The notes under the pieces: model-generated | Told to the model about the DNA's origin: nothing | Database searches by the model: none | Seen by the model: only the letters and a program-made list of their open reading frames with translations | Program-made: the position numbers and the translations under genes | Origin: Rebecca billardiae RCC1528 | Taxonomy: Eukaryota > Protista > Haptophyta | Length of the DNA stretch: 64,000 bases | Assembly: GCA_965240325.2 (NCBI GenBank) | Contig: OZ251243.1 | Coordinates: 1,116,001 to 1,180,000, forward strand | Direction: 5' to 3' | In this document: positions 1 to 64,000 of the stretch, piece by piece | Layout of the letters: the number at the start of each line of letters is the position of its first letter | Numbering within the stretch: the stretch's first letter is position 1

Positions 1-871
1 TGCACCTGCCCGCCGCGCGGCCGGACGCGCTGCCGGCGGTCGCGCCGCCCACCAAGCCCGCCACCGGCGGGCGCACGCCGGACCCCGCTCAGAACTTCCC
101 GCCCGGCTTTCGCGTCCTGCACGTCGAGGTGAGCGCGGCGTGCGCGCAGCGCGCGCGGCACGCAGCGCGCCCGGCTCGGCAGAAGAGCTCGCGGTAAGGT
201 GCTCGCGCGGACGCCGCGCTGATGCGATGGCGCCGCGCCCGCCCGCCGCGCGCCCGCCCGCAGGACGACAGGGTGCTGCGGCACACGCTCGCGCTGCGCA
301 TCTTCAAGAGGCTCGGCGTGGCGCACGAGGCGGTGGAGGACGGCGCGCGCGCGCTCGAGCTCGTGGGCGCGCGCGGCCTGCGCCACTTCGCCCTGGTGCT
401 CATGGACAATCAGATGCCAAACATGGGCGGCGAGGCGGCGACGCGCGCGCTGCGGCGCATGGGCTACGAGGGCGTCATCGTGGGAATGACAGGTGCGCGC
501 GGGCGCAGCGGCCGCTGAGCGTCGCGCGCGCGCGGCGCCGAGCGCGAGGCGCGGCGCCGCCGCCCTCCGTCCCGTCTGCGCCACACGGCGGCTGCTGAGG
601 GAGCGCTGCTGCGCGCTGTGCGGTGCGCATCGTGCGCGCTGACGATGTGCCGCCCGCGCGCCCCGGCTGCGGCGGCGCAGGCGACCCGCGCGGCTCGGAC
701 GACCGCGACGAGTTTGAGAGCGCCGGGCTGAACGAGTGCCTGGACAAGGACGGGGCGGGCGTCGAGCGCGTGAAGCAGCTGATACTCGAGCTCGGCTCGC
801 GGCACTCGGCTGTCGCCACGGACTCGGAACCAGAGGTGGACGTCGAGCCGCCGTCTACTACGACAGTCTGA
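1..871 (+). CDS. Response-regulator receiver domain, 3' part of a gene (probably a hybrid histidine kinase); exons <1-128, 264-492, 681-871
   Basis: Removing GT-AG introns 129-263 and 493-680 gives FRVLHVE|DDRVLR...LVLMDNQMPNMGG...IVGMTG|DPRGSDDRDEFESAGLNECLDK. This has the receiver acidic pair, the phospho-Asp (MD-x-x-MP), and the conserved Thr and Lys. The 5' part lies outside the window. Confidence 0.85.
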
Positions 872-1116
872 CGAGTCCACTCGGACGACTGGCGATGTGT
901 ATGACGGCTTCGGACGACGAGTCGTCCGGTGGCGTACTAGTCGTCGTCGCGGAAGCGTCAGCGTGTGTGGACGGAGTGAGTCCCGGAGTCGCGTGTCGTA
1001 CTACGGCCCGCGGTGATGTGATCTGATGAGTGAGTGATGACTGTCAGAGCGGTGAGGCGTGACGACGTACGTGCCGCCGCGCCATATTATCGCGTACGAC
1101 GACAGATGATTATATA

Positions 1117-1920
1117 CAGGGGTCTCCGAACAATTATTAGCTGTATCAGTATCACACTCATCTGTTTGTGCCACTGGACAGGCATGTGAGCTGACTTGAT
1201 TGCCTGGCTAGATGTGGTCTAGCACAGCCCACTCCCTGGCCATTCTGACGAGTGGGTGGCTGCTTGGCCAGCTCCCCATGCTGGGCTGTGGTGCCATCCA
1301 GAGTGCGCATGTGCAGCAGCCCAGGTGGGTGCAGCGAGGGGTGCTGCAGGCAGCAGTGGGTGCGGTCAGCTTGAAAATCCATGCAGGCCAGCCACCAGCA
1401 GCTAGGCTGCAGAGCTCTTGGCTGCACCAGCCCCACTCCAGCCCCCTCAAGTCGGGTGGCTGGCCACCCTCTGGGTGTGTCAGCGGGTGCTGCTGCTGGC
1501 CTCCCAGTGCAGGGGAGCTGACCCGACACGGGTCCTTGCGCAGGTGGGGGTGCGGGATTGGGCACTGTGCCACTGCAGCTGCATCCCATGAGCTCCCCCC
1601 CAGGTGGCATGCAGCCCTCCCTAGGGGGTACCAGATCCACTGCCAAGCACAATTTAGGCCTGGTCTGTGTGGGCACACTGCCCGCGACCAGTGACGACAA
1701 GCCTGCGGCAGGATCTGGCCAGCTGCGACAGGCTGTACGCCTGCAGCCGTGTGACCTGCTGGTGTGCCCAACTCCAGCCCACGCGCGCTGGGGCTGACGC
1801 GCTGGGTCGAAACCGTCGTGCACGGGCCGTGGGGGCCGCCTGGATCAGCCCAGGGGAGCAGGGTGAGCAGTGGCGTGCAGCTCAGTCAGAATATGTGACG
1901 TTTAATTGTTGAGACCCCTG
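1117..1920. mobile_element. Non-autonomous TIR DNA element (Tc1/mariner-type, TA target)
   Basis: Left end CAGGGGTCTCCGAACAATTA matches the reverse complement of the right end, CAGGGGTCTCAACAATTA. TA(TA) flanks both sides. No transposase ORF; interior is CpG-poor. Confidence 0.8.
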
Positions 1921-2043
1921 TATACGACTACTCGGCTACATCACGGTGCTGAGTCTGATATGATGACGCGACGTATTAATACATATATATATATATTAAT
2001 AATGACGACCTACGACGACGACTTATATATATAATTATTCTTG

Positions 2044-5000
2044 TCAAATGAGCGCCGCGCCGGCCGCTGTGCCGCCCCACGGCCGCCTCGGTCCGACGAT
2101 GCCGCGCAGGCAGCACGCGCTCGCGCCCGCGGCGACGGGCGCGCACGTGGCGAGCGCGAGCGCTGCCCACAGCCACAGCCGGGCGTGCTGCGCCGCGTCC
2201 GCCACCACGCGCGCGGCCGCGTCCACCGCCGCGCGCTCGGCCGCGGCGGCGCTGCCCACGCCGGACGTCCCACTGAGCACCAGATGGTGGCGGTGCTCGG
2301 CGGGGCCAGGCGGCTCGCCCGTCGCGGAGGCGAGCGCGCTGGCCAGCGAGAGCAGGAGCGCGCAGGTGGCGAGGGCGACGAGCGCCGCGGCGGGCGCCAC
2401 GACCGCCGCCGCCGGCGCGGGCAGCAGCGGCGGCGGCGGCTTGGCCCGGAGCAGGCTCGCGCCCGTCTCGGCGGCGGCGAGCGCAAGTGCACACGCCAGC
2501 ACACCGACGCAGAGGGCGAGCGCCGCCGCGTGCACCGCGGGCTCGGCGCAGCTCGTGAGCGCGACCAGCACCTCCGCGCCCGCGAACAGGGCGAACGCGC
2601 GCGCCACGCCGAACCGCAGCAGCGCGCGGCGCGCGCTCGGCGCCACAGGCCGCCACGCGGCGGCGGCGTGCGCGGGCGTGAGGTGCGGCTCCGCGGCGGC
2701 GGCGGCGGCGGCGCCGCTGCCGCTGGAGCCCTGCGCGCCGGACTCGAGGTGCAGAATCCGGCCGAGCCCCGAGCCCTCCGCGCCGCACGTGCCACAGAGC
2801 GGAGGCGCGTGCGCACGGCGCAGCGGCTGCCCGTGCGCCTCCTCCTCGCTCGGCACCGAGGCGTCGGCGTCGGCGTCGGCATCGGCGTCGGCGCCGCCGC
2901 GCGCGCCGCCGGCGTCGGCGCGCGCCTCGTGTGCGCCGCGCGACGGCTCGTGCTCCGGCACCGGGCTGGCGGGCACGAACGGCGCGGGCGCGCGCGGACG
3001 GTGCGCCGCTGCTGCCGCCGCCGTGGGCTCCACAGGGATGCCCGCCGCCGGCGCCGCGCACTCGGGGCACGGCGTGCGCCGCGCGCCGTCCGCGCCGGGC
3101 CGGCGGCCCAGCCAGCGCGTCCAGCGGACCCGGACTCGCCGAGCATGCACGGCGGCAGCGTCATCAGCGCGCCGTGCGGCCGGCGCGGCGCGCGCGTGCG
3201 CGCCGTCCGCGCACGCCACCGCCGGCGCGCTCGGCGAGCGGCGCGCGAGACTGGGCCGCGCGTCGGCAGAGCCCGCCGGCGCGGGCGGCGGGTGGCGCGC
3301 GTGGTGCTGCGCGTCGTGACGCGGGGCCGCCGCCTCCGCCGCCTCCGCCTCGGGCCGCCGCCCGGACCACCCGGACTGCGCGGAAGTCCGGACCGCCGCC
3401 TCCTCCGCCTCGAGCCGTGCCGACCAGAACGCGGCGAAGATGACGTGTGCGATGTCGACGAGCGGCGCGGGGCGCGCGCGCGCGCGGCCCGGCCACGCGC
3501 GCGCCCAGCGCCAGCACCACCGCGCGCCCCTCCGCCCGAGCAGCGCCCGCCGCATCCGCGCCGCGGCGGACGTGCGGTCGTGCTCGCGCGCACACAGCGC
3601 CACCAGCCTGTCAGCCACAGCCACCGCCATCGGCACCGCCGCCATCGGCGCAGCCGCCGCACCCGTCGAGCGGCGCGTCGAGCCACGACGCGCCCCGCGC
3701 GCTAATCGGCAGCGGGATGTATGTCCGCCCCTCCCACTACCCGGGAATCGTCGTGGGCTCGCCCGTCGCGGAGGGCGCGCACGCGCAGTGCGGCCGCGCG
3801 CGCCGGCGCTAGGCGGTGGAGTGCGCCGGCGGCGGGGCGGCGACGCGCGGCGCTCGCGCCCTGCGATGCACCCACGCCGCCGCCCGAGGCGGCCTCAGCG
3901 GCCGCGCGCGCTCGCTCGCGTTGCTGCGCGACGTCGTCCTTCCGCCGCCATCGTGGTCGTCGCCGCCGCTCGCCTCCGCCGAAAGTCCGGGCGCACGACG
4001 CCGAACGACTGCGAGAAAGTTCCCCGATATGGGTGATAAGTGAGCCTTGGCTGGCGTCAGCCAGATCATACGGCCCTCGGTCGGACATGATCATATGGCA
4101 TTCAGGCTTTTCCCTCTGAATCCCAGCCCTACAGAAAGGTGGCTGTAGTACTACTGTCAACTTCTTCTGACCGCCTATGAAATCAGTGGCGGAAAGCCTG
4201 AATCAGTGGGTCCTTTGGGCAGCGATGCCTGTTCAGTTTGTTCTCATGGCGTATCAGGCGAACGTTCGCTTGGCAGCGATGCCGATTGAGTTTATTATTC
4301 TCATTGCGTACAGTATCGGCAGCAGTATTGATGAGCCTGTTATTGAGCCATCATTGGATGCGCTCGATGACGCGACCGGATTATTGGGTCGTCACACGGC
4401 GCACCACGTCCACGGCCGCCTCGGTCCGACGATGCCGCGCAGGCAGCACGCGCTCGCGCCCGCGGCGACGGGCGCGCACGTGGCGAGCGCGAGCGCTGCC
4501 CACAGCCACAGCCGGGCGTGCTGCGCCGCGTCCGCCACCACGCGCGCGGCCGCGTCCACCGCCGCGCGCTCGGCCGCGGCGGCGCTGCCCACGCCGGACG
4601 TCCCACTGAGCACCAGATGGTGGCGGTGCTCGGCGGGGCCAGGCGGCTCGCCCGTCGCGGAGGCGAGCGCGCTGGCCAGCGAGAGCAGGAGCGCGCAGGT
4701 GGCGAGGGCGACGAGCGCCGCGGCGGGCGCCACGACCGCCGCCGCCGGCGCGGGCAGCAGCGGCGGCGGCGGCTTGGCCCGGAGCAGGCTCGCGCCCGTC
4801 TCGGCGGCGGCGAGCGCAAGTGCACACGCCAGCACACCGACGCAGAGGGCGAGCGCCGCCGCGTGCACCGCGGGCTCGGCGCAGCTCGTGAGCGCGACCA
4901 GCACCTCCGCGCCCGCGAACAGGGCGAACGCGCGCGCCACGCCGAACCGCAGCAGCGCGCGGCGCGCGCTCGGCGCCACAGGCCGCCACGCGGCGGCGGC

Positions 5001-7182
5001 GTGCGCGGGCGTGAGGTGCGGCTCCGCGGCGGCGGCGGCGGCGCCGCTGGAGCCCTGCGCGCCGGACTCGAGGTGCAGAGTCCGGCCGAGCCCCGAGCCC
5101 TCCGCGCCGCACGTGCCACAGAGCGGAGGCGCGTGCGCACGGCGCAGCGGCTGCCCGTGCGCCTCCTCCTCGCTCGGCACCGAGGCGTCGGCGTCGGCGT
5201 CGGCATCGGCGTCGGCGCCGCCGCGCGCGCCGCCGGCGTCGGCGCGCGCCTCGTGTGCGCCGCGCGACGGCTCGTGCTCCGGCACCGGGCTGGCGGGCAC
5301 GAACGGCGCGGGCGCGCGCGGACGGTGCGCCGCTGCTGCCGCCGCCGTGGGCTCCACAGGGATGCCCGCCGCCGGCGCCGCGCACTCGGGGCACGGCGTG
5401 CGCCGCGCGCCGTCCGCGCCGGGCCGGCGGCCCAGCCAGCGCGTCCAGCGCGCCTGCTGCCGCGGCCGCGGCTGGCGGGGCGCCGGCGCGGCGCGCGCGT
5501 GCGCGCCGTCCGCGCACGCCACCGCCGGCGCGCTCGGCGAGCGGCGCGCGAGACTGGGCCGCGCGTCGGCAGAGCCCGCCGGCGCGGGCGGCGGGTGGCG
5601 CGCGTGGTGCTGCGCGTCGTGACGCGGGGCCGCCGCCTCCGCCGCCTCCGCCTCGGGCCGCCGCCCGGACCACCCGGACTGCGCGGAAGTCCGGACCGCC
5701 GCCTCCTCCGCCTCGAGCCGTGCCGACCAGAACGCGGCGAAGATGACGTGTGCGATGTCGACGAGCGGCGCGGGGCGCGCGCGCGCGCGGCCCGGCCACG
5801 CGCGCGCCCAGCGCCAGCACCACCGCGCGCCCCTCCGCCCGAGCAGCGCCCGCCGCATCCGCGCCGCGGCGGACGTGCGGTCGTGCTCGCGCGCACACAG
5901 CGCCACCAGCCTGTCAGCCACAGCCACCGCCATCGGCACCGCCGCCATCGGCGCAGCCGCCGCACCCGTCGAGCGGCGCGTCGAGCCACGACGCGCCCCG
6001 CGCGCTAATCGGCAGCGGGATGTATGTCCGCCCCTCCCACTACCCGGGAATCGTCGTGGGCTCGCCCGTCGCGGAGGGCGCGCACGCGCAGTGCGGCCGC
6101 GCGCGCCGGCGCTAGGCGGTGGAGTGCGCCGGCGGCGGGGCGGCGACGCGCGGCGCTCGCGCCCTGCGATGCACCCACGCCGCCGCCCGAGGCGGCCTCA
6201 GCGGCCGCGCGCGCTCGCTCGCGTTGCTGCGCGACGTCGTCCTTCCGCCGCCATCGTGGTCGTCGCCGCCGCTCGCCTCCGCCGAAAGTCCGGGCGCACG
6301 ACGCCGAACGACTGCGAGAAAGTTCCCCGATATGGGTGATAAGTGAGCCTTGGCTGGCGTCAGCCAGAGCGCCACCAGCCTGTCAGCCACAGCCACCGCC
6401 ATCGGCACCGCCGCCATCGGCGCAGCCGCCGCACCCGTCGAGCGGCGCGTCGAGCCACGACGCGCCCCGCGCGCTAATCGGCAGCGGGATGTATGTCCGC
6501 CCCTCCCACTACCCGGGAATCGTCGTGGGCTCGCCCGTCGCGGAGGGCGCGCACGCGCAGTGCGGCCGCGCGCGCCGGCGCTAGGCGGTGGAGTGCGCCG
6601 GCGGCGGGGCGGCGACGCGCGGCGCTCGCGCCCTGCGATGCACCCACGCCGCCGCCCGAGGCGGCCTCAGCGGCCGCGCGCGCTCGCTCGCGTTGCTGCG
6701 CGACGTCGTCCTTCCGCCGCCATCGTGGTCGTCGCCGCCGCTCGCCTCCGCCGAAAGTCCGGGCGCACGACGCCGAACGACTGCGAGAAAGTTCCCCGAT
6801 ATGGGTGATAAGTGAGCCTTGGCTGGCGTCAGCCAGATCATACGGCCCTCGGTCGGACATGATCATATGGCATTCAGGCTTTTCCCTCTGAATCCCAGCC
6901 CTACAGAAAGGTGGCTGTAGTACTACTGTCAACTTCTTCTGACCGCCTATGAAATCAGTGGCGGAAAGCCTGAATCAGTGGGTCCTTTGGGCAGCGATGC
7001 CTGTTCAGTTTGTTCTCATGGCGTATCAGGCGAACGTTCGCTTGGCAGCGATGCCGATTGAGTTTATTATTCTCATTGCGTACAGTATCGGCAGCAGTAT
7101 TGATGAGCCTGTTATTGAGCCATCATTGGATGCGCTCGATGACGCGACCGGATTATTGGGTCGTCACACGGCGCACCACGTC
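2044..7182. repeat. Complex tandem array of rearranged partial copies of the downstream HET-like gene plus two foreign segments
   Basis: Near-identical blocks start at 2077, 4410 and 7182. Segment B (3721-4074) occurs three times (also 6024 and 6493). Segment C (about 4075-4409) occurs twice, 2772 bp apart. There is a 469-bp internal tandem duplication at about 5898-6836. Confidence 0.9.
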
Positions 7183-10100
7183 CACGGCCGCCTCGGTCCG
7201 ACGATGCCGCGCAGGCAGCACGCGCTCGCGCCCGCGGCGACGGGCGCGCACGTGGCGAGCGCGAGCGCTGCCCACAGCCACAGCCGGGCGTGCTGCGCCG
7301 CGTCCGCCACCACGCGCGCGGCCGCGTCCACCGCCGCGCGCTCGGCCGCGGCGGCGCTGCCCACGCCGGACGTCCCACTGAGCACCAGATGGTGGCGGTG
7401 CTCGGCGGGGCCAGGCGGCTCGCCCGTCGCGGAGGCGAGCGCGCTGGCCAGCGAGAGCAGGAGCGCGCAGGTGGCGAGGGCGACGAGCGCCGCGGCGGGC
7501 GCCACGACCGCCGCCGCCGGCGCGGGCAGCAGCGGCGGCGGCGGCTTGGCCCGGAGCAGGCTCGCGCCCGTCTCGGCGGCGGCGAGCGCAAGTGCACACG
7601 CCAGCACACCGACGCAGAGGGCGAGCGCCGCCGCGTGCACCGCGGGCTCGGCGCAGCTCGTGAGCGCGACCAGCACCTCCGCGCCCGCGAACAGGGCGAA
7701 CGCGCGCGCCACGCCGAACCGCAGCAGCGCGCGGCGCGCGCTCGGCGCCACAGGCCGCCACGCGGCGGCGGCGTGCGCGGGCGTGAGGTGCGGCTCCGCG
7801 GCGGCGGCGGCGGCGCCGCTGGAGCCCTGCGCGCCGGACTCGAGGTGCAGAGTCCGGCCGAGCCCCGAGCCCTCCGCGCCGCACGTGCCACAGAGCGGAG
7901 GCGCGTGCGCACGGCGCAGCGGCTGCCCGTGCGCCTCCTCCTCGCTCGGCACCGAGGCGTCGGCGTCGGCGTCGGCATCGGCGTCGGCGCCGCCGCGCGC
8001 GCCGCCGGCGTCGGCGCGCGCCTCGTGTGCGCCGTGCGACGGCTCGTGCTCCGGCACCGGGCTGGCGGGCACGAACGGCGCGGGCGCGCGCGGACGGTGC
8101 GCCGCTGCTGCCGCCGCCGTGGGCTCCACAGGGATGCCCGCCGCCGGCGCCGCGCACTCGGGGCACGGCGTGCGCCGCGCGCCATCCGCGCCCGGCCGCC
8201 GGCCCAGCCAGCGCGCCTGCTGCCGCGGCCTCCGCCCCAGGACTGCCCGCCGCGCCGCAGCCTGCTCCGCGCCCGGACGGCGCCGGAGGTTGGGCAGCGA
8301 GATGCTGCGCGTGGCGCGCACCGGCTCCGGGCGGGCCCCCGCGCCAGCGCCACCGCACCGCGGCTGCTCCCTGCCGGCGCAGCCCGCGGCGCGGGAGTCC
8401 GGGAGCAGCCCGGACCCGGACTCGCCGAGCATGCACGGCGGCAGCGTCATCAGCGCGCCGTGCGGCGCCTGCAGGTGCGGCGCTGGGAGCAGCACGCACC
8501 GCCAGCCAAGCGCGCGCAGCTGCCGCAGCGAGAGGGCAGGCCGCTCCGCGTCGGCGCCGCAGCACGCGCACGCGCCCCGCTCGGCCCCGCCCCGCGCCCC
8601 CGCGCCTCGGCGCACCGAGCCGCGCGGCGAGCTGACAGGTGTCAGACCGCATGCGCCAAACTCGCCGCCGCCCCCGCCGCCGAGGCCACAGCCACCGCCA
8701 TCGGCACCGCCGCCATCGGCGCAGCCGCCGCACCCGTCGAGCGGCGCGTCGAGCCACGACGCGCCCCGCGCGCTAATCGGCAGCGGGATGTGGCGGCTCT
8801 CGAGCCACTCGCGCGGCGAGGCGAGCCCAGCGAGATGCGGCTGGCGGGGCGCCGGCGCGGCGCGCGCGTGCGCGCCGTCCGCGCACGCCACCGCCGGCGC
8901 GCTCGGCGAGCGGCGCGCGAGACTGGGCCGCGCGTCGGCAGAGCCCGCCGGCGCGGGCGGCGGGTGGCGCGCGTGGTGCTGCGCGTCGTGACGCGGGGCC
9001 GCCGCCTCCGCCGCCTCCGCCTCGGGCCGCCGCCCGGACCACCCGGACTGCGCGGAAGTCCGGACCGCCGCCTCCTCCGCCTCGAGCCGTGCCGACCAGA
9101 ACGCGGCGAAGATGACGTGTGCGATGTCGACGCGCGGCGCGGGGCGCGCGCGCGCGCGGCCCGGCCACGCGCGCGCCCAGCGCCAGCACCACCGCGCGCC
9201 CCTCCGCCCGAGCAGCGCCCGCCGCATCCGCGCCGCGGCGGACGTGCGGTCGTGCTCGCGCGCACACAGCGCCACCAGCCTGTCAGCCAGCTCCTTCACT
9301 GTGACCACGTCCAGTCGGTCGTGACACGGGAGCGAGGGCAGGCCTGCGTGCAGTGCGGCGATGGCGTCGAGGCTCTCCGCCTTTGACGGCTGCGAGGCCA
9401 TCGCGCGCAGCACGCGCGCGCCGTGCCGCGCCCACAGCACCTGCTGCCGGAGCAGCGAGCGCGCGCTTACCCACATGCAAGTCACCGCGACTATTGAGAG
9501 CAGGGCCAATAGGAGCGGCTGGCGGCACGCGGCCGCCGGCCGGGCGGCGGCGCGCCAGGTGTGCGCGCAGAGCAGGCCGATGAGGGCGTAGTACGCGCTG
9601 TTCACCGCGCACAGCTCGCCCACCGGCAGCTCCTCCGCCGCCGCCGCCGCCTCCGCCTCCGCCTCCGCCCCCGCCTCCGCCTCCGCCCGCGCCGCCGCCG
9701 CCAGCGCCGCGCTCGCCGCATCCCTCCTGGTACGCGGCAGCGGCGCGCACAGCCATGGGCGCAGCGGCGGCGGCAGCGCCGAGGCGCCGAGGCGGCCGAG
9801 CCTGCCCGGGGCGACGCGGTCCCACGGGCACGCCGGCGCGAGCGAGCCGAGCGCCGCCAGCCGGCGCTGCGCACCGGACAGTCCGGGGCCCGCCGTCTCG
9901 ACCGGCAGCGAGCGCGAGACGCACGCGAGCGTTTCCAACGTCGGCCACAGCCGGAACGGGTACGCGCCGAAGGGGACGTCGGAGCGCGCGCGGGGGAGCC
10001 AGACGACGCCGGCCATCTGCGTGATCACCTCGCTCAGCGTGTCCACGAAGAGCCCGTGGTCGTACGCGCCCACCTTCACGCGGAAGCAGAAGACGTCGAC

Positions 10101-10496
10101 CCAGAGGCCGATCACGCCGAGCCGAGCCGCCGCGTCCGCGACGTGGCGCAGGCCGTCGCCGTCCATCGTGTGCGGGTCGCGGCGCGGGCGGCGCTCCTGG
10201 CGGTAGCTCACCAGCGCGAACGCCACGCGGTCGTGCCGCACGCTCGTCGGCAGCAGCAGCTCGTCCGTCGTCGCGAGCGCGCGCAGCACGCGCTCCGCCG
10301 GCTCGCGCGCGAGCGCATCGCGCAGCTTCTGGACGGAGACGAGCTCGAGCGCGACGGAGTCGAGCCCGCGCTCGAGATCGGGCGCGCGCTCGCGCCACGT
10401 GAGCACCGCGTCGTCCACCGCCCACGGGAAGAGCTCCTCGTCGTCGACGTCGGCGCCGCGCATCGGTGCATGCGCGTCGGTTTGCGACGACTTCAC
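7164..10496 (-). CDS. Multi-pass membrane protein with N-terminal HET-like domain; the present C-terminus is a chimeric junction
   Basis: 1110-aa ORF (first ATG at 10463). Motifs FALVSYRQ, LWVDVFC, VVWLP and YPFRLWPTLE resemble the HET (PF06985) pattern ALSY / LWIDxxC / VxxWL / RxWxxxE. Hydrophobic helices follow. The likely native C-terminus (PWGGTAAGAALI*) is at 2044-2080. Confidence 0.6.
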   Translation of the reverse strand: MKSSQTDAHAPMRGADVDDEELFPWAVDDAVLTWRERAPDLERGLDSVALELVSVQKLRDALAREPAERVLRALATTDELLLPTSVRHDRVAFALVSYRQERRPRRDPHTMDGDGLRHVADAAARLGVIGLWVDVFCFRVKVGAYDHGLFVDTLSEVITQMAGVVWLPRARSDVPFGAYPFRLWPTLETLACVSRSLPVETAGPGLSGAQRRLAALGSLAPACPWDRVAPGRLGRLGASALPPPLRPWLCAPLPRTRRDAASAALAAAARAEAEAGAEAEAEAAAAAEELPVGELCAVNSAYYALIGLLCAHTWRAAARPAAACRQPLLLALLSIVAVTCMWVSARSLLRQQVLWARHGARVLRAMASQPSKAESLDAIAALHAGLPSLPCHDRLDVVTVKELADRLVALCAREHDRTSAAARMRRALLGRRGARWCWRWARAWPGRARARPAPRVDIAHVIFAAFWSARLEAEEAAVRTSAQSGWSGRRPEAEAAEAAAPRHDAQHHARHPPPAPAGSADARPSLARRSPSAPAVACADGAHARAAPAPRQPHLAGLASPREWLESRHIPLPISARGASWLDAPLDGCGGCADGGGADGGGCGLGGGGGGEFGACGLTPVSSPRGSVRRGAGARGGAERGACACCGADAERPALSLRQLRALGWRCVLLPAPHLQAPHGALMTLPPCMLGESGSGLLPDSRAAGCAGREQPRCGGAGAGARPEPVRATRSISLPNLRRRPGAEQAAARRAVLGRRPRQQARWLGRRPGADGARRTPCPECAAPAAGIPVEPTAAAAAAHRPRAPAPFVPASPVPEHEPSHGAHEARADAGGARGGADADADADADASVPSEEEAHGQPLRRAHAPPLCGTCGAEGSGLGRTLHLESGAQGSSGAAAAAAEPHLTPAHAAAAWRPVAPSARRALLRFGVARAFALFAGAEVLVALTSCAEPAVHAAALALCVGVLACALALAAAETGASLLRAKPPPPLLPAPAAAVVAPAAALVALATCALLLSLASALASATGEPPGPAEHRHHLVLSGTSGVGSAAAAERAAVDAAARVVADAAQHARLWLWAALALATCAPVAAGASACCLRGIVGPRRPWTWCAV

Positions 10497-10728
10497 AGCT
10501 GGGTCCGAAGGCGGCCGTGATCACAGGGCATCATCGCTTCCGTCACAGCGAGGACTGGTCCACTGAATCCGGGACCTTGGCGCCGGACTTCACACCACTG
10601 CTGCCAGGGCCGCGCGATCTCGCCTCAATCTCAAATTCAAGATCGTGTCCGGCCCAAAGCTGCACACGTCCGGCGCAGCTTTTCGGCGTGCTGCCCGCCG
10701 AACACTGCGCGGTGGAACGGGCGGCGAC

Positions 10729-13035
10729 ATGGCGCCCAAGCCCAACCCGAAGCAGCCGCTCGTGGCGTCGGGCGCGGCGCGCAGCGACGCGTCGTCCGGC
10801 GGCGTCGCCATCGGTGTCGAGGCGCAATCCTTCCCGTCGCGCAACCCGCCCGACCCTCGCAAGGCGCGCTGGATCACCGCGCGCACGGCGCTGTCGACGC
10901 TGCTGCTGCCGTGGCTGGTCGTCCCGGTCTTCGTGCTCGTGCCGCTGGTGCTGCTCTTCGTGCTGATTGGGGGGCTGCTGCCCGTCCTCTACGTCCTCAT
11001 CCTGCCGCTCGCCGTCTTCTGGGCGTACGTCTTTGGCTGGCTGCCGTGGGGCGACCTGTACGACCGCATCGTCTTCTTCGTGATCAAGGTCAAGCTCTTT
11101 GCCGGCGGCGCGCGCCCCACGCCGGGGACGCACATGGACGTGCGCCTGATGCGCCCGAAGCACGCGCTGAAGCGCGCCACCATCGCGTACGCGCTCAACC
11201 TCTCCGTGCCCGATTGGACGGAGGAGGACTTCATCTACTCGAGCGTGCGCGGTGTCGGGCAGGGCAGCAAGCTGGCCGCGTGGCTGAGCTCGCAGCTGCA
11301 CCGCCTGCCCGAGTACGTGCCGAGCACGCGCTTCCGGCCGGGCGAGGACCCGGTGAAGTTCGTGATGAAGTACCTCGGCGAGATCTACCCGCGCATCCTC
11401 GAGGAGTGGCCGGACAAGCAGTCCGACGAGGCGCTCGCGCGGCTGTGCGTGTCCGGGCTGGGCGCGCACCGGCTGGAGAAGGAGGGGCCCTTCTACGTGG
11501 TGCGCACCAACGCGATGGCGGGGCTGCCGGTGCGCCCGGGCCTCGGGATGTACGGCGGCGACTGCTACCTCGACGCCAAGTTCAACGTCGTGATGATCAA
11601 GAAGCAGGGCGGGCTGCACGGCCGGCTCGACAACAAGACGACCGTGCACCGGCCGGGCGAGCCCGACTGGCCGTACGCCAAGTTTGTGTTCCGCTCGTCT
11701 CTGTTCTCGCTCGTCACGCTGGCGGACCACCTGTACGGGCTGCACATGCTCGTGGCGAACGTGGCGGTGGGCGCGGTGCGCGAGCACCTCTCGGCGCCGC
11801 ACCCGCTCCGCCGCTTCCTCACGCCCTTCCTCTTCAACACCGTCACGGTCAACTGGAACGCGAAGACGAGCCTGATCCAGCCGGGCACGCTCGGCCCGCG
11901 CAACTTTGCGTTTGACGAGCACGCGACCGCGGTGGTGTGGGCGCTCGCGCCGGGGCTGGTGAAGCTGGGCGGGCTCGAGAAGGACGCGTTCGAGCCCGAC
12001 TTCGCCGCGTACCACCGCGAGCACGTCGCCAAGCCCGGGCTGAACACGCCGTTCCAGAAGGCGAAGCTGCGGCTGTGGGGAATGTTCTCAAAGTTCTCGG
12101 CCTCGTACGTTGACGCCTACTACCCGGACCGCGCCGAGCTGCTGCGCGACGGCGAGCTGCGCGCGTTCCTCGTCGAGCTGACGCACGGGTTCAGCACGGC
12201 GTTCAACAAGCTGGACCAAGCCTGGGTCGCCGACCTCGACGCGCTCACCGCCGACCAGGCCTACAAGCTCACGGTCTCCCTGCTGGCGCGCATCTGCTTT
12301 GAGGTGAGCGTAGGCCACGAGCACTGCGGCGCTGTGGGCGTGTACGCGCAGGACGTGTCCTTCTGCTCGTTCCGCTGGCCCGAGGGCGAGATGATGGCGA
12401 CCAAGGAGGCGGCGCTGCAGCAGGCGCGCGCGCCCGCCCCGCCGCCGCGCCCGCCCGCCCCCCCGGACCGCCGCGCCCCGCCCCGCCCCGCCGGCCGGTG
12501 CCTTGACGCGCGCGCGCCGTGCCGCGCGCCGCGCGCCGCGCCGCCGGCTGTTTGCGCCGCGCGTGTGCAGGCCGGGCTGATGGCGGCGACGTCGGAGCCG
12601 ATGCCCATGCTGATGAAGCGCGAGGGGTACCCGCAGGACGACTGGTCCTTCCTCTTCCCGGTGCGCGCCACGCGACCCTCTCGCACACCGCGCGCCAGCC
12701 GCTGCGCCGCCGCGCGACGCGGCTGCGCACGCAGCAGCCGCCACCGCGCGCGCGAGCGCGCGCACGCAGCGGTGTGCTGACGCGCGGCTGCCGGCTCGCC
12801 ATCGGCGCGCGCCGCGCGCGTGGGGGGGCGGGCTCGCCCGCAGGACGGCGCCGGCAAGGCGGGCGCCGTGCGCGCGTACGCCCAGTTCCAGGCCGAGCTG
12901 CGCGCGTACTCGGCCGAGTGCGACGAGAGCGTGAAGGGATGGCGGGAGAAATTCGCGGCCGGCAGCCGGAAGGCGCCCGACTGGCCTCTGTGGAAGACCA
13001 ACCCAAAGTACCACGAGTGCTCGATCTCCGTGTGA
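10729..13035 (+). CDS. LOX: Lipoxygenase with N-terminal hydrophobic anchor; exons 10729-12423, 12571-12660, 12844-13035
   Basis: LOX motifs: WPYAK, DHLYGLH (H-x4-H), HLSAPHPLRRFLTPF, TVTVNWNAKTSLI, third His in GHEHCG, and C-terminal CSISV*. Introns are 12424-12570 (GC-AG) and 12661-12843 (GT-AG). Confidence 0.88.
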
Positions 13036-13268
13036 GGCGGCGGGCTGGCGGGCGGCGCGCCCACGGGCGGGGCGAGCGCAGTGCCCCTGGCGCTGCTCGC
13101 GCGCCAGACCTGAGTCGTGCCAGCAGCCGGCCGCACGCGCGCGGCTTACTCATCATTGACAGTGGGCGTAATTCCCCGCCGCCCTTGAATTACGAGTCGT
13201 CTGTAGTCGTAGTATTCCATAAGCGCATGATGACGATGCATTATTGCTTAATATATATATATATATAT

Positions 13269-13772
13269 TGATTGGCACTTCGTGCGCTGGCGGAGGTTCG
13301 CTCTTTGGCGATGGTGGCGCAGGGGTCTCCCTGCTTCTGATCAGTTCGGTTTTTGTTGTGTGGCTGGTGTAGCTCCAGATCGCTGAGAAAAACTTTTGTA
13401 GGGTTCTCACGAAGGACTCATCCCAGAACTTTCGTGATTAGAAAGTTTGGAGATGCTTCTCGGCTTCTGATTGCGAAGGCACGTTCTCGGAATGATCTGA
13501 TAGTGCATTGCCCTGCGAAGGCTTGAGAACATCTCAGGAGCTTTGATTCCTGGATTGTTCCGCGACGCTTGTTGGCCATTATGAAATGCACGATGAATGA
13601 TGATGAATGAATTGGTGCACTGGACGTGAATAAAACCGACAGTTGAGGTCGATGATAAGGTTTTGAATTTGGAATGAAGCCTCAGCATGGTGGCGCTTAG
13701 AATTGCTCAGCGCCTTGAGATTGAAACCTCGAGCTGGGGAATGGCGCCAATGGCTGCCTTGGGCTTTTGACA
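13269..13772 (-). repeat. 3' LTR of the copia element
   Basis: TGATTGGCAC...GGGCTTTTGACA on the + strand; direct repeat of 20439-20942. Confidence 0.95.
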
Positions 13773-13781
13773 CGCCCCCTC
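13773..13781 (-). promoter_or_regulatory. Polypurine tract of the copia element
   Basis: GAGGGGGCG on the - strand immediately before the 3' LTR, overlapping the pol stop codon. Confidence 0.75.
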
Positions 13782-16700
13782 AATTCGAAACTGGTGCAAC
13801 CATGATGTCTCGGAATTTTGCAAACTTGTCCTTGGGTAGCGCCTTGGTAAGACAATCGGCGATGTTTTCCGATGTGTGTACCTTGATGATGTTGACTGCA
13901 CCGAGGTCGACACAATCTCGAATAAAATGGTGTCGTACGTCGATGTGCTTGGTGCGCTTATGATGGATGCTGTTCTTCGAGAGATCAATCGCCCCCTTGT
14001 TGTCCTCATGGATCACAATGGGCGTCTTGGGGATATTGAGAATATCGCTGATGATGTCGCGTAGGTAAACTGCCTCTTTGGCTCCTTCAGCGAGAGCGAC
14101 ATATTCGGCCTCACATGATGAGAGGGTTGTGATTGACTGCTTGAAGGTGCGCCACGATACTGGGCCGCCTGCGTGGAAGTAGATATAGCTTCCTGTCGAG
14201 CGGCGATCCTTTGTATCGTTGGCCCAATCCGAGTCCACAAACATCTCCGTCCGTGGCTGAGTAGGTGTTGATTTGAAAGTGATGCCGGAATTCTTTGTCC
14301 CGGCCAAGTACCTGAGCACTCGCTTGGCACCTTTAAGGTCGTTCGAACTTGGGCTTGCCATGTACCTTGCCAACATGTTGACTGCATAGCTGATGTCGGG
14401 TCGGCAGGTGTTCATGATGAATAGTAGCGCTCCGACGATTGCTCGGTAGGTCTTTGATTCCTCCGACGAGCACGATGATGAATCGTCTGTCTCGATTGAT
14501 GTCGGTTGCTCTGCTGCCGATCTGCATGGGTTGTCGACGGGCGTAATGTCGCTCATGTCGTGCCTCTTGAGGAGATCGGTGATGTACTGTGACATGGAGA
14601 TAGTCGTCGACTTGGGCCCCTGGGTGATATTCATGCCCAGGAACGTCGTTGCTGGTCCCAAATCCCGGAGGGTAAATTCTTTTCGAATTTCCTCAATAAT
14701 CGAGCTGGGCCTTGCGCTGTCGGGGGAGCTGCTCAGAATAAGCAGATCGTCCACGTACACTGCGATGACGTCGATGATGTCTCCGGAGATGCGGACGAAG
14801 ATGCACTCCGACTGTGCGAGTTTCTTGAATCCTTTCTCTCGCAGTTTCTGGCTGAGGCGGAGGTGCCATCGTCTGCCGCTCTGCTTAAATCCTGGAAGGG
14901 CCATATCCCAGTCGGCCGCGACCACATGCCCCTCAGGTGGCTTGAGAGTACACGGGTACAGCGGGGGTAGCGTAGTGTAGATCTTCAGGCCGTCCTCCAA
15001 AGGGGCTTGGAGGTACGCCGTACTCACGTCCGCGGAGTGGATGATCCAAGGTCTTTCTGGTGTTCGTAGCTCCGTCGTCAGTGCCAATAGGAGGCGTACA
15101 TTCTCGTACCGGATAGTAGGCGAGAATACCTCGTCGTAATTGACTCCTTGAATCTGGCGGAAGCCTTGACCAACCAATCTTGCCTTGTACCGTTCGATGG
15201 TACCATCTGGATTGGCTTTGACCTTGAAGACCAGCTTCGATGGGATAATTGCTTTCCCTTTGGGAACAACGACGGGCGTGAATGTGCCCAGTCTGTCGTG
15301 GGCCTCGTATTCTTCCATGATAGCCCTTGTCCAATCGGATGCTTGCTTGCTCTCCATCGCTTCCTTGAACGATGTAGGTACCGGGATATCTGATGCGAGC
15401 TGCGCGAGCTGCGCGCGCGCGCGCGCGCGCCGCGTCGACGGGAAGTATGACTTGCCAGTCATGTTGCGGGTCCGCTGTGGGCGACGATCGGCGGAGGGAG
15501 GAGGCTGCTTCGGCTGCGGCGGCGCGTTGCTGGGCGATGGTCCGCCTCCAGCTCCGGGGCCGTCTTCATCACCGTCGTCGTCGCCGTCATCTCCCTTCTC
15601 GTCGTCGTCGGGGCCGTCCCCGTCATCCTCGTCGTCATCGTCGTCTGATTTCTCGTCCGGCGGTGGTGGATCGTCTCCTCCGCGCTCGGAGCCGCTGTCG
15701 GCGTCGCTGCTGCTGCTGGCAAACTCTTCGTCGCCCTCCTCGATGGTGTTGCTGTCATGGGTCTTACCAGCATCTGCACCTTGAGGAGGTCGCCGAGCGC
15801 TCCACGCCAGCAGGGGGTCCCGAATTTCGCGGATCTCCTTGAAATGCGTAGAGATTCGATCCAAAATGACTTGCTCGTTGAACTTGACATGCCGAGTGAT
15901 GACGATTTTCCCGTCGTCGGCACTCAAAACGATGTATCCGTGCGATCGCTTGATGGCGCCTCGCTCGAAGATACCGTCAAATCCGTATCCCAATAAGATG
16001 CCCTCCCGCGCGCGCGGGAGTAGCTTGTTCTGCTTGTTGATCGACTGTACGAGGTAGATGCAGGGCGAGCCCCAGACTCTCAGCTTTTGCAGGAATGGCC
16101 CGGGCGAGGTGCCAAACATCAACTCGTGCGGTGAAACCAGCTTGCCATCGCTGGTAGGATGCTTGCTCATCAGGTTGCGTTGCGCGGCAGCGCACTTGGC
16201 TGCCCAATGCCACCATTTGTGGTGTACGCCTGAGAGGTACAGCATTGTCCTGGCGTCATTCATGATGACTCCGAGGCCACGTTCGGCGACGCCGTTCAGC
16301 TGCTGCGTGTGGGGGGGCGACATGTAGTTGCATAGCATGTCGTACCTGCGAAGGACTCGGTTCCAATTCTTTGAGTGTAACTCTCGGCCTCCGTCGAGGT
16401 GAATGGTGCATCCGGCGATGCCCTTGTTCTGCATGGTGGCGGATAGAGAGTTGGCTCCCATCTCGCTGGCCATGAGGTCGAGCTTCTCCGGCGCTTCAGC
16501 CTTGTTTTGCATGTCGTAGAAGCGCATGTATCCGGAAAAATCATCGATGAATAGAGTTCCCCACCTTGGAGTCTTGGCGGGCAGCCCGTTGATGGGCCCG
16601 ATGACATCGTTGTGGAGCATCTCGAGCGGTCGAGTTGTCCTCTCACGTGTGCCCGGGAACGGCTTAGCTTTGAACTTGGCAACGTCGGAGGGCTGGTACG

Positions 16701-17373
16701 TGCAGGGCGATGCCTCCGACATCTTGTCGTTCGCGCGGTAGGTTGCGCGTACACGCTTGATATCGGCGTATCCTAGTCTGGATTGCCAGAGCGTGATCTT
16801 TCGCCCGTTCTTGATCGGGTCGACGTCTGGTGGCATGTCGTCCGCGGTGGCGGGCATGGCTGTCTCGGCCTTGGGTACGACTGCCTTGAATCCGACAGTG
16901 TTGTCGGGGCGCAAATGAACCCTCTTGGGGCCGATGCGGATGTATGGTCGTTCGTCGAACACCACAGCCATTCCGGCCGCGGCGAACGCGTTGACTGAAA
17001 AGAGAGTAGTATCGAGATCTTCGACTCCGACTACGTTTTCCAGGCACACCGGCACGGTTGTGTCTGAGTCGGCGTCGAGTAAGTATACGTACATGTCGCC
17101 TGCCTTGGATGCGTGTAGCTCAATGTCGCGCTTGGCGACCTTGACAGACATGCTGATCGGGTGAGCATTGTGTAGCAGGCCGAGGTTGATATCGACAAAT
17201 GATTGGGACGCGCCCGAGTCCAGATACGCGTATTGCGTCGGCTCGAGATCTGCGTCATCGGGTTCCGGGTCGATGTCCTCGTCGTGCATCATCTGGGCTC
17301 GCGGCCTCCCCGCCCGCTTGGGGGGCGGAGGTACTTTGATGAACTTGCCGTCACGCCCGCCGGGCTTGGCGGG
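13780..17373 (-). CDS. pol: Copia pol region (protease, integrase, reverse transcriptase, RNase H), cut off from gag
   Basis: Protease YLDSGAS; integrase LHNDVIGP / HLDGGRE / NGVAER; RT RYKARLV / DVSTAYL / YVDDLL; RNase H DSDWA / EAEY / EDNKGA / KHIDVRHH / ADCLTK. Confidence 0.95.
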   Translation of the reverse strand, partial: PAKPGGRDGKFIKVPPPPKRAGRPRAQMMHDEDIDPEPDDADLEPTQYAYLDSGASQSFVDINLGLLHNAHPISMSVKVAKRDIELHASKAGDMYVYLLDADSDTTVPVCLENVVGVEDLDTTLFSVNAFAAAGMAVVFDERPYIRIGPKRVHLRPDNTVGFKAVVPKAETAMPATADDMPPDVDPIKNGRKITLWQSRLGYADIKRVRATYRANDKMSEASPCTYQPSDVAKFKAKPFPGTRERTTRPLEMLHNDVIGPINGLPAKTPRWGTLFIDDFSGYMRFYDMQNKAEAPEKLDLMASEMGANSLSATMQNKGIAGCTIHLDGGRELHSKNWNRVLRRYDMLCNYMSPPHTQQLNGVAERGLGVIMNDARTMLYLSGVHHKWWHWAAKCAAAQRNLMSKHPTSDGKLVSPHELMFGTSPGPFLQKLRVWGSPCIYLVQSINKQNKLLPRAREGILLGYGFDGIFERGAIKRSHGYIVLSADDGKIVITRHVKFNEQVILDRISTHFKEIREIRDPLLAWSARRPPQGADAGKTHDSNTIEEGDEEFASSSSDADSGSERGGDDPPPPDEKSDDDDDEDDGDGPDDDEKGDDGDDDGDEDGPGAGGGPSPSNAPPQPKQPPPSADRRPQRTRNMTGKSYFPSTRRARARAQLAQLASDIPVPTSFKEAMESKQASDWTRAIMEEYEAHDRLGTFTPVVVPKGKAIIPSKLVFKVKANPDGTIERYKARLVGQGFRQIQGVNYDEVFSPTIRYENVRLLLALTTELRTPERPWIIHSADVSTAYLQAPLEDGLKIYTTLPPLYPCTLKPPEGHVVAADWDMALPGFKQSGRRWHLRLSQKLREKGFKKLAQSECIFVRISGDIIDVIAVYVDDLLILSSSPDSARPSSIIEEIRKEFTLRDLGPATTFLGMNITQGPKSTTISMSQYITDLLKRHDMSDITPVDNPCRSAAEQPTSIETDDSSSCSSEESKTYRAIVGALLFIMNTCRPDISYAVNMLARYMASPSSNDLKGAKRVLRYLAGTKNSGITFKSTPTQPRTEMFVDSDWANDTKDRRSTGSYIYFHAGGPVSWRTFKQSITTLSSCEAEYVALAEGAKEAVYLRDIISDILNIPKTPIVIHEDNKGAIDLSKNSIHHKRTKHIDVRHHFIRDCVDLGAVNIIKVHTSENIADCLTKALPKDKFAKFRDIMVAPVSN

Positions 17374-18652
17374 ACTTTTCAAGCGTATCAAGGACATGAT
17401 GCTGCCAAGTCTCTTTTCGTACCTCGAGTCGAAAAGGCACATCGTGAACCCGAATGAGAATTTCCTGAATTTACATACTCTGCTCGAAATCTTCGAGCAC
17501 GAGCTGAACGTATCGACCATGTCGGAGCTCCGGGCTGAGTTCAAGAAGCTCTACCCGGACCGACCGACCCCGGTGAGCGGCCCTGAGATGATCAAGCAAA
17601 CGGTGGAGATGGTACGCGCATCACGCTATCGAGAGCTAGACGACGCCACACTCCTCGTGTTCAAGCTGTACAATGGGATGCACGAGCACCCAGAGGTCTA
17701 CTCGACCGTCATCTCTATTTACGGTTCAATGTCGCCCCAGCAATGCGTGGCGCAGACCGAACAGCTCACCGCCCAGATCGAGGACGCATACAGGCGTTGG
17801 ACTCAGTCGCCCAAGGGACGACAGGCAACGCAACGTGACCCCAAGCGGGGCGGTCCCGCGCACGCTCTCAATACTGAGGAGGCGGACCGCCGACAACCAG
17901 CCGTCACGTGCTCGCACTGCGGGCTACGCAATCACACCGCAGAGCGGTGCTGGAAGCTACATCCAGACTTGCGGCCACCCAGGCCGCCCGGTGCACCAAA
18001 ACAGGGCGGCTTGAAGTTGCCCTGTTTTGGTGCACCGGGCGGCCTGGGTGGCCGCAAGTCTGGATGTAGCTTCCAGCACCGCTCTGCGGTGTGATTGCGT
18101 AGCCCGCAGTGCGAGCACGTGACGGCTGGTTGTCGGCGGTCCGCCTCCTCAGTATTGAGAGCGTGCGCGGGACCGCCCCGCTTGGGGTCACGTTGCGTTG
18201 CCTGTCGTCCCTTGGGCGACTGAGTCCAACGCCTGTATGCGTCCTCGATCTGGGCGGTGAGCTGTTCGGTCTGCGCCACGCATTGCTGGGGCGACATTGA
18301 ACCGTAAATAGAGATGACGGTCGAGTAGACCTCTGGGTGCTCGTGCATCCCATTGTACAGCTTGAACACGAGGAGTGTGGCGTCGTCTAGCTCTCGATAG
18401 CGTGATGCGCGTACCATCTCCACCGTTTGCTTGATCATCTCAGGGCCGCTCACCGGGGTCGGTCGGTCCGGGTAGAGCTTCTTGAACTCAGCCCGGAGCT
18501 CCGACATGGTCGATACGTTCAGCTCGTGCTCGAAGATTTCGAGCAGAGTATGTAAATTCAGGAAATTCTCATTCGGGTTCACGATGTGCCTTTTCGACTC
18601 GAGGTACGAAAAGAGACTTGGCAGCATCATGTCCTTGATACGCTTGAAAAGT
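17374..18652. repeat. Perfect inverted repeat: arms 17374-18007 and 18019-18652 (634 bp), 11-nt spacer
   Basis: Mirror-image ORFs appear in the track (for example 17726-17917 on - and 18109-18300 on +). The centre reads CAGGGC-GGCTTGAAGTT-GCCCTG. Confidence 0.95.
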
Positions 18653-20438
18653 ACTTCCACCGATCGCTCGTAGACGATCGTCATCTGCATGATGGTGGTG
18701 TCCGCGTCCATGTTTGCGAATGCGGTTGCGTAAGGTTCCCGAATAGCATTTTCGGCTGTCCACACGGCTGCCTCGGCCAGCGCGTATCCGGAGAGCCTGG
18801 CCTCGACGAGGGTGACCATGGACGACGTAGTGTCGGTCGCTCTTCCCTTGTAGGAAGCCTTGACCTCGGTGACTGCGTCCTTGATCGCTCCGTGGATAGC
18901 CATTTTCGATTTGATTGTGAAGAAATTCAGCTTGTAGCTTCCGACGCCGAGCTGGCTTGTCTGCACAGCCATCATTGCATGTGCGTCGGGCAAGTAGGTG
19001 CAAGCTTCGCTTCCATTTCTGCGCGTTCGCGGTGACGCGTGGGGCGAGCTTGTCTCAATGTGGTCCTCTGCTGTGGTATAGCTGTCAATGTCCGACGTAG
19101 AGGACTCGTCCCCATGGCTGCTCTGCTGTGCGCTGTTGTCGGCGCCAGTCGCGGCAGGCGGGTAGTTTGTGCCATGTCCAGGTGGACCGTCGTCAGCTGG
19201 CGAGTGTCCCTCGCCTGCTTCAGAAGTCAGCCCATAGAACTCGTCGTGCAGTAAGCATGCGACACCTGGCTGTAGGAGTGCGTCGTTACAATGGAACATG
19301 AGATCAAACTTGCTTTGGTGAAGCTCGTCCCTTTCCCGCACATAGTCTCCAACTGTGTAGTTGTGACCTTGATGCCGCTCTGCGGCTGCTGCGATGAAGC
19401 CTCCCGATGGCCGCCGAGGGCAAATATCATCGAGGCTGGCGCCTGCGTCATTCACGACGCTCAGGCTGCGGCGATCAGCCGCTGCGACGGGTCCGTCCTG
19501 TTGGTGGACGTGAATGCCATCATCATCGATGTCAATCCCATCGTTCATCGCTGCAAACTGGATGATCTGCTCACATTCGAGCTGATGCTGAACCTGGATG
19601 GCGTCTGCGCATCGGTAGCTGCAGACTCTGCCCATCCCACAGATGTTGCACTCAAGAAGGCAATGCCTCGATGTGCACGACTGATTGTCGCACGGCTGGC
19701 ACGACGCTGGATCATCGTCATCAATCTCACTCCACTGGTTAGGCGTTGTCGCCGCGCCCTTGTAGGCGGGCGTAGAGTCCCAGCCGCTCGCATAGACGGA
19801 AGGGAGAATCTGGAACGTGAAGGAGGGGACATATGGGATCGAGTCGGTCGCCGACTGTCGTCCCTGTGTCTGACGCGCGCTGGGAATCAGCGTGGGGATA
19901 CTTTGCGCGTGCGCGGTGCGCGTGCGCGCGCCGCGTTTGGCCTCGCGTTGCGAGGTTTGGTGGTTGTGACCCCGCGGCTGGAGCGGGTCCCGCAGCGCAG
20001 ACGCGGCGCTGGGTGGCTCTGTGCGCTCCGCTCTCCACGCCCCGTCGTCGGGTGCGTGGTTGGAGTCCTTGTTGACCTTGAAGCGCCACTTGCGGCGCTT
20101 GACCTGTAGTACGCGTTGTCGCTGGGCTTTGCCGTCGCGGCCGCTGAGGTTGTGGTCTTGCTCGCTCCGCGGGGGATGTCCGAAGCGGTAGTCGAGGTTC
20201 TTGAACGAGCGCAGCTGCTCGTTCGAAGTACGCGTCCTCTCGCCTCGCGGCTGCTGCGAAGGTCGAGAGTGGTTGCGTTCCGGTCGGTCGCGTGACGCGC
20301 GCTTTGGCTGCTGCGCCGCCGGTCTGGTGGTGTCGTCGGTCAAATCCTCGCGGATGTCGACCTTCGAGTTCGGGTGAAACCGCGCGCGTCCGCGCGGTGT
20401 GTTCCCACGTTGTCCGCCGCGAAGCTCCCATGAGCTCA

Positions 20439-20439
<1 letters not shown>
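18007..20439 (-). CDS. gag: Copia gag with a long N-terminal extension (MYND-like finger) and a CCHC zinc knuckle
   Basis: The ATG overlaps the last base of the 5' LTR. Zinc knuckle CSHCGLRNHTAERC. Cys/His cluster at 19573-19701. Same frame as pol. Confidence 0.85.
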
Positions 20440-21867
<1,428 letters not shown>

Positions 21868-21885
21868 TATATTCAATCGATGATG

Positions 21886-23215
21886 GGGTGGAATTCCCAT
21901 ATTTTCTGGCGCACTTCCGCACTGGGGAGGCGGAAAAGCGTCATTTAATACGCGAATAAGGAATAAATAAGAAAGGGAATAAAGCGCACGCAGTGCGAAG
22001 AAATTTTTCCGGGTGTATCCGCGTAGTTATTATGCGAAGCACCCGAGCTGCTGCGAGGCGGCCTGCTTGCGCACGCGGCGTCCCGAGTACCCTCGGGGCT
22101 CACCTGCGGCTCGGCCTGCGCACGCTTAGCAAGCTCGCGTGCGGCCTGCACCTTGCCCGCCGCCTCGACTCTCGAGCAAGAGGATCGACGTATGAGTGAG
22201 CGTGTGCCGCCGAGCTGCTGTCCGGCAGCCACCCGCGACTGCAGCCGCTGGCCGCGGTGCCTGGCCTCGGCGCGGCCCCACAGGCTCAGCGCTGTGAGCT
22301 CCTCCTCCTTCTGCGCTCCTCCTCCAGGCGTTTGGGCCGCCGCCGCCTTGGCCGCCTCGTCCTCGTCGATCAGCTGAACGGCGGGAGTGATGTCTCTGCT
22401 CAGCTGAGTGTGACGTGACAAGCGAGGCGACGAGCGACGGCAGCCCGGTGACCAAGCCGACGAGCTCATCGTACGAGCCGTCACGCGTGCGCTCGTGCCG
22501 TGTCTGAGCTGGCTCGCGCTCGTACGCCGACCAGGCTTTGCTCGGACTGAACGCGTCTGCTCGGGCGTCCTTGCGTGTGCGCTTGGACGGCCGCGGGCCG
22601 TCATCTGGTCCGACCGCGCGCAGCTCGATCTCGGAAGCGTTGAGCTGCTCCGCGGTTGACTCGCCCTCTACCTCAGGCTCGACCACGGCAGCAGGCCCCG
22701 CAGCAGCCGCCAGATAGCATCGGCAGGGGCCCCTGCGCCACCCGCCGCCGTCCGCACATCGGCCAGCTTGCCGCACACGCGCTGGACCACGGCCTCGCCG
22801 CGCTTGACGCGGATGTGGTGCCAGGTCGTCGTGCCAATCGCTTGGCTATCGACAACGGGCACGGGCACCTCGATCACGACAACGCCTGTCGCGTAGGCTG
22901 TGTAGCGATGTCCGTCCACGACTCCGTCGTGGGTGGACGGCGCACGCCATCGCGGCCGTGGGCGCAAGTGTCTCGTGAATTGTTTTTTTAATTCACTAAT
23001 TCGCCCAGCCGCTACATCGAACTCGACAACGGTTGCTTTTACACCCGCGATCTTTTGACTGTGCAAATGGGGCGCCGCCCCATGCTCAAATCCGAAGAGA
23101 ACGAAGATGTAAAAGTGTCTGGTCCCTAGATACTGTGCTGTCCGGGTCCCGGTCCGGTCAGATCTGAGCAGCCGGATTTTCCGCCCGGACAGGCCAGAAA
23201 ATGGGATTTTCACCC
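21886..23215. mobile_element. Non-autonomous TIR element with 4-bp TSD (GATG)
   Basis: Left GGGTGGAATTCCCATATTTTCTGGC versus right-end reverse complement GGGTGAAAATCCCATTTTCTGGC. GATG at 21882-21885 and 23216-23219. Confidence 0.7.
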
Positions 23216-23455
23216 GATGGGACGACGAGTTATTCGGACCCAGTAGGCCGCGCGCCGGACGGGCTTCGAACATCACGATCGTAGTCTGCAGTCAGATCCG
23301 AAAGCGCCGACGGTGAGAATATCACGCGCAGTAAACTACGCACCGCAGCCATCCCGCCGATTCCGGTGAATGGTGCCACGACTGCGGCGCTGGCGTGATC
23401 GACGCGTGGTTCCCGCGCCAGGCGCCGCGGCACGCTCGCGGTCGCGCCTCGGCCC

Positions 23456-23972
23456 TCATGCCGCCTCGATCGGGCGCGACGCCTCGCTCTCGATCCCGCT
23501 GAGCAGGCTGAGCACCGTGTCGATGTCGATCGCGTCGAGATCGCCCGCCGGCGCGTCCGCGACCTGCGCGAGCTCGCGCTCGAGCTTGTGGCTCGCCTCG
23601 ATGGTTTTGGGCGAGAAGAGCGACTGCATCGTGGTGGGCATCGGCTCGTGCAGGGCGGGCATCAAGTTCACGGCGACGGGCGGCGCGTTCGGGTGCGCGA
23701 GCACCGTCGGCGGGATGGAGAGCTTCGGGATGCTGTCCGCAACGACGGCGGCGCCGCCGCCAGGCGCAAGGCTGCCCGGCGGCAGCGGCGCATCGGACTC
23801 ATCGGTCAGTACGAGCCGGCGCCGCTTGGGCGTGGGCAGCTGGGGCGGCTGCGTGGGGTGCGCGTCGGGCTGCGCGGTGCCGAGGTGCGAGAGGCCGAAC
23901 ATGTCCGTCGGCAGCGGCCCGTGCAGGAGCCCGGGCTGGCTCGAGCCCTGCACGGCGCAGCCGCCGCCGCCG

Positions 23973-24003
<31 letters not shown>

Positions 24004-24715
24004 TGCCGCCGTGCATGTGCTGCAGGAAGCCGACGACCTTGTTGACGGTGGTGCGCGTCATGCGCTGCGACTCCTGCGTCTCGCCCAGCGCGCGCTGGAG
24101 CTCCTTCACTTGCTGCAGCATGGTCGCCTGCAGCTGGGACATGCGCACGATCTCGGCGAGCACGGTCGTCGCCGTGGCCGCATCAGAGCCCGCGGCCGCG
24201 GCAGCCTTGGCCTTGGCGGCCGCTGCCGCGCCCCCGCCCGCACCGGAGAGTGGGGGCGTCATGGCCTGCTCGGCGGTGCCGTCGATACTGAACGGGAAGC
24301 TCGCGAGCGGGCCCATCTTCGCCTGCGGGTTCTCCTCGTCGGACAGCTCGTCCGCGCCGCCGGCCTCGCTGCCGGCGCCGCCGCGCCGGCGCGATGGCGC
24401 GCCGCGCTTGCGCGTGATGTTGGCGAGGAGCTCGGGCTTCCCGCGGACGAAGCAGTCGTGACCGAAGGCCCACTTGTCCTTCTCCATCTTGCGGAAGCCG
24501 TACGTGTTCAGCTGCCGGATGAAGCTCGAGAAGTTGTTGTGCTTGAAGTTCTTCGGCAGCACCTCCGACGTGAACGCCTCTGGGTTGCGCACGACGAAGT
24601 GGTCGCCCGCGGCCGACCACGAGATGATCGCGTCGGTGCTCGGGTCGTCGACGAGCTCGTACGCCTTCGCGAGGAAGGGCTTCGCCCCGTCGGCGATCGG
24701 CGCGTCCGCGGCCAT
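23456..24715 (-). CDS. HSF: Heat shock transcription factor
   Basis: HSF DNA-binding domain PFLAKAYELVDD...IISWS...FKHNNFSSFIRQLNTYGFRK, followed by a coiled-coil region and the basic motif PKRRR. Confidence 0.95.
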
Positions 24716-25569
24716 CAGTCAGGTCGAGGGCAGTACGTGTGCGTTGGAGGATGAGGGCTCTTCCAATGAGAGCAGCGCTCCCGCTGCCTTCGCCCGGGCC
24801 GCGGTCCACGCATCAAGCACAGCGCGCTTATTCGCTCCGGCGAAGCGCGCAGAAGCACGAACCGCTGTGAAAGAAAGGGGACTTACGCGAAAGAGTCTTC
24901 CGGAAGCTGTGAGCTCGGTAGGGCGGTTTGCAAGCTACGTTCATGACTCAATCATGAGGGGTAAACTATCCCGTACCGGTACGACTTCAATATTGAAAGC
25001 TGGTTGGCGGTAGGATTCGCCCTCAAACGGCCACGAAAAAAGTACCCACGACGATGATGCCGAGTTGAAATCGACCTGGCAGCTACCCGCCGACGGGAGC
25101 GGCCCACGATCGCGGACTAATTCTATGATTTAAAGACACAGGCACGAGGGCGCAGCTCTCCTGATTCGTCTGTCGAAGTACTGAATGGAGTTAATGGAGG
25201 ATGTCGGGACTGACCCCGACGAAACAAAACAAATTGCGAGAAAGGCGAAATCAAGCCAGTCATCAAGCCACGTTTATCTCCCGCTACATCAATTCATCAT
25301 GGCTGCCGCCCGGCCCGGCCACGCGGACGGGTTGCCAGAGGTGTGAACTGAGCTCGTGCATCCGGGCTCGTCGGCGGGGTGGTGCTTCCCATCTGACGCG
25401 GTTCGGCTGGACTCGTCGCTTCCGTCGGCGTCTGGGCGGTCCGCACCGGAGCAGCCAGCGGACCACGTGACGTCGCGCACGTGAGGTACTGAAAGGTAGT
25501 GTCAACTAGTAAAGGCGCGCTGTTTATTCTACAGCCCTCGCTCGGAACGCAAAAGAGCTAAGGACAGTA

Positions 25570-25748
25570 TGGATCGCGCTCCAGCAGCTCGAGGCCGCGC
25601 TCAAGCCATTCGATCGCGGTGCAGGCTATGCTCTGCCACCAACGCCGACTTCGTGTCGACGATCGGGCACTACTCAGCCGACAAATCAGGATCAGGACGG
25701 CCGACCGTGCTGAGTCGTCCTACCTGTGGCGTTAAATCATAGAATGAG
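25570..25748 (+). repeat. Dispersed repeat, degenerate copy of 32593-32756 (possible hAT transposase remnant)
   Basis: Shares TGGATCGCGCTCCAGCAGCTC...GTTAAATCATAGAATGAG with the second copy, with several small indels. Confidence 0.7.
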
Positions 25749-25989
25749 CTTACTAAGGCCGGATACTCCCGCGAGCCGACCGACTCGCGAGTCAACTGCA
25801 GCCCGCAGTTGTCGGACACGGTGAGTACTAAGCTAGATGCAGTCGTAGACTTTACGTACTTCAAAATAATAATCAAGCTACGACAGCAGATTATTTTAAA
25901 CAGAATGACGCCGGATGCCCGGATCGGGATCGCGCGCGGCGCGAGCCCGACGCTGGCCGTCACCGCTTGCGGCAGCGGCGCTGCCGCGA

Positions 25990-26898
25990 TCAGGCGCTCA
26001 GCTCGAGCGCGTAGAGCGGCACTCCCGCCAGCGCGTACTTCTCCTCAAAGTCCGTCAGGAACGGCGGCGTCGGCTGGTACGATCTCACGGCGCGGTCTTG
26101 TCCGCCGCGCGATGAGTCTGAGCGCAATGCGGCCGGCGGGCTCGGGGCGTCGGGAGGCGGCGGGCTACGTGCGTACTGGCGCGCTGCAGCGATGGCAGTC
26201 GCCGCCACCGTCTCGGCGGGCCCAACGTCGGCGGCCGCGACCGCCTGCACCGCCAGCGCGAACTCGTCCAGGTACGTGCGCCAGTTGCTCCGCAGCTCGA
26301 GCTCGCCGCCAAGCGCAAGGAGCAGCGGAAAGCTCGCGTGGCCGTGCCACCGGCGCTGCAGGTGGGCGGGCTTGGGGTACGGGTTGGGGAAGAGGAGGTG
26401 GTGGCGGCGCACGGCGAGGCCGTGCTCGAGGCCCAGGCGCCAGAATGCCGGGAGGTCCGCGCGCACGAGCAGCGCGTTCGGCGCCACCTCCAGCACAAAG
26501 GGCGACTCGTCATCGCACGCCGCGTGCCGCGCGCCCTTTGCAAGGCGCACGATGGAGCGGTCGACGCCGAGCACGAGGCAGTCCGCGTGCCGGGCCGCAA
26601 GCGCACGCGTCGATCTACCCGTGCCACATCCCGAGTCGAGGATCACGTCACGCGGCGCGCCGTCTGCGAACCGCACTTGCAGCCACTGGTCCGCCGCCGC
26701 CCACGCGCGCGCGGTGTGCGGCGGCACCTGCGCGTGCGCCAGGTAGCGCGCCACCTCGCGCGTGTGCTTGCACGCCGCGGATGCCGTGTGAAGGTGCACC
26801 GCACACCGGTCGATCACGTACCCGGGCGGGAGGCCGGCGGCGTGGCATGCGATCGCCGAGGCGAGCAGCGCCACGGCGGCTCGTGGCGCGGACGGCAT
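25990..26898 (-). CDS. trmB: tRNA (guanine-N7)-methyltransferase, TrmB-like, with N-terminal signal-like peptide
   Basis: Motifs ILDSGCGTG, LGVDRS, LLFPNPYPK..H..RR, LELRSNW and TDFEEKY. Confidence 0.8.
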   Translation of the reverse strand: MPSAPRAAVALLASAIACHAAGLPPGYVIDRCAVHLHTASAACKHTREVARYLAHAQVPPHTARAWAAADQWLQVRFADGAPRDVILDSGCGTGRSTRALAARHADCLVLGVDRSIVRLAKGARHAACDDESPFVLEVAPNALLVRADLPAFWRLGLEHGLAVRRHHLLFPNPYPKPAHLQRRWHGHASFPLLLALGGELELRSNWRTYLDEFALAVQAVAAADVGPAETVAATAIAAARQYARSPPPPDAPSPPAALRSDSSRGGQDRAVRSYQPTPPFLTDFEEKYALAGVPLYALELSA

Positions 26899-27020
26899 GG
26901 CCTCGCGATCGTTGGCGCAATGGCGCTTGCTATTCCGGTGTTACAATCGGTTACAGTTTATTTGTTTTAACGTGCGTAAGGCTCACGGTGGCAGGTTGCC
27001 GCGCCATCCTTCATCGCACG

Positions 27021-27108
27021 CTCTCCGAAGAGAGACCTGGAAACTGGTTTTGAACCCATGACCTCAGACGCAGTACAATCCGCGCAGCACCGACTGAGAG
27101 AATGGGGG
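27021..27108 (-). pseudogene. tRNA-like sequence (tRNA-Tyr-like pseudogene or SINE head) followed by a C(UUCG)G hairpin
   Basis: On the - strand: degenerate box A TCTCTCAGTCGG, TT-GTA, GAGGTCATG-GGTTCAAAACC (box B consensus), then CTCTC-TTCG-GAGAG. The acceptor stem does not pair. Confidence 0.4.
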
Positions 27109-27895
27109 TACTGTACTACTAGTAACTACTAAAACGAGTCCGGCCTGCTTGCTTGCACTGCAGCACTGCACAGCTGCTAGGGCTGATTGCCGTGCCCGTG
27201 AACTGTGAAGGCCGTGTGGCATCTCAACTCAGTCGACTCGGTCTCGGGCAAGTTGTCGATCATTATTGGCGCGGAGTTGCAGCTGAGGCTGACTGATGGC
27301 TGAGCGACGACTCCCCCGCGGATCTGGGATCAGTGAGTGAGTGAGCGGGCTGACGACGCTGCGGTGCCCGATCCGCGTTATTCATCTATAATCGGGGAGC
27401 CGCGCTGTCGCCGTCGGGCCCGCGTCGGTCGGTGGCTGCGGCGGCGCGGCGCGGCTCAGCCTCAGGCTGCCGCCGCCGGCTACGCGGGCGCTAGCGCCGA
27501 CGTCCGCGGCGCTGACGCCGACGGACGACGCGCTGGCCTGCTCCGACGCAGCCATCCCGGTCAGACCGGCGGCCGAGCGTCTGCATCCGACAGCACTTCA
27601 CGCCGCCCCCGGCCCCGGCGGACCCGCTGTCAGGCCCTCAGCGGGCCAGGCAGTCAGCGGCGGTCGGCCTCTGACTCGTCTGTCCCGTCACCCCGCCCGG
27701 CGGTCCTGCGATCCAGTCAGTAACGCGCTGACTGACCGCGACGAGTCCGACTCGCCTCACTCAGACTCAGTCCGACCGCCGACGCCGAAGGCCCGCGAAT
27801 AAGTAGTCGACTCTGCACTAAACTGACTGACCGTGTTCAAACTGCTGACTGCCACACTGACCCTGCGGCGCGCCGGCGGGGCGCCGCCGGCACCC

Positions 27896-28853
27896 GGCCT
27901 GTTTTAATTCTACGAGAGCCCAACGGCGACATCAGCCAAAACGCGGTAAAATAATGGCGGCTTCGGCCGGCTGGTGGGGTGCAGCGGTAGTGCAGAGTAG
28001 TGGCGGCCCCGCGGCACGCCGTTGGCGCATCCTCGTGCTAAGACGCTGAGCTGTGGCGAGAGACGTTGCCCAGACGTGCTGCTTCGACTTGCCGAGGTGC
28101 TTAGCCTTGACACAGGGGTTCCTCGCGGCGCACGCGCGCGACCAGCCACTGCATGAACCGCAGCGGCGGGCCCGCTGCAAGCTGCAAGCACTCTGCGTTG
28201 GCTGCGTCTAGCCCGTGCCATGTGACGACCAAGGCCGGCTGATAGAAAGATAGTCTGCCATCGAAACCAGCTCTACACGCTCCGCCGCCACTACCTTGTC
28301 GGGCTTGAGATGCTTCCGTTGCGTGCGCTCGCATGCGGCCTGTTGCCTGCTTTTGAACGTGATCGCGGCAGGTCGGCTGGCCGGATTGTCAAGCCTCCTC
28401 GGCGTAGACTACGACACGATGCGTGCTACACGCACCCATGACACGCCGAAAGGCGTATGCACGCGTCTTCGCGCATCTGGCAGGCTGCAGTCTTGGCCAA
28501 ATTGATGAGAACAAGCCTGCATCAAGCGCTCGTCGCGCAGGCGCGAGCGCGCGGAGAGTTCCGGGGCGACCCATGGTGCCTTGTTGGGGGACGCAACTCC
28601 TCCTCAACGGCTGCGAGCAGCGACACCGGAGCTAGATCGCTGCACTCAGCACTCCTCGCTGAGTGCAGCGTGACCCTCGGAGTCGTGCGTCTCGGCTTCC
28701 CGCCGGAGCCTTTGCGTCCCCCAACGGGGCGTGACACCGATTCCCACTGGCGGGCACGGGTTTGTCGCCGTGACATTCGCCTGCCTGAGCTGTGTGCGTC
28801 TCTTATTCTTAGTAAACTGTAGTAAATGGAATCTGGTAGAAATAAAACAGGCC
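27896..28853. mobile_element. Non-autonomous TIR element with 4-bp TSD (ACCC)
   Basis: 22-bp TIR GGCCTGTTTTAATTCTACGAGA versus GGCCTGTTTTATTTCTACCAGA (2 mismatches). ACCC at 27892-27895 and 28854-28857. Confidence 0.78.
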
Positions 28854-29083
28854 ACCCGCCGCGCACGGCGCCGATAAGGCTCCCTGGCGCGCCGCGGGCC
28901 GCCCCGGCGGGCGGGCCGCCCGGCCGCCGGCGGCGACACACGCGAGGTGAGCAGCCAGGACGCGAGGCTTGGTCCATGCAGGAGTCGAGTCCGTATACCC
29001 AGCCGCCGCAAGTCAGAAAGCGCGCCGCCTTAGGAATACAGTACGACGCTCAGAGTCAGCCGGTCAGCGTCAGCCAGTCCAGG

Positions 29084-30004
29084 TCAGGCGAAGATGGGCA
29101 GCACGTGCTCAGCCCACCAGTCGGCGCTGAAGCGCAGGTGGTCGCCGCGGAAGGTGAGGCGCTCGAGCCGGCCGCTGGTGTGCAGCGTGCGCAGCCCGAT
29201 CCAGTCGCCCTTGTACCCCTCCGAGCGCTCCATCGGCACGACCTCGCCCCACGGCTGCCCCCACGGCCAGAAGCCGTGGTGCGCCGTCTGCCGCGGCACG
29301 AGCATCGTGTCGAACTGCGCCTCGACGAGCACGTACCGCTGCAGCGACAGCATGTTGGCGCGGTACGTGACGTTCTTCGCGCGCCGCTCGTTCGCCAGGT
29401 CCGGCAGGAACACGTTCTTCGCCAGGTACTCGTCGTGCGCGCCCACGTCCTTCCAGTACCCCGAGAAGGCGATGTTGGCGCCGTACTTGTCGAGCTTCCA
29501 GATCGGGCAGACGAGCTGGTAGAGCGGGTTGTCGGGGCAGGTGCCGATGCCCTCCATCGGGCCGCAGATCGAGACGAACCGGCGCACGGGCGGCTCGTTC
29601 ACGCGCTCGATGTACGCGCGCACCAGCAGGTTGCCCTGCGAGAGGCCGACCGCGTCAAAGCCGCTGGACAGCCGCGCGTCCGAGCGGACGGCGCGGACAA
29701 ACTCGTGGAGCTGGCGGTCGAGCGGCTCGAGGATGGAGGCGAGCCCATCGGCCACGTCGAGCGCCACCGCGTACTTGCCCGGGTACGCCTCGCTCACCGT
29801 CTTCGCGAGCGACTGCATGCCCGGGTTGGCGCCGGCGTCGCCCATGCCGTGCATGAAGACGACCGGGTGGTCGTCGCCGCTCAGCGCGCCGGTGAGGGCG
29901 CGCACGCGGCTGAGCGAGAGCACCGGCGCGTGAAAGGCCGTGAGGTTCGTCGGCGGCGCCGGCGCGCCGGCTGTGAGCGCGACGAGCGCGATGAGCGGCG
30001 CCAT
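29084..30004 (-). CDS. PPT1: Palmitoyl-protein thioesterase 1
   Basis: Signal peptide, PVVFMHGMGD, nucleophile elbow GLSQG, FSGYWKD, FLPDLANER, DWIGLRTL and GDHL. Confidence 0.93.
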   Translation of the reverse strand: MAPLIALVALTAGAPAPPTNLTAFHAPVLSLSRVRALTGALSGDDHPVVFMHGMGDAGANPGMQSLAKTVSEAYPGKYAVALDVADGLASILEPLDRQLHEFVRAVRSDARLSSGFDAVGLSQGNLLVRAYIERVNEPPVRRFVSICGPMEGIGTCPDNPLYQLVCPIWKLDKYGANIAFSGYWKDVGAHDEYLAKNVFLPDLANERRAKNVTYRANMLSLQRYVLVEAQFDTMLVPRQTAHHGFWPWGQPWGEVVPMERSEGYKGDWIGLRTLHTSGRLERLTFRGDHLRFSADWWAEHVLPIFA

Positions 30005-30084
30005 GCAGACCTGTGCCGACGGCGTGAGTGAGCCCGTCCAACCTGACCACCGCGCCGCGGGCCCGCGGCCCAAAACAAGGCCGG

Positions 30085-31386
30085 ATGACGAATCCGAGGA
30101 TGGCGGCCCCCAGGCGGCGTCGGGGCTGCAAAGGGCTCAGGCCCTTCTTGTTATTCGTGCTCGCTCTCGCCGCGCGCGCGGGCGGCGACTCGCCGCCGTG
30201 CGACGTGCGGCAGTGTATGCGCTGCCTCAAGCGCTGCTGGGACAGCGCCAGCCACGACGTCGCCGCCCTCGTGAACGAGCTGAGACAAGAGCTCGTGTAC
30301 TTCACCGGCGCGTCGTTCGACCCGCGGCTGCCGGCGGAGGACAGCAACCTGTGCGGCTCGACGGCGGAGACGACGCAGCTGCTCACGGCCGTGCGCAACA
30401 TCGCGCGCGCCCACCGCCGCTCGCTCGGCTGGGGCCGCGTCTGGGGCTTCGGCTACCACGGGCAGGACCATGGCTGGTGGGTCGCGTGGTACCTCTGCCC
30501 GCGCGGCGCGGCAGGCGCGTCGTCCATGTGCCGCAAGCCACCGCCGGACGGCGGCCACGGCGCGGTGATCGCGCGCTGCTCGGACTGGTGGGGCGTCTGC
30601 TCCTACGACGAGGACGAGCTCGAGCTCGACGCGCCGACGACGGGCGGGCTGTGCACGCGGCCGCGGCGGCAGGCTGCGCCCGAGCGCGCTGCGGCTGCGG
30701 GCGGCGGCGCGCGCGGCAGCGCGGCGCGCGCGGGCACGCGCGGCGGGCACGCGCTGCGCGCGCGGCGCCTCGACGCGTCGACGGCGGCGCCGGCCGAGCC
30801 GCGCGGCGAGGACGCCGCCGACGAGCGCCGCCGCCGCAAGCAGCTCAAGCGCATCCTCGGCCGGCGGCCATGGGAGTGCGCGGCCGAGCAGACCACGTTC
30901 CGCCGCTCGCTGAATAATTCGTATTTGCTCGACGGCGGCTGGCTGGTGTACCCGCAGCGCAAGTCGCGCGTGTCGATGGTCGCGCGGTACTCGCGCATGC
31001 AGACGCTGTCGTACACGGTGCCCGTGCCCCCCGAGAAGAAGCCGCCGCAGCAGCCACCCGGCCTGCGCCGCCGCCTCGCGCGCGCCGCGGGCGCGGCCGG
31101 CGGCTCGGGCGGCGGCGCGCACGGCACGCCCGCCGGCGCGGATGACCTCGGCCGCCCGCTGTACCGGCTGCACGAGAACGTGACGGCGTACGCGCTGGCG
31201 ACGCTGGAGAAGGACGCGTGCTTCACGGGCAGCACGTGCCGGCACAAGTGCGCGCCCGGCTGCACCTCGCGGCCCAGGGCGCTGCACAACAACCCGTGCG
31301 TCGAGCTCGCGCAGAGCGCGCTCGGGCCGGCGGGCGCGAGCGCGGCGCCGGCGGGCGCGGCCGCGCAGCCGAGCGCGCGCCGCTGA
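30085..31386 (+). CDS. Hypothetical secreted Cys-rich protein
   Basis: GC3-biased ORF with signal-like FLLFVLALAARA and many Cys/Trp/Tyr residues; divergent from PPT1. Confidence 0.6.
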   Translation: MTNPRMAAPRRRRGCKGLRPFLLFVLALAARAGGDSPPCDVRQCMRCLKRCWDSASHDVAALVNELRQELVYFTGASFDPRLPAEDSNLCGSTAETTQLLTAVRNIARAHRRSLGWGRVWGFGYHGQDHGWWVAWYLCPRGAAGASSMCRKPPPDGGHGAVIARCSDWWGVCSYDEDELELDAPTTGGLCTRPRRQAAPERAAAAGGGARGSAARAGTRGGHALRARRLDASTAAPAEPRGEDAADERRRRKQLKRILGRRPWECAAEQTTFRRSLNNSYLLDGGWLVYPQRKSRVSMVARYSRMQTLSYTVPVPPEKKPPQQPPGLRRRLARAAGAAGGSGGGAHGTPAGADDLGRPLYRLHENVTAYALATLEKDACFTGSTCRHKCAPGCTSRPRALHNNPCVELAQSALGPAGASAAPAGAAAQPSARR

Positions 31387-31652
31387 CGGCGGGCGATGAC
31401 GCCGAGGCTGGCGCGGCGCGTGGGGCTGGCGTGGCGTGCTCAGCGTCGGGTTGGCCGGAGGCCGCGGGGTCGGTGCTGATGACGATCGCCACACAAGTGC
31501 TGAAATGAAACTCGATTTCGTCCGGTGAAGGCCCGTGGTCCGGCTTCCGCGCGGCCGCAGATTCCACTGCAACGACGAGCGGTGAGCGGTGCCACGCCCA
31601 CAACACCCCCGGGGAGCTCCCGCGCGCCGACAGTCAAGACGCCGACAGCGCC

Positions 31653-32105
31653 ATGAACTGGGCCGTCGCCGAGAGCGAGGCGTTTAGGCGCTGCGGCATG
31701 GTGGACGAGGACTGCGAGGCGGAAGCGGCCGAGCACGCCCGATGGCTCGCCCAGCAGCGGGAGGAGCGCGGCGAGGCGGCGCCTCACGCGGCCGTCGTGC
31801 CCCACGTCGCAGCCGGCCTGCCGCGCGCGACGCCGTCGCAGCCGCCGACGATTCGCGATCAGCTCGAGTCGGAGCACCGCACGCGGTCCGCGTTCGTCGA
31901 GGAGCGCCTCGCCGCCGAGAGAAGGCACGCCGAGTACATCGCCTCCAGCAAGGCCCCGGGCGCGGCCAAGGCGGAGGACAAGTCCACCGGCGGCCCGCGC
32001 GGCGGCAACAACGCGGCCGCGTGGGCTGAGCTGCAGCAGAACGCAAAGGTGCATGCGACGGACACGCGCGAGTTCCTGAGCCAGTGGGGTGGCGTCCTGC
32101 GCTGA
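31653..32105 (+). CDS. Hypothetical 150-aa protein
   Basis: ATG in GCCATG context, coding-like codon usage, no recognised motif. Confidence 0.55.
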   Translation: MNWAVAESEAFRRCGMVDEDCEAEAAEHARWLAQQREERGEAAPHAAVVPHVAAGLPRATPSQPPTIRDQLESEHRTRSAFVEERLAAERRHAEYIASSKAPGAAKAEDKSTGGPRGGNNAAAWAELQQNAKVHATDTREFLSQWGGVLR

Positions 32106-32592
32106 CGTGGCCGCTTGGACTGCGCTAGAGCACGTACCCAGGCCGCCGCGTAGTTAGAACGTGTCACAGTGTCACTGGCACTCCGATCGTCGGCGCGGCA
32201 TGGCGCGCTTACCGAGTTACCGACTCACTTACCGTCGAATGTGTGTGTGTGTGTGTGTATATATATAGTAGTAGCGCGCAGTGCCGCCGTCTGCGCGACA
32301 CTGCGCGCGCGCCGCACGCCCGCCAACCGCCCGCCGTGGCCCGCCGCGCGCCACCCGCACCGCTGGCGGGCTTAGCAATAAATTTAAAATTAGCATCATC
32401 AGAGGCCGACGATGGCAGCTGAGCAGAGCGGCAAGCGCGCACGCGGCCGCGCAGGGCACACGGGGACGACTACATCACCGCCGGATCACCCGCCAGGGCC
32501 CAGCGGCTGAGACGGCCGTCTGACATCCGGACCTGCACCCTCGCCCTCGCTCGGGGCACAGCAGGTCCGCCATGCGAGCCGCGCAGCGCAGG

Positions 32593-32756
32593 TGGATCGC
32601 GCTCCAGCAGCTCAAGGCCGCGCTCAAGCCATTCGATATCGCGGTTCAGGCTATGCTCTGCCACCAGCGCCGACTTCGTGTCGACGATCGGGCACTGCCG
32701 ACGACGAATCAGGAGACCTGCGCCGTCCTACCTGTGTCGTTAAATCATAGAATGAG
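32593..32756 (+). repeat. Dispersed repeat, possible hAT transposase remnant
   Basis: Second copy of 25570-25748. It translates as WIALQQLKAALKPFDIAVQAM, which resembles the hAT W..L..L...L.PF helix. Confidence 0.65.
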
Positions 32757-32886
32757 TGAGTGGAGCCCGAATACACTCTAAGATGAGTCTCTATACAGCT
32801 ACTGGCTCATCATTGTCAGCGAACGAGTTCGTGGCCGATCGCCAAGCCGCGCCGCCGCCTGGGCCGCCGCCGCCCCGGCTCAGATA

Positions 32887-35684
32887 TCAGATCATGTTCC
32901 GCGCGATCCGCTCGAGCAGCTCGGCGTCCTTGGCCTGCACCGCCACCTCGCGCGCTTCCTGCGGCAGCCCCATCCGCATCAGATAGCCGACGCGCTCGTG
33001 TGCGCTCGTGAGGCGCTCGACGTACCGCCTGGCGTGCGACGGCTCGGACTGCTCGAGGCACGCGTCGACGAAGGGGGCGAAGCCCTGCGGGTGCGCGAGG
33101 CGCGCGCGCGCGCGCGGGCGCGCACCGCGCGGCCTCAGCAGCGCGACCCCCGGGCCGAGCGCGCGCGCCCGCCCCCCCAACTCCGCGGCTGGGCTGCGCA
33201 GCATGCGCGCGGCCGCGCTCTGCGGCTCCGGCCCTCTGCGGCGCGGCCGGCCGGCCGGATCGCGTGTGCGCGGCGCAGCCGCTCGTGCACGGGCGAGCCC
33301 TGCCCTACGCCACCACCCTAACCCTACCCCCTCACCCTACCCCAGCGGGCAGCGCAGGCGCACGCGCGCGCACACGCACCCCTGGAGGGTGCTTGCGCTC
33401 TCGCGAGAACTCATCGAGGCCCTCCCAGTCGTGCATGTGCGCGAGCGCAGCGATCTTGATGTGCCAGAACCGGCGGTCCGGCACCTTGAACTCGGAGCGA
33501 AGCTTGGCAGCTCGCTTCGCCTGGTGGAGACGCCGGCGCCGCCGCGCCACGCGCGCGCGGCGGCAGGCGCGTGGGCGGGGCGCGCGCCGAGGGCGCGCGG
33601 GCGGGCGCGCGGGCGGGCGCGCGGGCGGGCGCGCGGGCGGCTCTGACGGAGCGCGGGCTCGGGGCGCGCGGGCCGGCGCGCACCTGCCGGTACAGGAAGC
33701 ACGCGAACAGCGTCTCCGAGAGCGAGCGGTCGACGAATTTGAACTGCGAGCGCCGCGCCGCCGCGCCGCCGCCGCCGCCGCCGCCGCCGTCCGCGCCGCC
33801 GCCGTCCGCGCCGACGCCGCCCGCAGCGAACGCGCCGCCGAGCCCGGCGCGCGAGGGCGCGCAGTAGGGGCCTCCCGCGGCCGAGTCGTCGGGCTCCTGC
33901 CCCGCCGTCACGCGCTCCAGGTCGACCTGGATCTGGAAGAGCGCCAGCGCCTCCTCCGCCGCGCGCGCGTCCGGCGCGAGCGCGCGCTCGCGCGAGAGCG
34001 CGGCCACCGCGCCGCCCAGCCTGCGCGCGCGCTCCGCAGCTGTGGGCGCGGCGTACGCGCGGCGGAGGGCGAGGCGCGCGGCGTCCTCGGAGCGGCCGAG
34101 CTGCTCGTGCAGCTGCGCGAGGCGCGCGTGCGCGCCCGTGCGCGCGTAGTGCGCGCTCAGCAGCGCGCTCGCCTGCCTGTGCGCGCCCACCAGCCGACAC
34201 AGCTCCGCGGGAGCCAGCGCCGCCTCCGCATGGAGGACACACAGGGAGATCAGGTCCGGGTCGTGCGACGCGCACGCGCGGCCGAGCGCGGCGGGAACGT
34301 CTGAGAGCTGCAGCAGCAGCGGCACCTGCTGGTGCGGCCGCAGCTCGAAGTGGAGCAGCCGCGCCGCCAGCCCCGCGCGCCCGTGCGCGTGCGCGACCGC
34401 GGCCACGTTGGCGAAGGAAACTTCCGGAAGTGTCTGCAGCCGCGGCAGCAGCGCGCGCAGCAGCGCGGCGTCGGCGTCGGCCGCCGCGGCCGCGGCCGCC
34501 GCGCCGCCGCCGCCGCCCTCCGCCGCGACGGCGTGCTCGATGCGCGAGGCCGCCCAGTGCTCCACCACCGGCGCGCGCGAGAGCCCGTGCGCGTCGCACA
34601 CGCGCGCCGCCAGCAGGTGCTCCCAGCGCGCCAGCAGCCGCCCGACGAGCGCGCGCACGCCTCCGGCCGCGCGCAGCCGCGCGTGCGTGAGCGCCAGACC
34701 AACCGACGGCTCCCGCACGGCGTTGAGCGTGCGCAGCGTGCGCGCGGCGCGCGGGAGCAGCTCGAGCTCGTCCGCCGCGGCCGGGCCGAGCCGCTCCGCG
34801 CCGGACTCGTCGTCGAGCAGCGGCGCGGCGCGGCCGAGCGCGGCCGCGCGCAGCAGCGCGAGCTGCAGCGGCGGCGCGTGCGCGGCCAGGGCAGCGTGCA
34901 CGCACGTCGTGGCGGCCTCGCGTACGCCGGCGCCGAGCGCGCGGACGAGCGCAAGGCAGTGCAGCGCGTCGCCCGCGCGCTGCGCCTCCGACGCCTCGAG
35001 CAGCCGCGCCGCGGGGTGCAGCGAGCCGGGCCGGAGCACCGCGGCGGTCGGCTGCTCGACGCGAGATAGCATCTCGTGAGATAGCATCTCGCGAGATTGC
35101 ATCTCGCGAGATTGCATCTCGGCGGCGCGCGGCCCGATCAGCCGCACGCCGTCCTCCTCGCGGAGGAGGTGGAGGCGCGGCGGCGGCGTGGACGCGGGCG
35201 CGCTCCAGCGCACCGTGTCCCCCGCCGGGCCGACCATCAGCAGCGACCCGTCCGCCAGGCACGCCACCACCGAGTCCGACGCGCACCAACAGAGTTGGGG
35301 CGGCGGCGCGCCGCTGCCCAGCCGGCACGTGGTGAGCGTGCGGGAGGGGTCGGCGACGGGGAGGACGCGGAGCACGGCGGCGTCGGCGCCGCCGGGCTCG
35401 CTCACCAGCGCGAGCAGCCGCGCGTCCGCCGACAGCGCCATCGCGCAGAACGGCCCCGAGGTGAGCAGCAGGTCAGTAATACCCGCGCGGGTAATTGTGA
35501 GTACCGTGCCCGACTGTGTGCCCAGCAGCACCTCGGGCGCGCCCGACGCGGCCTGCGACGGGTCGATCGCGACGAAGCAGCGCGGCGGGCCCTCGAGCCG
35601 CGCGTCCGCCAGCGCGCGCGCCACCGGCTCCGCGAGCAGCGGCCGCTCGTCCGCGGCGCCGCCCATGCCGCCGCCGCCACCGGG

Positions 35685-35717
<33 letters not shown>

Positions 35718-36254
35718 CGCGCCCGCGGCCGTGCCGCCTCTGGCCGACATCTCGACGCACGGGAGGAAGTGGAAGCGGAAGCGGCGCGTGAGCAGGACCA
35801 CGCCCGAGCGCAGCACCTCGCACGCGTAGATGCCCTCCGCGCGCAGCTTCTCGCTCAGCGCGTGCTGCGCGAGCGTCGCGCCGCGCACGCTCAGAATGCT
35901 CACGACGCCGTCCTCGGACACCGCGGCGCAGCGCTCGCCGTCGAGCCAGCCGAGGCCGGCGAGGCGCGACGAGCCGAGCGCGACCGAGCCGATCGGCCGA
36001 CCGCTCGCCGAGCGCAGCTGCACGCGCGCGCGCGCGCCGCCCGCCTGCTCCTCGCGGACGAGCGCGAGCGCGCCGCCGTCGGGCGCGCCGGCGAGGCGGT
36101 GGCGCGCAAAGTCGGCGGCGGGGTCCCACGGCATGTCGTACAGGTGCTGCCGGCAGTAGTACCGGTCGGCGAGGCGGCTCCAGCCGGGCGAGCCCGCCAG
36201 CTCCTGCAGCGCGCGGACGGCATCGCGTGTCGCCTCGCTCGCGCCGTCCGCCAT
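32887..36254 (-). CDS. VPS16: Vacuolar protein sorting 16 (HOPS/CORVET); exons 36254-33684, 33520-33380, 33084-32887
   Basis: YYCRQHLYDMPW, APDGGALAL, LCWCASD, LRTLNAVR, QVPLLL and DPDLI; spliced C-terminus YRQ|AKRAAKLRSEFKVPDRRFW...HPPG|GFAPFVDAC. Introns are GT-AG. Confidence 0.92.
35061..35120. repeat. 4 x 15-bp tandem of a quasi-palindrome (GCGAGATWGCATCTC) inside the VPS16 coding exon
   Basis: Encodes EMQSR-EMQSR-EMLSH-EMLSR. Confidence 0.85.
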
Positions 36255-36399
36255 CCTGCCGAGCAACCGCGGGCCGAGCGTGCGCGACAAAAACCGCGCG
36301 CGCGGGAAAATCGCGACGAAATGAAAGTCCTCCTTTCCAAGGTGCGGCCGGGCGGCATCATCATCACGGCGGCGGCGACGCGGCAGGCAGGCTGTGCCC

Positions 36400-38589
36400 A
36401 TGCTGCTGCGGCTCGGCCTCCGGCACGGCGCGCGCACGGCGCGTGTCGGCGCGCCGGCGCGCGCGCTGTGCGCGCCGGCGTGGCTCGGCGCGCCCCTACG
36501 CGCGCCCACGGCCGCCGCGCCGCCGACGGCCGCCGTCGCGGCGTGCGCGCGCGCGGCCGCGCTCGGCCCGGTCAGCCTTGGCGCTGCGCTCGCCGCGCGC
36601 ATCGCCGGCGGGCCGGCGCTGGCGGAGGCCGAGGCGGCCGTCGCGCCGGCGGCTCGCGAGGCAGCGCTCGTGCCGCCCGCCAAGCCGCCGCCCGACCCCG
36701 ACGCGCCGCCCAACGCCGACGCCGCCGACGCGGGCGACGGCGCGGCCGCCGCCCTCCCAAGCGAAGCGCCGCCGGCGCCAGCACTGGCGGGCGCGGCGGC
36801 GGAGGTCACGTCGTCGCGCGTGTGGTGGCGCGTGCTGATGGAGATGTCCGAGGACGCGTGGCTCTTCGTCGCCGCGATGCTCGCCTCCGTCGTCGCGGCG
36901 GTCGCGGGCGTGCGCTCGGCGCAGCACATCGGCCACATCTTTGACATCATGAGTGACGGAGGGCCGCCGACGGTGGCGCTCGCGCCGGCGGTGGCGAGCC
37001 TGGTCGCGGTGTACGCGGTGCGCGCGCTGTTCACGTTCGTCTCCGCCACCCTCCTCTCCATGGGCGTCAACCGCCTCTCCACCCGCCTGCAGGTCCAGCT
37101 CGTCGGCGCGCTGCTCGAGCAGGACATGGCCTACTTTGATGGCGCCAAGGGCGGGGCGCTCGCCGCGTCGGTGACGGCGGATGTGAAGGAGGCGACGGCG
37201 GCGCTGAAGCACGTGCTGCAGAACGGGCTGCAGATGCTCACCGCGGTGCTCGGCGGCGCGCTCTCGCTCTGGGCCCTCTCCCGCCGCCTCTCCCTCGTCA
37301 TCCTCACCTCCATCCCCGTCACCACCCTCGCGTTTCGGCAATTCGGCGCGGTCGTGCGAACGCTCTCCAGGCGAGAGCGCGCGGCGGCGGCGAGCGCAGC
37401 GGCGATCGTGGGCGAGTCAGTGTCGAACATCCGGACGGTGCAGTCGTTCGTGGCCGAGCGGCTCGAGGCGCGGCGGTTCGCCGAGGAGGTCGACGGCGCG
37501 CTCGCGCTGCGCCACTCCCTCGGCATGCTGCGCGGCGCCTTCTTCGGCTGCCTCGCGTTCGCGCTCCACGGGGTGACCGCCCTGGTGGTGGCGGTCGGCG
37601 GCACCCTCGTCTCGCGCGCCGAGATGACGCACGGGGACGTCTCGGCGTTCCTCGCGCAGACGCGCGAGGTGATCGGCGCCGTCGGCGGCATCACGCGCCT
37701 CGCCGACGAGGCGCGCGACGGCGCGCACGCGATGCGGCGCGTCGTCGAGCTGCTCGAGGCGAGGCCGAGCGTGCTCGTGCGCGCTGACGATGGGATCGGC
37801 GGCGCCGCGCCGTCGTCGCCCGGGCTCGCGCCCGCGGCGGCGGTGCGCGGGCAAGTGTCGTTCCGGGGCGTGCACTTCGCGTACCCGCGCCGCGCGGACG
37901 TGCCCGTGCTCCGCGGCCTCGACCTCGAGCTCGAGGCGGGCAAGGTGACGGCGCTCGTCGGCGACAGCGGCGCTGGCAAGACGACGGTCGCGTGGCTTCT
38001 CGAGCGATTCTACGAGCCAGATGGCGGCGAGATCCTATTGGACGGCGTGCCCCTGCACCAGTACGACGTGCGCTGGCTGCGCCGGCGGATCGGGCTGGTC
38101 TCGCAGGAGCCCGTGCTGTTCGCGACCACCATCGCGAAGAACATCCTGTACGGCCGGCCCGACGCCTCCGCCGACGAGGTGCGCGCGGCCGCGGCGCGCG
38201 CCAACGCGCACAAGTTCATCGGAAACTTCCCGGAAGGGTACGCGAAGCGGCTGGGCGCGGGCGGCGCGGGGCTCTCGGGCGGACAGAAGCAGCGCGTCGC
38301 GATCGCGCGCGCGCTGCTGAAGGAGCCGTCCATCCTGATCCTCGACGAGGCCACCTCCGCCCTCGACGCGCACTCGGAGCGCGTCGTGCTCGACGCCCTC
38401 GACTCGGGGCTGCTCGACGGGCGCACGACGCTCGTGATCGCGCATCGGCTGAGCACGGTCAAGCGCGCGGACAAGATAGCCGTGCTGCAGGAGGGGCGCG
38501 TGGTGGAGCAGGGGACGCACGCGGAGCTGATCGCGAGGGGCGGCGTGTACGCCTCGCTCGTCAAGCTCCAGCTCGCCACGCACGACTGA
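36400..38589 (+). CDS. ABCB half transporter (ABCB8/ABCB10-like, probably mitochondrial)
   Basis: Arg/Ala-rich presequence, TMD (QDMAYFD, NIRTVQSF), Walker A GDSGAGKT, Q-loop VSQEP, signature LSGGQKQR, Walker B ILILDEATSALD, and IAHRLST. Confidence 0.95.
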   Translation: MLLRLGLRHGARTARVGAPARALCAPAWLGAPLRAPTAAAPPTAAVAACARAAALGPVSLGAALAARIAGGPALAEAEAAVAPAAREAALVPPAKPPPDPDAPPNADAADAGDGAAAALPSEAPPAPALAGAAAEVTSSRVWWRVLMEMSEDAWLFVAAMLASVVAAVAGVRSAQHIGHIFDIMSDGGPPTVALAPAVASLVAVYAVRALFTFVSATLLSMGVNRLSTRLQVQLVGALLEQDMAYFDGAKGGALAASVTADVKEATAALKHVLQNGLQMLTAVLGGALSLWALSRRLSLVILTSIPVTTLAFRQFGAVVRTLSRRERAAAASAAAIVGESVSNIRTVQSFVAERLEARRFAEEVDGALALRHSLGMLRGAFFGCLAFALHGVTALVVAVGGTLVSRAEMTHGDVSAFLAQTREVIGAVGGITRLADEARDGAHAMRRVVELLEARPSVLVRADDGIGGAAPSSPGLAPAAAVRGQVSFRGVHFAYPRRADVPVLRGLDLELEAGKVTALVGDSGAGKTTVAWLLERFYEPDGGEILLDGVPLHQYDVRWLRRRIGLVSQEPVLFATTIAKNILYGRPDASADEVRAAAARANAHKFIGNFPEGYAKRLGAGGAGLSGGQKQRVAIARALLKEPSILILDEATSALDAHSERVVLDALDSGLLDGRTTLVIAHRLSTVKRADKIAVLQEGRVVEQGTHAELIARGGVYASLVKLQLATHD

Positions 38590-38835
38590 TGCTCAACGGG
38601 CCGCGCCGGGACTGCGGTCGACCGCGAGGCCGGCCGCGACCTGCGTGCGCGTGACTGTCGTCGTCGTCGTTGTCGTTGCCAGATCGGATCGATCATCGAG
38701 CGCGCACTGAATGCGCGGAAGAATGATATAGCAGTAGTAAGCGGCGAAAAATGGCCAATACCAATCAAAGCAGCGCAGTTCTTCATCAAACATGATCGAC
38801 CACCAACGAAAGGTGAGCAAGCGCCGTCATCATCG

Positions 38836-40975
38836 ATGGCCGCCGCCGCCCGCCACCGGCAGCGGCCCTCGCGCCTCGGCGCCGCTGCGGCGCGGGCGCT
38901 GCTGGCGTATTGCGCGACGGCGCACGGGTTCAGCCTGCTGCAGAACAACAAGATCAGCTCGACCAACCCGAACAGCCTGCTGGGCAACGCGCGCCGCTGG
39001 CCCGCGCCGACCGAGGTGGGCGACTCCGCCGGGCTCGGCGGCGGCATCAGCTTTGCGTACGACCCGCAGTTCTGCGAGCAGATGCTGCCGCGCTTCGCGG
39101 CGGAGTCGGCGATCGACCCGCTCGGCCTGACCGAGGAGCTGCGCTGCGCGCAGCTCTACGCCGCCATGGACAACGCGATGGACACGTGGGCGAACAACCA
39201 CCCGGCCGTCAAGTTTACGCGCGACTTCTCCAAGTGCGCGGGCGAGGCGGAGTGCGCGTCGACGGAGCTGTTCATCTCGGTGTTCGACGCGGCGGCGGTC
39301 GGCGGGACGCCCAGCGGCTCCGCCGCCGAGCTCCGCCTCGGCTTCACCCTCGTGCGCGAGGCGTCGACGCAGGACACACCGATGCTCCTGCGGAATGCGA
39401 GCGGCGCGCAGCGGCTCGTCGGCGGCTCGAGCCTCGAGCGCGTGGCGCTGCGCTTCAACCAGACGCAGTGCTGGTACCTCGACTCGGAGTTCTGCGCGCC
39501 GCTCAACCTCGGCCGCGCCGAGGGCTCGCCGCTCACCTCGGGCCTCGCGCTCGTCGTCGCAGTGTTTGTGCTCTGGTGCGGGGCGACGGTGTACCTGGCG
39601 CTGTCGGCGGTGCGCGCCGTCTGGCTGTGCGGCGCGGGGCGGACGGGGCGGCGCGCGGCGTCGGCGGCGGCGTGCGCGCCGCTGCTGCTCGCGCCGCCCG
39701 CGCTGGACGAGCTCGCCGACCCCGCCGACCACGCGCCCGCCCACCCGGCGGAGCACGCGCCCGCCCTCTCCGCGCCCGAGCACGCGCTGCTCGTGGTCGC
39801 GTCCGTGCGGCCGTGGCGCACGGCGCTGGCTCTGTTCGTGCTGACGAGCAGCCTGCTGATGTGGCAGCTGGTGCTGCTGCCGTGCACGACGTGCTACGAC
39901 TTTGAGGTGCGCCGCGCGCGCGCCACCGCGCCCGCCGGCGGCGCGAGGAGCCGCCGCGCGTGCCCACCTGCGGCTGACTGAGCGCGCGCCCGCCCGCTTG
40001 CTCGCGCGCTGCTGCTGCGGCTGCTGCGGCTGCTGCTGCTGCGGCTGCGGCTGCTGCGGCTGCGGTTGCTGCTGCTGCGGCTGCGGCTGCGGCTGCGGCT
40101 GCGGCTGCCGCGCCCCGCCTGCCCCCGCGCTCGCGCGCCCTCCGCAGCTCGTCGCGGCGCACGAGATCGGCCATGTACTCGGGATCGGCCACCCAACCTC
40201 CTCCCCCTACCTGCTGGTCGCGCAGCCCGAGGCCGAGTCTCGCGAGGACCTCGCGTGCGGCCGCAGGCTGCTGGACGCGCTCGAGGTCGGCGTCGCGCCC
40301 GGCGGCTCGGAGGAGGCGGAGGTGGACGTGGGGCAGACTGTGATGGACGCGCGCTCGCAGTTCCCGCGCGAGACGTGCGTAGGGCAAGACGACCTGGACG
40401 CGCTCAACTCGCTCTACCCCGCGTGTGAAGACGGCACCAACCGAGGCCCACCGCTCTGCGCGCGCAGCCGGCGCTCGCTCGGCGCGACCCGGCTGCTGTC
40501 CGTGCTCCTCCTGCCGCTGGTGTGCGCTGTGGGGCTCGTGTTCAGCGGCGTGGCGGCGGCGCGGCGGCGCGCGGCCGCGGTGGTCGCGCGCGTGCGCAGC
40601 GCGGGGCGCGGCGAGGACGAGCGTGCCGACGGGCCCGCCGGGCACGCGGCGCACATGCCCGCCTCCTCCTTCGCCGGCGCGCGCGCGCACGTCCTCCGCT
40701 CCAACTCGTCGCTGTCGCGCGGGCTGGGCGGCAGCAGCGGCGAGCTCTCGGCGCAGGCGCGGCACGTGGCGCGGCCGCCGGTCGTGCAGCCGGGCTCGCG
40801 CGCGCGCGGCGGCGGCGGCGGCGGCGGCGGCGCGGAGGAGCTCTCTGCGAAGGCGCGGCACGTCGCGCGGCCGCCGGTCGTGCAGCCGGGCTCGCGCATG
40901 CGCATGCCGTCGTTTGCGCCCAGCGCCAAGCCCGGCGCTGGCTCGGCAGCGCCGGCGGTCGGGGCGCGCGTATGA
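38836..40975 (+). CDS. Membrane-embedded matrixin (M10/metzincin)-like metalloprotease; exons 38836-39906 and 40148-40975
   Basis: GT-AG intron 39907-40147 joins CYDFE|LVAAHEIGHVLGIGHP. Also Met-turn QTVMD, DDLDALNSLYP, AMDTWANNH, a signal-like N-terminus and three hydrophobic helices. Confidence 0.85.
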
Positions 40976-41265
40976 CTGTGAACTCAGTGAAGTGTGCGAG
41001 CGCGCGCGCGCGCCGCTTGCAGTCGTCTGATGGCATACGACCCGTTGCAGATGGCAATGCGCCACTGCTCCCCATGTGCGTACGGTCTCGTGGCTGCGTC
41101 ACTGGCGCAGACGGCTGGCGGGCGCTGTTGGGCCATGCGGATGGACGAGGCGTGTATACGTGTAGCTTACAGCAGCGCGGACGACGACGTCGTCGGTCTG
41201 GTCGATCGCACGCTCATGCGACATGCTGCCCGGGCAACACAACGAACAATAGATCGAATGATGAT

Positions 41266-42274
41266 CCCCTTGAAACCGCAGTTCACTAATCACTTTGCTT
41301 CGTATGGAAGCAAATAAGTTGACGGCGTCCGCTGAGGGCGCCCTGCGGCCAGTCAGGGCGCCTTTGGGCGCTGAACGCCGCATGACACTGTGCAGGCATG
41401 GTCTAGCGCTACCCTCAGACAGCCGCCAGACTGGTCCCTCCAGCTACAATGCCTCCACGATGGCATCCCGCGGCAGCGCGCCGAGCTGCCGTACGGGCGT
41501 GTCGTGCCCCGCCAGGCTGGCCGTGTGCCCGCGACACCCGGCTGCACGCCTTGCAGCTGCTTCAGGCAGGTAGGCGATCGGTCGAGATGGCTGTAGGCGG
41601 TGTACGTACTGCACGCGCTGGTCTGCGCGCGTTCACATGACTCGTCGCGCTGAACTCACTCACCTGCCAGTCGCGCGTGACACGCTTGGCGGCTTGCCGC
41701 ACGCAGCAGCCGCAGGCCGCGCGCGCGGCGTGATTGCCGAGTGCAAGTCAGCCAGGAGCTCGGCGGGATGGGCGGTCATGTTTCTTCGTCTGTTTCGGTG
41801 TCGACCACATGCGCGACGCGCGCGCCCCGCTGCGCAAGTACACCCTCCTCATTGCCGACGTCACACAGGAAGCCGCATGATGGATCTCGAGCTCGGAGAG
41901 CAGCGTCCGAGCACCACAGGCACTGACTGGCAGCCCGAGAGCCGACCGGCGGGTGACGTCCTTCACCCCGCCTGATGCGGTACCGCGTGCGGCACCATAC
42001 CGTAGCGATACGAGCACCTCAGAGGCGAACTGAGCACCCCTCAAAACTTTGCTTCTGGGCGTGCTCGAACACTCGTTTGGCACTCCGTTTGGACGCCGTG
42101 GCACCGGAGAAGGGGGAGGGCGGCGGCGATGAGGCTCGGGTGACCCACGAACATGCTCACAAAGATGCCTCTCAGCCATCGCGCGCCCTCTCGCGGCGTC
42201 CACCTGCCCGCCGAGCACGCACCCGCGGGGGCGAACCCACTTTGCTTCGTATAGAAGCAACCTGCGGTAAGGGG
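41266..42274. mobile_element. Probable non-autonomous TIR element with subterminal hairpins
   Basis: Left CCCCTT(GAA)ACCGCAG versus right-end reverse complement CCCCTTACCGCAG. CACTTTGCTTCGTATRGAAGCAA occurs at 41291-41313 and 42238-42260. AT lies on both flanks. Confidence 0.6.
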
Positions 42275-42415
42275 ATAGATTGGCGCGAGTCGACAGTGGT
42301 CCGGCTGCCCAACGGGCGTCGAGTCCGGCGGGCTAGGGGCGGGCGGCTGCCCACAACGGCAGCAGCTCTGATCGCCAGCCCTCGCCACCGCCCACCGCAC
42401 CGGCAGGGGTACACC

Positions 42416-44596
42416 ATGGGGGGCCGCCAGCCCGCGAAGGTCTCGGCGACGGCGCTGCGCGCGCTGGACGCGGTGAGCGCGCCCGGCCTGCGCCGGGGCA
42501 CGCGCGCCGCGCTCGCGCTCGCGCGCGGCGAGCCGCCGCCCAAGGACGAGCCGCCCGCGCCCGAGTTCCCGCCGGCGTGGGTGAAGCTGCTGCAGTTTGA
42601 CCTCACCGTGCTCGTGCAGACGGGCGTGAAGCTGCTGCTGCTGTGGACGCTGCTCAAGGGCGTGCTCGAGCTGGTGGTCGGGCCGATCGACGCCGCCCCC
42701 GTCGCCGCGCGCCCCGTGCACGCCCTCGAGCGCGGCGCGACCGCCACGCTGTACCATTCGTTTGTGAACAACTTTGGCGGCTTCGTCCAGGCGAACATCA
42801 ACATCCACACGATCTGCGCGCCGATCCTGAACGTGCTCGCGTGGCTGCCCGTCGGGATCCTCGTGTACTCGCGCCACTGGGCCGCCAAGCGCGTCGCGGG
42901 CCACGCCGTCACGCTGCTGTGGCACGTGCACCAGGCGTCGGGCATGATCGCCGTCTGCATGAAGATCCAGGCGTACGGCTTCGACCTGCGGAACTACCCG
43001 AGCCGGCTGGGGTTCAACCTGCAGTTCTACCTCAAGTTCTCCGCGGTCGTGGTGAACGTGTGCGACCAGCTCATCTTCGGCCAGGCCGCCGTCGCCTTCC
43101 AGCGCGGCTGGGCGTCCGTGCCGCGCCGCCGCCGGCCGTACGTGCGCGCCGCGTTTGCTCTCAACTTGTGCGCGTCCGCGCTCATTTTTTTAGGGCTGAT
43201 CGTGTGGGGCGTGCTCTCGATGGCGTACGCGGGCGCGCTCGACGCGGCGTTCGACCCGCGCGAGTACGCCTTCACCGAGGCCTCCTTCGGCGCGGACGGC
43301 GCCGTGTTCGTCGCGATCCCGACCCTCTACTTGCTCGCGTCAATTCTACCCTCGTTCCACTATTGGTTCCGCGAACATTCCGAGAGGTACCACGCGCGCT
43401 TCTGGGCGGACGAGCACATGCGCGCGCAGGTGGTGGTGATGGCGACGCCGTGGACCGTCTTCGCGCTCAACATCTCGCTGCGCCTCGTGCGCGTGCTCCG
43501 CGGGTACGAGGGCAACGGGCTTGCCGGGCTCTTCGGCGCCGCGTGGCCAGGCTGGATGGCGTCGGTTACTTGGGTGAGTATCGAGGCGCTCACGCTGAGT
43601 AACGTCGCGGTGTGGACGTACCCGGGCTCGGCGGCGGCGATGCTCGGGCTCGACTTCTCGCCCGACGCCGACGACAAGCGCCGCCCCTTCGCCCTGCCCT
43701 TCCTCGCCGACCGCACGACGCTCGTCGCCGAGGTGCGCGCCGCGCACGAAGCTTCCGGGAAGTGTCCGCTGTCGCTGCTGCCCGCCAGCGCGTGGCTCGA
43801 GCTGCTCGCGCGCTACCTGTGCCCGCCGTACGGCGTGTACCGGCTGGCGATGGAGCACGACGGCGAGGGCAACGCGGAGTGGTCGATGGAGGTGCTCGCC
43901 TTCACCTTCGGCATCTGGGCCGTGCTGCTCGAGGTCGCCTTCTGGCAGACTTACGTGCGGCGCTCGGACGTGGCCGCCGCGGGGCGCGTGGCCGACTGCT
44001 TCTTCGTCGGGCTGGTGCTGCTGCTGGCGGTGGTGGCGATGGTGGTGGTGCGCGACGGGCTGCTCTGGCCGGACGAGCGGAGCTTCGCCGACGCGAGGCA
44101 GACGCTCGGCAGCGCCGCCGCCGCGCTCGACGACGCCCTCGACGACGCGCTCGACACGGCGGCCGACGTCTTCGAAGACGCGGCCGACGCGCTCGGCGGC
44201 GCGGCCGACCGGCTTGGCGACGGCGCCGCCGACGCGCTCGGCGGCGCGGCGGGCGCGCTGGGCGGGCTGCTCGGCGGCGAGGGGGAGGGGGCGACGCCGA
44301 CGGCGGTGCAGCCGCAGCCGCAGCCGCAGCCGCAGCCCGCGCCCGCCGAGCGCCCGCCGCGCGGCGAGGCCAGCGGCGCCGACGGCGGCGCCGCGCCGGC
44401 GCCTGGCGCGCGCGACACCGGCGGTGGTGGCGAGAGTCCGAGCAGTCAGGCGGCCGAAGCGGCAGCTGGTGCCGAGGCGCCGGCGCCGGTGGGGGTGCCG
44501 TCGCCCGCCGCGTCCTCCCCGCCGCGCCGGCTGCCGCCGCTCGACGGCCGCTCGCGCAAGGTCGTGCCCCACGACGACTCTGCTGCCAACGGGTAG
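42416..44596 (+). CDS. Hypothetical polytopic membrane protein
   Basis: GC3-biased ORF from ACCATGG, with about 9-10 hydrophobic segments, several intramembrane His residues and an acidic low-complexity tail. Confidence 0.75.
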   Translation: MGGRQPAKVSATALRALDAVSAPGLRRGTRAALALARGEPPPKDEPPAPEFPPAWVKLLQFDLTVLVQTGVKLLLLWTLLKGVLELVVGPIDAAPVAARPVHALERGATATLYHSFVNNFGGFVQANINIHTICAPILNVLAWLPVGILVYSRHWAAKRVAGHAVTLLWHVHQASGMIAVCMKIQAYGFDLRNYPSRLGFNLQFYLKFSAVVVNVCDQLIFGQAAVAFQRGWASVPRRRRPYVRAAFALNLCASALIFLGLIVWGVLSMAYAGALDAAFDPREYAFTEASFGADGAVFVAIPTLYLLASILPSFHYWFREHSERYHARFWADEHMRAQVVVMATPWTVFALNISLRLVRVLRGYEGNGLAGLFGAAWPGWMASVTWVSIEALTLSNVAVWTYPGSAAAMLGLDFSPDADDKRRPFALPFLADRTTLVAEVRAAHEASGKCPLSLLPASAWLELLARYLCPPYGVYRLAMEHDGEGNAEWSMEVLAFTFGIWAVLLEVAFWQTYVRRSDVAAAGRVADCFFVGLVLLLAVVAMVVVRDGLLWPDERSFADARQTLGSAAAALDDALDDALDTAADVFEDAADALGGAADRLGDGAADALGGAAGALGGLLGGEGEGATPTAVQPQPQPQPQPAPAERPPRGEASGADGGAAPAPGARDTGGGGESPSSQAAEAAAGAEAPAPVGVPSPAASSPPRRLPPLDGRSRKVVPHDDSAANG

Positions 44597-44732
44597 CCGC
44601 GCGGCCGCGGCACCGCATCATGCGGGCCGAGTTCCCCCGCCGCCCAGCGGGCCAGCGGCTCGCGCGAGGCGGCGCACTATCGATCGCGCGTTAGCAGCTA
44701 CTCGTACTACTCGACCGTACGACTGCTATACG

Positions 44733-45589
<857 letters not shown>

Positions 45590-45599
45590 TATATATATA

Positions 45600-45726
45600 T
45601 TAACGACGTGGTATGCAACGGGCAGGCGTCAAAGTCAGCAAGCTGTAGCAGCGTCAGATCGAGCAGCAGAGACAAACACCAGGATCAGCGCTCCTCGCCG
45701 TCGTCGTCCCCCCCCCCCCCCCCCTC
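45600..45726 (-). mobile_element. Short 3'-end copy of the CRE-like LINE at 21073-21721
   Basis: TTAACGACGTGGTATGCAACGGGCAGGCGTC...GATCAGCGCTCCTCGCCGTCGTC matches 21073-21184 and is flanked by TA repeats. Confidence 0.8.
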
Positions 45727-46201
45727 GTATATATATATATATATATATACGACGACGCTCTAGTAGTCATGCACGCCGGCACGCGCACGCTATAGCTATT
45801 ATATATATATATAGTCGCGCGTCGTAGTTATAGCAGATATACTAGCTACTTAGCTAGCTGCGATGCGCCCGCGCCGCTCGTGGTGAATGTGATGCCTGCG
45901 ATGAGTGATGGTCCTGCAGCTGCTGGGGCAGAGCGACACGGAGCATGACGATGACGGATGGCGCCGCCAGGACTGGGCGCGCGTCTCGTCGTCGTCATCG
46001 TCAGCGGACGACGACTCATCGTCATCAGCATAGCGCATCGTCATCATCGTCGTTATCATCAGCCGCCGCTCGGGCCGCGCATCCGGCGCAGCAGACAGCA
46101 GCCAGCAGGATCCGGAGCCGATCCGCGGCCCCGTGGTCGGCTGCGGGCCTTGGCAGCCGCGAGTTCCACGCTGCGAATGCGAGTCCCTGCTCGGCGCCCA
46201 C

Positions 46202-48815
46202 TCACTCGTGCGCCGCGCCGCGCCGCGCCGCGGGCGGTGCGGCCGCCGGCGCCGCGGCGCTCGCCACCCAGGCCTCGCCCACAGCGCGGATGGCGCGCGC
46301 GAGCGCGAGCCCGCGCGCGGTGTCGGCGTCCGCGGCGCCGCCGGGCGCGTGCCGCTGCTCGAACGCGCCCACGGCCGAGGCCATCACCTCCCAAACCTGC
46401 GCCGGCTGCGCGCCCTGCACCCAGTCGAGATACAGCGAGATCGAGAGCCCCGCCTCCTCGTGCGGCGAGCGGAGCGACCGCGGCGCCTGGCGGGGAGCGC
46501 GCGCGGGCGCAGCAAAACAAATAAATAGAGTGAAAAGACACAAAAAGGTGTCGCACGTGGGTGGGGAAGGGAGGGGGCGGGGCGGCGTGGGCGGCGCGAG
46601 CGGCGGCGAGGGCGGGAGGCGGGGGCGCGTGTGCGCCGTGGCGTGTCCGCCGCCGGCGACGCCAGCGCGGCGGGTGCCGCGGTGTGTGCGCGTGGGCGCG
46701 CGTGGGCCGCGCACCCGCGCAAAGAGCTGGTGCAGCACGTGCGGCGGCGGCACCGCGCGCAGCTCCGGTGCAATGTACACAACGCTGCCGCCGCCCAGCG
46801 GCGCGACAGCGCCCGCCGCGGCCTCGGCGCCGCCGCCGCCGCCGCCGCGTTGGCGCGGGCTCGGTCCGAGGCTGAGGCCGGCTTCGTCAAACTCGGCAAA
46901 GAGCAGCGGCAGCAGCGCCTTGTACGCAGCCAGGGACGGGCCTGCGCGCGCGGCGGGGCGATGGGCAGGGGCCGCGCCTGAGCGCGCGGCGAGAGGGCAC
47001 CTCGCGAGATTGCAATCTCGCGCGGCGCGGCGGCGGTCGGGCGCTGCGCAGATTGCAATCTCGCGCCGCACCCGTCGCGTCGAGCTGCTCGTCGCTGAGG
47101 CGCTGCGCGACCATCTGCAGCTGCGGCAGGTCGGCGACGAGCTGCATCCGCCGCGCCTCCTCCAGCGGGCGCGCGGCGCACACGGCCGCCACCGCGACCT
47201 CCAGCATGGCCGCCGCCGCTCGGACGCGCGCGCGCCGCCACCAGCGCGTGGGCGCGTACGCGCGGAGCGCGCGGCCGAGCGCGAGGTCGACGACGGCGGA
47301 GAGGCGCTGCACCGCGCCCGAGCCCGCGGCGTCGTGCGCCCCGCCGCCCGCCCCCGCCCCGCCGAGCGCCGCGGCGCGCACGAGGGCCGTCAGCTGCGCC
47401 CGCAGCGCGCCCTCCAGGGGGCTGAGCCTTCGCTCGATGAGCGCTCCGAGCTCCGTGGCGCGCTGCAGCAGCGGCGCGGCCGCCTCGGGCGTGACGGGGA
47501 GGGCCGCGCCGCCGCCCGGCGCGGCCGCGCTCCCGCCGTCCCCACCGCCGCCGCCGCCGCCCGCCGCGAGCATCGCCACGCGCTCGCGCGCCGCCTCGAG
47601 CGCGACGCACAGCGCAGCATTGCGGCTGTGCACTCGCAGCGCGGACGCGGACGCGGCGCCGGCGGGCGCCGCGCCCGCGCCGCCCGCACCGCCGCCGCCG
47701 CCGCCGCCAGCCCCGCCCGCCGCGCACAGCACGTCGTGCGCCTCCGGCCCCTTCTCGAACAGCACGTCGCACTTGGCCATGAAGGACTTGAGCGCGCGCG
47801 CGCACGCGCACGCAACGCTAAACTGCAGAGGGCCGTGCGAGGCGGCGGCGCGCAGCTCGGTAGCGATGGCGTCGGCGAGGAGGGTGGCGCCTGCGACGGC
47901 TGCGGCGTTGGACGCCGCGCCGCCCGGGGTGCCGTCGTCGCCGCCCACGCCGCCACTCCCCCCGCCGCCCCCGCCCCCGCCGCCGCCCGCCCCGCCCCCG
48001 CCCCCTCCGCCGCCGCCGCCTGCCGCGGCTCCCGCCAGCGTAAGCGAAGCGGTCGCGGCGCGCCCCGCCGCGTCCTGCAGTCGCGAGCTCGCCTGCCGCA
48101 TGTAGAGCGTCTCGTACGGGCGGAGCGCGCCGCCCAAAAAGTCGGGCGGCGGCGGCGCGCGGCCGGCGGCGCGCGGGCCGCCCTCCGCGCCAACGCCGAC
48201 GCCAGCGCCGACGCGCGCCAGCAGACCGCCTCCGAGTGGCGGCAGCGGCGCCGTCCCCGGCGCGCCGCCCGCGCCGCCCGGCGCGCCGCCGTGCGAGGAG
48301 CCGACGGCGCGGAGTGCGCCCGCGGCGGCACCGTGCGCCAGCCCGTCTGCGGGCAGGTGCGAGTCCACCGAGAACGGGCCGAGCTCGCCGCCGCCGCCGC
48401 CGCTCGGCGCGCCGGCCGCGGCGGTCGGCGCGGCCGGTGCGGCGAACAGGATCGGCGGCGCGGCGCCGCGCGGCGCGAGCGGCGCGGCGCCGAGGCCGAT
48501 CGCGCCGTCCAGTGCTCCACCGCCGGCGTCGGCGGCGTCGGCGCCGCCCATGCCGCCGGGCGCGTGGTCCGACAGCCGCGCGCACGCCGCCACCAGCCTG
48601 CCCACCAGCCGCGGGTAGGCACTCGCGAGCGCGCTCGCGGCGGCGGGCGCGCGCTTGGTGAGGGCGGTGAGGCCCGCGCTGAGCGAGGCAACTAGGTGGC
48701 CCCACGCGTGCGGCGGCGCGGTGGCGGGGTCGAACTCGCCCACGCCGTCGCGCGCGTCGGCCACGCCGCCGCCGCCGGAGCCCGCGCCGCCCGCCCGCCG
48801 GTCGCGCGGCTGCGT

Positions 48816-48908
<93 letters not shown>

Positions 48909-49053
48909 GGAGGCCAGCAGAGACTCGAGTGGCGCGCGCGTGCGCACGTCGTGCATCTTGCGCAGCACGCGGCGGAGGTGCAGCAGCTGCAGCGCCGAGC
49001 GGTACACCGCGTCCACCCACGCGTCGACCGACGCCCACAACTCGGCGCGCGCC

Positions 49054-49121
<68 letters not shown>

Positions 49122-49275
49122 GCCGCCGCCGCCGCCGCCGCCGCCCCCGCTCGGCGGTGCGGGGGAGCGCGTGCGCTCGGCGGCGTCGAGCGCGCCGTTG
49201 CTCACGCAGGAGGCCGAGCCCGAGCGCGGCAGCGCCGCCTCGCCCGGCGCGGGCGAGCCACGCGAGCCGCCCTCC

Positions 49276-49314
<39 letters not shown>

Positions 49315-50093
49315 AGGGCAATCGCCCCGGCGGCGGCCTCGACTCGGGCGCACGCGTCGCGCACGGCGCGCGACACGGCGGGCGCGAGCTCGCCGAGGTT
49401 GACGAGGGTCTGGAGCGCGGTGCCGATGTCCGCGTGGTTGCCCGCCTCCATCCCGCGGCCCAGCAGCGCCTCCGCGTGCTCGAGCACGCTCACCTCCGCG
49501 CGGCTGAGCGCGGGAAGCGCCGCGTCGGCCGCGTCGATGCCGCGCAGGTCGGCGGCCGCGACGATCGCGCGCGCCTCGCGCGCGTACTCGGCGGCCATGG
49601 CGAGGTCGGAGGGCTCGGGCTCGAGGAGCTCGCGCAGCCGGCGCGTCAGGTACAGCAGCCGGTGCAGCGCGCGCAGCACCGCGCACGCGTCGTACACGGC
49701 TCGGAGCTGCGCCGCCTGCGCGCGCGCGCTCGCGTGCGGCGCGCTCAGCGCGCCGCGCACGCGCTCGACGCCGGCGGTGAGCTCGTCCGCGGCGTCGCGC
49801 GCGCGCGCGAGGCGCGCCTCGAGCCCGAGCACCCGCTCGATGTGCTCGATCACCTCGTCGTGCCGCTCGGCCACGAGCGCGGCCGACTCCTTCTCGACCC
49901 GGCCGATGCCCGCCTGCAGCCGCCCGAGGTAGGAGGCGTCGGCGTCGGCCTCGATGAGGCCGGAGGAGAGGGCGGCGGCGTCGAAGGGCTCGGCGAAGAA
50001 GGGCGCGAGGCCCTCGTCCTCGCGCAGCGAGCGCCGACGCCCGCCCGGCGGCGACGTCGGCGCCGCCGCCGCCGACGACGAGTCGCTCGCCAT
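46202..50093 (-). CDS. COG5: Conserved oligomeric Golgi complex subunit 5; exons 50093-47072, 46941-46715, 46486-46202 (3' end less certain)
   Basis: FFAEPFDA...LGRLQAGI...HDEVI, IGTALQTLVNLGEL, RMQLVADLPQLQ, YKALLPLLF and LHQLFAR|APRSLRSPHE. Introns are GT-AG. Confidence 0.85.
48816..48908. repeat. (GCCCGC)n coding repeat, poly-(Ala-Gly) in COG5
   Basis: About 15 perfect hexamer units. Confidence 0.9.
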
Positions 50094-50216
50094 CCTTGAC
50101 TGCGGCGGCGGACCGGGTAGGGTCCGGGAGGGCCGGTGGCCAGGGTCCGGGCGCAGCCCGCCGCGGTCCAGCGCTGCTGCGCTTGCCCCGGCGTTCCTTG
50201 AAAATCGTCCGCCATC

Positions 50217-53200
50217 ATGGCTGACGGCGCGGCCTCGTCGGCGCAGTGGGCGAGGCTGGGCGCTGTGCTGCGCTCGGCGGAGCACGACCTGCGCACGATC
50301 GCCACGGACGCGCGCGCGCAGCGCGACGCCGCCGTCAAGGACGCCGCCGAGCGCGCGCTGCGCGCGCTGCGCGGCGCGGCGGACGCGCCCACCGTCGAGC
50401 GCGCGCGCGCCGCGTGCGGCGCCGAGGCCGTGATGGCGCCGCTGCTCGTCGCGGCGGGCTCGAGGTCGGCGGGCATCGCGGCGCGCGCGCTCGCGTGCCT
50501 GCAGCACCTCTGCTCCGTCGCCGCCTTCGACGCCGCCGCCCTCGACGCCGCCGTCGCCTTCCTGGGCGGGCGCGCGGCCGATTCGGAGCTGGACGAGACG
50601 GCGCAGCTGCGGCTGCTGCAGGCGGCGCTGGGGCTCGGCGCGTGCGAGGGCGCGGCGCTGGACGCGCGGCTCGCCGCGCGGCTCCTCCGCGCCACCGCGC
50701 GCCTCCGCGCCTCCACGCGCTCCGCCGTCGTGCGCGCCACCGCGGGTGCGTCCACGCTGCAGCTGTGCGCGGCGTTTGCTGAGCGCGGCGCGGCGCGGCT
50801 GCTGCGCGCCGCCGAGGCAGGCGGCGGCGCGTCGGCGCCGAGGCGGGCGGCGGCGCGGGCGGCGGAGGACGATGCGGCGGCGGCGGCGGCGCTCGGGCTG
50901 CTCCGCGCGTGCTGCGCCGACGCGCCGGGCGGCGGCGGCGTGGGCCTCGCGGCCGCGGCCGCGGCCGCGGGCGACGGCGGCGGCGGCGCCGAGGGCGGCG
51001 CCGTGCCCGCGGGCGGCGAGGCGTCGCTCCGCGATCTCGAGGGGGAGATCGTCCGGCTGCCCGTCGCGTGGCGGCTCGAGATCCTCGGCGGCGCGCTCCG
51101 CCGGCACACGGCGCCGCTGCGGACCACGCCCGCCGCGCGGCCGCTGCTGCGCGCCGCGGCCGGCCTCGCGGAGCTGCACCTCCTCAACCCTAACCCCAAC
51201 CTCGTAGGCGCGCCGGGCGGCGGCGCGGAAGGCCCGCACCCCGCGGTGCTGCGGCTGCGCGCGGCGCAGCTCGCGGGCGCGCTCGTGTGCCTGTACCCGC
51301 TGGCCATCCCGGCCGAGTGCGAGCAGCTGTGCCGGCTGTGTGCCCGCGTGTGCGCTGGCAGCGGCGGCGGCGGCAGCGGCGGCGCGCCGAGCGCTGAGCG
51401 CGAGGAGGCCGCGGCCCTAACCCCTAACCTAGGCGGGTGTGCGCCGCCTCCGTGCGCGCCGGGCGTGCGCTCCCTGTGCGCGGAGGTGCTGCAGCTGGTG
51501 GCGCAGCAGCCGTCGTTGCTCTTGTACTACCACGCCGCCCCTAGCCCTGACCCTCCTAGCCCGAGCCCTAGCCCTAACCCGAACGACCACCGCACATCGG
51601 GCGCTGAGCGGGGCGCTGGCCGAGAGGGCGGGTTAGGGTTAGGGTTAGGGTTAGGCCGAGAGGGCGGCGCGGCCGCGGACGGCGCGCGAGCGCATGGGAC
51701 GCCCGCGGGCCTGGCGGATGGCGGCGGTGCGGATGGCTCCGCCGAGCCCGCCGCGGGCGCGGCGGCTGCGCTGCTGACGCCGCCGCCCGCGCGCGGCGGC
51801 GGCGGCGGCTGCGCGCCGCCCACGCCGCCGACGCAGCCCGCCTCGTCGGCGGCGGTGCGCGGCGCGCGGCCGGCGCGTGCGCACACGCAGCCGCCGCCGC
51901 CTTCGCTCGGCGTGGCCGCGCTCGGCGCGCTCGGCGCCGCGGTGTGCAGCGGCCTCGGCGCGGCGCGCGCCGCGCACCGCACCGCGGACGCAATGTCGGA
52001 GGCGGTGGGCGCAGTGGAGCGCGTGTACGCACACCACACTGCGCTCACGCAGAACTCGCAGCGCGCGCTGCACGCGGCGCAAGCGGCGCAGCAGCGCGCG
52101 CAGCGCGCGGCACAGAGCGCCTTGCTGCACGGCGGCGCGCCCGCCGCCGCCGCCGCCGACGCCGCGGAGGAGGAAGGCCGGTACGGTACGCCGCCGCGCG
52201 CCGCCGCCGCCGCCGCCACCGGTGACGACGACGACGACGACGACGACGGCGACGATGGCGGCGGCGCGGCGCGCGCGCGCTCGCGGCGCGCGGGCATGCG
52301 CGTGCGCGTCACGAGCGACGCCTCCGCAGTCCGGGGCTCCGCACTCCGGGGCAGCGGCGCGTCCGAGCCTTCGAGTGGCGACGAGGGCGGGTGCGGCGGG
52401 TGCGGCGGTGCGGCAGGCAGCAGCAGCCACAGCAGCGCGTGGGCGCGCGGGCCGCCCGCCGCGCCGCTCGACCGCACGACGCGCGAGCGCGCGCTTGCGT
52501 GGGTGCTGCAGCTGCAGCTGCGCGCGCCGCACCCGCCGCACCCGCCGCAGAGCGCCGAGGCGGCCGAGGGCGCGGCGGCCGAGGGCGCGGGCCCTCCGAG
52601 TCCGGAGCAGAGTCCGGAGGGTCCGGGCGAGCTCGAGGGCGCGCTCTTCGGCCTAAGCGACACGGACGCGCTGCTGCTGCACCGCTCGGCGCTCGCGGCG
52701 GGCGAGGGCGCGCAGGGCGGCGGCGGCGGCGGTGGGCTGGGTGGTGTGGGCGGCGGCGGCGCGAGCTGCGGAGGCGGAGGCGCGTGCGGCAGCACCACGC
52801 CCGTCTCGCGACGCTCGCTCAGCGCGCAGGGGCTCGCCATCCTCGGCGGAAGCGGCGGCGGTGGTGTGGGCGGTGGCAGCTTGGGTGGCGCGGCCGGCGG
52901 CGGCGCCGCCGCCGATGGCGGGTGCGTTGGCACCAGCGCCGCCCCGTCCAGCGGTGGTGCGGTGGACGCGGAGCTGCTCGGGCGCGCGGCAGAGGGGGTG
53001 CTGCTAGGCTGCACGGCGGTGGCGGCCGCGCGGCATGAGCTGAGCCGCGCGCTGCGCGGCGGCGCGCGGCGGCGGCACGCGCCCGCCGCGGCGCGCGCGC
53101 TGCGCAGCCTCGTCGCCTCGTCGTGGGAGATTGCAATCTCCGCGCTGGGCGCGCTGCTCGAGTGCGCGCGCTGCGAGGAGCTCATCCACTCGTGCCTGCG

Positions 53201-53464
53201 CACCGCCGTGGCGTACGCCGAGGCGTGCTCGTGGCTCGGGCTGGGCGAGGCGAGGCATGCGGTGGTGTGCGCGCTGTGCGCACACGCGCTGCCCTCGCCG
53301 CCAGCCGGGGCGCTCGGCGCCGCGCTCGCGCCGCACGCGGCGGCGGCGGCGGAAGGGTGCGTGGGCGCGGGCGGGCACCACCACGCCTCGCCACTCGCTG
53401 GGTTGACGCAGCCGGTGCGCGCGGCGGCGAGCGCGGCGGCGGCGGCGGTGAGCGCGGCAGGCGT

Positions 53465-53496
<32 letters not shown>

Positions 53497-55350
53497 GCAG
53501 CGTCCCTGCAAGCCCTTCTGGCGGCTCGCCCCGATTCGCACGGCGGCTGCACAGCCCGGCGTGCGGCGGCGGCGCGTGCGGCGGCGGCGGCGGGGCACAG
53601 GGTGGCGGCGGCGGCGCGGGCGGCGGCGGCGAGGGCGCGGACGGCTGCGGTGGCGGCGGCTCCGACGGCGGCGCTGTCGGCAGCGCGGCGGCCGCGGCGG
53701 CGGCGGCGCCGCCGCAGCCGCCGCCGCCGCCCGTCGGCTCGCTCTCGCCGAAGCACGTGCTCGTCCTCAAGTCGCTGTTCAACCTGGCGCACTGCCTCGG
53801 CGCCGAGCTCTCCGCTCCCTCGTGGGCGGCGCTGCTGGGCACGCTCGAGGCGCTGGACGGGTGGCTGGCCACGTCCGCGGTGGCGGGGCCGCGCGAGGCG
53901 CCGTCCGCCGCGCACGCGGCGAGCGCGAGCGCGCACGCCTCGTCGATGCGGCACGAGATGGCGCTGCTCGCCGCGGCGACGGAGAACCTCTTCGCGTCCG
54001 CGGGCGCGCTGCGCGTCGACGCGCTGCTCACCCTCCTCCGCTGCCTCGCAGAGCGCGCGCTCGGCTCGCTCGCTCACGAGGCGACCGCGCGGCCGCGCGC
54101 GCTGCCTCGCGGCGCGGCGGCGGCGCCGCCGCCGCGCCTCTTCGCGCTGCGCATGCTCGTTTTGGCCTCGGAGGCGTCCGTGGCCTCGTGGCGGCTGAGC
54201 TGGCCGCTCGTGATCCAGCAGCTCGTCTGCGTCGCCAACCACCCCTCTCCGTACGTGCGCGCGCTCGGCGTCGACTCGATGTGTCGGTTGGTCGTCGTCG
54301 TGCTGAGGCACATGGCGGCGGACGCGGCGGCGGACGCTGCGATCGCGAGCGCGGAGGCGGCGGCGGACGCGGAGGACGGCGCGGACGGCGGCGCGGCCGA
54401 CGGCGCCGACGACGACGCGGTGGCGCCGGGCGGCGGCGGCGGCGGCGCGCGCGACGCACCGACCACGCCCGCCGCACGGCCGCGCCTCACGCCGCCGCCC
54501 TCGCCCGCGTCCGCGGGCGCATGGCAGCTGCAGCTCCTGGCGCCTCTCACAGAGCTGCACGCATCGTGCGAGCACCGGGACACGCGCGAGCGGCTGGTGC
54601 AGGCGTCGCTGCGCGTGCTCCACGCCAGCGGCGGCGTGCTCGACGCGGGCTGGGACGCCATCCTCGCGCTGCTCGGACGCGTGCCAATGCCCGCCGCCGC
54701 CGCCGCCGCCGCCGGCGGCGGCGGCGCGGCGGGACCGCCGGCCGAGGCGGGCGCGGACGGCGGCGGCGGCGGCGGCGGCGGCGAGGAGGAGGCGGAGGCG
54801 GAGGGGCTGTCGGCGCGCGCGCCAGAGGCCGGGGTGCCGCCGCCGCCCGCCGCCGCCGACACCGCCTCCGTCGGCTCCGCCGCCTCCGACGCCTCGTCAC
54901 ACGCCGCCGCCGCCGCGCACGCCGCCGCCGCCGCCGCCTGCTTCTCCCGCAGAAGCAGCAGCACCGGCTGCGGCGACGGCTGCGAGGGCGGCGGTGGCGG
55001 CGGCGGCGGCGCGCAGCCGGGCGGCGGCGGCGGCGGCGGCGGCGGCGTGGACGACGGCGCGCTCGTGCCGCTGGCCTTCAAGGGGCTGCAGCTCATCGTC
55101 TCCGACTTCCTGCACGCACTGCCCCAGCGCTCGCTGCTCAGGTGCGTGCACGTCTCCGGCCGCTATGCTGCGCAGACGGCGTCGCTCAACGTGGCGCTCT
55201 CGGCGGTGGGGCTGCAGTGGACGATCGCTGACTACCTCGCGGCGAGGCTCGGCGCGGACGCCGGGATTGGCGCCGGCGGTGCCGCCGCCGACGCCGACGC
55301 GCCCGCCGCCGACGCGGCGGCGCGCGCGCACGCGCCGCCGGCCTCGCCGC

Positions 55351-55384
<34 letters not shown>

Positions 55385-58300
55385 GCCGCCGCCGTCCGGC
55401 GGCGCGGCCTCCGCCGCGGCGGCGGCGGCTGCGGACGGGCTCGGCGGGTTCGGCGAGGCGCGTCTCTCCTTCGAGCGCGCGGGCGGGCGCTCCGCGCCGC
55501 CCTCCGCCGACGAGCTCTGGCTCGCCATCGTGCTCGAGCTCGTGCCGCGCTGCGAGGAGGCCGCGCGGCCAGAGCTGCGCACGTGCGCGCTGCTCACCCT
55601 CGAGGCGGTGGTCGTGGCGCACGGCGGCCGGATGAGCGCGGCCGCGTGGGAGAGCGTGCTGGGCCGGGTGGTGGCGCGGCTGTGCGCGTCGATCTCGCAC
55701 GCCGCCGCGCTCGCCTCGCCCGTCGCGCTGCCGCCCACGCAGCTCGGCACGCACGGCGGCGTGCCCGTGCCCCTGCTGGTGCACCATAGCGCGGACACGC
55801 GGCGGAAGCAATGGGCGCACACGCGCGCGCTCGCACTGTGCACGCTCGCGCGCGCGGTGCGCGCGCACGTGCCCGAGCTCGCGGGGCTCCCCGCGTTCCT
55901 GCGCGCGTGGCGCGCGCTGCTCGGCTTCGTGCACGCCTCCGCGCTCGCCGCCGCCGACGACGGCGCTGAGCTCGGCGAGGCGTCCGTGCGCGCGCTGCGG
56001 CTTCTGATGTCTGCGCCGCCGCCGCCGCGCGCGTCCGCGACCGCGGCGCAGCAGCCGCCGGCGCAGCAGCACGGGGGCTGCGACGGCGCGCCCGCGGCGG
56101 CGGCGGAGTCGACCGTCGCGTCGCGCGCGCACACGGCCGCCCCCGGCACAACAGCGAGCGGCGGCGCCGCCGCCGGGGGCGGGGCCCTGCTTGTGCCGCG
56201 CGCGCTGCGCTCGCACGTGTGGGCGTGCTGCGAGGGAGTGGCGGCGGGCGCGCGCGCGGACGCGGCCGGCCGCGGGTACGGGCGGCACGCCAAGACGCTG
56301 ACGGCGCTCGTCGAGATGCTCGCGGACGTGCTCGGCGGCGGCGGCGGCGGCGGCGGCGGCTCGGCCGCGCCGCGGCCCGCCGCGCACGCGCCTCTTCTCT
56401 GCGCCGCCGAGCGCACGCGGCTTGTGCGTCTGTGCGATCTGCTGCTGGCGCCGCCGCTCGGCGGCGGCGGCGGCGGCGGGGGCGAGTGCTGCGGCGCGCG
56501 CGGCGGCGCGGTGGTGCCCTGGTCTGTGCTGCTCGCGATGGCGGCCGAGCCGGCCCTCGGCGCGGAGGCGGCGGCGGCGGCAAGCGCCACACTCGGCGCG
56601 TCGGCCGCGCCGGCCGCGCCGACGGCCGCCATCGACTCGGTGGCTTGTGGGCGCGGCGCCGCGGCGGCGCTCGGCGGCGGCGCCGCGGCCGCGCCCGCGC
56701 CGCTCCGCGCGAGGCGGCAGCTCGCGCCCACCGCGCTGCAGCTCGCCACGCTCTCGCTCCTGCGCGCGCTCGCGCCCGAGCCCGCCGGCAGCGCCGCGCG
56801 CGGCCGCGCTCTCTCGGACGCGCGCGTCACGGCGGCGCTGCTCCGCGGCGGCGCGGCCGCGCGCGAGGCGGAGGCAGGTGGCGGCGGCGGCGGCGGTGCA
56901 GGTGGCGGCGGCGGCGGCGGCGTGCTCGCCTCCGACGGCGAGGAGGACGACGCCGACGCCGGCGCGGAGGACGACGAGGACGAGGACGAGCGTGCGGCGC
57001 CCGACCCGTCTCCGCCCCCGCCAGGCTCGCGCGCGGCGGCGCGCGTCGCCGCGGCCGAGCGCGCGCACCGTCAAGTGTGGCGCACGCTGGTGGCTGTGTT
57101 GACGGGCGCGCTCGCGCCGCCGCCGCCGCTGAGCGAGCTCGCGCAGACGCCCGCGGGCGCGACGCCGGCGGTTGCGGCGCACGAGCCACGCGCGCACACG
57201 CCGCCGCGTGCTGCGCCCGACGGCGCGGCCGCCGCGGGCGCGCAAGTCAGCAGCCACCACCGCCACCGCGACGTGCACGGCGGCGGCGGCGGCGGCGGCG
57301 CGAGCGCGCAGGCCGCGGAGGGCGCGCGCGCGCGCGGCGTCGTGGCCCGCGCGCTGGGCGCGCACGCCCTCGGCTGCGCGCAGATCGATGCCGCCGGCGG
57401 CGCGGCCGTGCCCGCGCCCTCGTGGTGCTGCGCGGACGACGGCGGCGGCGTCGAGTGCCGCGCGCTGAGGCTCGTGGTGCGATGTCTGCTGGCGCGCGGC
57501 GCCGCCGACGCCGCCGACGGCGCCGACGGCGCCGACGGCGGCGGTGGCTCGGTGGGCGAGGGCGAGGAGGGCGCCGACACGGGCGCCGAGCCGCCGCTGG
57601 GCGGCGCGCACGCGGCCGTCCTGCTCGAGTGCGCGCCCGGCGTGGTGGCGGAGTGTGCCCGCGTTCTCAGACTGTGCGCAGCGCTTGGCAGGCACGCGAG
57701 CGTGTCCGCGCGCGCCGCGGGCGCCGCCGCGGGCGCGCGCGGCGCGCGCGGCGCGGGCGGCGGCGACAACGACGACGGCGGCGCTGCGGGCGCGGTCTCT
57801 GACGCGGCCGCGCGCTCGCTCGTCGCGCTGCCCACGGCGTGCGTCGCGGCCATCGCGCAGCTCGGCAGCGCCCTCCTCCGCGCCGCGCGCGCGAGCGCCG
57901 CGGCGCGCGCGAGCGGCGCGCAGCGCCCGCCCGCCGGCCGCGGCGGCGCCGGCGCCGGCGCCGGCGGCACGCAGCACCTTGACGGGGAGTGCGCGGCGGC
58001 GATGCGCGCGCTCGGCGCGGCGACGCGCGCCGCGCTCGAGCCCTCCCTCGCGCCCGCGCTCGGCGCGCTCGGCGGCTGCGCGCACGCGGACAGCGCGCGC
58101 GCGCTCGCGCTCAGCACGCCGCTCGAGCGCGCGCAGGCGGCGCTGGTGTCCGCACTCGCCGCCGAGCTGCTGCCGCCGAGATTGCAATTTGGGCCGAGCG
58201 CGGGTGCGGCCGCGCCGAGCGCGCCGGAGAGCGCACTCTCGGAGGCCGCGCCAAGCGCGCTGCTCGCGAGCGCCGACGCGGCCGCCGCCGCCGCCGCCGC

Positions 58301-58937
58301 GCCCGCGCTCGACGCGCTCGTCAGCTCGCTCTGGCTAGTGGTGAGCGCGCGCGTGCGCGCCGCGCCCGGCGGCGCGCACGCCGCGGCTGGCGCGCCGACG
58401 GCGGAGGGCGGCGGCGCGCAGGGCGGCGCGGCGCACGGCGCGCTGTGGCTCGCGGCGGCGAGCGCGCTGCTGCACGCCGCCGCGCCGACGGCGCATGCGC
58501 CGCCGCCGGCCGCGGCCGCGGCGGCGGGGCGGGTGGGCTCGCGGCGTGGCAGCGCCGCCGACGCGCACGAGCCGCCGCTGCCGGCGGCGGCACACGCGCG
58601 CCCGACGCACGCGACCTCGCTGCTGCTCCACGCCATCGCAGCGGTGCTGCGGCAGTGCGTGGCGACCGCGCCCGCCGCCGCGCACGCCGCCGCGCGCCCG
58701 CCCGAGTGGCCAATCAGAGAGCAGCGCGCGGCGTGGCTGCTGGAGGCGGCCGTCGGCGGGCAGCAGGGCGCGCCGCCGCTGCCGCCGCGCCACCTCCTCC
58801 TGCTCGCGCCCGTGATGGTGGAGTGCCTGGCGGACGGCGTCGCGCCGCCGCCCGCGAGCGCGCGGCTGCGCGCCGCGCTGCGCGCCGCGCTGCACGCCGC
58901 GCTGCACGCCGCGCTCGACGGCGTCGCGCCCGTGTAG
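50217..58937 (+). CDS. MON2: MON2 (Ysl2) Arf-GEF-like Golgi/endosome scaffold with extensive Gly/Ala insertions
   Basis: DCB-like N-terminus (ALACLQHL, QLRLLQA, VVRATA), LFNLAHCLG...SW, AFKGLQLIVSDFL, LNVALSAVGLQWTIADY, RPELR and LLVHHSADTRRKQW. Unrecognised in-frame introns are possible. Confidence 0.9.
51538..51655. repeat. Interstitial telomere-like repeats in the MON2 ORF: degenerate (CCCTAR)n then perfect (TTAGGG)n
   Basis: CCCTAGCCCTGACCC...CCCTAGCCCTAACCC followed by GGGTTAGGGTTAGGGTTAGGGTTAGG. Confidence 0.85.
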
Positions 58938-59509
58938 CACGGCAGCAGCAGCATATATCAGCAGAGTCCGCCAGAGGCGAGCCGGGCCCGGGCGGGATGC
59001 TGATGAGCCTCGGAACCGAGCGGCTGTGCTGTCCCGGAGATCGCGCGCGTCATCCGCGAGTCGGATCATCAGCTGACATATTCAATATGACGATATTCAC
59101 TACGACGACACCTCATGTTCAGCTGTCTGCTGTGATCGGATGCAGTAGCACTGCTGACAGTGAGCACTCACTGCGGGCTCCGGTCAGCGGTCGCGGTCCG
59201 CGAGACTCGCGGCACTCTCCGCCGTACTGACCTACCACTAGGCCAGTAGTCGCGCGCCGCGCGTCCGCGCCGCGCCATATAGCGCCGCGTCATGCATATC
59301 GATCGCCGTGTTGCGGTGTTAAATAAGCCTGCTAGCAGTAGTATGACAGCAATCGTCCGTCGTCACACCGCGTGTTTCAAACACTGAACCGCGGTTCTGA
59401 CTCCGACGAATCAGTGCCAGGCGGTCGTCACTCACAGCGCCGCCTATTGCCTGACCACTCGGCGCAGCTGAGCCGCGTCCGACAGATGGTGCAGCCGCTC
59501 TGCGCCCAG

Positions 59510-60142
59510 CTACTCGTGCATCCCCATGTCGCCCGAGGTGGTCCCCAGCGCGTTCTCGAGCATCGCTTTGCCCATGGCATCCCCCACCGCCTTCCCGGCG
59601 GCGGCGCACTTCTCCGCCTCGTCGTTGAGAGAGGTCCAGCACTCCTTCACGCTCTTGCTGCACTCGCTCCACACGGTGGGCAGGATTGGGTACGGGCGCA
59701 GGTCGACCGCGGGCATGAACGGGCCCGACGCCTCGTCGTCCGAGCCCTCCATCGTGAGCTTGGACTCCAGGTTGGACTTGAAGCACTCGTGCTCGGCCAC
59801 GGCCGGTCCAGCCGCCTTGAGCAGCGACTGCTCGAACTTCTTCTTGTGGTAGGTGACGGCAGCGCCCGCTGCGGTCACGTTGAGCTGCTTGTCCTGGTAC
59901 CCGTAGATCACGAGCCCGGCCATGCACGTCTGCAGATTCTCCATGGCCTCCGTGTCGTGGCTGCAGTCGGCGGCTAATGACTTGCCCGCAGCAGCGACGA
60001 GCAGTGTTGTGCCTGGCGGCTCCTTGTGGCGCATGCCGAGGCCGACGAAGATGCCGATCAGGATGATGGCAAGGATGCAGACCGCCGCACCGCCGGCGAT
60101 CGCGGCCTTGCTCACTTGCGGCTTGCTCACTTGCGGCGCCAT
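59510..60142 (-). CDS. Hypothetical type II membrane / signal-anchored Cys-containing protein
   Basis: 210 aa with strong GC3 bias, an N-terminal hydrophobic helix and six downstream Cys. Confidence 0.7.
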   Translation of the reverse strand: MAPQVSKPQVSKAAIAGGAAVCILAIILIGIFVGLGMRHKEPPGTTLLVAAAGKSLAADCSHDTEAMENLQTCMAGLVIYGYQDKQLNVTAAGAAVTYHKKKFEQSLLKAAGPAVAEHECFKSNLESKLTMEGSDDEASGPFMPAVDLRPYPILPTVWSECSKSVKECWTSLNDEAEKCAAAGKAVGDAMGKAMLENALGTTSGDMGMHE

Positions 60143-60528
60143 GATCGCGAGCCCGGGAGGGTCCCGCGACGGGGCGAAAGGTGGGACCGAGTGGCCGGAA
60201 GTGTTAGGCTGTTAGCCTGATGATGATTGGTTGGAGAGCTGATTGACCGGACAACTTCTTACGAGTAGAGCGGTTCGGCCATAATTCGGCAAACGGCCGG
60301 TTTCGGCGATCAAGCCCACGATGGCGGCGGCCGCGGCGGGCCCTGATGCGGACTGAATTCTATGATGTCGTGGCAGCGTTGAGTCGGTCAGCGACGAGCA
60401 GTACTTGCTGCTCCGCATGGCACCGACCATGAGCCGATGAGCCATGAGGCGATGTCTGACCTCCGATGATGAGGCCAGCTTCGTCGTAGACCATAGTTCC
60501 TATGATTCGTCCGATGCTTGAGCGTATC

Positions 60529-61719
60529 TCACTCGGTGAGCTCGTGCAGCGCCGCCGCGCCGAGCGCGGCGAGCAGCGCCGCCGGCGCGGCGACGCGCGC
60601 GCTCAGGTGCTGCATCGCATCGGGCAGCAGCTCCGCGAGGGCGACGTACGCGAGGGACCCCGCCGCCGCGCCCTGCACGGCGGGCAGCATGCCCCCTGCG
60701 GCGCGGAGGCAGCTGAGCGCGAGCGCGCCGCCAATCGGCTGTGGCACGGACGTGGCCATTGCGAGCAGTGCGCACCGCAGCAGGTCCGCGGCGGCCGCCG
60801 CGCCGGAGCGCGCCTCGACCGCGCCGGCCATCGCGAACGCGCTCGCCGCCGCCATCCCCTCGGGCACGTTGTGCACCGCCATCACCAGGCTCATCAGCGG
60901 CAGCGAGCGGCGCGCGCCCGCGTCTCTCTCGTCCCTGTGTGCGGCCACGCCCATCGCCACGCCCTCCGCCAGGGCGTCGGTGGCGAGCGCGACGAGGAGG
61001 ACGAGCGAGCGGCCGCGCGGCGCGTGGCGCGCGCGCTCGCCCTCGGCCGCGCAGCCGGACGCGGGCACCACGCCGCCGCCGCCGCCCGCGCCGCCCGCGC
61101 CGCCCTCCTCCTCCTCCTCCTCCTCCTCCTCCGCGGAGGCGCGCGCGAGTGCGCGCACAAGCAGCGCACTCGCGCACGCGCCCGCGCAGAACATGCCGAG
61201 CTCGGCGCGCGCGGGGCGCTCGGCCCAGAGCTCGTGGACGAGGAGGGCGCTCGCCCCCACCATCATCCCCGCGGCGATGCACCCGCCCAGCGCGATCGCC
61301 GCCATCCGCTTCGCGTCGCCCAGCGCTCGCTGCAGCGCGTGCGCTGGGAGCGCGCCCGCGCCGGTCGCGACGCACGCGATCCAGCCGTCGAGGAGGAGCT
61401 CGTGCATCTGGCCGCGCGAGGGCCAGGCGTACAGCACGAGGCTCACCGCCAGCGCGAGCGCCGCGAGCGCCGCCGTCGGCGCGCCGCGCCTCGCAGCGCC
61501 GTGCGCCGACCGCCGGCCGATGTGCTCAGAGAGAAGAGCCACCGTCCGCCGTCTGTGTGGCTGGTGGCCGCCGGAGGAGGGCAGGTGCGACGGGAGCGAA
61601 GAGCTGCGTGGGAGCGGCGCCGCGGGCGCCGCGGCCGCCGCCACCATCGGCACGCCGCCCGCGGGCGCCGTCTTCCGCCCGGCGGCCGTGGCGCCCGAGT
61701 GGCGCGATCGCCGCAACAT
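60529..61719 (-). CDS. ZIP-family metal transporter (GufA/ZIP11-like); start uncertain
   Basis: ATGAGALP, IAAGMMVGAS, DALAEGVAMG, AVHNVPEGMA, TSVPQPIG and AAAGSLAYVALAELLPDA. Confidence 0.85.
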   Translation of the reverse strand: MLRRSRHSGATAAGRKTAPAGGVPMVAAAAAPAAPLPRSSSLPSHLPSSGGHQPHRRRTVALLSEHIGRRSAHGAARRGAPTAALAALALAVSLVLYAWPSRGQMHELLLDGWIACVATGAGALPAHALQRALGDAKRMAAIALGGCIAAGMMVGASALLVHELWAERPARAELGMFCAGACASALLVRALARASAEEEEEEEEEGGAGGAGGGGGVVPASGCAAEGERARHAPRGRSLVLLVALATDALAEGVAMGVAAHRDERDAGARRSLPLMSLVMAVHNVPEGMAAASAFAMAGAVEARSGAAAAADLLRCALLAMATSVPQPIGGALALSCLRAAGGMLPAVQGAAAGSLAYVALAELLPDAMQHLSARVAAPAALLAALGAAALHELTE

Positions 61720-61915
61720 CTCGGCGCGTCGATCGTTCGAGCGGAAGTGCGAAGAGGACCGGAAGACGGAACTCGGCAACTCCCGCGCGCGAACGTGCGC
61801 ACGTGTGCAGGTGGGTGCGCATCAGTGTCACTCACGATGGCGGCGGGTGCGTACGGCACCTAGGCCGGCAGCTCGGCAAGGGCGGTCCTCGGCCAGGGGG
61901 CGCCCCGCCCCGCGC

Positions 61916-62308
61916 ATGGGCACGCCGAGCACGCGCCGCACGGACCAGCCGCCGCCCGTGCGCGCCGACGCAGCCCGGCTCTTCGAGTGCGCCAGCTGCG
62001 GCTTCGAGTGCCACTACGACGACTACGGCCGGCGCGCCGACCGACGGCTCGTGTTCCTCGAGGACGTGTACACGCGGCAGGACGAGCGCGTGCCGTGGCG
62101 GGCGGTGTGCATCGGCGCGCACTGCACCATCTGCGCCGCGCCGGTGTGTGCTCGCGAGCCGTGCTCCGTCTTCTACTGCCACCGGCTGTGCGCGTCATGC
62201 GCGGCCGCCGCGCGCGACGTGCTGCCGCCCGAGATCCGACGGCTGGTCGACGCGGCGCGTGCGGCGCCGAGCGAGCCGCGCGAGCCGGGAAGGAGCCCGG
62301 CTGGGTAG
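61916..62308 (+). CDS. CDPF1: Cysteine-rich DPF-motif domain protein homologue
   Basis: FECASC...YGR...FLEDVY...IGAHCTICAAPVC...CSVFY...C..C...LPPEI. Confidence 0.8.
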   Translation: MGTPSTRRTDQPPPVRADAARLFECASCGFECHYDDYGRRADRRLVFLEDVYTRQDERVPWRAVCIGAHCTICAAPVCAREPCSVFYCHRLCASCAAAARDVLPPEIRRLVDAARAAPSEPREPGRSPAG

Positions 62309-62796
62309 CAATCGGCCCTGCTGCCGGCATGCGGAGCTCACCACCGCGGCGCGCCTGCTCGTCGCAGCAGCGATGATCCGAGGCCTGCATCAGCCACCTT
62401 CGTCCGTGGCAGCTCGGGCGCTGCTCTGTGCTCACGGTCCGCCGACTCACCGACACCAGCCTGGGAGTCCGAATAATATACGGAACGACGACTGGAACGC
62501 GAGCGCGTGCATGCGCTTTGCGCCGTGCTCGGATTCCGAAGACCGAACTCTGACGACGACGACGTACACTCGGCGACGCATATGCTGGCGCACCATCCTC
62601 TGACCGGGCGACTCTCGCGGCGACAGCCGATATCAATATATCATATATATAGTAGTACCGGCAGCGATGATAGCGAGTGATGACTGTGACAGAGATATAT
62701 GACGACAGCATATGGCGGCACCTACTACTACTGCTGCTGCAATTCGTCCGCGCGAGCAGTCGGACCTAGCTACCAGCGAGTGTGAGCCACTGGACG

Positions 62797-64000
62797 TCAT
62801 CCGCCGCACGGCCACGCCGCTGCGGCTGACGCCGACGGTGACAACGACGCTCCCGCCCCAGCGAGGGCCCGGCGGGTCCTTTGCCGTCGTACGCGCAGCC
62901 GGCGCCGCCGAGCCAGTCCGTGCACTTCCGCCGAGGGCGCGTCACCGGGAGATCGAGATCTGGCGAGCTCGGCCGCGTCGCCGCCGTCCGCGCCGCCGCC
63001 CTCCACCGGCCATCGCGCCGCGCGCACGGCAATCTCGCGGTCGATCTCGCAGAGCTCGCCCAGCCGCGCCGCCGCCCACGCCGGCAGCGGCACCCGGAAC
63101 ACCTCGTAGTCCTGCGCGTACACGCGCAGCACCGCGGCGAGCGTGCTGGCGTTCGCGTACAGCTGGGCCAGCCTCGCCGACACGGCCGTGTCGTGCGGCG
63201 CCGCCCGCTTCCTCCGCCCCCGGCTGATGCGCGCCACCTTCCGCGCCACCTGCTGCAGCTGGGCCGACCGCTCCTGCGGCGGCGGGAAGTGGCGGTCGAC
63301 GGCCTTGCGCGCGAGCTGGCTGAGCGTCGGCTGGGCGCCCGGCGCAGCTGCGCGCCCGATCTCGCGCTCTGGCGCCGCGAGCTCGCCCTCGTCCAGCGGC
63401 ACGCCGACCGCACGCAGCAGCGCAAGCACGGCCGCGTGCGAGCGCGTCGGGTGCAGCTGCTCCACCGTCGAGTAGTTGGCGAGCGTGCGCGCGAGCGACA
63501 TGCAGAACTCGTGCTGCGGGCGCCAGTGGTCGTTGCGCAGCGGGTCGCTCATCAGAGCGCGCCGGTTCGTCGGCCTCGCCTGCGCGCGGAGCTGCGCCTC
63601 GCGCTTCGCCGCTCTCCGCAGCGCGAGCGCTTCCTGCGCGGCGCGCCACGGCAGGATGGCTGCCGAGCGCGCGGCGACCTCGTCAAAGCTGGGGCGTGCC
63701 ACGCCGAAGTTGCGCTCGCACATCGTCGAGCCGTCGCGATGCGACCCGGCGCACTTGGACGCGTACGCCGAGGCGAAGCGCTCGAGGGGCTCCCGGTAGA
63801 AGACCGCCTTGTGCCACAAAGGGTCCTCCAGGACTGCGCGCACCGCGGCCCCGCCCATCTGCAGGACCGCGGGCGAGTTGAAGTTGTAGTAGGGCACGTG
63901 CTCGACACCCGCGCGCTCCTCCGCGCTCATCGGCAGCAGAATCAGCTCGCGGAACATCTGGCTGAAGCTCTGGCTCCCCACCTTTTCGATTTTGCAGAAG
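62797..64000 (-). CDS. Carbohydrate sulfotransferase-like (Sulfotransfer_2), 5'-partial
   Basis: 5'-PSB FCKIEKVGSQSF, 3'-PB FYREPLERFASAY and NDHWRPQHEFC. Confidence 0.85.
   Translation of the reverse strand, partial: FCKIEKVGSQSFSQMFRELILLPMSAEERAGVEHVPYYNFNSPAVLQMGGAAVRAVLEDPLWHKAVFYREPLERFASAYASKCAGSHRDGSTMCERNFGVARPSFDEVAARSAAILPWRAAQEALALRRAAKREAQLRAQARPTNRRALMSDPLRNDHWRPQHEFCMSLARTLANYSTVEQLHPTRSHAAVLALLRAVGVPLDEGELAAPEREIGRAAAPGAQPTLSQLARKAVDRHFPPPQERSAQLQQVARKVARISRGRRKRAAPHDTAVSARLAQLYANASTLAAVLRVYAQDYEVFRVPLPAWAAARLGELCEIDREIAVRAARWPVEGGGADGGDAAELARSRSPGDAPSAEVHGLARRRRLRVRRQRTRRALAGAGASLSPSASAAAAWPCGG

What the first reader, a model, noticed from the sequence alone, without database searches (positions are those of the whole stretch)
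17374..18652. Young copia element carrying a perfect 634-bp fold-back palindrome: candidate natural hairpin-RNA silencer of its own family
Seen: arms 17374-18007 and 18019-18652 are reverse complements around an 11-nt loop. The turn occurs at a native 4-bp stem, GGGC-aacttcaagcc-GCCC, and the sequence then resumes exactly where it left. Deleting 17374-18006 (633 nt, 211 codons) restores one gag-pol frame (...KQGNFKPPAKPGGRDGKF...) of about 2008 aa. The LTRs look identical, so the event is recent. Inference: a polymerase or reverse-transcriptase fold-back template switch. Transcription from the intact 5' LTR would give a 634-bp dsRNA stem of gag sequence, which could silence intact family members in trans, as maize Mu killer does for Mutator.
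Basis: partly seen in the sequence, partly recalled or inferred. Interest (0 to 1): 0.8.

Follow-up and report, generated by a model that had tools for sequence, protein, structure and literature searches.

The report
Copia copy with perfect gag palindrome
One copy of a young, active copia-type jumping gene in a GC-rich alga carries a perfect 634-base mirror-image duplicate of its own gag region. It is most likely a one-off copying accident, and the genome seems to lack the Argonaute/Dicer machinery it would need to act as a silencer.

Summary
Arms 17374-18007 and 18019-18652 are perfect reverse complements (634/634) around an 11-nt spacer. They lie inside a minus-strand Ty1/copia element (13269-20942) with identical 504-bp LTRs. 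All 22 other genomic loci of the family lack exactly these 633 nt and keep the native GGGC-N11-GCCC mini-hairpin where the turn occurs. Both arms share a haplotype found in no other copy, so the inverted arm was copied from this copy itself. The copy is also a mosaic of two family lineages, with one crossover inside the duplicated segment. I read it as a sense-strand fold-back (snap-back) template switch, most likely by the element's own reverse transcriptase during the cycle that made this copy. It does not have the shape of a long-read fold-back artefact, but read support could not be checked.

The silencer idea is not supported. Whole-genome HMM searches found no Piwi, PAZ, ArgoN or Dicer-dimer domain, only a bacterial-type RNase III and one RdRP gene. 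The family shows no sign of shutdown: 18 of 20 copies have intact ORFs and most have identical LTR pairs. The copy encodes Gag plus a 23-residue tail, and its pol part is cut off.

An earlier unchecked note of this scan (s1-346493) reports another such copia copy in the same genome.

The parts
13269..20942 (-). Whole Ty1/copia element, 7674 bp (natural relatives of the same 5' structure are about 7.04-7.06 kb), inserted in a (TA)n microsatellite
   Evidence: LTR pair and TG...CA ends. RVT_2 and integrase SH3-like domains. Collinear with 20 other copies. (TA)n flanks at 13251-13268 and 20943-21072.
20439..20942 (-). 5' LTR (504 bp)
   Evidence: 504/504 identical to the 3' LTR.
13269..13772 (-). 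3' LTR (504 bp), preceded on the sense strand by the polypurine tract GAGGGGGCG
18019..18652 (-). Native gag segment G (right arm), in its normal place and orientation. It ends in ...CAGGGC and contains the CCHC zinc knuckle at 18076-18117.
   Evidence: Collinear with all other copies. Translation. Knuckle coordinates.
18008..18018 (-). 11-nt spacer (sense AACTTCAAGCC), which is native sequence between the native 4-bp inverted repeat GGGC/GCCC
   Evidence: Present in every copy, with two variable positions in the spacer.
17374..18007 (+). Inverted duplicate G' (left arm). It reads gag sense on the + strand and has 6 in-frame stops in the element's sense frame.
   Evidence: 634/634 reverse complement of G. 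Absent from all 22 other loci. Stops listed.
17371..17373 (-). CCC at the return junction. It is either a re-copied or non-templated triplet, or part of the native GCCC, because the placement of the insertion is ambiguous.
   Evidence: Junction reads ...GAAAAGT CCC GCCAAG..., against the native ...GCCC GCCAAG....
17935..20439 (-). Truncated ORF, 835 aa from the first in-frame ATG: a long pre-Gag extension plus Gag through the zinc knuckle (812 native residues), then a 23-residue tail read from the inverted arm
   Evidence: No Pfam family found.
13780..17370 (-). Pol part (protease region, integrase, RT, RNase H), 1196 codons. It is open, but cut off from gag by the stops in the inverted arm.
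   Evidence: ORF 13780-17544. SH3_retrovirus at 15868-16098 and RVT_2 at 14524-15285.
18124..18352 (-). Interval holding a crossover between two family lineages (L034/L036-like upstream, L032-like downstream), inside the native arm and mirrored in the inverted arm
   Evidence: Diagnostic-site runs. Arm haplotype table.

Best explanation
This is a real, very recent, one-off inverted duplication inside one copy of a young, active copia family.

A polymerase making the sense strand had just copied gag up to ...GGGC-N11-GCCC. Its 3' end snapped back on the nascent strand at that 4-bp mini-hairpin and copied about 630 nt of the strand it had just made. It then returned to the original template at the point of departure.

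The most likely polymerase is the element's own reverse transcriptase, during plus-strand DNA synthesis in the retrotransposition cycle that created this copy. The far end of the duplicate may mark the 5' end of an internally primed plus-strand fragment.

The result is a dead-end copy. It can encode Gag plus a 23-residue tail, but not Pol. If transcribed, its RNA would fold into a 634-bp hairpin. It probably has no silencing role, because the genome appears to lack Argonaute and Dicer.

Shown: the structure, its uniqueness, its origin from this same copy, the mosaic ancestry and the missing RNAi domains. Inferred: which polymerase acted, the timing, and the internal-primer idea.
For: - **Structure.** Perfect arms and native junction anatomy.
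- **Uniqueness.** All 22 other loci lack the segment.
- **Same-copy origin.** Both arms carry a haplotype that differs from every other copy at 3 to 17 sites, so the duplicate was templated by this copy itself.
- **Strand.** The duplicated piece lies upstream of the turn on the sense strand. That is what a nascent sense-strand fold-back predicts; a minus-strand fold-back would duplicate the downstream side. This follows from the sequence.
- **Template-switch history.** The copy is a mosaic of two lineages, with crossovers at sense positions 2591-2819 (inside the arm) and 5459-5901. This mosaic is not seen in any other copy, which fits a reverse-transcription cycle rich in template switches.
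- **Youth.** LTRs are 504/504 and arms 634/634 identical, leaving little time for a post-integration accident. Every copy, by contrast, went through one error-prone reverse-transcription cycle.
- **Published precedent.** Self-priming by reverse transcriptase at 3' hairpins is documented in vitro (PMC6088434).
- **Possible primer site.** A purine-rich GGTGGAAG sits directly before the far end of the duplicate. Only 3.7% of internal positions have such a tract there.
- **Not an artefact shape.** Described long-read fold-back artefacts are whole-read palindromes that do not return to the first strand (PMC12870357).
- **Not pervasive.** No other such palindrome in 240 kb scanned.
- **Against a silencer.** No Piwi, PAZ, ArgoN or Dicer_dimer; one class-1 RNase III only.
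Against: - No reads were available, so support by several independent molecules is unverified.
- Nothing in the sequence separates a reverse-transcriptase event from a host-replication or repair fold-back after integration.
- The mosaic could have arisen in an unsampled parent copy, or by gene conversion.
- The return junction has 0-3 nt of homology. A freed snap-back hairpin re-engaging exactly the vacated template site is a demanding step.
- The purine-tract coincidence is weak (about 0.04-0.1).
- The absence of Argonaute rests on six-frame HMM searches, and a very divergent or heavily intron-split gene could be missed. The presence of an RdRP gene hints that some RNA-silencing pathway may exist.
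Confidence: 0.6

Rival explanations
1. Post-integration host replication or repair event. After this copy had integrated, a nascent sense strand at a stalled fork or a resected break folded back at GGGC-N11-GCCC, or switched to the complementary parental strand. It copied about 630 nt and switched back. This would be a fold-back inversion of the FoSTeS/MMBIR or ODIRA type.
For: The same junction anatomy fits: a 4-bp inverted microhomology at the turn and 0-3 nt at the return. Microhomology-mediated inverted duplications are known products of error-prone replication and repair (PMC11226609). The same 64-kb window holds other 100%-identical scrambled duplications at 2077-9150, which hints at template switching in this region.
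Against: The LTR pair and the arms have zero differences, so the time window was short. The family covers only about 0.2% of the genome, so a random replication accident landing in it is unlikely a priori, whereas reverse-transcriptase errors land in such copies by definition. The copy already carries a unique recombination signature of the reverse-transcriptase type. Earlier unchecked notes report other copia copies with fold-back ends that were integrated with target-site duplications (s1-367706).
Confidence: 0.25
2. Assembly or library artefact. The 633 nt come from a chimeric molecule or read, for example polymerase template switching during amplification or library repair, that was kept in the consensus. 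The real locus would then be a normal copy.
For: Fold-back and palindromic artefacts are common in long-read data and after whole-genome amplification (PMC12870357, PMC6218980). The locus is a 7-kb repeat with more than 20 near-identical copies, where read placement is harder. Perfect long palindromes are expected to be unstable in vivo (established knowledge). Read support could not be checked.
Against: Described fold-back artefacts are symmetric whole-read palindromes without a return to the first strand. Here the sequence turns at a native asymmetric 11-nt spacer and comes back after 634 nt to the departure point, with unique flanks on both sides. Both arms carry this copy's private haplotype, so no reads from other copies were mixed in. 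No other such palindrome was found in 240 kb. The rest of the copy is clean, with both ORF pieces open and in phase.
Confidence: 0.1
3. One reading: a natural hairpin-RNA silencer. Transcription from the 5' LTR gives a 634-bp dsRNA that is processed into small RNAs, which silence intact family members in trans, as Mu killer does for Mutator.
For: The hairpin would be perfect and very stable. It lies downstream of an intact 5' LTR. Its arms are 97-99.5% identical to all other copies. The concept is established for TE inverted duplications (PMC3440606, PMC11624286). One RdRP gene and one dsRNA-cutting RNase III exist.
Against: No Piwi, PAZ, ArgoN or Dicer_dimer domain was found anywhere in the 72-Mb genome, by a method that does find RNase III and RdRP here and finds prokaryotic Argonautes in the control genomes. 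The RNase III has one catalytic domain and one dsRBD, so it is not a Dicer. The family shows no sign of shutdown: 18 of 20 copies have intact ORFs of 1944-2233 aa, and 11 of 17 full LTR pairs are 100% identical.
Confidence: 0.05

Closest known systems
Mu killer of maize (natural inverted duplication of MuDR that silences Mutator)
   Same: A naturally arisen inverted duplication of part of an active transposon. If transcribed, it would give a long perfect hairpin homologous to all family members (PMC3440606).
   Different: Mu killer is a DNA-transposon derivative transcribed from a flanking gene, in a host with full Dicer/Argonaute/RdDM machinery, and its silencing is shown genetically. Here the element is a copia retrotransposon and the duplication lies inside one copy. 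No Argonaute or Dicer was detectable, and no silencing is shown.
Reverse-transcriptase self-priming (snap-back) at 3' hairpins, e.g. HIV-1 minus-strand strong-stop DNA at cTAR; hairpin-primed second-strand cDNA synthesis
   Same: The 3' end of a nascent DNA folds on a short stem and the reverse transcriptase copies its own product, giving an inverted duplicate joined by a short loop (PMC6088434).
   Different: The described cases are in-vitro dead-end products at the strong-stop DNA, and they are suppressed by nucleocapsid protein. Here the turn is internal and on the plus (sense) strand. Synthesis returned to the template, and the product was completed and integrated.
Fold-back inversions from replication template switching (FoSTeS/MMBIR, ODIRA)
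   Same: A short interrupted inverted repeat mediates a switch to the complementary strand, giving an inverted duplication with microhomology at the junction (established knowledge; MMBIR context in PMC11226609).
   Different: Those events usually give large inverted duplications or triplications, or dicentric-type products. Here the product is a 633-nt insertion with exact resumption, inside a copy with independent signs of reverse-transcriptase template switching.
Antisense nested insertion of the Arabidopsis copia element EVD into itself
   Same: A copia family acquires a sense-antisense configuration that has been proposed as a hairpin trigger of silencing (PMC11624286).
   Different: The EVD case is a second integration event, with its own LTRs, 2-2.5 kb apart. 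Here there is no second element and no extra LTR or target duplication. The arms are contiguous, with an 11-nt spacer.
Fold-back artefact reads of long-read sequencing
   Same: Adjacent forward and reverse-complement copies of the same sequence, perfect or nearly so.
   Different: The artefacts are whole-read palindromes with the breakpoint near the read centre and no return to the first strand (PMC12870357). Here a short inverted piece is flanked on both sides by collinear unique sequence.

Membership tests
Ty1/copia LTR retrotransposon | Direct long terminal repeats with TG...CA ends | tested here: met
   504-bp LTRs, 100% identical, TG...CA.
Ty1/copia LTR retrotransposon | RVT_2-type reverse transcriptase, with integrase upstream of RT (copia domain order) | tested here: met
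   SH3_retrovirus (integrase C-terminal domain) at residues 483-559 precedes RVT_2 at 754-1007 of the pol ORF. The same order holds in natural copy L039.
Ty1/copia LTR retrotransposon | Gag with a CCHC zinc knuckle; polypurine tract before the 3' LTR; 5-bp target-site duplication | tested here: inconclusive
   CX2CX4HX4C at 18076-18117 and GAGGGGGCG before the 3' LTR are present. The duplication (TATAT) is uninformative because the target is (TA)n. No Pfam gag family hit. PBS-tRNA match not tested.
Hairpin-RNA silencer locus (Mu killer type) | Long inverted duplication of transposon sequence downstream of a promoter | tested here: met
   634-bp perfect arms 2.3 kb downstream of the start of the intact 5' LTR. 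Promoter activity not tested.
Hairpin-RNA silencer locus (Mu killer type) | Host has Dicer and Argonaute to process and use the dsRNA | tested here: not met
   Piwi, PAZ, ArgoN and Dicer_dimer: no candidates in the 72-Mb genome. The single RNase III gene has 1 catalytic domain and 1 dsRBD. Positive controls in the same genome: RNase III and RdRP were found. Caveat: these are six-frame HMM searches.
Hairpin-RNA silencer locus (Mu killer type) | Arm-derived small RNAs and heritable trans-silencing of the family | not testable with these tools
   No expression, small-RNA or methylation data. Circumstantially the family looks active, with intact ORFs in 18 of 20 copies and mostly identical LTR pairs.
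Reverse-transcriptase snap-back (self-priming) product | Turn at a short inverted repeat of the nascent strand; the duplicate is the stretch made just before the turn | tested here: met
   The native GGGC-N11-GCCC is present in all copies. The duplicated stretch is immediately upstream on the sense strand.
Reverse-transcriptase snap-back (self-priming) product | Made before integration, by the element's reverse transcriptase | not testable with these tools
   Indirect only: a unique two-lineage mosaic with a crossover inside the arm, zero LTR and arm divergence, and a purine tract at the far end.
Long-read fold-back artefact | [quoted passage not shown] | tested here: not met
   The sequence returns to the first strand after 634 nt and continues collinearly for kilobases on both sides. 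Definition from PMC12870357. Read-level support not testable.

The most novel reading that the evidence does not exclude
The palindromic copy is a trans-acting regulator of its own, still active family in an alga without canonical RNAi. It could act through its 634-bp hairpin RNA, fed into a non-canonical pathway (the genome keeps an RdRP and a dsRNA-cutting RNase III but no detectable Argonaute or Dicer). Or it could act through its Gag-plus-tail protein interfering with particle assembly, as truncated Gag does in budding yeast, which also lacks RNAi.
Probability: 0.05. Interest if true: 0.75.

Novelty: new member of a known kind. Interest (0 to 1): 0.3.

Why it matters
If read support confirms it, this is a clean natural record of a snap-back template switch that was completed and integrated. 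Both junctions are intact and the parental recombination signature is still legible. It shows how a retrotransposon can turn one of its own copies into a hairpin locus in a single step.

It is also a caution. A perfect TE hairpin is not evidence of silencing unless the host has the machinery, and here the machinery seems to be missing. Together with other fold-back copia copies noted in this genome, it could be used to measure how often this alga's copia reverse transcriptases self-prime.

Tried and rejected
- **Chance.** Excluded: 634/634 arms, and no other such palindrome in 240 kb.
- **Nested antisense insertion of a second copy.** Rejected: no extra LTR or target duplication, the arms meet at a native site, and both arms share this copy's private haplotype.
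- **Mis-join of reads from other copies.** Rejected: no other copy has the arm haplotype.
- **Minus-strand fold-back.** Rejected: it would duplicate the downstream side, not the upstream gag segment (from the sequence).
- **Locating the other noted case.** I could not find the other palindromic copia copy (s1-346493), because the notes give no coordinates. A search with a full natural copy showed no second inverted segment in this family.
- **Literature.** Searches for an in-vivo, integrated snap-back copy of an LTR retrotransposon found nothing specific.
- **Large protein searches.** Not used, because the claim does not rest on them.

Full report
**1. The observation**

The window contains one outstanding inverted repeat. 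The repeat finder reports arms of about 646 nt at 99%, and a direct comparison gives 17374-18007 and 18019-18652 as exact reverse complements, 634/634. The spacer is 11 nt and the match ends at the very next base outward. Folded as RNA, the stretch is one uninterrupted 634-bp stem (-1465 kcal/mol). In about 240 kb scanned (the window plus 22 fetched loci) it is the only perfect inverted repeat with arms >=30 nt and spacer <=40 nt outside microsatellites. Chance is excluded.

**2. The element**

The palindrome lies in a Ty1/copia element on the minus strand, window 13269-20942.
- The LTRs (13269-13772 and 20439-20942) are 504/504 identical with TG...CA ends.
- A polypurine tract precedes the 3' LTR.
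- The pol ORF carries an integrase SH3-like domain upstream of RVT_2.
- The element sits in a (TA)n microsatellite, so the 5-bp target duplication is uninformative.
- The window is C26:1,116,001-1,180,000 of a 72-Mb, 41-contig, very GC-rich genome. Earlier notes of the scan call it an alga.

**3. The family**

The gag region of the family occurs at 22 other loci, and I fetched 20 of them (L031-L050).
- In every one, the sequence on the two sides of the extra segment is contiguous, with a 3-nt overlap (CCC) in the alignments.
- The two loci I could not fetch are contiguous by their search coordinates.
- A search with a complete natural copy found an inverted piece only at the C26 locus.
- The family is young and looks active. 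18 of 20 copies have a single open frame of 1944-2233 aa from the first ATG (2008 aa in L039). 11 of the 17 copies with a full-length LTR pair in the fetched stretch have 100% identical pairs.
- There are subfamilies with different LTRs and 5' regions.

**4. Junction anatomy (sense strand)**

All copies read ...CAGGGC, an 11-nt spacer, GCCC, then GCC(A/G)AGCCC.... In the window copy, GCCC runs on into the reverse complement of the preceding 630 nt. This ends at ...GAAAAGT and is followed by CCC GCCAAGCCC....

So the turn uses a native 4-bp inverted repeat with an 11-nt loop. The net insertion is 633 nt. The return is to the point of departure, with a register ambiguity of 3-4 nt.

The two ORF pieces are in the same phase. 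The native residues add up to 812 + 1196 = 2008, the length of the natural L039 ORF. I checked this by arithmetic and against natural copies and built no joined sequence.

The inverted arm has six stops in the sense frame. The copy can therefore encode the pre-Gag extension and Gag through the CCHC knuckle (18076-18117), plus a 23-residue tail. Pol is cut off.

**5. Where the duplicate came from**

The arm haplotype differs from every other copy.
- It differs at positions 62, 160 and 301 from L031-L033.
- It differs at 529, 544, 550 and 571 from L034, L036 and L039.
- It differs at 10 to 17 sites from the third subfamily.

Both arms carry this private haplotype. The inverted arm was therefore templated by this copy itself, not by another locus, and not by reads of another locus.

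**6. Mosaic ancestry**

I took sites where L032 differs from L034 and L036 and asked which one the window copy matches along the element.

| Sense positions | Matches | Diagnostic sites |
|---|---|---|
| 350-1250 | L034-like | 52 |
| 1866-1993 | L032-like | 2 |
| 2352-2591 | L034-like | 3 |
| 2819-5459 | L032-like | 26 |
| 5901-7572 | L034-like | 12 |

One firm crossover lies between 2591 and 2819, inside the duplicated segment and 105-333 nt before the turn. No other sampled copy has this mosaic. Recombination between two co-packaged RNAs is the standard way retroelements become mosaics (established knowledge). It shows that the lineage of this copy went through a reverse-transcription cycle rich in template switches, possibly the same cycle that made the fold-back.

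**7. Mechanism (inference)**

The duplicated stretch is the one just upstream of the turn on the sense strand. A nascent-strand fold-back must therefore have happened while the sense strand was being made. A minus-strand fold-back at the same mini-hairpin would have duplicated the downstream side.

Two processes make the sense strand: plus-strand DNA synthesis by the element's reverse transcriptase, and host replication or repair after integration. I favour the first, for these reasons:
- Reverse transcriptases self-prime at 3' hairpins (PMC6088434).
- The copy has a private recombination signature.
- Zero LTR and arm divergence leaves little time for a host accident in a family that covers about 0.2% of the genome.
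- Earlier unchecked notes describe other copia copies of this genome with fold-back ends that were still integrated (s1-367706, s1-346493, s1-332072).

A purine-rich GGTGGAAG lies directly before the far end of the duplicate, and only 3.7% of internal positions have such a tract. This suggests the fold-back synthesis ran off the 5' end of an internally primed plus-strand fragment. The CCC could then be a short non-templated or re-copied bridge back to the template. This last part is speculative.

**8. Artefact?**

The described long-read fold-back artefacts are symmetric whole-read palindromes that do not return to the first strand (PMC12870357). Amplification palindromes are similar (PMC6218980).

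The present structure turns at an asymmetric native spacer, returns after 634 nt, and is collinear with the family for kilobases on both sides. It carries a private haplotype in both arms. That makes an artefact unlikely, at about 0.1.

**9. Silencer?**

The idea needs dsRNA processing and an Argonaute effector. Whole-genome six-frame HMM searches gave:
- no candidates for Piwi, PAZ, ArgoN or Dicer_dimer;
- one RNase III gene, with one catalytic domain and one dsRBD (380 aa), which is a bacterial or organellar type and not a Dicer;
- one eukaryotic RdRP gene (750 aa, 125.9 bits).

The last two show that the method sees such genes in this genome, where exons are long. The Piwi model also rang in the prokaryotic control genomes. 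So a defining requirement of the Mu-killer analogy was tested and not met, with the caveat that a very divergent or intron-shredded gene could escape.

The family also shows no sign of having been shut down. TE-derived hairpins as silencing triggers are in any case a known concept (PMC3440606, PMC11624286).

**10. Verdict**

This is a real-looking, very recent, single-copy snap-back duplication in an active copia family. It is a neat specimen of a known kind of event and probably inert. Interest is modest unless small-RNA or Gag-interference effects are shown.

Noticed in passing
G000:C1:3394323-3395726 (L051:1273-3522:-): One eukaryote-type RNA-dependent RNA polymerase gene (750-aa ORF, PF05183) is present in a genome where no Piwi, PAZ, ArgoN or Dicer_dimer domain was found. 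An RdRP without Argonaute or Dicer is unusual.
   Followed up: partly
window 15042-15484 and 18124-18352: The palindromic copy is a mosaic of two family lineages (L034/L036-like and L032-like). The firm crossovers fall in these two intervals, and no other sampled copy shares the mosaic.
   Followed up: yes
window 20943-21072, 21075-21723, 21724-21865: Next to the element there are two long (TA)n arrays on either side of a 650-bp GC-rich fragment with an open frame on the minus strand and no Pfam hit. The copia copy itself is inserted in the same microsatellite.
   Followed up: no
window 2077-9150: Several 300-nt-plus blocks recur two or three times at 98-100% identity, with irregular spacing (2303, 2333, 2772, 469, 3369 nt). 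This is a scrambled recent duplication in an 80% GC region, and another possible template-switch product in the same window.
   Followed up: no
L036:4470-4510; L034:7245-7400; L050: Other copies carry typical one-off defects. L036 has an internal deletion of about 163 nt with 2-nt microhomology. The 3' LTR of L034 departs from the family after about 100 nt. The ORF of L050 is split in two.
   Followed up: partly
window 18653-20439 (minus strand): The first in-frame ATG straddles the boundary between the 5' LTR and the primer-binding region. About 600 residues ahead of the duplicated gag segment match no Pfam family. Subfamilies differ in the length of this pre-Gag part (ORFs of 2008 versus 2217-2233 aa).
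   Followed up: no
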